A stretch of DNA of 20,800 bases from NCBI GenBank assembly GCA_964517275.1, contig CAZFBL010000003.1, positions 29,698 through 50,497 on the forward strand, written 5' to 3'. A program made the position numbers and the translations under genes. The notes under the pieces were generated by a model. That model was not told where the DNA came from, searched no databases, and saw only the letters and a program-made list of their open reading frames with translations. Shown piece after piece: positions 1 through 20,800 of this stretch; within the stretch, counting starts at the first letter, position 1, and every line of letters starts with the position of its first letter. The DNA comes from an uncultured Candidatus Saccharibacteria bacterium. Lineage in GTDB: Bacteria > Patescibacteriota > Minisyncoccia > Portnoybacterales > UBA2143.

Positions 1-115
1 CAAGACGGGCCTGCCTCGTCGCAAGACGGGCCTGCCTCGTCGCAAGACGGGCCTGCCTCGTCAAACCAAGACGGGACTGCCTCGTCAAACCAAGACGGGA
101 CTGTTAATCTGATTA
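1..115 (+). repeat. In-frame tandem repeat: 21-bp unit x3 (caagacgggcctgcctcgtcg) then 24-bp unit x2 (caaaccaagacgggactgcctcgt)
   Basis: Direct reading of the sequence. In frame 1 it translates as QDGPASS x3 and NQDGTASS x2, a low-complexity linker in the VanW-domain protein. Confidence 0.85.
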
Positions 116-1581
116 ACTTCGGCTTCCAATTCAATGAACAGGCCACTCTGGAAGCCATCTATCGAATCGGCCGTCAAGCCGGCTTTTTGGCTAATATCAA
201 AGAACAGCTAATTGCCTTAGCCGGCGGCTATCGACTGACCCCGGTTTATCAACTAGACCAAGAAAAATTCCGAATCAAAACAGCCAAGCTCTTTAAAGAT
301 ATTGAAAGGCCGGCTCAAAACGCCAGCCTGGTTTTTAATCAAGAAACGGATAGTTTTTCTCTTGAACACTCGACCGAAGGAACGGCCATCAAGCGCAACC
401 AATTGCTGGCTGATTTAACAAGCAGAATTGAATCACTTTCCAGCCAGCCGATTGAATTACAATTGGCCCTTGACTACCCGACAGTTAAAAATAACGAAGT
501 TGAAGAAGCCCGTCAGAAAGCCGAATCAATTTTAGCCAACCAACCCTACCAATTGACCTTCGGAGAAAGCTACTGGACAATTGACAAGGAAACTATCATT
601 GACTGGTTAAAGTTTGAACCGGTTTCGGCCGAAGACAAAGAAGAAAATCCCAACAATCAGATTCTGGGCTGTTCTCTAAATGAGGAAAAAATTAAAACTC
701 ATTTAGCCGAGATAGCCAAGACGATTGACCGGCCGACAACCAATGCCCGTTTGGAAACCGAAGGCAAGCGAGCAATTGTTTTTTCAGCCGGCCAGGCCGG
801 TTTCCGGGTTTATCAACAGGAAACTATCCAAGAATTAACCAATAATATCTTGGGCCAGCCGCCAATTAAACAGACTAAGCTTATTGCCGATGTCGCTCCG
901 CCCAGAATAAGTTTGAGCCAAACCAATAACTTGGGTATCAATATTTTAATCGGCCAGGGCAACTCTAATTTCGGCGGTTCGCCCAACAATCGAATTCACA
1001 ACATCAAAACAGGGACAGCTAAATTTAATGGCTTAATCCTGAATCCGGGCGAGGAATTTTCTTTCAACGAGCTTTTAGGCGGCAGCGGGCCGGCCGAGGG
1101 CTTCCTGCCGGAACTGGTTATCAAAAAAGGCAAAACCGTCCCTGAGTACGGCGGCGGCCTCTGTCAGGTCTCGACCACCCTTTTCCGAGCGGCCGTTAAC
1201 AGCGGCCTGGAAATCACCGAGCGCCGCCCCCACGCTTTTCCGGTTGTCTATTACTCTCCTCAAGGCTTCGACGCGACCGTCTACAACCCTTCTCCCGACC
1301 TCCGTTTTATCAACAACAGGCCGGGCCATCTTCTAATCGAGGGAGTCGTTCAGGGCAGTCAATTAATCTTCAACTTTTATGGAACTGACGACGGCCGCCA
1401 GGTTCAAATTAAAGGGCCCTACATTTTAGAAAAAAAAGAAGACGGTTCAATGAAAGCCGTCTTATACCAAGAGGTTTACCAAAAAGATGAATTAGTTCAT
1501 CAGCAGACTTTTTACTCAAATTATGATTCGCCCGATTTGTATCCGATCGGCGGGAGCGAAGAAGACGAAGAAGAAGATTAA
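1..1581 (+). CDS. VanW-domain protein, 5'-partial; the reading frame is open from base 1
   Basis: Frame 1 has no stop from nt 1 through the listed ORF (187..1581), so the gene enters from upstream. The C-terminal half carries a VanW-like signature: YGGGLCQVSTTLFRAA ... ERRPHAFPVVYYSPQGFDATV. Stop TAA at 1579-1581 is followed by an intrinsic terminator. Confidence 0.7.
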   Translation, partial: QDGPASSQDGPASSQDGPASSNQDGTASSNQDGTVNLINFGFQFNEQATLEAIYRIGRQAGFLANIKEQLIALAGGYRLTPVYQLDQEKFRIKTAKLFKDIERPAQNASLVFNQETDSFSLEHSTEGTAIKRNQLLADLTSRIESLSSQPIELQLALDYPTVKNNEVEEARQKAESILANQPYQLTFGESYWTIDKETIIDWLKFEPVSAEDKEENPNNQILGCSLNEEKIKTHLAEIAKTIDRPTTNARLETEGKRAIVFSAGQAGFRVYQQETIQELTNNILGQPPIKQTKLIADVAPPRISLSQTNNLGINILIGQGNSNFGGSPNNRIHNIKTGTAKFNGLILNPGEEFSFNELLGGSGPAEGFLPELVIKKGKTVPEYGGGLCQVSTTLFRAAVNSGLEITERRPHAFPVVYYSPQGFDATVYNPSPDLRFINNRPGHLLIEGVVQGSQLIFNFYGTDDGRQVQIKGPYILEKKEDGSMKAVLYQEVYQKDELVHQQTFYSNYDSPDLYPIGGSEEDEEED

Positions 1582-1585
1582 GAAA

Positions 1586-1609
1586 AGTCCGCCCACAGCG
1601 GACTTTTTT
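1586..1609 (+). terminator. Rho-independent terminator
   Basis: 7-bp stem agtccgc/gcggact with loop ccaca, followed by a T6 run, 5 nt after the stop codon. Confidence 0.8.
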
Positions 1610-1622
1610 AGTCGAAGTTTAG

Positions 1623-1706
1623 TGCGGACGGTGGGAGTTGAACCCACATGAGATTGCTCTCACCAGGTCCTAAACCTGGCGCGTCTGCCAATTCCGCCAC
1701 GTCCGC
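1623..1706 (-). tRNA. tRNA-Leu (anticodon TAG), 84 nt, long variable arm
   Basis: Reverse complement folds as GCGGACG-TG-GCGG...ACGC-G-CCAGG-TTTAGGA-CCTGG-(15-nt variable arm)-GTGGG-TTCAACT-CCCAC-CGTCCGC-A. The anticodon loop is TTTAGGA, giving anticodon TAG. CCA is not encoded. Confidence 0.88.
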
Positions 1707-1749
1707 TTTTAGTCTATTTTAATCCCCTTTCAGTCAAAAATCAATACTC

Positions 1750-1778
1750 TTGACATTTAAGATTTTGTTGTGTATAAT
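1750..1778 (+). promoter_or_regulatory. Consensus sigma70-type promoter (TTGACA, 17-bp spacer, TATAAT)
   Basis: TTGACA at 1750-1755 and TATAAT at 1773-1778 with an exact 17-bp spacer and TG immediately upstream of the -10. Strong SD AAAGGAGGA at 1846-1854 sits 6 nt before the ATG at 1861. Confidence 0.75.
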
Positions 1779-1860
1779 AGTGAGTATTAATTTAGGTAAG
1801 GGAGGGACTTAAATTATTTAGGTTCCTTTAAAAATCAAACTCTGAAAAGGAGGATAATCA

Positions 1861-2940
1861 ATGAAATCATTTTTATTGGGAGTTTATATCGGTTTAGGTA
1901 TAGTTGGCTTAGCCGCAGCTGTTTTTGGCCTAATTATCTTAATTCACTTCCTGGCCAAAAATAATATTTTCATCACTTCTGTCCAGGAAGGAATGGCTAA
2001 AGCAATCCAGAAATTCGGTAGATTCCATCGGGCAGTAATGACCTATGAAGGATACGGGTTCGACACCGAATGGACAGTCCGCCCTAAAGAAAAAACAGAT
2101 GAAGACGGCTATATCCTCGGTGAAAACGGAAAGATTGCTAAGAGCGAACAAGAAACATCTCTTAAACTTCGGTTAGAACCATGGTTTCGATTTGGCGGTC
2201 TCCGCTGGGTAGGCATTCCTCTAATTCATTCTGTCTATAGGTATAAATTCAGATGGGCTTCGTTTGAACAAGGAGAGGAGCAAGGCACCCTTGTTCAGAA
2301 AATTATCTCTCACGAGGAAAAAATAGATTATGTTCTGGTTCAAGACGACATCTATTACAGTTTTGTTACGGAAGCAGAAACCGAAGGGATGGTTCCAGTA
2401 AATGTGAATTTACTCTTGACCATTAGGATAGTTAATCCTTATAAAGCTCTTTTCAGAGTTCAGAACTGGCTGGAAGCAACTCAAAACTTGCTTAAACCTG
2501 CTCTGAGAAAGTACATCTCTGGAAAATCATTTGAAGATTTAATCAGGAAAAAAGAAGAAACAGAAAGAGAAGCAGATGAGTTTCTAAAAGAATCTGAGGT
2601 AGATAAATACCTGGAACGAGATTATGGTGTTCGTCTGAAGAAAGTTGGTATGGTGCTGATTAACCCAGCTGGCGAACGAGGTCAAACTTTTGTCGCGGCG
2701 GCAACTAAAGAATGGGAAGCCGAAAAGGAGAAAAGCCGAATCAAGATAAGTGCCGAAGCCGAAGTAGAAAGAATAAGAAGGATTTACGATCAAATCAAGA
2801 GTTATGGCGAAGAAGGACTTTTCATCCGAGCCACCGAGGCCATTGAGGAAACTGGCAAGGGGCCAAGCAATTTGGTTCTTTTTCCTCTCGGCTCGGCTAA
2901 ATCTATGATTGAAGGATGGCTGGGAAGAAAAAATCAGTAA
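1861..2940 (+). CDS. SPFH/band-7 (stomatin/prohibitin-like) membrane protein with an insertion
   Basis: N-terminal TM helix. VPVNVNLLLTIRIVNPYKALFRVQNWLEATQNLLKPALRKYISGKSFEDLI matches the SPFH core (compare stomatin VPVRVNAVVYFRVVDPVKAV...). C-terminal charged coiled coil (EKEKSRIKISAEAEVERIRRI). Strong RBS. About 100 extra residues are inserted after the first SPFH strand. Confidence 0.7.
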   Translation: MKSFLLGVYIGLGIVGLAAAVFGLIILIHFLAKNNIFITSVQEGMAKAIQKFGRFHRAVMTYEGYGFDTEWTVRPKEKTDEDGYILGENGKIAKSEQETSLKLRLEPWFRFGGLRWVGIPLIHSVYRYKFRWASFEQGEEQGTLVQKIISHEEKIDYVLVQDDIYYSFVTEAETEGMVPVNVNLLLTIRIVNPYKALFRVQNWLEATQNLLKPALRKYISGKSFEDLIRKKEETEREADEFLKESEVDKYLERDYGVRLKKVGMVLINPAGERGQTFVAAATKEWEAEKEKSRIKISAEAEVERIRRIYDQIKSYGEEGLFIRATEAIEETGKGPSNLVLFPLGSAKSMIEGWLGRKNQ

Positions 2941-2968
2941 AGAGCAAGAAAAAAAGGAAGGCAAGGAA

Positions 2969-4240
2969 ATGAGCATAAAAGGCAAGAAAAAAGCAGGACA
3001 AGGAATGAGCGTAATAATATATATCGTTCTCGGTATAATAGTGGCAATAGCCATGGCCAGCCTTGTTTCAATGAGCATGTTATATGCCATTTTCGGTATA
3101 ATAGTGGTAATGTTAGTAGCTGCTCTGGTTTCTCTGATAGCCGCCTGGCTGATAACTCGGACGTCAAAAGAAACAACAAATGAGATAAGCAGAGCAGAAA
3201 GAACCAGAAACATAAAGGATTTCTGGTGGAATTACTTCAAGCCCCTGGCGGCTGTGCCAATTGGCTGGTACATACTCCATATTGTTGTCTGGCTTATGTT
3301 TCCAGAAACCGCCAAAGCCATTTGGGGATACCATCTTCAAACTTTACTGGCCGTCGAAATAATTGTCTTTGTTCTTAATTCTCTCCTCAATAAACAAGTT
3401 GCTTTCCGAGACAGGAATACCAGAAAATTGATGGAGGGGGTTTACATAACATTTCTAGTCATGGGTTTATTGATAATACTGACAGGCGTCTTCGCTGGCG
3501 AATGCAAAGCAACCATTGATATGTATTTCTACTCGCGGATAAAACTCTCGGAAGTTGCTAAAATGGAGGTAAAGATAGAAATTGGCCAGACCGAATGGAA
3601 AAGCAAACCGTCATTCAAAGAGCTAAATCAATTGAGCAAAGAGATTAGCAAACGACCCTTCAGCGACACGGAAATGGAAAATGTCAGAGGTCAAGCTGAA
3701 GAGGCAAGAGACATAATTTCCACTATGCTGGAATCACATCTGGCAAACCTCCAACCGAGCAGTGACGGACAAAATGGTCAGCCAGCTGGTCCTTTTAAGA
3801 CATCGGCCAGTATCATTCAAAATCCGGACGGCTCTTGGGATATGCCGGTCTTGGCCAATAGATTGGAAATTGATTCCACCCTGGAGGTCAAAGAGGGACA
3901 AGTCGTAATAATTACGGCTAGTGGCCAAGTCAACGGTTGCAAAAGTCAATACGATGCTGCTTATGGCTGGACCGGACCAGAAGGAAGAAAATGGGACTTC
4001 GACCCAAAAAGAAAACGCCCTCTGGGACCGGGCTCTCCATTTATGGCTCTCGGGGCTAAAATCGGCGAGAATGGAAAATGGTTCAAGGTGGGAAAAAAGA
4101 TAAACTTTCGGGCAACCGAGGGAGGAAAGCTCTATTTCACAGTCAACGACGACATCCATGACAGTCAGGGTAGATTCCGACCAGGATGGATAAAGGACAA
4201 CGAGGGACAATATACGGTTAAAATCAAAATTGATTGTTGA
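2969..4240 (+). CDS. Polytopic membrane protein (about 5 TM) with a C-terminal PA-IL/LecA-like lectin domain
   Basis: SD AGGAAGG lies 7 nt before the ATG at 2969. In-frame alternatives are 2909 and 3005. The positively charged N-terminus is followed by 5 hydrophobic helices. The last ~115 aa (GQVVIITASGQVNGC...WTGPEGRKW...MALGAKIGENGKWFKV...LYFTVNDD...DNEGQYTVKI) align with P. aeruginosa LecA (GDVITIVAAGWASYG...WGPQGD...ALVMKIGNSG...ITLIYNDV...NNSGSFSVNI). LecA was recalled from memory and not searched. Confidence 0.6.
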   Translation: MSIKGKKKAGQGMSVIIYIVLGIIVAIAMASLVSMSMLYAIFGIIVVMLVAALVSLIAAWLITRTSKETTNEISRAERTRNIKDFWWNYFKPLAAVPIGWYILHIVVWLMFPETAKAIWGYHLQTLLAVEIIVFVLNSLLNKQVAFRDRNTRKLMEGVYITFLVMGLLIILTGVFAGECKATIDMYFYSRIKLSEVAKMEVKIEIGQTEWKSKPSFKELNQLSKEISKRPFSDTEMENVRGQAEEARDIISTMLESHLANLQPSSDGQNGQPAGPFKTSASIIQNPDGSWDMPVLANRLEIDSTLEVKEGQVVIITASGQVNGCKSQYDAAYGWTGPEGRKWDFDPKRKRPLGPGSPFMALGAKIGENGKWFKVGKKINFRATEGGKLYFTVNDDIHDSQGRFRPGWIKDNEGQYTVKIKIDC

Positions 4241-4258
4241 AAGGAGGGAAATGAACAA

Positions 4259-4296
4259 AGAGGCAGCGAAAATTCGCTTCACTGCCTCTTTTTTGT
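4259..4296 (+). terminator. Rho-independent terminator
   Basis: GC-rich hairpin gaggcag...ctgcctc with an inner gcgaa/ttcgc pairing, followed by a T6 run, 19 nt after the stop. Confidence 0.8.
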
Positions 4297-4322
4297 TAAA
4301 ATAAAAACATAATCATAAAGAT

Positions 4323-6644
4323 ATGTATCGAAACAAAGTCATCTCCGTGGTTATCCCCTGCTATAACGAGGCGAAATCAATTGACCAAGTAATTAAATCT
4401 CTGCCTAAAGAGATAGACGAAATCATTGTTGTAGATAACAATTCAACCGACCAGACAAATAGAGTTGCCCGAACGGCCGGAGCCAAAGTTATTTTTGAAC
4501 CGAAACAAGGATATGGCCATGCTTATAAAGCAGGTTTAGGTAAAGTCAAGGGCGAAATTATCGTCACCTTAGACGGCGATATTCAATATCCCACCGAAGA
4601 AATTACCGACCTAATTAAGTTTTTGATAGATAAAAAGATAGATTTTCTCTCTGCTTCTCGTTTCCCTCTTAACAATCTAAAATCTATTAACAGGACTCGA
4701 CTAATTGGTAATAAAATCCTCACTTGGTTAACTAATTTCTTGTTTAAGACAAAAATTAAAGATTCCCAATCAGGTATGTGGGTTTTCAAGAAAGTAGTTT
4801 TAGACAAACTTTCTCTTGTCAGCAATGGTATGCCCTTTTCTGAGGAAATAAAGATTAGGGCTTTTTTGGAACCGAAACTATGTTTCGCTGAAAAAAAAAT
4901 AAACTACCGTCCAAGAATAGGAGAATCTAAACTATTTCCCCTAAAAGACGGTTTTAAAAACCTCACTTTTTTGTTCAAACTGCGTTGGCAGTCTAGAAAG
5001 AGGAAAAAGGGATTTCTTCTGTCAGCTTCATTTATATTTCTCATCTTCGCCGCTATCTTTTCCTTTATCCAATTTTCATCTCCTAATCTGGCCGGCGTTG
5101 ATGCTTATTATCATATTAAATACGCTTATCTTTATCGGACTTTAGGTATTCAAGAAACACTCAATAACTTCAGCCTAGCCGGAGAATACTCCATTTTGAA
5201 CCAATATCCAAGCGACCTTTCTTTTCTCTATCACGTTATTTTAATCCTCTTTACTTACGGCAATCTAATTACTGGCAGTAAAATAGTCGCTGTTCTTTTG
5301 GCCGCTTTAATTTTTACGGTTTTTTACTGGGTCTTTAAAAAACTCGAGATAAAATACAGCTTTGTCTGGACTGGCCTATTCTTTGTCGCCTCCAGTGCTT
5401 TTATCTTCCGGCTGACCCTCTCACGTCCTCTTCTTTTGTCTATCCTTTTTTCTATTTTGGGCTTCTATTTAATTGCCAAGAAAAAATATGGCTGGCTTTT
5501 TGTTTTGTCTATCCTTTACGCCTTAAGTTATGCTATTTCTCTCCTTATTTTAGTCATGAGTTCTATTTATTTACTGGCCGAGTACATTCAAACTAAAAAA
5601 TTTGACTGGAAACTTCTTTTTTATCCATTTACAGGCATCTTAATCGGTTTGATTATCCGGCCTGATTTTCCCCAAAATTTTTATCTTGTTTTTGCCCAAA
5701 GTTTTTATACCATTTTCTATAAACTTGAAGGAATTCAGTTAGGTATCGGCGCTGAAATGTCCTTAATCAGCACTCCTTTGAGAACTAATTTCATTCTGCT
5801 TTTTCTTTTTAGTTCTACTTTAGCTTTTGTTTTAGCGGACTTAATTAATAAAGGGTTCAAAAAGAATAATTACTCAACCGTTCATCTTTACGCTCTCTTT
5901 TTGGCTATTTTCTTTTGTCTTTTGACTTTTGTTAGTCAAAGATTTTTTGAATACTGGACTCCTTTTACTTTGTTTTTTGCCGCTTTTAGTTTTGAATATA
6001 TCTCTCAAGACGGATACTGGCGAGATTTATTCAGCCAATTCTTCAAATTAATAGGTTTTTCTTTAAATCGATTAAAACTTCTCTTTTTAGTTTGTCTCTG
6101 CTTAATCATCATCTCCTATGGTTATATTAATGCCTCAAAGGCGGTTGAATCGATGGAGGAAACCATTCTTACCTCTGACCGTTATCAAGAAGTCAGTCAG
6201 TGGCTGGAAGACAACACGCCAGCTCAATCAATCGTCTTTAACGCTTCTTGGGATAATTTCCCCCAATTATTTTTCCATAATCATCACAATTACTATATTA
6301 TCGGTAAAGACCCTACCTTTATGTATCTCTATGATAAAGAACTTTTTTGGCTCTGGATGAATGTGACCCGTCAGGGTATTATTTGCGCCCAGCCTGAAAA
6401 AAACTGCTCTGACTCGGTCTTCACCGAAAAATTATCCCAACGGGCTCAAGAAATACATCGGATTATCGAAAACAGATTCCAAAGCGAATATATTTTTATA
6501 GACAGTCAATTAGAATTTGACCAATCTCAAAGACATCAAGTATTTAAAAAAATATTAGAGAACTCTTCTCTGTTTAAAAAAGTTTACCAAGACAAAGAAT
6601 ATCCGGAAGTGATGATTTTCCAATTAGCGGATAGTACTATTTGA
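4323..6644 (+). CDS. Family-2 glycosyltransferase (polyprenyl-phosphate sugar synthase-like) fused to a large polytopic membrane domain
   Basis: The N-terminus has GT2 signatures (VVIPCYNE, VDNNSTDQT, DGDIQYP), like DPM1/GtrB/ArnC-type enzymes. About 10 predicted TM helices follow (aa ~240-600), then a ~170-aa soluble C-terminal region. No SD is visible; a cataat hexamer sits only ~10 nt upstream of the ATG. Confidence 0.7.
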   Translation: MYRNKVISVVIPCYNEAKSIDQVIKSLPKEIDEIIVVDNNSTDQTNRVARTAGAKVIFEPKQGYGHAYKAGLGKVKGEIIVTLDGDIQYPTEEITDLIKFLIDKKIDFLSASRFPLNNLKSINRTRLIGNKILTWLTNFLFKTKIKDSQSGMWVFKKVVLDKLSLVSNGMPFSEEIKIRAFLEPKLCFAEKKINYRPRIGESKLFPLKDGFKNLTFLFKLRWQSRKRKKGFLLSASFIFLIFAAIFSFIQFSSPNLAGVDAYYHIKYAYLYRTLGIQETLNNFSLAGEYSILNQYPSDLSFLYHVILILFTYGNLITGSKIVAVLLAALIFTVFYWVFKKLEIKYSFVWTGLFFVASSAFIFRLTLSRPLLLSILFSILGFYLIAKKKYGWLFVLSILYALSYAISLLILVMSSIYLLAEYIQTKKFDWKLLFYPFTGILIGLIIRPDFPQNFYLVFAQSFYTIFYKLEGIQLGIGAEMSLISTPLRTNFILLFLFSSTLAFVLADLINKGFKKNNYSTVHLYALFLAIFFCLLTFVSQRFFEYWTPFTLFFAAFSFEYISQDGYWRDLFSQFFKLIGFSLNRLKLLFLVCLCLIIISYGYINASKAVESMEETILTSDRYQEVSQWLEDNTPAQSIVFNASWDNFPQLFFHNHHNYYIIGKDPTFMYLYDKELFWLWMNVTRQGIICAQPEKNCSDSVFTEKLSQRAQEIHRIIENRFQSEYIFIDSQLEFDQSQRHQVFKKILENSSLFKKVYQDKEYPEVMIFQLADSTI

Positions 6645-6691
6645 ATATAAGGACTCGTCCTGTTTAAACTATAAATTCAAACCGCAAACTA

Positions 6692-6727
6692 AAAACCAGG
6701 CAAATCAAAACGCTTGTCTGGTTTTTA
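6692..6727. terminator. Bidirectional intrinsic terminator between convergent genes
   Basis: Stem aaaaccag/ctggtttt with an 18-nt loop, flanked by A-run and T-run, in the gap between the + gene ending at 6644 and the - gene ending at 6790. Confidence 0.55.
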
Positions 6728-6789
6728 GTACATATATGCAATAAAACTATCCAATTCCTTTAACTCAGCTTTTCGGCTAACTAAATCTA

Positions 6790-7140
6790 CTAGAGCAGGC
6801 CGATGACAACATTGACTATAGCCAGAGCAGCTAAAGCAATTAACAAACCAACTATACCGCTAATCAACAACTTTCTGGCTTTAGCTTGTTGGTCTTCATT
6901 ACCACCGGCCGTTGCCCACATAATTCCGGCAATAACGATAACCAAGGCAGCAACTAAGGCGGCAATGCCGGCTATCCAGTTAACCACGCTTTCTATAATT
7001 TCCCGAACACTCTTATTAGAGACATTACTCATATTGGTCGGACCTGTGATAGCCGCTGAGACAAAATTAGAACCAACCAAAAAGACAAAAGCGGTTAGTA
7101 AAAACAAACTAACCAATGATTTCTTCTTAATAATTTTCAC
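6790..7140 (-). CDS. Small secreted two-helix membrane protein, TrbC/VirB2-pilin-like (paralog 1 of 3)
   Basis: GTG start with SD-like GGAAAGGGGGTG 8 nt upstream. Signal peptide ends at FVSA|AI. The mature part has two hydrophobic helices around a GGNED turn (WIAGIAALVAALVIVIAG...GGNEDQQAKARKLL...). This layout is typical of T4SS TrbC/VirB2 pilins. Confidence 0.5.
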   Translation of the reverse strand: MKIIKKKSLVSLFLLTAFVFLVGSNFVSAAITGPTNMSNVSNKSVREIIESVVNWIAGIAALVAALVIVIAGIMWATAGGNEDQQAKARKLLISGIVGLLIALAALAIVNVVIGLL

Positions 7141-7174
7141 TAGATTTCACCCCCTTTCCTTAAGATAAATTAAT

Positions 7175-7537
7175 TTATGGTGTAATACCCAAAATATCGA
7201 ATAAGGCCTGTAATAATCCCCAAGAGGCTAGAATAATAGCCAGACCGATTAAAGACCATTGTATAGTCTGACGAGCCTTCTTAACTTTTTCTTCGCTCCC
7301 TCCGGAAACCATATATTGAATACCACCAATAACAACCATTAAAACAGCTACCGTTGAAGCAATGCCAGCCACCCAATCAGCGATCCGGAGGAAAAGCTCA
7401 GTAAAAGTATTGGCATTAAGAGGATTATTTATCACCATATTGGCAGCTTTAATACTAATCAGAGGCAAAATGATCACTAAAAAGCTAAAAGTCAAAACTG
7501 ATAATAAAGAAAACTTTTTGAGGATGTTTCTAAACAT
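7175..7537 (-). CDS. Small secreted two-helix membrane protein, TrbC/VirB2-pilin-like (paralog 2 of 3)
   Basis: Signal peptide (...SIKA|AN), then WVAGIASTVAVLMVVIGG...GGSEEKVKKARQTIQW..., clearly homologous to the neighbouring two genes. Starts 9 nt after the paralog-3 stop. No SD is visible. Confidence 0.5.
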   Translation of the reverse strand: MFRNILKKFSLLSVLTFSFLVIILPLISIKAANMVINNPLNANTFTELFLRIADWVAGIASTVAVLMVVIGGIQYMVSGGSEEKVKKARQTIQWSLIGLAIILASWGLLQALFDILGITP

Positions 7538-7546
7538 AAATTTTTA

Positions 7547-7957
7547 TTACGGACAAGGAGGAAATACGTTCCAAGCGCCGCTGAAAGCTCCGGTGGCAAT
7601 AGATTTTAATAAACTGTCGATTATTAACCAACTGGTAAAAATGATGACTAGGCCGATAACCGCATTGGTAAAAATATTTTTGGCCAAACTGACTCTTTCC
7701 TCGCTGCCGCCGGCCACAAGAAAGATAACCCCGGCCGCCACAAATAGGAGAACAGCCGCCGGAATAGCCAGATTAAAACTGATAAAATTGATAATATTAC
7801 TGGCCAAGTGCCAAAGATGACAAAGACTACAGTCCGGCTGACCTGTCCGGCCACAAGGGACTATCGGTTCGGTAACAAAACCGGCATAGGCCAAATTAGC
7901 GGCCAGTAAGCCAATTAAGATAAAAGAACCGATTAGAATTTTCTGAAAACTATCCAT
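7547..7957 (-). CDS. Small secreted two-helix membrane protein, TrbC/VirB2-pilin-like, with a Cys-rich insert (paralog 3 of 3)
   Basis: Signal peptide, then the Cys-containing segment PCGRTGQPDCSLCHLWHL, then the shared core AAGVIFLVAGGSEERVSLAKNIF...GLVIIFTSW, ending ...FPPCP. Confidence 0.5.
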   Translation of the reverse strand: MDSFQKILIGSFILIGLLAANLAYAGFVTEPIVPCGRTGQPDCSLCHLWHLASNIINFISFNLAIPAAVLLFVAAGVIFLVAGGSEERVSLAKNIFTNAVIGLVIIFTSWLIIDSLLKSIATGAFSGAWNVFPPCP

Positions 7958-7964
7958 CTAATAA

Positions 7965-9260
7965 TTATTCCTTCATCAAGAGAGTTATTTGATTAGCCGC
8001 CCGTTCAATCGCTTCCTCGATAGTCGCCCGGCTTAATACCACTGATTCTATCATATCGGCCAAATATTGCTCAATAGCCGAGTTATCCACCTGTTCCCAG
8101 GAATAGGCGGTTAAGGCCTGTTCGGCAAAAACCCCCAAGTCCGGGTCGTCTCTCTGCCAGTTAACCAAGTCGCGACGGGCGGTTGGTTTATTAGTCGATT
8201 CCAAATACTGTTGACTATTCTCTTTCTCGACCAGCCAGTCAATGAATTGCCAGGCTCGCTCGGCCTCCTGGCAGTTGCGAGAAACGACCAGTCCCCAATA
8301 GTTGGCATAATTGACTTCTTTAGTCGCTGTTTTGATCTGAGGCATCGGAGCAACGGCAAAATTTAAATAAGGCGATTTAGCCCGAATAGTCGGCAATTGA
8401 TAAGCATAATTAAAGAGCATTGCCACCTGACCTTCGGCAAAAGCGTCGACCGAGTAATCCATTCTTGTGTTCCAGGTATAAACTGCTTTAAGAGGGTTGG
8501 CGAAATCGGTATAGAATTCTAAGGCTCGTTGGCCGGGATAGAAATTTTGACCATTGAGCTCAACCGACTTGTCGAAAGTGGCGGCCGTCCTTTCCTGATT
8601 AACCATTTGAGCGCCCGATTGAAGCATTAAAAGAGATAAAATATCTGTCGACCGGTTAATATTGCGGGCTGTTCCCAGAGCCGCTCCGGCCCGGATAACA
8701 TTGCCCCGTTCATCCTTGATAGTTAAAGATTCTAAATCGGCCATAAATTCTTCCCAGCTGGCCGGCGGTTGGGGAATGCCGAGACTGTTGAAAATATCCT
8801 TATTGTAGTAAAGAGCCAGCGTGTCAACGCTTAAGGGCAAAGCGGCAATAGTCCCGTCGGCGGCAAAATCTTCGCAGACAACATCGACAAAATTTTCTTT
8901 CAATTCTTTGAGGGTGATTAAACCCGCAGGAGCCGCCCAAATTTTATCCTGGTAACGAGACAGCCAGCTGTTATGGAGCATAAAAATATCCGGGCCGCGT
9001 CCGCTGGCCATTGCTTCCAACAAATCTTCTTCATAGTTTTGATAGGTTTTTCTGTAATAGTTAATTTTGGTCTTCGGAAAATCCTGATTAAATTTATCAA
9101 TCAACGGTTTAAAAACGTCGGAGCCGTCAAAAACACCCCAAAATTCCAACTCAACTTCTTCAAGAACCGGCTCCTTACAGCCGGGTAAAACAGCCGCTAA
9201 GCCGATGAAAACAACCGGTAGAATGATTGTATAGAGAGTAGCCGTTTTGACTTTGGGCAT
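7965..9260 (-). CDS. Extracellular solute-binding protein (ABC-type, family 1), probable lipoprotein
   Basis: Signal peptide with lipobox-like AAVLPGC. Overall length and composition are typical of sugar or oligosaccharide SBPs (MalE-like). No permease or ATPase genes are adjacent. Confidence 0.6.
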   Translation of the reverse strand: MPKVKTATLYTIILPVVFIGLAAVLPGCKEPVLEEVELEFWGVFDGSDVFKPLIDKFNQDFPKTKINYYRKTYQNYEEDLLEAMASGRGPDIFMLHNSWLSRYQDKIWAAPAGLITLKELKENFVDVVCEDFAADGTIAALPLSVDTLALYYNKDIFNSLGIPQPPASWEEFMADLESLTIKDERGNVIRAGAALGTARNINRSTDILSLLMLQSGAQMVNQERTAATFDKSVELNGQNFYPGQRALEFYTDFANPLKAVYTWNTRMDYSVDAFAEGQVAMLFNYAYQLPTIRAKSPYLNFAVAPMPQIKTATKEVNYANYWGLVVSRNCQEAERAWQFIDWLVEKENSQQYLESTNKPTARRDLVNWQRDDPDLGVFAEQALTAYSWEQVDNSAIEQYLADMIESVVLSRATIEEAIERAANQITLLMKE

Positions 9261-9273
9261 ATGGTCGCCAAGT

Positions 9274-9810
9274 TTATTTCTTAAAGTAAATTCCGTAATG
9301 CTGGTTGTCCATAGTTAATTCCTTAACCAAACTTAAGCCCTGGCTTTCAGCCAATTGACAGGCTTCTTCTTTAGAGATAAACCAACCTTCCTTTGGAGCC
9401 AGCGAAGAGCCGGCCAGCCAATCAACAATAACCAATTGTCCGCTCTTTTTTAGCACTCGCTCGGCTTCTTTCAGAACTTCTTCTTTTTTCTGCGACTGGA
9501 ATAAAATATTGGCCAAGATAACCAAATCGACCGACTGGTCAGCCAGTTTAGAGCCGCCAGCTACTTCCAGATTAGCCCGAACCGTTTCAATATTAGAAAT
9601 CTTTTCTATTTCGGCCCGGCTCTTAACCGCCTGAAGCGCTTCTTCCAAAACATCCAGAGCATAGACCTTGCCCTGACTGACCCGTTTGGCCAAAGGCAGA
9701 CTGAAATAGCCATGTCCGCAGCCAAAGTCAGCGATAGTCATATTATCGCGGATATCCAATTGGTCTAGAATAGTCCCTGGTTGGGAAAAACCGCCTGTTC
9801 CCTCAGCCAT
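9274..9810 (-). CDS. Class I SAM-dependent methyltransferase (small, 178 aa)
   Basis: Motif I DFGCGHGYFSLPLA, then acidic motif II (ALDVLEEAL) and DLVILANILF. The start lies 2 nt after the gyrA stop. Confidence 0.75.
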   Translation of the reverse strand: MAEGTGGFSQPGTILDQLDIRDNMTIADFGCGHGYFSLPLAKRVSQGKVYALDVLEEALQAVKSRAEIEKISNIETVRANLEVAGGSKLADQSVDLVILANILFQSQKKEEVLKEAERVLKKSGQLVIVDWLAGSSLAPKEGWFISKEEACQLAESQGLSLVKELTMDNQHYGIYFKK

Positions 9811-9812
9811 AA

Positions 9813-12263
9813 TTAGATGCAGGCAATCGAGGCGACTTTGTCTCCTCGAGCCAGTTTCATTAATTTAACTCCCTGAGTTGTCCGACCTAGAGAAGGAATG
9901 TCTTTAAGGCTGGTCCGAATGACTTGTCCTTTTTGAGAAATAGCGATTAAATCTTCCAGCTCCGGCTCCAAAACCTGGCCAGCGACGATCTGGCCGGTTT
10001 TATCGGTCAGGCGGGCCGTTTTAATGCCCATCCCGCCGCGCTTCTGCAGCTTATAATGACGCAAATCGCTTCTCTTGCCAAAGCCGTTTTCGGTTACTAC
10101 TAACAATTTAATTTGGCTTTCTTCCTTCATGTCGTCAGCCGTAATTATCTGCATGCTAACTAAGCGGTCATCCTTTCTCAGATTAATCCCTTTGACTCCG
10201 GTCGCCGTCCGACCCATCGGCCGGACCTCTGTTTCTTTAAAACGGACACTCTGGCCCTGGGCAGTAACTAAAATAACTTGGTCCTGACTGGAAGTAAGTT
10301 TAGACCATTTCAGGCTGTCGTCTTTCTTTAAATTAATGGCCGTCAGGCCGTTTCGCCGGACATGGCTAAATTCCTCCACCTTGGTTCTTTTAATTATACC
10401 ATTCTCTGTGGCCATAACCAAGTATTTAAAAGGTTGACCGTTTTCGCCATCCGCCTTAACAGTAACAACGGCGGTCACTCTCTCCTGAGCGGCTAATTGC
10501 AAGATATTGACAATTGCCTGGCCGCGGGCAATCCGACTGACTTCAGGGATTTCATAAGCTTTGGCCTGAAAAACGCGGCCACGGTTGGTAAAGAAAAGAA
10601 CATTATCATGCGTGGAAGCGGATAAAAACCAACTAACCGCATCTTCCTCGCGCGGTTTAATCCCAAGGATTCCTTTGCCGCCGCGCTTTTGAGCCCGATA
10701 AGATTGGGGGTTAACTCTTTTGATATAGCCGCCTTGGGTTAAGATAATGACACAGTCCTCCTGCGGGACTAATTCCTCCTCGGTTAACTGGCCGACCGCC
10801 TGACGATAAACTTTAGTCCGCCGCTGGTCGCCGTACTTATCTTTTATCTCTCTTAACTCCTTCTTGACCAAGCTTAAAATTTTCCGGGAACTTTTTAACA
10901 AAGCTTCTAATTTTTTAATTAACTCTTGCTTCTCTTTTAATTCGTCCTTAATCTTTTTCTGTTCCAGACCGGCCAAGGTCTGTAATTTCATTTCCAAAAT
11001 AGCGGTTGTCTGGCGGTCGGTCAACTTGAATTTCTTCATCAGGTTCTGGTGAGCCGCTTCCCGGGTGGCTGATTTCTTGATCGTTTCAATGACCGCGTCA
11101 ATCTGATTAAGGGCCTTGCTTAAACCGGCCAGAATATGAGCTCTTTCTTTAGCTTGCCTTAACTCAAAGTGGCTGCGTCGGGTAATGACCTGCTGGCGAT
11201 GCTTAATAAATTCTTCCAAAAGCCCCTTCAAGGATAGAACCTGCGGCTGAAGGCCGTTGACCAAAGCAAGCATATTCATATGGAAAGTTTTTTGCAAATC
11301 GGTTAACTTAAAAAGGCGATTAAGGATTTTTTGCGGCTGACTGTCCGTTTTCAGTTCAATGACTACTCGGACTCCCTGTCTATCCGATTCATCGCGGATA
11401 TCTTTAATCCCCTGGATCTTCTTGTTTTTAACCAACTCGGCAATCTTGGCAATCAAGCTGGCCTTGTTAACCCCGTAAGTCATTTCGTTAATCAAAATCT
11501 GGAATTGGCCGGCTTTCCCTTCGACAATCTCCGTTTTCGCCCGCATAACAATCGGCCCGCGGCCCGTGCTATAGGTCTGGATTAATCCGCGACGGTCGTA
11601 AATCGAGCCGCCAGTTGGAAAATCAGGTCCTTTAATAAACTGAAAAAGGTCTTTGACTGTTGCCTGTCGATGGTCAATCAGGTAAATAATTCCGTCGATA
11701 ATTTCGCCTAAATTATGGGGCGGAATATTAGTGGCCATTCCGACGGCAATACCCATTGCTCCGTTCAATAGCAATTGAGGCAGGCGGGTTGGCAAAATTA
11801 TTGGCTCTTTTCTGGTCCCGTCATAGTTATCAGCCCAGCCAACCGTGTCTTTGTCGATATCAATCAGCATCTCTTCGGCTATCCGGGACAATTTAGCCTC
11901 AGTATATCTCATTGCCGCTGCCGCATCGCCATCCATTGAGCCAAAATTTCCCTGACCATTAATCAACGGGTAACGCAAAGAGAAGTCCTGGGCCATTCTG
12001 ACCAAGCTATCGTAAACGGCCGAGTCGCCGTGAGGATGGTATTTCCCGAGAGTTTCGCCGACAATGGTGGCCGACTTGCGATATTTAGCCGCGCTGGTCA
12101 GACCAAGACCATGTAGAGCATACAAAATACGACGATGGACCGGCTTAAGCCCATCGCGAACATCGGGCAAAGCCCGCGAGACAATTACGCTCATTGCGTA
12201 GTCCAGATAGGACTCTTTCATCTCATCGCTTATACCTCTTTTTTTGATGTAACCTATTTCCAT
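9813..12263 (-). CDS. gyrA: DNA gyrase subunit A
   Basis: N-terminal [20 protein letters not shown]... with [19 protein letters not shown]. GyrA-box QKRGGKG in the C-terminal beta-pinwheel region. 816 aa. Confidence 0.95.
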
Positions 12264-12322
12264 ATAGTTCGGCCAATAAAGAACAGCCGGGAATAATTTT
12301 CATTCATCGACTGTTGGTTAAT

Positions 12323-12709
12323 TTATTCCTCTAACGGCAATCGAGCTGGTTTAATCGTTCTTTTTTCAAAAGTTGTTTCAGTGGTCTGAAAAAAATCGGA
12401 TTCGTTTTCCCCTAAAAGTTCCTTCTCTTTATTAATCTCTTCCTCCAGTAAACTGCTTTTTTCAAAAAAGGCGTTGAGACTGGCCCGAAAAACTTCTCCT
12501 AAAGAAGGAACTCCTTCTTCGATTTTCTGCTCGCTTTCTTTTAAAGCCTGGCTGGTCTCTCCAACCGAGGCAATCATGGAATACTTTAAAGAAAGTATCC
12601 AGAGAGAGCCAATTAAAACCATACAAATAAAAACAGTCAGCCACAGAATTTGAAAGCGAATATGGCGCGGTTTCTTTTGGATTTTTTCTAAAAAATCAAT
12701 AAAAGACAC
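12323..12709 (-). CDS. Hypothetical single-TM membrane protein
   Basis: ORF with one hydrophobic helix (ILWLTVFICMVLIGSLWILSL) and an acidic C-terminus. No recognisable domain. Confidence 0.4.
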   Translation of the reverse strand: MSFIDFLEKIQKKPRHIRFQILWLTVFICMVLIGSLWILSLKYSMIASVGETSQALKESEQKIEEGVPSLGEVFRASLNAFFEKSSLLEEEINKEKELLGENESDFFQTTETTFEKRTIKPARLPLEE

Positions 12710-12717
12710 GGCTCTGT

Positions 12718-13362
12718 TTAATACTTAAAAATAACGACTTCCATTTCTTTACCGGCTAAATCTTTTTTCTTAATTGTTAATTTGTCCAAAGCCGGTTTTT
12801 TATCCAAGCCCATTTCTTTCAAAAAATTATCCAGACCGGCTAAATTAATTTTTAAGCCGGGTAATTTGTAATGCATTGGTATAATTAAATGAGGCTCAAG
12901 TTGTTCGGCCACCTTGACCGCCTCAGCCGCTTCAATGGTGTAAGTGCCGCCGACCGGAACAATCAAGACATCGACCTGGCCGAGCGCTTCCAATTGTCTG
13001 TCGGTTAATCGCTCCTGGCCAAAGTCGCCAAGATGGCAAACTCTAAGTTTGTCTATTTCCATCAAGTAGATGGTATTAAGGCCTCTTTCTTCGCCTTTTT
13101 TCTTGTCGTGGTAACTGGAACAGCCAATAATTTTAATTCCCTTAATCTCATACTCGCCCGGGGCGTCAATAATAAAAGGCTGGCCGCTGATTGCCTGAAC
13201 ATTGTTATGGTCGGAATGGTCATGAGAAACAGTAACAATATCAGCATTGCCCCGGGGCGGGGTTAGGCCAACGCTTTTATCAAACGGGTCGGTAATAATA
13301 GTTAAGTGGCCACCTTGATTAGTGATTTTAAAACAAGAGTGGCCATACCAATTAATGGTCAT
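12718..13362 (-). CDS. MBL-fold metal-dependent hydrolase (UPF0173-like)
   Basis: HxHxDH motif (VSHDHSDHNN), with downstream His and Asp ligands (CHLGD, PMHY). Confidence 0.8.
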   Translation of the reverse strand: MTINWYGHSCFKITNQGGHLTIITDPFDKSVGLTPPRGNADIVTVSHDHSDHNNVQAISGQPFIIDAPGEYEIKGIKIIGCSSYHDKKKGEERGLNTIYLMEIDKLRVCHLGDFGQERLTDRQLEALGQVDVLIVPVGGTYTIEAAEAVKVAEQLEPHLIIPMHYKLPGLKINLAGLDNFLKEMGLDKKPALDKLTIKKKDLAGKEMEVVIFKY

Positions 13363-13487
13363 AAACGATAGTTGGCTGTTCCCGAGATTGTCTCAGTTAA
13401 GCGAAGAATTTTATCATTAGAGAGATATAATTCCTGGCCTTTCAGGGGACAGCCGAATTGATTTAATTCTATCACAAAATTTTTCTA

Positions 13488-13516
13488 TTGCCAAGTCAAT
13501 AATTTTAGGTTATACT
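13488..13516 (+). promoter_or_regulatory. Sigma70-like promoter for the S1-ftsH operon
   Basis: TTGCCA at 13488-13493, 17-bp spacer, TATACT at 13511-13516. Confidence 0.5.
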
Positions 13517-13551
13517 CTATTAAACAACACTTCCAAAAAGTCAATTTACTG

Positions 13552-13613
13552 CCTGAGCTTATTGAAGGCATAAATTATTATAAGCTAAAACTTTACCCTT
13601 TGATAAGCTCAGG
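13552..13613 (+). promoter_or_regulatory. Perfect 11-bp inverted repeat in the 5' UTR (cctgagcttat ... ataagctcagg), with a third ataagct copy in the loop
   Basis: Direct reading of the sequence. It lies between the predicted -10 (13511-13516) and the start codon at 13649. Confidence 0.6.
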
Positions 13614-13648
13614 GGATAAAATTTTGACGCTTTTTTAGGAATTTCAAT

Positions 13649-14239
13649 ATGACTACAGAAAAAACAAATTTAATGAAAGATTTAATCAACAAAGACAAAC
13701 AAGGCCCCATTCTTCCTCAGGTAGGCGATTTAATTGAGGGAAAAATTATTAAAATAGGCAAAAGTGCCATTATCCTTGACCTTGGTCCGCTAGGCACCGG
13801 AATTATCTACGGCGGCGAGATAAAGGAAGATAAAGGAGCGCTCAAAGAATTGTCCATCGGTCAAACCATATCGGCCTTGGTCTTAGAGTTGGAAAATGAA
13901 GACGGCTACGTTGAGCTTTCTTTAAGAGAAGCGAATTTGGAAAAGACTTGGCTGGAACTGAAAGAAAAAAGAAAAGCTGGTCAGTCGATTACGGTCCGGG
14001 TAGCTGATGCTAATCGCGGCGGCCTGGTCATCAGATTGTCCAATCTGATTGGCTTTTTGCCTGTTTCTCAACTATCGGCCAAAAACTATCCCAAAGTCGA
14101 AGGCGGCGACAAAGAAAAAATTTTGGAGCAGCTAAATAAATTCGTCGGCCAGGAAATGGAAGTTAAAATTCTTGACCTTGACCAAAAAACAAGCAAGTTG
14201 ATTGTCTCTGAAAAGATGCTTCAAGAGAAAAGTAACTAG
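13649..14239 (+). CDS. S1 RNA-binding domain protein (two S1 repeats; short ribosomal protein S1-like)
   Basis: Two S1 folds: GDLIEGKIIKIGKSAIILDLGPLGTGIIYGGEI and GQSITVRVADANRGGLVIRLSNLIGFLPVSQLS. The stop is 2 nt before the ftsH ATG. Confidence 0.75.
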   Translation: MTTEKTNLMKDLINKDKQGPILPQVGDLIEGKIIKIGKSAIILDLGPLGTGIIYGGEIKEDKGALKELSIGQTISALVLELENEDGYVELSLREANLEKTWLELKEKRKAGQSITVRVADANRGGLVIRLSNLIGFLPVSQLSAKNYPKVEGGDKEKILEQLNKFVGQEMEVKILDLDQKTSKLIVSEKMLQEKSN

Positions 14240-14241
14240 CT

Positions 14242-16065
14242 ATGAAATATCTTCTTAAAAACCTAATCATCGTCTTTCTGGTTTTCCTGACTATTGCCGG
14301 CTTCTTTGCTCTGGTTAGTCAGCCCGGCCAGAAGCCGGAAGAAATTACCCTGAATCAGCTAGTCGAACAGATTAACCAGGAAAAAGTGGCTAAAATTATT
14401 ATCAAAGGGAACCAATTAGAAATTGAATTAAAAGACGGCAATCAAGAGAAAGCGAATAAAGAGGAGGAAGCTTCACTAACCGAATCTCTGAAAAACTACG
14501 GCCTTGCTCCCGAAAAGCTAAAATCAGTTAATCTAGAAGTAAAAAGCGAAAGCGGTCTGGTGTTCTGGCTAGGAACAATTCTCCCTTTTCTCTTACCTTT
14601 ACTGATTATTGGCTTCTTCTTTTGGTTTATCTACCGAGGCGCCCAGCGCGGCCAAATGCAGGCTTTTACCTTTGGTCGCTCGCGGGCCCGTTTATTCAGC
14701 CCTAAAGACAAAAAAGAACAAGTCACTTTCAAAGACGTAGCTGGCTTGAAAGAAGCCAAGGAAGAATTGCAAGAAATCGTTGATTTTTTAAAAAATCCCA
14801 AGAAATTTGTTAATTTGGGAGCGAAAATCCCTAAAGGAGTCCTCTTGGTCGGCCAACCGGGCACCGGTAAAACCCTCTTGGCCCGAGCAATCGCTTCTGA
14901 GGCCAGTGTTCCCTTTTTTAGCGTCTCCGGTTCTGAGTTCGTTGAGATGTTTGTCGGAGTCGGTAGCTCACGCGTCCGCGACTTGTTCCAAACAGCCAAG
15001 AAACAGGCCCCGGCTTTAGTCTTTATTGACGAATTAGATGCCATCGGCCGGCAACGGGGAGCCGGCCTCGGCGGCGGCCACGACGAAAGAGAACAAACCT
15101 TAAATCAGATTCTAGTCGAGATGGACGGCTTTGACCCTAATGCCGGAATCATTCTTCTGGCGGCGACTAACCGGCCGGACGTTTTAGACCCGGCCCTTCT
15201 GCGACCGGGCCGCTTTGACCGCCGAATTGTCTTATATTTACCTGACCTGAAGGACCGAAAAGAAATCCTGAAAATCCACGCTCGAAACAAGCCCTTAGAT
15301 AATAAGGTTAACTTGAAAGAAATCTCTGAACGAACGCCTGGTTTTTCGGGAGCTGATTTGGCTAATTTAGTTAATGAAGCGGCTATCTTAACCGCCCGAC
15401 GAAATAAGAAGAAAATTAGCCAAGATGAACTGCGGGAATGTATTGAAAAAGTTCTTTTGGGACCAGAGAGAAAAAGCCGTCTTCTTTCCAAAAAAGAGAA
15501 AGAAATTGCCGCTTATCACGAAGCCGGCCATGCCTTAGTCGCCTCTTCCTTAAATCATACCGACCCGGTTCAAAAAGTTTCCATTATCGCTCGCGGCCCG
15601 GCGGCCGGCTACACCCTTAAACTACCAACTAAAGAAAGGCAACTCCACAGCCGTTCCGAATTTGTCGATGAACTAGCTGTTTTGATGGGCGGCTATGTAG
15701 CCGAGGAACTAGTTTTCAATGAACTAACCACTGGCGCCTCCAGCGACTTACAAAAAGCAAGCGAATTAGCCCGGGATTTGGTCACTAAATACGGAATGAG
15801 CGAAAAAATGGGACCGCGCACCTTTGGCGGTCGGGAAGAAATGGTTTTCTTAGGCCGGGAAATTGCCACTGAAAAAGAATATTCGGAAGAAATAGCCGCT
15901 CAGATTGACAAAGAGGTAGGCAAATTTATCGACAATGCTTACCGAACAGCTAAAAAAATATTAAGCGAGGAAAGAAAACGTTTGGATTTGATTGCCAAGC
16001 GCCTAATCAAAAAGGAAACGATTGAGCGAAAAGAATTCCAAAGCTTAATGAAAAAGAAAATTTAA
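14242..16065 (+). CDS. ftsH: ATP-dependent zinc metalloprotease FtsH
   Basis: Two N-terminal TM helices, Walker [15 protein letters not shown] region, zinc-binding HEAGHAL. Confidence 0.95.
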
Positions 16066-16104
16066 ACAGCTCATTGACAAAAAATTTCAGCCAAGGAGGG
16101 CCGT

Positions 16105-16248
16105 ATGGATATTTTCAATATAACCTCGGGAGACTTGGGTGTGATTGTGGCGCTTGTTCTAGCCATAGTCTATCTGCTAACCAGGATAAAGCGAATAAAA
16201 AACAAAAAACCATTACCGCAAAAGGAGGGACAAAATGGATTTTACTGA
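16105..16248 (+). CDS. sORF A: 47-aa single-TM peptide (MDIFNITSGDLGVIVALVLAIVYLLTRIKRIKNKKPLPQKEGQNGFY)
   Basis: Perfect SD AAGGAGGG at 16093-16100, 4 nt before the ATG. Not in the supplied ORF track because it is under 60 aa. The track's 16074..16262 ORF is a different frame. Confidence 0.5.
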   Translation: MDIFNITSGDLGVIVALVLAIVYLLTRIKRIKNKKPLPQKEGQNGFY

Positions 16249-16378
16249 TTGTTGGATTATAATACTGCTCTTTGTTATTCTGCTTCTACCTCAAATTCTT
16301 AATTGGCTTTCTGTCCATAAAAAGCTCCCTCAAAGACTAACCGATTCTCTTGTCCGATGGGTAAAAAGAGATCTTTAA
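16235..16378 (+). CDS. sORF B: 47-aa single-TM peptide (MDFTDCWIIILLFVILLLPQILNWLSVHKKLPQRLTDSLVRWVKRDL), overlapping sORF A by 14 nt
   Basis: A second perfect SD AAGGAGGG 4 nt before ATG 16235. Its stop is immediately followed by a terminator. Confidence 0.5.
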   Translation: MDFTDCWIIILLFVILLLPQILNWLSVHKKLPQRLTDSLVRWVKRDL

Positions 16379-16379
16379 T

Positions 16380-16408
16380 AAGAGAAATGCATCGGTCATT
16401 CTCTTTTT
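16380..16408 (+). terminator. Rho-independent terminator
   Basis: Stem aagagaa/ttctctt with a 12-nt loop, followed by a T-run and then an A-run. Confidence 0.7.
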
Positions 16409-16485
16409 AAAAAACTGACCAGGCAACGAGATAAATCAAAAGACTAACCAACCATAATTTGAAAAAGACAAGAATGGAGGACCTA

Positions 16486-17142
16486 ATGATTCAGAAAGAA
16501 ACTATTAAGGGAGTGATTTTGGATTTCGACGGCGTGGTTATCGATTCGACCAACATAAGCATTCAAGGACAATTAGACTTTGCCAAGCAAAAAGGTTATC
16601 CTTGTGTTAGCTACGAGCAGCTAAGACAGCTTTGGGGGTTGCCTTGGACGAATGTAATCAGTGCCATTTATTCTAAGTCAGATGCAGAAAGATTTATGGA
16701 AGAATATTATCCTTGGAAATTGAAGCAAGGAATTCAATATCCCCCTTTCCCAGAAACTCTTCGTTCTCTTACTAGACTAAGAAAAGCTGGTTTGTTGCTC
16801 TCTCTACTGACTAGTCGCGACAAAAGAACCCTTTTTTTGCATATGACTAATGCCTCCGTACCAACTGAAATTTTCTTTTTTATCCAGGCTCCCAACGGCC
16901 ATCAAGACTCCAGGCCAAAAACATTTAGGCCAACTTTCAAGCAATTCAAGCGAGCCGGCTTAAAAAAAGAAAACCTTATCTACGTAGGCGACACTATTTT
17001 CGACGCCCAGGCCGCTCGAGCCGCTCAAATTGAGTTTATCGGAGTTTTGACCGGAGCGACAACCAAAGAGGAGTTCCTAAGAATCGGCGCTAAATATATC
17101 ATAAATTCAATCGCCGAATTACCGAGTCTTATTGGTTTATAA
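16486..17142 (+). CDS. HAD-superfamily hydrolase (phosphatase-like)
   Basis: Motif I VILDFDGVVIDST, motif IV GDTIFD. GGAGG sits 5 nt before ATG 16486. The longest ORF starts at 16459 in the same frame. Confidence 0.75.
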   Translation: MIQKETIKGVILDFDGVVIDSTNISIQGQLDFAKQKGYPCVSYEQLRQLWGLPWTNVISAIYSKSDAERFMEEYYPWKLKQGIQYPPFPETLRSLTRLRKAGLLLSLLTSRDKRTLFLHMTNASVPTEIFFFIQAPNGHQDSRPKTFRPTFKQFKRAGLKKENLIYVGDTIFDAQAARAAQIEFIGVLTGATTKEEFLRIGAKYIINSIAELPSLIGL

Positions 17143-17171
17143 ACTAGGCTCCAGATTAAGCTTTAAAAAAA

Positions 17172-17209
17172 GAGGTGACGCCATCCAAAGGCATCGCCTC
17201 ATTTTTTTT
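17172..17209 (+). terminator. Rho-independent terminator
   Basis: Hairpin gaggtgacgcc / ggcatcgcctc with a 7-nt loop, followed by a T8 run. Confidence 0.7.
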
Positions 17210-17256
17210 AAAAAGATTGACCGAATGGCAAAGATTGACTAAAATAGAATTGTTTT

Positions 17257-17329
17257 GGGCGTGTAGCTCAGGGGTTAGAGCATTGCTCTTATAAAGCAAG
17301 GGTCGATGGTTCGAATCCATCCACGCCCA
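17257..17329 (+). tRNA. tRNA-Ile, anticodon TAT (UAU)
   Basis: Perfect cloverleaf: GGGCGTG/CACGCCC acceptor, GCTC/GAGC D-stem, TTGCT/AGCAA anticodon stem, loop CTTATAA, GATGG-TTCGAAT-CCATC T-arm. The body resembles bacterial tRNA-Ile. The 3' end is followed by CCC, not CCA. Confidence 0.85.
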
Positions 17330-17333
17330 CCCC

Positions 17334-17407
17334 GGGCGGTTGGCGCAGTTGGTTAGCGCGCGTCGTTGACATCGACGAGGTCAGAGGTTCGAATCCTCTA
17401 CCGCCCA
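17334..17407 (+). tRNA. tRNA-Val, anticodon GAC
   Basis: GGGCGGT/ACCGCCC acceptor, GCGC/GCGC D-stem, CGTCG/CGACG anticodon stem, loop TTGACAT, AGAGG-TTCGAAT-CCTCT T-arm. It starts 4 nt after tRNA-Ile. Confidence 0.88.
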
Positions 17408-17453
17408 CCCCGAGTAAATCTACCTCAAAAGACAAATCTGTCCCCCATCTTCT

Positions 17454-18827
17454 ATGGATCAACGATCTAATCAACAGACTAATTCCCTGAAGCCGCAAAC
17501 CACTCCCAAACCAGAAATACTCAAAGAGTACAAATCGCCTAGGTGGGCTATTGTTTGCATTGCAGCATTTTCTGTTATCGTAGTTGGCTTAGTTAGCTAT
17601 GGCGCTTATCGATATTTTGCTCCTCGACCTGAGTCGGCTGAATTACCAACGGCTGGTGAAGAAGAACTTGCTAATGAATTCGCTAACTGGCAAACCTATC
17701 GCAATGAGGAGTATGGGTTTGAAATAAAACATCCAGAAGATTGGGAAGCATGGGAAAAAACGAGTAAGATTCATTTAGTGGCTCTTGGTTTTGGTTTAAA
17801 AAATCATAAAATAGAGTCTACTGGTTTAAAGAAAGCTATTTTCAATATCTATGTTTATTCAAAAAAAGGATGGGAAGAAACCCAGTCTTGGGGAGAAGAT
17901 TATAAGGCAGAGAAATTAGGCGAGAACAATAAAGACTACATCCTTGCATATCGTTTAAATGATTTAAAGTATTCAGAAGATGTTCTAAAAATTATTTCTA
18001 CTTTTAATGCAATAAATAACTGGCAGGTTTATAGGAACGAAGCATATGATTATGAAATAGAACTGCCAGCTCATTGGGTAGCGTATTCAGAATATGATGG
18101 CTCAGTGATAGAGAAAGCGGACTCTCCGGAGAATTTTCCAGATAATCCATTGATTTTAACTGGGACACCACGCGGAACTGGAGCAATGCCGATTTTAAAC
18201 TTTCAAATCGAATTTATTAGTAATATGACGGTTAGTAAATATAAGAATTCTTTTTTAGGCGATGTTCAGCAATCAACTGAATTACAAGTTAAGAGTGGAC
18301 AAACAGGCATAAAATTAGCCAAGAATGAAAAGGTCTTTTTTCTAATAGAGATGAATAATAATCTTCTTAAAGTTTATTCTTCTGATAGCGAATATATATA
18401 TAACGATAGAATTTTTACTTCCATTAAATTTATTGAACCAGAATCCACTAGTAGTTATAAAACCTACCAAGGAGATTTTTTTGAAGTAAATTATTCTTCT
18501 GCTATCTGGACAGAAGAAAATTGTAAATATCAATTATGTTCCGTAGAGTTTGCTGATGACCAATGTGTAATTAGTGCCGGGCTCTGGCGGAATAAACCCT
18601 GGAATCCAGTTAATATAACAACCTGGGAAATTGGAGAATATTCACCGCAAGTAAAAGAATGGGCTAAAAGTAGTGACGATATTAATGAAATTGAGGTAAT
18701 TTTTGATATAGAGGATGTCGGAACCCGTTCATTCGATTTATTTATCTTCTCACCTAATTTATACGAAAAATGTCAGGATAATTTCAAAGAATTACTTTCC
18801 ACTGTTAGATTTATTGAACAAGAATAG
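17454..18827 (+). CDS. Hypothetical membrane-anchored protein with an internally duplicated W-x2-Y-x-N-E-x-Y-x-[FY]-E-I motif
   Basis: N-terminal polar region, then one TM helix (WAIVCIAAFSVIVVGLVSYGAY). NWQTYRNEEYGFEIKHPEDWEAW is repeated as NWQVYRNEAYDYEIELPAHWVAY. No SD. Markedly lower GC than neighbouring genes. Confidence 0.5.
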   Translation: MDQRSNQQTNSLKPQTTPKPEILKEYKSPRWAIVCIAAFSVIVVGLVSYGAYRYFAPRPESAELPTAGEEELANEFANWQTYRNEEYGFEIKHPEDWEAWEKTSKIHLVALGFGLKNHKIESTGLKKAIFNIYVYSKKGWEETQSWGEDYKAEKLGENNKDYILAYRLNDLKYSEDVLKIISTFNAINNWQVYRNEAYDYEIELPAHWVAYSEYDGSVIEKADSPENFPDNPLILTGTPRGTGAMPILNFQIEFISNMTVSKYKNSFLGDVQQSTELQVKSGQTGIKLAKNEKVFFLIEMNNNLLKVYSSDSEYIYNDRIFTSIKFIEPESTSSYKTYQGDFFEVNYSSAIWTEENCKYQLCSVEFADDQCVISAGLWRNKPWNPVNITTWEIGEYSPQVKEWAKSSDDINEIEVIFDIEDVGTRSFDLFIFSPNLYEKCQDNFKELLSTVRFIEQE

Positions 18828-19203
18828 TTCGGATAAAGTCTCGTAGGGACCACCAAATTGGATTTCGCAAATTTTTTGATGTGGATAAGTTGTTTCGCTC
18901 GCCTCGTCCTCGCTTGGCTCGGGCTCGGCTTCGGAGTCGTTTGGACGGTAGCTAAAACTTCTTGCCAAAATTTTGTTCAAAAACGGTTCGCGCATTTTCA
19001 ATTATAGCCCACCAAATTAAACCAAAAGGATTAATTATTAGCTTAATCATTTTAACAGCCGCTATTGTTATCGGCATTTTCTAATACCCCTTTATTTTCC
19101 TAATTCAAGACAGCCAATCCAGCAATATTCTGTTCGTAGGCCGGGTGAATAATCCCAGCTAATAGTTTTTTAACTTTAAAAAAACCTAAAAAGGAGGGGC
19201 ATC

Positions 19204-19422
19204 ATGGTCAAAAGCAGTGGCGGTGGCGGCAGAGAGACGCCGACAAAAGCGGAAAAGTTTATAATGAGATTCCGTGAAACCGCAAAGAAAAAATCGGGAG
19301 ATCTTTTGAATGAATTATTAGAAGGACGAATAACAGTGTTGGAAGCTCTAGACGGGATGAACAATTTTTTCCAAGGTGCATGCGACACTATTCTAAATAT
19401 CAAAGAGGAGGAAGAAAAATAG
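19204..19422 (+). CDS. Hypothetical small protein (72 aa), Gly-rich N-terminus and acidic C-terminus
   Basis: Very strong SD AAAGGAGGGG 5 nt before the ATG. A strong terminator follows. Confidence 0.5.
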   Translation: MVKSSGGGGRETPTKAEKFIMRFRETAKKKSGDLLNELLEGRITVLEALDGMNNFFQGACDTILNIKEEEEK

Positions 19423-19448
19423 ATCTTTTTCAGTCCCGAAGTTATGAT

Positions 19449-19482
19449 AAAGGGCGCTGGTAAAACCGGGCCCTTTATTTTT
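19449..19482 (+). terminator. Rho-independent terminator
   Basis: 11-bp interrupted stem (aaagggc-g-ctgg / ccgg-gcccttt) with loop taaaa, followed by a T-run. Confidence 0.8.
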
Positions 19483-19591
19483 AAATTCCCGAGCTTGCTT
19501 TTTAGCCAATTTTCTGCTACTTTATGGTTAGTCCGCAAGAGGCGGATACTGAATTTTCTATCCAAATCATAGATTTGGAGAAAATTCGTAC

Positions 19592-19663
19592 GGGCCGGTA
19601 GTTCAGTGGTAGAATATCTCTTTTGCACAGAGAAGGTCGTGGGTCCGATTCCCACCCGGTCCA
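19592..19663 (+). tRNA. tRNA-Ala, anticodon TGC
   Basis: GGGCCGG/CCGGTCC acceptor with the diagnostic G3:U70 wobble pair, anticodon loop TTTGCAC, GTGGG-TCCGATT-CCCAC T-arm. Confidence 0.88.
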
Positions 19664-19664
19664 C

Positions 19665-20396
19665 ATGTCCCTTAAATCAAATCTATCTATCAAGTTAAAG
19701 ATTGTTTATGAAGACAAAGATGTTTTTGCGCTCGAAAAGCCGGCCGGTTTAATGGTTCATCCGATTAGGCCAGAACAAAATGACACCTTAGTTAACGGAT
19801 TAATCGCCTACTATCCGGAAATTAAAAATGTTGGCGACCCTTCGACAAGCTCAGGGCAAATTAATCTGCGGCCAGGCATTGTCCATCGCTTAGACAAAGA
19901 TACTTCCGGCTTAATGATTGTAGCCAAGAATAATCCAGCTTTTGAATATTTAAAAAAGCAGTTCGCCGACCGGAAAGTTGTTAAAAAATATTTAGCTTTG
20001 GTTCACGGCCGGGTCAAAGACAAAAAAGGAACCATTACCAAAGCGATTAGTTTGTCTAAAAAAGACCGCCGAAAGAGAAGCGCCTTATTGGACGATAAAG
20101 CCAAAAAGGCCTGGACCGAATACAGGGTCATAAAAAGATTTAAAGATTATACTTTACTGAAAGTCCGAATTAAGACCGGCCGGACTCATCAGATTAGAGT
20201 TCATTTAGCCTCCATTGGTCATCCAGTGGCCGGCGACCAGCAATACAAATTCAAAAGGCAGCCGGAATTGGCTGGTTTGAAAAGACAATTTCTTCATGCC
20301 GCTTACTTGAAATTAAAATTACCTAATGGTAAGCTAATTGAGCTTAAATCAAAACTACCGGAAGATTTAGAAAGAGTTTTAAGAATTTATGAATAA
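19665..20396 (+). CDS. RluA-family pseudouridine synthase (no S4 domain)
   Basis: Catalytic motif [16 protein letters not shown] and [20 protein letters not shown]. The first ATG is in the same frame as the track ORF and lies 2 nt after the tRNA-Ala 3' end. Confidence 0.8.
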
Positions 20397-20745
20397 AATC
20401 GACTCATTCAATAAAAAACAAATTAAAGAAGAAATTCCCGAAATCAGACCGGGTTATACGGTCCGGGTCCATCAAAAAGTGAAAGAAGGCGACAAAGAGA
20501 GAATTCAAATCTTTGAAGGTTTAGTTATCGCCTGCAAACACGGCCGGGGCGTAAACGGGACAATCACCGTCCGAAAGATTAGTCAGGGATTTGGCGTAGA
20601 GAGAATCTTCCCGCTTCACTCGCCGGTTATCGAGAAAATAGAAGTGGTAAAAAAACATAAAGTCCGACGGGCCAAACTTTACTATATTCGTCACAAAACA
20701 GCCAAACAGGCCCGGCTGAAAGAAAAAATAGAAAAAAAGAAATAG
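20389..20745 (+). CDS. rplS: 50S ribosomal protein L19
   Basis: [35 protein letters not shown]...[28 protein letters not shown] is the bL19 signature. It overlaps the upstream stop (ATGAATAA). Confidence 0.9.
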
Positions 20746-20800
20746 GCCCAGGTGGCGGAATTGGCATACGCGGCAGCTTGAGGAGCTGTGCTCGAAAGGG
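20746..20800 (+). tRNA. tRNA-Leu (anticodon GAG), 5' portion truncated by the window end
   Basis: GCCCAGG-TG-GCGG-AATTGGCAT-ACGC-G-GCAGC-TTGAGGA-GCTGT, then the start of a long variable arm. It closely parallels the tRNA-Leu(TAG) at 1623-1706 and begins the base after the rplS stop codon. Confidence 0.7.

Follow-up and report, generated by a model that had tools for sequence, protein, structure and literature searches.

The window analysed here, a 20,800-nt stretch of DNA from an uncultured Candidatus Saccharibacteria bacterium, contains two closely spaced genes located between a tRNA-Leu gene and a large glycosyltransferase gene. The first encodes an SPFH protein and the second a membrane protein whose C-terminal domain resembles the lectin LecA. 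The features of this region are the following:

1622..1706, minus strand: tRNA-Leu(UAG) (tag), found with ARAGORN; a conserved left neighbour, not an island marker
1750..1778, plus strand: sigma-70-type promoter TTGACA-17-TATAAT (TTGACA 1750-1755, TATAAT 1773-1778), a 12/12 match
1801..1829, plus strand: 13-bp hairpin of the 5' leader followed by UUUAAAAA, a possible leader structure
1849..1853, plus strand: Shine-Dalgarno sequence GGAGG, 7 nt ahead of the ATG of gene 1 (1861), read directly
1861..2940, plus strand: gene 1, SPFH/stomatin-like, 359 aa, TAA at 2938-2940
2969..4240, plus strand: gene 2, polytopic membrane protein with a C-terminal LecA-like domain, 423 aa, ATG at 2969
3005..3496, plus strand: predicted membrane anchor of gene 2 (residues 13-176), about five TM helices, N-in/C-out, from hydropathy and positive-inside counts
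3497..3823, plus strand: linker or stalk of gene 2 (residues 177-285), charged, predicted extracytoplasmic from composition and alignment
3824..4237, plus strand: LecA/PA-IL-like beta-sandwich domain of gene 2 (residues 286-423)
4257..4297, plus strand: intrinsic terminator, hairpin 4257-4291 and then TTTTTT
4323..6644, plus strand: GT2 domain (polyprenyl-phosphate-hexose-synthase-like) fused to a 550-aa GT-C-like membrane domain
14242-16065: FtsH, about 10 kb away in the window and outside the operon

All the signals from which the sequence-only reading had assembled an operon, namely a consensus promoter, a strong Shine-Dalgarno sequence, a 28-nt gap and a strong terminator, were found in place. 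The gap between the TAA of gene 1 and the ATG of gene 2 is exactly 28 nt, the terminator hairpin has a folding energy of -19.3 kcal/mol (z=-3.3), and in relatives the spacing of the SPFH and lectin genes goes from +18 nt to a 20-nt overlap (-20). This arrangement supports gene 1 and gene 2 behaving as one operon. Within positions 1-6000 of the window, the promoter at 1750-1778 is the only 12/12 match, and the total number of promoter-like sites in that interval is no higher than in shuffles. Of the 18 same-slot loci checked, 17 have a promoter of the form TTGAC[AT]-16..18-TA[TA]AAT at a distance of 40-200 nt (mostly about 100-125) before the slot's first gene, and it precedes all four SPFH types discussed below; the exception is L012. 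In an alignment of eight loci, the TTGAC and TATAAT columns are invariant and the surrounding DNA is poorly conserved. Such retention across the same-slot loci indicates that the promoter is a phylogenetic footprint and not a chance match. The leader hairpin has a centroid fold of -12.7 kcal/mol with a z of only -1.3, not statistically distinguishable from shuffles; L022, L024 and L026 have hairpins at the corresponding position, with stems of different sequence, and the leader motif CTGAAAAGGAGG is kept in relatives. An Rfam scan of positions 1500-4400 returned nothing beyond the tRNA region.

The block does adjoin tRNA-Leu(TAG), as had been noticed from the sequence alone, and this adjacency had been read as an island-integration context. 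A mobile genomic island integrated at the tRNA would also be in line with the content differing between relatives and with two of them (L001 and L004) having IS1595 transposase, Bro-N, HNH, rve integrase and LAGLIDADG genes in the stretch that separates the tRNA from the SPFH promoter. However, being on the minus strand, the tRNA turns its 5' end towards the operon and its 3' end away from it. The suggested attachment-site repeat was searched for and no repeat of 1622-1706 was found downstream, nor is there an integrase ORF within positions 1-7000 of the window. tRNA-Leu(tag) is in the same position in all 14 related loci covering that flank, and all related loci have kept the tRNA, the promoter and both flanks in synteny. 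No empty-site polymorphism was observed either, the slot being occupied behind the same promoter in every related locus, with its content alone varying. We therefore regard island integration at this tRNA as very improbable.

Gene 1 is an SPFH protein, as had been proposed. It scores 41.4 bits against Pfam Band_7 (PF01145; gathering score 23.6, E=2e-10) and matches the PH stomatin 3bk6 at E=5.9e-9. Its AF2 model (mean pLDDT 77.6) contains a helix at residues 2-33, a beta-rich region at 38-190 and helices at 271-314 and 317-333, corresponding to an N-terminal TM helix, an expanded beta-rich SPFH domain and long coiled-coil helices (271-333); the SPFH alpha/beta fold, the coiled-coil helices and the N-terminal anchor are all represented. 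The top Foldseek matches of this model were human stomatin, HflK/C, prohibitin and QmcA (E 5.6e-10 to 2.4e-8), and these, together with erlin and flotillin, were retrieved with a probability of 1.00. The insertion of about 100 aa that had been seen in the sequence is roughly of the right size, about 85-100 residues beyond the minimal SPFH core, but it is not a single insert: one piece (residues about 62-111) has a highly variable length within the subfamily and the other (about 133-160) is conserved. At least 142 full-length relatives were found, the few named ones all belonging to Patescibacteria or unclassified MAGs; it is from these names that the window's placement in Patescibacteria derives. 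A contig search with a single-protein query returned one locus, in a Ca. Wolfebacteria MAG.

Across 20 sequences of this SPFH family, there are 8 lysines and arginines before the TM segment versus 51 after it; the prediction is an N-terminus outside the cell and a cytoplasmic SPFH domain. Judging from its structural relatives, the gene 1 protein would assemble into an oligomeric cage at the membrane's inner face. It has in common with the HflK/C-FtsH and stomatin-client cages the succession of TM segment, SPFH domain and long coiled-coil helices, as well as the concept of a cage enclosing a client. HflK/C has the orientation opposite to the cytoplasmic one predicted for gene 1 and, unlike HflK/C-FtsH, the operon has no protease partner. 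A known defence system was also considered and rejected, as the PADLOC models gave no relevant matches for gene 1, gene 2 or the other SPFH types.

The gene 2 protein is identical to the database protein P0001. It has five hydrophobic segments with K/R-rich loops on alternating sides (residues 1-12, 63-91 and 138-152), and hydropathy and charge counts predict that its C-terminal 247 residues, the stalk and the beta-sandwich, are outside the cell. Homologous anchors are found in P0002-P0005 and in the partner protein of L022, whose ectodomain is different. Since the SPFH and lectin domains are predicted on opposite sides of the membrane, a contact between the two proteins would have to pass via the TM region and the cytoplasmic loops.

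Direct searches were uninformative about the C-terminal domain. Neither gene 2 nor the isolated domain had a PA-IL, NfeD or other meaningful match in Pfam and NCBIfam, the absence of a direct hit to Pfam PA-IL (PF07828) extending to E<=10 for the isolated domain. A single-sequence PDB search with the domain retrieved nothing, and a PDB profile search retrieved PllA at a sub-threshold E=0.59 together with spurious beta-trefoil design matches. The relationship to LecA emerged through intermediates: an exhaustive profile search yielded 593 relatives of the lectin domain, PA-IL was detected in 32 of the 89 scanned (best E 1.3e-15), and LecA matched the intermediate P0144 at 2.5e-13 (small database). 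In agreement with this, hhalign aligned the domain with LecA at E=5.1e-5 (probability 67%, 32% identity over 110 columns). The model of the domain adopts the LecA beta-sandwich fold, and at E<=1e-3 Foldseek returned only LecA or EclA, the further matches listed being mostly other beta-sandwich or jelly-roll domains, with no NfeD/OB-fold chain among the matches listed. The pLDDT of this model is 64, and its putative Ca2+/sugar-binding loops are of low confidence. The LecA/PA-IL likeness perceived in the bare sequence is thus borne out.

The domain has in common with LecA (PA-IL, Pseudomonas aeruginosa), PllA (Photorhabdus) and the EclA N-domain (Enterobacter) the motifs GxxIxIxAxG, KIG and ND...(D/N)NxG. 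The LecA positions D100, N107 and N108, whose side chains coordinate Ca2+ in the LecA structures, are kept as D, D and N in gene 2 and are invariant across a 10-sequence family; together with G110, they persist (N107 as D/N; LecA numbering) through the intermediates into the window protein. In contrast, the galactose-contacting H50 and Q53 of LecA are replaced, hhalign placing an invariant R at H50, and the domain differs further by an insertion of 9-11 residues between ND and DN and by extra residues near the Y36 position. Whereas LecA and PllA are small (about 121 aa) and soluble, the domain described here forms the C-terminal ectodomain of membrane proteins, either polytopic or single-pass. 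Taken as a whole, the sequence and model comparisons point to a carbohydrate-binding beta-sandwich of the LecA/PA-IL type, which is probably Ca2+-dependent and would be able to bind sugars.

SPFH genes are found in operons with NfeD genes in E. coli (QmcA/YbbK-YbbJ), P. horikoshii (PH1511-PH1510) and B. subtilis (YuaG-YuaF), and NfeD is, to our knowledge, the only widely recognised operon partner of SPFH proteins. Like these operons, the present one pairs a membrane-anchored SPFH gene with a membrane partner in which TM segments at the N-terminus are followed by an all-beta domain at the C-terminus, and the gene 1 model matches, among other cages, the QmcA chain of the QmcA-YbbJ cryo-EM structure 8z5g. 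Gene 2 could be a divergent NfeD with an OB-fold C-terminus in an ordinary SPFH-NfeD operon, an explanation that accounts for the operon with an SPFH gene and for an all-beta domain preceded by N-terminal hydrophobic segments, as in the general NfeD layout (PMC2636767). Nevertheless, gene 2 has no NfeD match at E<=1 in Pfam or NCBIfam, and none was found in relatives, either at E<=1 for the partner in L020 or at E<=0.1 for four other downstream partners. In its short form, NfeD is 140-150 aa long and has three hydrophobic stretches ahead of a small soluble domain (PMC2636767); gene 2 encodes 423 aa, of which the C-terminal region takes up 247 and follows about five TM helices. Instead of a five-stranded OB-fold at the C-terminus, there is a LecA-like domain of about 140 aa, linked to Pfam PA-IL proteins, on a stalk of ~110 aa. 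The SPFH-NfeD heterodimers of QmcA-YbbJ form a cage that protrudes into the cytoplasm (PMC13086221), whereas the beta-domain of gene 2 is predicted to be extracytoplasmic. Moreover, the SPFH and NfeD trees co-vary (PMC2636767), while here the SPFH type and the partner domain are interchangeable between close relatives. The ordinary OB-fold NfeD that the sequence-only reading had held up against its own proposal is therefore effectively refuted. Of the NfeD-like general layout that it had attributed to gene 2, the multi-TM region and the C-terminal beta-domain are present, but the layout is not conserved among lectin homologs, which go from one TM helix (173 aa) to about five (430 aa).

The pairing of the two genes recurs in relatives: an SPFH gene is located immediately upstream of the lectin gene in 9 of 12 distinct lectin loci, and in 9 of the 11 that are syntenic. 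It is not exclusive, however, as the SPFH gene is absent at two syntenic lectin loci (L011 and L012) and at one unrelated locus, and the partners of the window's own SPFH subfamily are mostly other small membrane proteins rather than the lectin. The SPFH genes ahead of the lectin belong to four types that are mutually undetectable by BLAST, although all four exceed the Pfam Band_7 threshold. The slot is thus hypervariable, with four SPFH types, or none, ahead of a conserved lectin domain and behind the same promoter and leader; since one SPFH is swapped for another at the same site, this argues that "an SPFH" is needed there. All these pairings come from one syntenic slot of one lineage, and therefore they are not phylogenetically independent.

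The slot is a replacement hotspot: promoter and leader stay the same, and the SPFH types, anchors and ectodomains behind them all vary. Its flanking genes are in synteny, at 56-93% protein identity. L022 is the closest relative by its flanks (VanW 86%, SBP 93%), yet its SPFH protein is only 60% identical, it keeps the anchor with another ectodomain, it has no GT-C-like gene and its pilins are divergent. Such variability raises the possibility that there is no specific module at all, and that the interval from tRNA-Leu to SBP, containing the SPFH gene, the anchored ectodomain protein, the glycosyltransferase and pilin-like proteins, is a hypervariable envelope region under diversifying selection and recombination in which the SPFH-lectin adjacency is incidental. 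The pattern in L022, the 29 to 76% identity of the pilin-like genes and the mobile-element genes inserted in the interval in L001 and L004 are consistent with this explanation. It fits poorly with the two ORFs being tightly coupled or overlapping in every locus, and with the first gene of the slot being an SPFH gene at 9 of the 11 syntenic lectin loci despite four unrelated-looking types. Likewise, behind type A SPFH genes there is consistently, at -4 to +9 nt, a gene for a small membrane protein with a C-terminus predicted to be extracytoplasmic. We consider an incidental adjacency rather unlikely.

The right neighbour is another candidate partner of the lectin; across the sampled loci, a gene for a GT-C-like membrane protein nearly always comes after the lectin gene. 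The neighbour matches Pfam Glycos_transf_2 at 1.7e-25 and an NCBIfam AglJ-like family at 1e-35; its GT-C-like membrane part gives a weak match to archaeal STT3, and a PDB profile search with the GT-C-like family returned nothing. In the first 101 sources (the window and L001-L100), the profile of the GT-C-like domain was present in 21 of 21 lectin loci and in none of the 80 others, and it was also found in L101. All 11 syntenic lectin loci have the GT-C-like gene, as compared with the nine that have an SPFH gene, so that the association of the lectin with the GT-C-like gene is the tighter one. L104, which holds a distant lectin homolog, has neither an SPFH nor a GT-C-like partner.

It is therefore possible, though on balance we think it unlikely, that the functional partner of the lectin is this GT2/GT-C-like enzyme instead of the SPFH protein, the latter being a separate housekeeping gene for membrane quality that happens to share the promoter. 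The lectin would then bind, or be modified by, a glycan built outside the membrane by the enzyme. Besides the co-occurrence, this explanation is favoured by L011 and L012, which keep the lectin and GT-C-like genes where the SPFH gene is absent, by the type-II loci, which lack both the lectin and the GT-C-like gene, and by the resemblance of the GT2 part to polyprenyl-phosphate hexose synthases, together with the weak STT3 likeness of the membrane part. However, in the window a strong terminator separates gene 2 from the glycosyltransferase gene, while genes 1 and 2 are 28 nt apart or, in relatives, overlapping. The co-occurrence could equally reflect a single gain or loss in one clade, with a sampling biased by the queries used, and the repeated installation of an SPFH gene of any type ahead of the lectin gene is left unexplained. 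The two explanations, one centred on the SPFH protein and the other on the enzyme, are not mutually exclusive.

The interpretation we favour, with a probability of roughly 0.55, is that the locus is a core-genome operon of Patescibacteria (CPR), under a conserved consensus promoter, in which an SPFH protein and its membrane partner present a surface lectin. The SPFH assembly would corral or stabilise the gene 2 anchor in a membrane microdomain, so that lectin domains of low affinity could be displayed as a clustered, multivalent glycan-binding patch. This patch might attach to a host cell, or to the envelope glycan of the cell itself, a possible product of the adjacent GT2/GT-C-like enzyme. 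In this picture the gene structure, the two folds, the retention of the promoter, the pairing of the genes and the variability of the cassette are shown, whereas the topology, the binding of sugar, the contact between SPFH protein and partner and the biological role are inferred. SPFH proteins are ubiquitous and their bacterial clients are poorly defined. In this respect, the locus offers a natural experiment, with one partner domain behind four SPFH types and one SPFH type ahead of different partners, and the swapped combinations make what an SPFH scaffold needs from its client directly testable by co-expression. The LecA/PA-IL family is also extended to membrane-anchored ectodomains in the candidate phyla radiation, and a candidate glycan-binding surface protein with an adjacent glycosyltransferase is nominated for the attachment problem of these ultra-small episymbionts.

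More tentatively, and as a proposal that we hold to be doubtful, this CPR lineage may keep a promoter-anchored cassette site, at which interchangeable SPFH scaffolds (at least four types that diverge deeply) and interchangeable surface ectodomains, the LecA-like lectin or others, on shared anchors are shuffled by recombination. SPFH cages would then act as generic organisers of a variable surface adhesion patch, the lectin version reading the glycan of the co-inherited GT2/GT-C enzyme or that of the host. If true, prokaryotic SPFH proteins would have a role not described before, and there would be a candidate determinant of host attachment in episymbiotic Patescibacteria.

By hhalign, the lectin domain could not be related to the alternative, type-II C-terminal domain (probability 6%), and the two have therefore been treated as different. 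A junction motif, SG(T)FxxPA, is common to both.

The perfect consensus promoter, strong Shine-Dalgarno sequence, short gene spacing and strong closing terminator proposed in the sequence-only reading were all confirmed, as follows.

Features of the operon block
1622-1706, minus strand, tRNA-Leu(UAG)
1750-1778, plus strand, promoter TTGACA-17-TATAAT, the sole perfect (12/12) site in the promoter scan
1801-1829, plus strand, hairpin of 13 bp in the operon 5' leader, followed by UUUAAAAA
1849-1853, plus strand, Shine-Dalgarno sequence GGAGG, 7 nt ahead of the ATG at 1861
1861-2940, plus strand, gene 1, ORF of 359 aa
ATG at 2969, plus strand, gene 2, 423 aa, start preceded by GGAAGG/AAGGAA
4257-4291, plus strand, terminator hairpin with T-run, fold -19.3 kcal/mol, z=-3.3

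The ATG of gene 2 lies exactly 28 nt past the TAA of gene 1; its mechanical ORF opens at a TTG within gene 1, and a start at the ATG of 2969 yields the public protein P0001. Conservation rules out a chance match for the promoter: when eight intergenic regions with little other conservation are aligned, the TTGAC and TATAAT columns do not vary, and of the 18 same-slot loci checked, 17 have the motif ahead of their first slot gene, mostly at ~100-125 nt. Hairpins with different stem sequences occupy the equivalent leader position in three related loci (L022, L024 and L026), and the fold z-scores are weak (-1.1 to -2.7).

Gene 1 encodes an SPFH protein, as had been claimed, matching Pfam Band_7 (41.4 bits; gathering score 23.6) and P. 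horikoshii stomatin (E=5.9e-9). Its AlphaFold2 model (20 homologs, pLDDT 77.6) begins with a TM helix (residues 2-33), followed by a beta-rich, enlarged SPFH region, and has long helices toward the C-terminus; Foldseek matched the model to full-length SPFH proteins that form cages: human stomatin, HflK/C, prohibitin, QmcA (in the QmcA-YbbJ complex), erlin and flotillin. The reported ~100-aa insertion stands as 85-100 extra residues, not as a single insertion: these are split over two sites of the N-terminal beta region, one strongly length-variable in the subfamily and the other conserved. At least 142 full-length proteins belong to this subfamily, and the small number with names come from Ca. 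Wolfebacteria, Portnoybacteria, Liptonbacteria, Pacebacteria, "Patescibacteria group" and one source labelled just "bacterium". Counts of K/R around the TM of the family (8 before and 51 after, in 20 sequences) suggest an N-out/C-in orientation with a cytoplasmic SPFH domain.

No library profile matched gene 2, and its ~140-residue C-terminal domain is found at high identity in only about 15 database clusters (53-69% identity across them); the N-terminal parts differ, with one TM in a homolog of 173 aa and about five in one of 430 aa at the extremes. The LecA-like character ascribed to this domain is supported by Foldseek, which at E<=1e-3 returned LecA or EclA chains only; by hhalign of the domain family profile against LecA (E=5.1e-5, 32% identity, 110 columns; the LecA sequence agreed with structure 3zyb); by an exhaustive profile search yielding 593 cluster representatives at E<=1e-3, with Pfam PA-IL present in 32 of the 89 scanned; and by intermediates such as the database protein P0144, which LecA itself matches. 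In the alignment through these intermediates, all sequences, that of the window protein among them, keep LecA D100, N107 (D/N), N108 and G110, whereas conservation is lacking at H50 and Q53; in the window clade, an insertion of 9-11 residues separates ND from DN. An NfeD protein with an OB-fold was rejected on the top Foldseek matches to LecA and EclA, the PA-IL-linked relatives and the lack of a library profile match. Hydropathy and positive-inside counts predict five TM helices and a 247-residue C-terminal region outside the cell; an extracytoplasmic domain is consistent with the single N-terminal anchor of the short homologs. A 31-nt internal direct repeat (84%; 3018-3048 and 3081-3111) codes for similar TM1 and TM2 segments and suggests a small duplication within the anchor.

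All loci with close lectin homologs share one syntenic context: (PrsW, HSP20,) VanW, tRNA-Leu(UAG) on the minus strand, the promoter, the gene 1 slot, the lectin gene, a 550-aa membrane protein, two to four pilin-like genes, SBP, methyltransferase and GyrA. Compared with the window, flanking proteins encoded at the other lectin loci show 59-75% identity. Conservation of the SPFH-lectin pairing, which had been proposed as a check, was partial, an SPFH gene directly preceding the lectin gene in nine of 12 distinct loci, while the syntenic loci L011 and L012 have unrelated genes in the slot instead. In L012 (4620-5997) these encode a 224-aa Ig-like protein (Big_3_5, below threshold) and a 233-aa membrane protein; in L011, which retains TTGACA-17-TATAAT upstream, a 163-aa protein (193-684) that matched no family. 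The SPFH genes belong to four types, without BLAST-detectable similarity between types and all passing the Band_7 threshold: type A (window, L001), type B (L004, L006), type C (L007, L018) and type D (L015, L017, L101). The promoter and CTGAAAAGGAGG leader are kept ahead of all four, which places the onset of the variable segment near the start codon.

The GT-C-like membrane domain of 550 aa encoded downstream of gene 2 is present in 21/21 lectin loci and in 0/80 others (window and L001-L100, 101 sources), a co-occurrence that is suggestive only, because the loci were gathered with the lectin and SPFH type A as seeds. L101 has it as well; L104, whose lectin homolog is distant and whose gene context is unrelated, lacks it. 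The domain, with its GT2 part where present, spans 4323-6644 in the window, 7301-8950 in L001 and 4554-6203 in L101; GT2 is fused to it in the window, L006 and L007 and missing from the other lectin loci. The GT2 part resembles polyprenyl-phosphate hexose synthases and the membrane part has a weak likeness to archaeal STT3; a PDB sequence search with the domain family gave no match. This association is tighter than that of lectin and SPFH, which, like the lectin loci without SPFH, calls for caution on a scaffold-client reading. SPFH genes of one type are repeatedly replaced by another ahead of the same lectin, which argues for a generic SPFH-scaffold requirement there. A lectin/GT-C module with an incidental SPFH seems rather unlikely to us.

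We favor scaffold-client lectin display, with a probability of roughly 0.55. By analogy with solved SPFH cages, as cited in PMC13086221 and PMC12624060, the gene 1 product would probably assemble into an oligomeric cage at the cytoplasmic side of the membrane, and the gene 2 anchor would be a client enclosed or stabilised by it. Gene 2 would display its lectin, probably Ca2+-dependent, outside the cell on a stalk, and clustering would provide multivalency. The absence of a specific module, an NfeD partner and an island jointly share the small remaining probability. Classical SPFH operons were described with NfeD as the sole conserved partner (PMC2636767), whereas the partner here is a membrane-anchored LecA-like lectin; in the literature collection searched, no publication linked SPFH operons with lectins, and those mentioning both Patescibacteria and SPFH describe no operon of this sort. 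The novelty is an SPFH-partner operon with such a lectin in a cassette-like variable slot.

Among 80 metagenomic loci retrieved with the type A SPFH profile, the lectin domain occurs in only one, a duplicate of L002. Closer relatives (49-78% identity) have small membrane proteins of 143-190 aa, or proteins of 316-395 aa, at -4 to +9 nt after SPFH, and these downstream partners group into a few families. In the closest relative by flanks, L022 (VanW 86%, SBP 93%), the partner shares its multi-TM anchor and stalk with the L001 lectin protein (54-56% identity) and ends in a different ~90-aa domain, also found on short partners, for which profile comparison found no similarity to the lectin domain. 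Anchors and ectodomains are therefore recombined as modules. The ~90-aa ectodomains of the partners in L022 (3618-4787), L023 and L026-L030 share with the lectin domain an opening SG(T)FxxPA junction motif.

The suggested island-integration context was not borne out. Wherever a related locus reaches that flank (14 loci), the tRNA-Leu(UAG) is found at an unchanged position, its 3' end points away from the operon, the check for a downstream attachment-site repeat of it found none within window 1-7000, and the operon block holds no integrase; on these grounds an integrated tRNA-Leu island was rejected. Two relatives carry inserted mobile-element genes in the stretch that separates tRNA-Leu from the SPFH promoter: L001 (1121-4830; IS1595-type DDE transposase, Bro-N and HNH, with an additional tRNA-Ser) and L004 (1441-3957; rve integrase and a LAGLIDADG-like ORF). 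This interval is therefore recombinationally active.

Further along the window, three genes for T4SS_pilin/TrbC-like small membrane proteins lie on the minus strand (6790-7957); between related loci such genes show 29-76% identity and two to four copies, far more variable than SBP, methyltransferase and GyrA. Upstream of the VanW gene, at the left edge of the window (1-90), a 21-24-nt unit (CAAGACGGGCCTGCCTCGTC..) that forms a small, imperfect palindrome is repeated in tandem, with four copies in all. At 17256-17409, a tRNA-Ile with anticodon TAT, UAU-anticodon tRNA-Ile being uncommon in bacteria, directly adjoins tRNA-Val(gac).

Follow-up and report, generated by a model that had tools for sequence, protein, structure and literature searches.

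A putative surface-displayed LecA/PA-IL-like domain on a polytopic membrane anchor, encoded beside a stomatin-type gene in a Saccharibacteria-labelled bacterium

The window analysed here, a stretch of 20,800 nt from an uncultured 'Candidatus Saccharibacteria' bacterium, carries on its plus strand an open reading frame (2969..4240) that encodes 423 amino acids plus the stop codon, and whose product combines a polytopic anchor, a predicted helical stalk, a linker and a PA-IL-like domain. The frame runs from an ATG at 2969 to a stop codon at 4238-4240, is preceded just on its 5' side by the Shine-Dalgarno-like stretch AAGGAAGG, and was judged to be real; its product is identical to a 423-aa protein derived from NCBI (P0001). 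Two other frames overlap it, an antisense one at 3734-4282 on the minus strand and one at 3921-4103 on the plus strand; both are without support and were treated as shadow ORFs. The PA-IL-like domain was not found a second time in the window.

Directly upstream lies a gene for a stomatin-type SPFH/Band_7 protein of 359 aa (1861..2940, plus strand), which has one N-terminal hydrophobic segment, matches Pfam Band_7 at 2e-10 and has the stomatin of P. horikoshii (3bk6, 5.9e-9) as its best solved relative. The gap between the two genes is 28 nt. A promoter-like site of the form TTGACA-17-TATAAT (1750..1778, plus strand) is found 5' of the SPFH gene; this is a pattern match only, with 12/12 positions, and the sole 12/12 match within 1500-6900. 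An intrinsic-terminator-like hairpin followed by TTTTTTGTT (4257..4296, plus strand) starts 17 nt after the stop codon of the 423-aa frame, with a dG of -19.3 kcal/mol and a z of -3.67, and none of 200 shuffles folds as well. Taken together, these signals suggest a promoter-to-terminator unit of two genes, in which the SPFH gene would come first. The next gene (4323..6644, plus strand) encodes a fusion of a GT2 domain, which resembles polyprenyl-phosphate sugar transferases, and a polytopic membrane domain of ~550 aa: its product matches Pfam Glycos_transf_2 at 1.7e-25 and, below threshold, AglJ-like and dolichyl-phosphate hexose transferase-like models of NCBIfam.

Much of this arrangement recurs in related genomes. 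A Band_7 gene stands directly upstream of the lectin-domain gene in 6/8 related loci, either 2 to 18 nt away from it or overlapping it by 20 nt; in the remaining 2/8 the SPFH gene is missing or replaced and the lectin-domain gene is kept. Downstream, the 550-aa membrane protein is found in every case (8/8 loci), alone or fused, and is joined to GT2 in three. The conserved locus as a whole has the character of an envelope locus, comprising VanW with a peptidoglycan-binding domain, SPFH, the lectin-domain gene, GT2/550-aa membrane protein, T4SS-type pilins and a solute-binding protein. Since the family occurs only within a single syntenic lineage, this neighbourhood does not constitute independent evidence.

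The membrane anchor comprises residues 1-177 (2969..3499, plus strand) and begins with a lysine-rich tail, MSIKGKKK. Five hydrophobic helices come next, at about residues 14-34, 37-62, 92-111, 121-139 and 157-177 (Kyte-Doolittle peaks of 1.7-3.0), as the first-pass annotation had described. A full-length AlphaFold model, built from a 10-sequence alignment and poor overall (pLDDT 56.6), was used for secondary structure only; at low confidence it places the anchor helices at 3-31, 36-66, 73-110, 112-140 and 150-175. The stalk and linker (residues 178-287; 3500..3829, plus strand) consist of a predicted helical stretch, 178-260, and a flexible part rich in Gly, Pro, Gln and Ser, 261-287. In the full-length model, DSSP assigns helices to 177-211, 214-228 and 233-260 and coil thereafter, with pLDDT values of 32-64, and this region is poorly conserved among homologues.

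The same annotation had placed the C-terminal domain outside the cell, and the distribution of charge, in a simple hydropathy and charge calculation, points the same way. Lysine and arginine counts per segment are 4, 0, 7, 1, 5 and 4, a total of 16 on the side predicted to be cytoplasmic and of 5 on the other. In three homologues the bias is 10 vs 4, 11 vs 5 and 16 vs 5, with the C-terminus out in all, and variants with 2-3 TM segments are likewise C-out by the K/R bias. Among single-segment variants the N-terminal flank is the more positive by net charge in 3/4, as in Sec signals and signal anchors, and P0011, a homologue with one segment, is biased the other way. A count of K and R alone returns C-in for P0010 and the single-segment homologues; we judge this to be an artefact, as such a count ignores acidic residues and includes a loop of >100 residues, and it stays as a caveat. 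An N-in, C-out orientation, with the domain outside, is the topology that we infer.

The domain itself, residues 288-423 (3830..4237, plus strand), is predicted to be a jelly-roll beta-sandwich of the PA-IL/LecA kind. An earlier delimitation had it begin at 3850 and span ~115 aa; the identification stands, and the fold in fact begins near residue 288-290 (nt ~3830) and extends over ~136 aa including loop inserts. All of the LecA-like motif blocks that had been proposed are present and align with the corresponding blocks of LecA in a profile-profile alignment, namely GQVVIITASG, W-T-GPEG, ALGAKIGENG and YFTVNDD ... DNEGQYTVKI. Two details needed correction: the opening block is there, in the form G-x-V-x-I-x-x-A-x-G, and the D-N dipeptide that had been read as a LecA match is N-N in LecA itself and instead matches PllA and EclA.

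The C-terminal ~136 residues are confirmed as a true but remote homologue of LecA/PA-IL. Aligned by hhalign, a 10-member family profile matches LecA/PllA with a probability of 95.2, an E-value of 2.8e-8, 110 aligned columns and 31% identity; an HMM started from the solved lectins LecA and PllA alone reaches the protein after one iteration, at 72 bits, and matches the same intermediates as the family HMM, for example P0022 at 64 bits. The family profile also retrieves PF07828 proteins at E-values of 9e-4 to 6e-3 in 5.8 billion sequences. An AF2 model of the domain (pLDDT 92.6) agrees with the fold that had been expected, a jelly-roll beta-sandwich superposable on LecA: the top 10 PDB matches in Foldseek are all LecA, PllA or EclA-N (E 2.4e-7, target-normalised TM 0.81), and the next fold follows at E 1.5e-3 with a TM of 0.35-0.48. 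The kinship is visible by profiles and structure only, because every single-sequence test fails. The Pfam PA-IL model, which the first-pass annotation had named as a check, finds no match in hmmscan at a cut-off as loose as E<=10, with either the full protein or residues 295-423 as the query; hmmscan against NCBIfam models, 'LecA/PA-IL family lectin' included, returns nothing for the protein; phmmer of its sequence against the PDB yields nothing significant; BLASTP against LecA remains non-significant (E 0.059); and no precomputed Pfam domain is recorded on any close homologue. A profile search of PDB sequences has PllA at E 0.61; matches to designed beta-trefoils in the same search are spurious and arise from a short repeated motif. 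The BFVD library of viral folds holds no match at E<=0.001, and thus offers no link to phage receptor-binding proteins.

The predicted calcium site can be followed position by position. The established side-chain Ca2+ ligands of LecA, Asp100, Asn107 and Asn108, correspond in the hhalign alignment to three residues of the domain: D394, in the triplet N393-D394-D395 (4145..4153, plus strand), aligns with the Ca2+/galactose ligand Asp100, and D410-N411 (4196..4201, plus strand) align with Asn107-Asn108, equivalent to Asp121-Asn122 in EclA-N. D394, D410 and N411 are invariant in 18/18 aligned sequences, PF07828 members included, and the ligand columns rank with the best-conserved ones across 242 wider-family domains, where the columns at the N393-D394-D395 site hold N in 229/240 and D/E in 222/239. 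In EclA the side-chain ligands are Asp114, Asp121 and Asn122, and the D...D-N pattern coordinates Ca2+ in EclA-N (PMC11875179). By sequence alignment, G323 and W407 occupy the places of the backbone-carbonyl ligands Tyr36 and Thr104 of LecA, both beside loop inserts. Alignments in the binding-site loops come from the sequence profile rather than from coordinate superposition.

Conservation of the galactose contacts is another matter: the check that had been proposed for Ca2+ and galactose positions finds the three side-chain Ca2+ ligands kept and LecA His50 and Gln53 not kept, their positions falling by hhalign, in a low-confidence loop, on L352 and S356. The domain is therefore better called 'LecA-like' than 'galactophilic', and sugar binding is not guaranteed. 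In place of the specificity loop His50-Gln53 there is a basic loop, RKWDFDPKRKR (R340-R350; 3986..4018, plus strand); R340, R348 and R350 in it do not vary within the close family, nor does W334, the counterpart of LecA W42 near the sugar site. A 9-residue insert, I396-R404, flanks the predicted site, and F403 and W407 are invariant. The pI of the domain is 9.06, against 5.04 for LecA. The basic loop and the insert would reshape the putative sugar site relative to LecA, and since these specificity loops are unlike those of LecA the ligand is unlikely to be simple galactose and may instead be an anionic glycan or one that is distinct in some other way.

The close family comprises ~14 sequences, holds one fixed chromosomal position beside the stomatin gene and falls below all curated model thresholds; its invariant features are an NGC motif, the basic loop GRKW...RKRPLG, FRPxW and DNEG. 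The assignment to this lineage is borne out, as related loci occur in MAGs labelled 'Candidatus Saccharibacteria' (5/6) and 'Candidatus Portnoybacteria' (1/6), and no close-family homologue was found outside environmental MAGs. The tethering of the domain to a polytopic anchor had been considered unusual; it is less so than claimed, given that close relatives have the domain behind one N-terminal hydrophobic segment or behind 2-7 TM segments. Two distant relatives, P0048 and P0057, have long polytopic N-terminal regions too. Wider relatives pair the domain with PKD, fn3, OmpA, M23 peptidase, SUEL lectin and CBM15 modules, and P0042, P0056, P0058 and P0088 join an anchor and stalk of the present type to an unrelated C-terminal head of ~85 aa. 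An exhaustive HMMER search collected 768 relatives as representatives at 50% clustering, and Pfam PA-IL is recognised in 21/72 of the top matches sampled (~30%; best 3.9e-24), which means that present family models overlook a sizeable branch of this superfamily.

Set beside known systems, the domain shares its motif blocks with LecA (PA-IL) of Pseudomonas aeruginosa (PDB 1L7L, 3ZYB, 4CP9), including the correspondence of D100, N107 and N108 with D394, D410 and N411 and of W42 with the invariant W334. LecA is a soluble homotetramer of 121 aa with a pI of ~5, whereas the present domain is the head of a 423-aa protein with five TM helices and has a pI of ~9; it further differs by three loop inserts of ~5, ~9 and 9 residues, by the loss of the His50 and Gln53 galactose contacts and by escaping the Pfam PA-IL model. 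PllA and EclA have the same D-N dipeptide at the Ca2+ site; they are soluble cytoplasmic or secreted gamma-proteobacterial lectins, in contrast to the membrane-tethered protein described here, and the two halves of the site are 7 residues apart in them and 16 here. LecA and PllA are tetramers and EclA is a dimer. In EclA the LecA-type domain is one module of a larger protein, with a remodelled and wider pocket (PMC11875179). Multi-domain 'LecA/PA-IL family lectin' (PF07828) proteins from metagenomes and diverse bacteria, retrieved by the family profile, are in many cases secreted or anchored and carry PKD, fn3, OmpA or M23. In Saccharibacteria TM7x, the minor pilins PilX1 and PilX2 are likewise candidate surface modules for glycan recognition; they have L-type-like and PLL propeller-like folds and sit on type IV pili (PMC11623550), whereas the present domain has another fold and would sit on a membrane stalk.

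On balance, the protein is probably a surface-displayed, Ca2+-dependent carbohydrate-binding module of the PA-IL superfamily, tethered to the cytoplasmic membrane of this Saccharibacteria-labelled lineage; the earlier description of a membrane-anchored protein with an outward LecA/PA-IL-like domain is thus upheld by profile homology, fold, the five helices and the K/R bias. Five TM helices, with the N-terminus in and the C-terminus out, would anchor it in the cytoplasmic membrane, and a helical stalk of ~80 residues and a flexible linker of ~25 would hold the jelly-roll domain of ~136 residues outward. Calcium would be coordinated by the side chains of D394, D410 and N411 and by backbone carbonyls near G323 and W407, and by analogy with LecA, PllA and EclA the bound ion would ligate two vicinal hydroxyls of a sugar. 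The R340-R350 basic loop and the I396-R404 insert would flank the sugar site and set its specificity apart from that of LecA, and the gene would be co-transcribed with that of the stomatin-type SPFH scaffold. The glycan so bound would belong either to another cell, a host or partner, or to the envelope of the bacterium itself, and recognition of a host glycan is plausible for bacteria that are so small and probably epibiotic. Cultured Saccharibacteria depend on glycans to attach to their hosts, experiments pointing to those of the host cell wall, and which lectins act there has yet to be established (PMC11623550). Our literature search found no paper connecting PA-IL domains with Saccharibacteria.

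Among other explanations, one keeps both the PA-IL-like fold and the outside location and has the protein organise or anchor the layers of the cell's own envelope rather than recognise a host, its candidate ligand being the product of the adjacent GT2 and 550-aa membrane protein. We regard it as unlikely, although it draws on several observations: the gene lies within a conserved envelope locus, the 550-aa protein follows it in 8/8 loci with a GT2 fusion in three, and the residues of the binding loops are almost invariant across the family, as would be expected of an unchanging self ligand more than of a host ligand that varies. Against these, a terminator stands between the gene and the GT2 gene in the window, the loci are all syntenic and the adjacency may be plain inheritance, and the occurrence of the same anchor with an unrelated C-terminal head in some homologues suggests an exchangeable, outward-looking function. 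A loss of sugar binding, leaving a PA-IL fold that serves as a calcium-stabilised structural or protein-binding beta-sandwich, appears highly improbable. It would account for the absence of His50 and Gln53 and for a site remodelled by the 9-residue insert and the basic loop, and it has a parallel in EclA-N, which retains the LecA-type fold and the Ca2+ site, yet is without a known carbohydrate ligand (PMC11875179). In the PA-IL family, however, the sugar is held mainly by the Ca2+ ion, whose ligands are invariant here; the loops round the site, with W334 and W407, are the most conserved part of the protein, as is typical of a ligand pocket, and the wider relatives co-occur with other carbohydrate-binding modules.

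The company of the SPFH gene raises a further explanation, in which the protein binds the SPFH oligomer through its beta-rich C-terminal domain, perhaps on the cytoplasmic side, and has no lectin role, in the manner of the NfeD/STOPP partners of stomatins (for example PH1510 with PH1511). Prokaryotic SPFH genes are typically accompanied by one for a membrane protein that ends in a beta domain (PMC2636767, PMC4208085), and the protein described here is indeed a membrane protein with such a domain whose gene forms a promoter-to-terminator two-gene unit with that of a stomatin-type SPFH protein, with Band_7 directly upstream in 6/8 loci. Membership of the NfeD/STOPP family was nevertheless rejected: NfeD (PF01957) finds no match even at E<=10, and the fold is the PA-IL jelly roll and not an OB barrel. 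The stomatin gene also comes first here, the charge bias puts the domain outside and a K/R cluster after the TM segment suggests a cytoplasmic SPFH domain, the calcium-ligand triad is strongly conserved, and the lectin-domain gene persists in the 2/8 loci in which the SPFH gene is absent or replaced. A direct SPFH-binding role in place of a lectin role is accordingly barely credible.

If the protein is a tethered carbohydrate-binding module, as we prefer, it may be asked whether it and the SPFH protein form one device, an adhesive pad with exchangeable host-range heads. This extension is very doubtful. The SPFH oligomer would corral many of the polytopic anchors into a membrane patch, in which weak, monomeric PA-IL heads on flexible stalks would become a multivalent adhesive pad; such a pad could let an epibiotic Saccharibacterium recognise a cell-wall glycan of its host, possibly an anionic one. 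The C-terminal head would then be an exchangeable host-range cassette, which would explain both the anchor and stalk with an unrelated head and the head on other anchors.

To our knowledge, little is understood of the means by which ultrasmall epibionts, Saccharibacteria and other CPR bacteria, identify a host and stay attached to it, and the locus provides a concrete candidate that is cheap to test, a small and confidently modelled domain with a lectin fold, a predicted Ca2+ site and predicted surface display. The finding is not surprising in kind, and the close family comes from environmental MAGs of one lineage only; what the locus does bring is a connection between a PA-IL-like domain and a stomatin operon.

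The target gene runs on the forward strand from an ATG at position 2969, closely preceded by the ribosome-binding-like stretch AAGGAAGG, to a stop codon at 4238-4240, and its 423-aa product is matched at 100% by a 423-aa NCBI-derived protein. Minus-strand ORFs overlapping the gene were rejected as lacking support. The folded C-terminal domain begins at about residues 288-290 (nt ~3830); the LecA/PA-IL-like lectin domain that the first-pass annotation placed at 3850-4240 lies inside it, with a start that falls after the fold has begun.

Searches with the single sequence give no sign of such a relationship. Pfam hmmscan returned no PA-IL match at E<=10, whether the query was the entire protein or residues 295-423 alone, so that the Pfam check proposed with the annotation came out negative; NCBIfam models and a phmmer search of the PDB yielded nothing for the target, and BLASTP against LecA (a query identical to 1L7L chain A) found only an 18-residue match with E 0.059. 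Close homologues are few, 10 from a first search and 4 from a profile search, and are 53-69% identical over the C-terminal 150 residues vs 31-45% over the whole proteins. A profile of the domain reaches PF07828 proteins in a 5.8-billion-sequence database with E 9e-4 to 6e-3, including one that carries the NCBI annotation 'LecA/PA-IL family lectin', and the joint alignment of these proteins with the close family holds convincingly block by block. Aligned by hhalign with three solved lectin chains (LecA, PllA and a third PA-IL lectin), the family profile gives a probability of 95.2, E 2.8e-8 and 31% identity over 110 columns. When 1.84 billion representatives were searched exhaustively with HMMER, 768 matched at E<=1e-3 (132 at E<=1e-10), and Pfam PA-IL is present in 21 of the 72 top matches outside the close family (best 3.9e-24). 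In the reciprocal direction, an HMM from the solved lectins alone matches 51 of these intermediates directly and after one iteration arrives at the target protein with 72 bits. The proposed homology to LecA, absent by single-sequence evidence, is thus real by profile evidence.

The fold points the same way. The AlphaFold2 model of the domain, built from an 18-sequence alignment, has a pLDDT of 92.6 and a pTM of 0.88, and its best ten Foldseek matches in the PDB are all LecA, PllA or EclA-N (E 2.4e-7 to 5.5e-6; target-normalised TM up to 0.83; 2.5-2.6 Å), the runner-up fold being that of cupins (E 1.5e-3, query-normalised TM 0.35). Since the two methods agree, the LecA-type fold predicted earlier is confirmed.

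The hhalign alignment equates LecA Asp100, Asn107 and Asn108 with D394, D410 and N411, and puts the backbone ligands Tyr36 and Thr104 at G323 and W407. N393, D410, N411 and G413 are invariant in all 18 aligned sequences, PF07828 members included, and in the wider-family alignment of 242 domains these columns remain among the best conserved, with N in 229/240 at N393, 200 D and 22 E of 239 at D394, 51 D and 24 N of 86 at D410, N in 78/86 at N411 and G in 85/85 at G413. In the EclA-N crystal structure, Ca2+ is held by the same D...D-N side chains and two backbone carbonyls (PMC11875179). Judged from the sequence, the domain very probably has a Ca2+ site. Its two predicted halves are separated by an insert of nine residues (I396-R404), followed by the invariant W407, and the domain is basic (pI 9.06 vs 5.04 for LecA). 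LecA His50 and Gln53, which hold galactose O6, are not conserved in the target family; their loop is replaced by RKWDFDPKRKR, with R340, R348 and R350 invariant, and galactose specificity should not be assumed. From the behaviour of the family, sugar binding is likely, but EclA-N, which combines the PA-IL fold and Ca2+ site with no known ligand (PMC11875179), warns against taking it for granted. The target is homologous to the LecA/PA-IL family and probably works like its lectins, but it fails the curated models and lacks the LecA galactose contacts; it is most aptly seen as part of a divergent sub-branch that displays the domain in an architecture of its own.

The five TM helices and outward-facing domain proposed in the first-pass annotation are supported. 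Kyte-Doolittle peaks lie at residues ~14-34, 37-62, 92-111, 121-139 and 157-177, and K/R counts per loop of [4, 0, 7, 1, 5, 4], or 16 vs 5, favour N-in and so a C-terminus outside. A full-length model of low confidence (pLDDT 56.6) matches these helices and continues as helix over 177-260 and coil over 261-282 before the beta domain. The outcome is likewise C-out for the homologues that have five, four, three or two segments. The shortest relatives (173-210 aa) have a single N-terminal hydrophobic segment resembling a Sec signal or signal anchor. For three of four such single-segment forms the net charge of the flanks favours N-in, whereas a cruder K/R-only count gives the opposite orientation for these and for P0010, a related protein. 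Wider relatives pair the domain with PKD, fn3, OmpA, M23 peptidase, SUEL lectin and CBM15 modules, which fits an extracytoplasmic module. Judged chiefly from charge bias, we consider it highly probable that the domain is located outside the cell.

The architecture is less exceptional than had been claimed. The same head occurs on 1, 2-3, 4-5 or 7 hydrophobic segments, and in four metagenomic relatives (P0042, P0056, P0058 and P0088) the five-TM anchor and helical stalk common to the target's subclade (53% identity between P0042 and the relative P0003 over residues 1-265) carry a different C-terminal domain of ~85 residues, unrelated to PA-IL, the switch falling exactly at the linker. These alternative-head proteins match no Pfam family. 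Anchor and head are thus exchangeable independently.

Of six related genome loci, five belong to MAGs titled 'Candidatus Saccharibacteria' and the sixth to one titled 'Candidatus Portnoybacteria'. All loci share the order PrsW, HSP20, VanW, SPFH, lectin-domain gene, GT2/550-aa membrane protein, T4SS-type pilins, solute-binding protein, methyltransferase and GyrA. In 6/8 loci the gene immediately upstream of the lectin-domain gene is a Band_7 gene, either 2 to 18 nt away or overlapping by 20 nt; in the other two, different small genes take its place. The SPFH-target pair is bordered 5' by a perfect TTGACA-17-TATAAT promoter match (1750-1778) and 3' by a hairpin with a T-run (4257-4296; dG -19.3, z -3.67). 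A match to P. horikoshii stomatin (5.9e-9) identifies the SPFH protein as stomatin-type, and the pair resembles stomatin-NfeD operons in arrangement; the target, however, has no NfeD signal and another fold. Since synteny extends to all the loci, this adjacency is a hint and does not count as independent evidence. The VanW-like protein (187-1581, forward), with peptidoglycan-binding PG_binding_4 repeats, is a constant member of this envelope locus; a hairpin (1583-1607) and a tRNA-Leu (1622-1706, reverse) separate its gene from the SPFH gene. In one relative (contigs L001 2039-4830 and L002 223-2073), VanW and SPFH are separated by an inserted block with an IS1595-family transposase, a Bro-N protein and an HNH-like gene, while the SPFH-lectin pair is intact.

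Functionally, the membrane-tethered head on its flexible stalk would face outward and bind a glycan in a Ca2+-dependent manner. This glycan might belong to the host cell wall, an attractive ligand because attachment of Saccharibacteria is glycan-dependent (PMC11623550), or to the bacterium's own envelope, as a product of the adjacent glycosyltransferase. That protein joins a GT2 domain to a polytopic membrane domain of ~550 aa without a Pfam family (4323-6644, forward). In other loci the membrane part has a gene of its own in the corresponding place; the related contigs compared are L014 (2706-4361) and L001 (7301-8950). Its GT2 domain resembles polyprenyl-phosphate sugar transferases, with sub-threshold AglJ-like and dolichyl-phosphate hexose transferase-like matches, and their fusion hints at a GT-C-like glycosyltransferase of an uncharacterised kind that uses a lipid-linked sugar. 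LecA gains multivalency by forming tetramers; that the stomatin could cluster the anchors to the same effect is speculation.

Further downstream, two tandem small genes on the reverse strand (7175-7537 and 7547-7957) match Pfam T4SS_pilin (PF18895; 7e-14 and 4e-9), the first also matching TrbC weakly, and every related locus has two to four genes of this type at the corresponding place. AUA is read by a lysidine-modified CAU tRNA in most bacteria and a UAU-anticodon tRNA-Ile is uncommon; the window carries a tRNA-Ile with anticodon TAT (17256-17332, forward), adjoining a tRNA-Val(GAC). A tRNA-Ala(TGC) (19592-19664, forward) overlaps the initial 42 nt of a TTG-start ORF for an RluA-type pseudouridine synthase (19623-20396, forward), the true start of which is probably further downstream.

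What the first reader, a model, noticed from the sequence alone, without database searches (positions are those of the whole stretch)
16091..16408. Two overlapping ~47-codon single-TM sORFs with perfect Shine-Dalgarno sites immediately downstream of ftsH
Both ORFs sit 4 nt after an exact AAGGAGGG and begin MD[IF]. They overlap by 14 nt in different frames, which implies translational coupling. Each encodes one hydrophobic helix plus a basic tail, and a terminator closes the pair. They appear to be co-transcribed with ftsH, as no intervening promoter or terminator is visible. Small hydrophobic peptides next to FtsH are known to be modulators or substrates in other bacteria. Paired membrane peptides also resemble type-I toxin or two-peptide bacteriocin-like modules. 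They are absent from the supplied ORF track only because of the length cutoff.
Basis: seen in the sequence. Interest (0 to 1): 0.6.

Follow-up and report, generated by a model that had tools for sequence, protein, structure and literature searches.

The report
Two small membrane proteins after ftsH
Two back-to-back 47-codon genes for tiny single-helix membrane proteins really do sit at the end of the ftsH operon of this uncultured Patescibacteria (CPR) bacterium, but they occur in only four closely related lineages, evolve fast, match no known family, and nothing links them to FtsH except their position.

Summary
sORF1 (16105-16248) and sORF2 (16235-16378) each encode 47 aa, overlap by 14 nt, and follow an exact AAGGAGGG (spacer 4 nt and 5 nt). 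Each has one hydrophobic helix. An AT-rich hairpin plus U-run (16380-16408) closes the pair, and no promoter or terminator consensus lies between ftsH and sORF1.

Both ORFs recur, in the same order between the ftsH stop and tRNA-Ile(UAU), in three other species-level lineages (L005, L006, L084). They are absent from about 74 other Patescibacteria ftsH loci. No other homolog turned up among 5.8 billion proteins, an exhaustive HMMER search for sORF2, viral contigs or phage genomes.

sORF2 (TM helix plus amphipathic helix) is under significant purifying selection (pN/pS 0.41-0.47, p 1e-4 to 2e-3). sORF1 keeps its start, SD, TM character and in-frame indels, but shows no measurable constraint and looks disrupted in L084.

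Verdict: a genuine orphan pair of small bitopic membrane proteins, probably co-transcribed with ftsH. An FtsH-modulator or substrate role is plausible only from operon membership (about 0.3). The type-I toxin and two-peptide bacteriocin readings fail their defining features. Modest interest.

The parts
13649..14239 (+). S1 RNA-binding-domain gene, first gene of the inferred operon. Its stop lies 2 nt before the ftsH ATG.
   Evidence: Pfam S1 E = 1.4e-17. The nearest upstream plus-strand promoter-like sites are at 13388-13417 and 13488-13516.
14242..16065 (+). ftsH (607 aa): FtsH_ext, AAA, AAA_lid_3 and Peptidase_M41 domains.
   Evidence: Pfam hits. It is 77-85% identical to the FtsH of the closest Patescibacteria MAGs.
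16093..16100 (+). Shine-Dalgarno site of sORF1 (AAGGAGGG), 4 nt before the ATG.
   Evidence: Orthologs carry AGGGGG, AAGGGGG or AAGGAGGG at the same place. The fold shows no sequestering structure (z = 0.69).
16105..16248 (+). sORF1, 47 aa: short acidic N-terminus, one TM helix (about residues 11-26), K/R cluster, then a disordered charged tail. Predicted topology is N-out/C-in. Its last codons encode the SD of sORF2.
   Evidence: Kyte-Doolittle 2.52. AF2 helix 8-33. Orthologs P0006 and P0007 are 39-42% identical. Indels within the ORF are 3, 3 and 9 nt, all in frame. pN/pS is 0.64-0.73, not significant.
16222..16229 (+). Shine-Dalgarno site of sORF2 (AAGGAGGG), 5 nt before the ATG and inside the sORF1 coding sequence.
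   Evidence: Orthologs have GGAGGT or GAGGT 8 nt before their ATG.
16235..16378 (+). sORF2, 47 aa: TM helix with an invariant proline (ILLxP), a break at KKLP, then a basic amphipathic C-terminal helix (RWxKR). Predicted topology is N-out/C-in.
   Evidence: Kyte-Doolittle 2.87. AF2 helices 3-28 and 33-46, mean pLDDT 76.5. Hydrophobic moment 0.63-0.82. Orthologs P0002-P0004 are 48-52% identical. pN/pS is 0.41-0.47 with p from 1e-4 to 2e-3. Neutral simulation gives p about 0.005-0.01.
16380..16408 (+). Intrinsic-terminator-like AT-rich hairpin plus U-run that closes the operon.
   Evidence: -9.3 kcal/mol, z = -2.9. Orthologs have a 14-bp stem plus U8-9 at the same position with a different sequence. 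It is the only well-supported element in the alignment fold.
17217..17245 (+). Context: the TTGACC-17-TAAAAT promoter of the tRNA-Ile(UAU)/Val cluster. In the orthologs it directly follows the sORF2 terminator; in the window the HAD gene lies in between.

Best explanation
The two ORFs are genuine small protein genes restricted to one clade, appended to the 3' end of an S1-ftsH transcription unit in a Patescibacteria (CPR) genome.

Shown:
- Both have their own strong SD and ATG.
- The stop of sORF1 falls at or next to the start of sORF2 in all four lineages.
- A hairpin plus U-run follows sORF2.
- Frame, length (44-47 aa) and hydrophobic helix are retained at 39-52% amino-acid identity.
- sORF2 is under purifying selection.

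Inferred:
- Both insert N-out/C-in (acidic N-terminus, K/R cluster after the helix) and leave tails of about 20 residues in the cytoplasm.
- sORF2 (TM helix, proline, then an interfacial amphipathic helix) is the functional core.
- sORF1 is a fast-evolving partner, or mainly an upstream ORF whose translation delivers ribosomes to the sORF2 start.

Most likely mode of action (inference from operon membership only): the pair is made together with FtsH, the only membrane protein in the operon, and associates with it in the membrane as a dispensable accessory, modulator or decoy substrate.

My probabilities: sORF2 is a real protein, about 0.85. sORF1 is a real functional protein, about 0.55. The pair has an FtsH-related function, about 0.3.
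For: - ORFs, SDs and overlap.
- No plus-strand promoter or terminator consensus between 13516 and 17217.
- Terminator hairpin conserved in position.
- Orthologous pairs in L005 (same as L085/L086 and L087-L096), L006 (same as L097-L102) and L084, always ordered ftsH, sORF1, sORF2, terminator, tRNA promoter, tRNA-Ile.
- sORF2 selection: pN/pS 0.41-0.47 with Fisher p from 1e-4 to 2e-3 in frame, and stops in the other frames. In a neutral-substitution simulation only 27-49 of 5000 runs reach the observed BLOSUM score, and only about 5% keep the ORF open.
- Indels inside the ORFs are multiples of 3, whereas those in the ftsH-sORF1 spacer are 2 nt.
- Predicted helices. Amphipathic C-terminus of sORF2.
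- Gene callers in JGI, NCBI and Logan already call both ORFs.
- Background for the FtsH idea: SpoVM binds and inhibits FtsH (PMC10730256). MgtR promotes and MgtS inhibits FtsH-dependent degradation (PMC12648545). FtsH typically needs an unstructured cytosolic tail of about 10-20 aa to start degradation (PMC13039401).
Against: - sORF1 shows no significant protein-level constraint (pN/pS 0.64-0.73, p 0.12-0.23; simulation p 0.15-0.58).
- In L084 the sORF1 start region carries an 11-nt gap plus a 1-nt insertion, which puts the only well-spaced ATG out of frame.
- Some of the invariant sORF1 C-terminal residues (Q39, E41) are explained by the embedded SD of sORF2.
- Only four lineages exist, and within-lineage contigs are identical, so the population data carry no information.
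- The pair is absent from the close relative L004 and from L007 and L008, where tRNA-Ile follows ftsH after 16-45 nt. It is therefore dispensable.
- The ftsH-tRNA-rluD block of the window also took up other insertions: the HAD gene, a 457-aa gene and a 72-aa ORF. Placement here may be accidental.
- There are no expression or interaction data.
- No homology to SpoVM, MgtR or any other family.
Confidence: 0.5

Rival explanations
1. Passenger genes. The pair are real small membrane proteins whose function is unrelated to FtsH. A roughly 390-bp insertion (two sORFs, a terminator and a new tRNA promoter) landed between ftsH and tRNA-Ile in an ancestor and is simply read through from the ftsH promoter.
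For: - In L004, L007 and L008, tRNA-Ile follows the ftsH stop after only 16-45 nt, so the whole segment is an insertion.
- The same block in the window has further lineage-specific insertions: the HAD gene, plus a 457-aa gene and a 72-aa ORF between tRNA-Val and tRNA-Ala.
- 77 Patescibacteria ftsH loci were examined, and only this clade has small TM ORFs there.
Against: Small membrane proteins are often encoded in the operon of the large membrane protein they bind, for example KdpF and MgtR (PMC12648545). The pair has stayed attached to ftsH in all four lineages, although that may be simple inheritance.
Confidence: 0.3
2. Only sORF2 is a functional protein. sORF1 is an upstream or leader ORF whose product is irrelevant or decaying. 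It is kept open because its translation, SD region and stop position serve sORF2 expression.
For: - sORF1 has no significant constraint.
- The sORF1 N-terminus is remodelled and frameshifted in L084 while sORF2 is intact there.
- The sORF1 C-terminus carries the sORF2 SD.
- The sORF1 stop is always within a few nt of the position of the orthologs' sORF2 start.
Against: - TM hydrophobicity, the positive-inside K/R cluster, the N-terminal M-[DN]-I-x-N-x-T..D motif and an A16xxx[A/S]20 pattern are retained at 39-42% identity.
- Indels are in frame.
- sORF2 has its own good SD, so it does not obviously need a leader ORF.
- The L084 frameshift lies in an A4T4 run of a single Logan contig and could be an assembly error.
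Confidence: 0.3
3. A toxin-like membrane-active module: a type-I toxin, a holin or antiholin-like pair, or a phenol-soluble-modulin-like peptide, with FtsH or the partner peptide keeping it in check.
For: - Small hydrophobic peptides.
- The C-terminal amphipathic helix of the sORF2 orthologs gives a sub-threshold match to Delta_lysin (PF05372, E 0.08-0.13, 12 bits against a cut-off of 25; NCBIfam PSM E 0.16) with a similar hydrophobic moment.
Against: - No conserved antisense promoter or terminator. The only minus-strand matches are chance-level (found 4, expected 5.6).
- The SDs are strong and unstructured (z 0.4-0.7), the opposite of the tightly repressed translation of type-I toxins.
- The pair is constitutively co-transcribed with an essential housekeeping gene.
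- No PHROG, PADLOC, phage or viral-contig relatives.
- No lysin or other phage genes nearby.
- The window's own sORF2 does not hit Delta_lysin at all.
Confidence: 0.07
4. A two-peptide (class IIb) bacteriocin-like pair.
For: Two adjacent small hydrophobic peptides of equal length.
Against: - No double-glycine leader and no GxxxG motifs in either peptide (sequences).
- Both have the positive-inside topology of resident membrane proteins.
- No ABC transporter with a C39 peptidase, immunity gene or regulator in the 20.8-kb window.
- No family hits.
Confidence: 0.02
5. Neither ORF is functional. The segment is a transcribed spacer whose ORFs persist by chance and shared ancestry.
For: Very narrow distribution, fast evolution, and no constraint detectable between the closest pair L006 and L084 (dN/dS 0.43-0.46 on few sites). 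sORF1 statistics are non-significant.
Against: - sORF2 frame-specific selection and simulations.
- Both starts, SDs, lengths and TM character are kept at about 36% nucleotide divergence.
- Indels are in frame.
- No RNA family and no convincing conserved structure other than the terminator.
Confidence: 0.08

Closest known systems
SpoVM of Bacillus subtilis (26-aa amphipathic peptide that binds and inhibits FtsH in vitro; PMC10730256). From my own knowledge, phage lambda CIII is likewise an amphipathic-helix inhibitor and substrate of FtsH.
   Same: A very small peptide with a basic amphipathic helix. The sORF2 C-terminus has a hydrophobic moment of 0.63-0.82 against 0.58 for SpoVM. It has a possible relationship to FtsH.
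   Different: - No sequence similarity and no Pfam or NCBIfam hit.
- sORF2 has a full TM helix in front of the amphipathic helix.
- spoVM is not encoded in the ftsH operon.
- No interaction data exist here.
MgtR (30 aa, Salmonella) and MgtS (31 aa, E. coli): single-TM peptides that promote or inhibit FtsH-dependent degradation of Mg2+ transporters (PMC12648545).
   Same: Single-pass hydrophobic peptides under 50 aa, encoded at the end of an operon together with the large membrane protein they act on (mgtCBR).
   Different: - They bind the substrate (MgtC, MgtA) rather than being linked to ftsH.
- No homology.
- The present case is a pair of peptides, and there is no transporter gene in the operon.
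Type-I toxin-antitoxin toxins (Hok, Fst, TisB, BsrG and similar).
   Same: Size and a single hydrophobic helix with a charged tail.
   Different: No antisense RNA signals, strong accessible SDs, and co-transcription with a housekeeping gene.
Pfam PF12669, FeoB-associated Cys-rich membrane protein (about 44 aa).
   Same: sORF1 orthologs give sub-threshold matches (E 0.0027-0.26; 12-18 bits against a cut-off of 27) over the TM plus basic stretch, profile positions 1-27 of 44.
   Different: The defining Cys-rich C-terminal part is not matched, and sORF1 has no cysteine at all. No feoB is nearby. The resemblance is generic TM-plus-K/R similarity.
Delta-lysin / phenol-soluble modulins (PF05372).
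   Same: The C-terminal helix of the sORF2 orthologs (GKLPQWLINSINRWTKR) resembles the delta-lysin C-terminus, with E about 0.1.
   Different: The match is below threshold and absent for the window's own copy. Delta-lysin is a 26-aa secreted peptide without a TM anchor.

Membership tests
Real protein-coding gene (sORF2) | Frame-specific purifying selection, with the ORF kept open across diverged orthologs. | tested here: met
   pN/pS is 0.41-0.47 with p from 1e-4 to 2e-3 in frame 0, and there are 3-5 stop codons in the other frames. In the neutral simulation 27-49 of 5000 runs reach the observed BLOSUM score and about 5% keep the ORF open.
Real protein-coding gene (sORF1) | Frame-specific purifying selection, with the ORF kept open across diverged orthologs. 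| tested here: inconclusive
   The ORF, SD, TM character and in-frame indels are kept in 3 of 4 lineages. However, pN/pS is 0.64-0.73 (p 0.12-0.23), the simulation is not significant, and there is an apparent frameshift in L084.
FtsH-associated small regulators (SpoVM, MgtR/MgtS, lambda CIII) | Sequence membership in one of these families. | tested here: not met
   No Pfam, NCBIfam, PHROG or PADLOC family at threshold. No relatives beyond the four lineages.
FtsH-associated small regulators (SpoVM, MgtR/MgtS, lambda CIII) | Physical interaction with FtsH, or an effect on FtsH-dependent proteolysis. | not testable with these tools
   Only operon membership is available.
FtsH-associated small regulators (SpoVM, MgtR/MgtS, lambda CIII) | Linkage to ftsH that recurs independently in different genomic contexts. 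| tested here: not met
   Linkage is seen only inside one collinear clade. 77 loci were scanned and only the window, L005 and L006 are positive.
Type-I toxin-antitoxin | An overlapping or adjacent antisense RNA gene with its own promoter and terminator. | tested here: not met
   The only minus-strand hits are one 9/12 promoter-like site (16145-16117) and a 5-bp hairpin (16103-16088), which would give an RNA of about 25 nt. Hit counts are at or below shuffle expectation. No Rfam hit.
Type-I toxin-antitoxin | Toxin translation kept repressed (SD sequestered in mRNA structure). | tested here: not met
   The SD regions fold no better than shuffles (z 0.69 and 0.43). Both SDs are perfect AAGGAGGG.
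Two-peptide (class IIb) bacteriocin | A double-glycine leader and GxxxG helix-helix motifs in both peptides. | tested here: not met
   Neither feature is present in the sequences.
Two-peptide (class IIb) bacteriocin | Adjacent immunity gene and an ABC transporter with a C39 peptidase. | tested here: not met
   The neighbours are S1, ftsH, a HAD hydrolase and tRNAs. No transporter occurs anywhere in the window except a solute-binding protein 7 kb away.
FeoB-associated Cys-rich membrane protein (PF12669) | Score above the gathering threshold and a Cys-rich C-terminal motif. | tested here: not met
   12-18 bits against a cut-off of 27. Only profile positions 1-27 of 44 are matched, and sORF1 contains no Cys.
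Delta-lysin / PSM (PF05372) | Score above the gathering threshold. | tested here: not met
   About 12 bits against a cut-off of 25 for P0003 and P0004. No hit for the window's sORF2.
Holin | Phage or lysis-cassette context, or membership of a holin family. | tested here: not met
   No PHROG hit at E < 0.01. No relatives in viral contigs or phage genomes. No endolysin nearby.

The most novel reading that the evidence does not exclude
The pair is a clade-specific heterodimeric accessory of FtsH in an ultra-small CPR bacterium. The two co-translated bitopic peptides would dock on the FtsH transmembrane region and present about 20-residue cytosolic tails and an amphipathic helix to the ATPase. In doing so they would tune which membrane proteins are degraded, acting as an adaptor or as a competitive decoy. 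This would be a recently acquired regulator of an otherwise universal protease.
Probability: 0.15. Interest if true: 0.55.

Novelty: new member of a known kind. Interest (0 to 1): 0.3.

Why it matters
If the peptides do act on FtsH, they would be the first FtsH-linked small membrane proteins described in Patescibacteria. They would also be an example of a universal quality-control protease acquiring a lineage-specific regulator. Even without that link, they are a clean case of a young orphan pair of small membrane-protein genes whose gain can be placed between two fixed landmarks, the ftsH stop and tRNA-Ile. That is useful for studying how new microprotein genes arise and decay. As it stands, this is one more uncharacterised orphan small-protein family with four known members, so its general importance is limited.

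Tried and rejected
- **Distant homologs.** Three word-index searches of 5.8 billion proteins used sORF1 alone, a sORF2 profile and a sORF1 profile. They returned only the four lineages. An exhaustive HMMER profile search of 1.84 billion representatives with sORF2 added only two tandem-repeat proteins (P0008, P0009), whose scores come from summed repeats. I rejected these as spurious.
- **Metagenome scan with the sORF2 profile**. It found only two more contigs of the L005 type.
- **Viral-contig scans and phage tblastn**. Nothing found.
- **Population polymorphism.** I compared 10 L005-type and 6 L006-type contigs from different samples to obtain within-species pN/pS. All were identical across the sORFs, so this carried no information.
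- **Paralogs or remnants.** tblastn of the peptides against the window and all 102 loci (749 kb) gave only noise at E > 0.01, and nothing in the L004 spacer.
- **One frameshifted gene.** I rejected this. The two-ORF arrangement, each ORF with its own SD and ATG, is present in all lineages, and no fused homolog exists.
- **A structured RNA.** Rfam at E <= 1 gave nothing. The alignment fold supports only the terminator hairpin.
- **'Hypervariable sORFs' between L006 and L084.** The sORFs differ by 10-19% while the flanks and the ftsH 3' end differ by 2.5-3.2%. I rejected this as a sign of diversifying selection. The neighbouring rluD-like gene has pS 0.44 for the same pair, so the ftsH end is unusually similar rather than the sORFs unusually divergent.
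- **Placement of L004.** The FtsH neighbour-joining tree puts L004 inside the carrier clade, which implies a loss. Identities of the MBL-fold and rluD-like proteins put it outside, which implies no loss. This is left unresolved.
Full report
**1. What is in the sequence**

The window carries ftsH at 14242-16065 on the plus strand (607 aa; FtsH_ext, AAA, AAA_lid_3 and Peptidase_M41 domains). An S1-domain gene (13649-14239) ends 2 nt before the ftsH start.

Thirty-nine nucleotides after the ftsH stop comes sORF1 (16105-16248, 47 aa, MDIFNITSGDLGVIVALVLAIVYLLTRIKRIKNKKPLPQKEGQNGFY). Overlapping it by 14 nt in another frame is sORF2 (16235-16378, 47 aa, MDFTDCWIIILLFVILLLPQILNWLSVHKKLPQRLTDSLVRWVKRDL).

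Exact AAGGAGGG motifs lie at 16093-16100 and 16222-16229.

The motif is not background:
- There are 4 copies in 20.8 kb against 0.96 expected, and no shuffle out of 100 reaches 4.
- Three of the four copies lie 4-5 nt before the ATG of a small ORF. The third is a 72-aa ORF at 19204.
- Most large genes of the window have no strong SD.

No plus-strand promoter-like or terminator-like consensus lies between 13516 and 17217.

The consensus scan misses the terminator after sORF2 because its stem is AT-rich. However, 16380-16405 plus the U-run folds at -9.3 kcal/mol (z = -2.9).

**2. Where the window comes from**

The closest FtsH proteins in one-genome-per-species GTDB contigs are from uncultured Patescibacteria MAGs. 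L004, L005 and L006 are 84-85% identical, L007 is 79%, and L008, labelled Candidatus Portnoybacteria, is 77%.

The block gyrA, orf128, MBL-fold hydrolase, S1, ftsH is collinear in all of them.

**3. Are the frames conserved?**

Yes, but only in a very small clade. Directly after the ftsH stop, L005 and L006 carry a 44/47-aa ORF and a 47-aa ORF that align with sORF1 (39-42% identity) and sORF2 (50-52%). A fourth variant, L084, came from the protein search.

The order is the same in all of them:
- ftsH stop
- SD, then sORF1
- stop TAA, one nt, then the ATG of sORF2, whose SD (GGAGGT or GAGGT) lies inside the end of sORF1
- a 14-bp hairpin plus U8-9 (-11 kcal/mol)
- a TTGACC-17-TAAAAT-type promoter
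- tRNA-Ile(UAU), tRNA-Val, tRNA-Ala

In the window the sORF2 ATG has moved 9 nt upstream. The orthologs' ATG corresponds to ACT in the window, and the sORF1 stop TGA lies at the position of the orthologs' sORF2 start. This shift creates the 14-nt overlap. The same tRNA promoter is at 17217-17245, but a HAD-hydrolase gene has been inserted before it.

The pair is missing elsewhere:
- In L004, L007 and L008, tRNA-Ile follows ftsH after only 16-45 nt.
- Among 77 Patescibacteria ftsH loci with enough downstream sequence, only the window, L005 and L006 have a small TM ORF with an SD. One further hit, in L049, overlaps a tRNA.

Searches for more relatives found nothing:
- Three word-index searches of 5.8 billion proteins.
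- An exhaustive HMMER profile search of 1.84 billion representatives with sORF2. It added only two spurious tandem-repeat proteins.
- A metagenome-contig scan, which returned two more L005-type contigs.
- Viral contigs and phage genomes.

The family therefore has four known species-level members.

**4. Coding evidence**

sORF2, compared between the window and each ortholog:
- pS is 0.60-0.68 against pN 0.28, giving pN/pS of 0.41-0.47.
- Fisher p is 1e-4 to 2e-3 in the annotated frame. The other two frames contain 3-5 stop codons.
- I re-dealt the observed substitutions at random over the window sequence. Only 27-49 of 5000 runs reached the observed BLOSUM score, about 5% kept the ORF open, and 1-5% kept the hydrophobic peak.
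- sORF2 is therefore a protein under moderate purifying selection. It is weaker than for ftsH (dN/dS 0.05-0.08) or the neighbouring rluD-like gene (pN/pS 0.16-0.26).

sORF1 evidence is weaker:
- pN/pS is 0.64-0.73 (p 0.12-0.23), and the simulations are not significant.
- In its favour are the conserved ATG and SD, the M-[DN]-I-x-N-x-T..D N-terminus, the retained TM hydrophobicity and K/R cluster, and an A16xxx[A/S]20 pattern.
- Indels inside the ORF are 3, 3 and 9 nt, while those in the upstream spacer are 2 nt.
- Against it, the invariant C-terminal Q39 and E41 coincide with the embedded SD of sORF2.
- Also against it, L084 has an 11-nt gap that removes the ancestral ATG and a 1-nt insertion in an A4T4 run. 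This puts the only well-spaced ATG out of frame. That is either decay or an assembly error in a single contig.

Contigs of the same lineage from many samples are identical across the sORFs, so they add nothing. No Rfam family matches. Apart from the terminator, no convincing conserved RNA structure explains the region.

**5. What the proteins look like**

sORF1:
- A short acidic N-terminus.
- One helix (AF2 residues 8-33).
- A K/R cluster.
- A disordered charged tail (pLDDT < 50 from residue 38).

sORF2:
- A TM helix (AF2 residues 3-28) with an invariant ILLxP.
- A break at KKLP.
- A basic amphipathic helix at 33-46 (mean pLDDT 76.5) with hydrophobic moment 0.63-0.82.

By the positive-inside rule (inference) both are N-out/C-in with about 20 cytosolic residues.

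**6. Known families**

Nothing reaches threshold in Pfam, NCBIfam, PHROGs or PADLOC. There are two sub-threshold resemblances:
- sORF1 orthologs match the TM-plus-basic part of PF12669, FeoB-associated Cys-rich protein (12-18 bits against a cut-off of 27). The Cys-rich part is absent, and sORF1 has no cysteine.
- sORF2 orthologs match delta-lysin (about 12 bits against a cut-off of 25). The window's own copy does not match.

Neither is membership.

**7. Mechanism**

Shown:
- The two genes lie in an apparently uninterrupted S1-ftsH-sORF1-sORF2 unit closed by a conserved terminator.
- Strong, unstructured SDs precede both (z 0.4-0.7).
- The stop/start juxtaposition is conserved.
- sORF2 is under constraint.

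Inferred:
- Co-transcription and coupled, roughly equimolar synthesis.
- Membrane insertion N-out/C-in.
- Action as a pair.

The most likely target is FtsH, because it is the only membrane protein in the operon and small membrane proteins are commonly encoded with their partner. Precedents exist:
- SpoVM binds and inhibits FtsH (PMC10730256).
- MgtR promotes and MgtS inhibits FtsH-dependent degradation (PMC12648545).
- FtsH initiates on cytosolic tails of about 10-20 residues (PMC13039401). Both peptides would offer such tails.

I put this at about 0.3, for these reasons:
- Linkage to ftsH is seen only within one collinear clade.
- The segment is an insertion of about 390 bp relative to L004, L007 and L008.
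- The same tRNA block of the window has taken up other insertions: the HAD gene, and a 457-aa gene plus a 72-aa ORF between tRNA-Val and tRNA-Ala.
- The pair is clearly dispensable in close relatives.

Whether L004 lost the pair or never had it is unresolved. The FtsH tree puts L004 inside the carrier clade, while MBL and rluD-like identities put it outside.

**8. Rivals**

- Passenger genes unrelated to FtsH (about 0.3).
- Only sORF2 functional, with sORF1 acting as a leader ORF (about 0.3; compatible with either of the above).
- Non-functional spacer ORFs (about 0.08).
- A toxin-like module (about 0.07). There are no antisense signals, the SDs are exposed, the operon is housekeeping, and there are no phage or defence hits.
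- A two-peptide bacteriocin (about 0.02). There is no GG leader, no GxxxG, and no transporter or immunity gene.

**9. Verdict**

This is a real but ordinary kind of feature: a new, tiny orphan family of small bitopic membrane proteins at the end of the ftsH operon of a few Patescibacteria. Its functional suggestions are either untested (FtsH modulator) or fail their defining features (type-I toxin, bacteriocin). Interest is modest at 0.3.

Noticed in passing
window 19191-19422 (+): A 72-aa soluble ORF (19204-19422, MVKSSGGGGRETPTKAEKF...) sits 5 nt after another exact AAGGAGGG. Three of the four AAGGAGGG copies in the window precede small ORFs, while most large genes lack a strong SD. It has no Pfam hit. 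It lies in a window-specific insertion between tRNA-Val and tRNA-Ala.
   Followed up: partly
window 17256-17332; L004-L008 and L084 directly after ftsH: ARAGORN calls the tRNA right downstream of ftsH as tRNA-Ile with anticodon UAU (tat), and it is conserved in all relatives examined. From my own knowledge, most bacteria read AUA with a lysidine-modified CAU tRNA made by TilS, whose gene classically sits upstream of ftsH. A UAU tRNA-Ile fixed next to ftsH is therefore worth a look.
   Followed up: no
window 16459-17142 and 17454-19422: The ftsH-tRNA-rluD block is an insertion hotspot in the window's lineage. A HAD-hydrolase gene (likely start ATG 16487 with a GGAGGA SD) lies before tRNA-Ile. 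A 457-aa gene (weak PsbP_2 hit) plus the 72-aa ORF split tRNA-Val from tRNA-Ala. In relatives Ile-Val-Ala are contiguous, except in L007, where Ile and Val are about 750 nt apart and no tRNA-Ala was found.
   Followed up: partly
window 1861-2940 (+): An SPFH/Band-7 family gene (359 aa) with a strong AAAGGAGGA SD, followed by an overlapping 443-aa membrane protein. SPFH proteins such as HflK/C are the classical membrane partners of FtsH in E. coli (own knowledge). This gene is a more conventional FtsH-partner candidate in this genome than the sORFs.
   Followed up: no
L025 5843-6844, L057 6011-7009; also L053, L054, L056, L061, L065, L078, L083: In many other Patescibacteria a conserved multi-TM protein of about 333 aa (N-terminus ...YRPILK.A....R.LW.FGLFA...G) starts right after ftsH. 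It has no Pfam family. This ftsH-linked membrane protein is far more widespread than the sORF pair.
   Followed up: partly
L084 605-660: In the L084 lineage the start region of sORF1 has an 11-nt gap that removes the ancestral ATG. A 1-nt insertion in an A4T4 run puts the remaining SD-served ATG (620) out of frame with the TM segment. sORF2 is intact. This is a single Logan contig, so it may be a real pseudogene or an assembly error.
   Followed up: partly
L006 vs L084, ftsH 3' end: The last 560 nt of ftsH differ by only 2.7%, all synonymous (pS 0.12), between L006 and L084. The rluD-like gene about 0.7 kb downstream has pS 0.44 for the same pair. Either synonymous sites of ftsH are unusually constrained, or the ftsH end was recently exchanged between the lineages.
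   Followed up: partly
window 7175-7957 (-): Two adjacent small genes (120 and 136 aa) match the T4SS_pilin family (PF18895; E 7e-14 and 4e-9). They sit next to a solute-binding protein gene.
   Followed up: no
JGI 3300031369 / SRR8556428: The window's organism (contigs L001-L003) and the L005-type relative (L090, L096) occur in the same samples, so two carriers of the sORF pair co-exist in one community.
   Followed up: no
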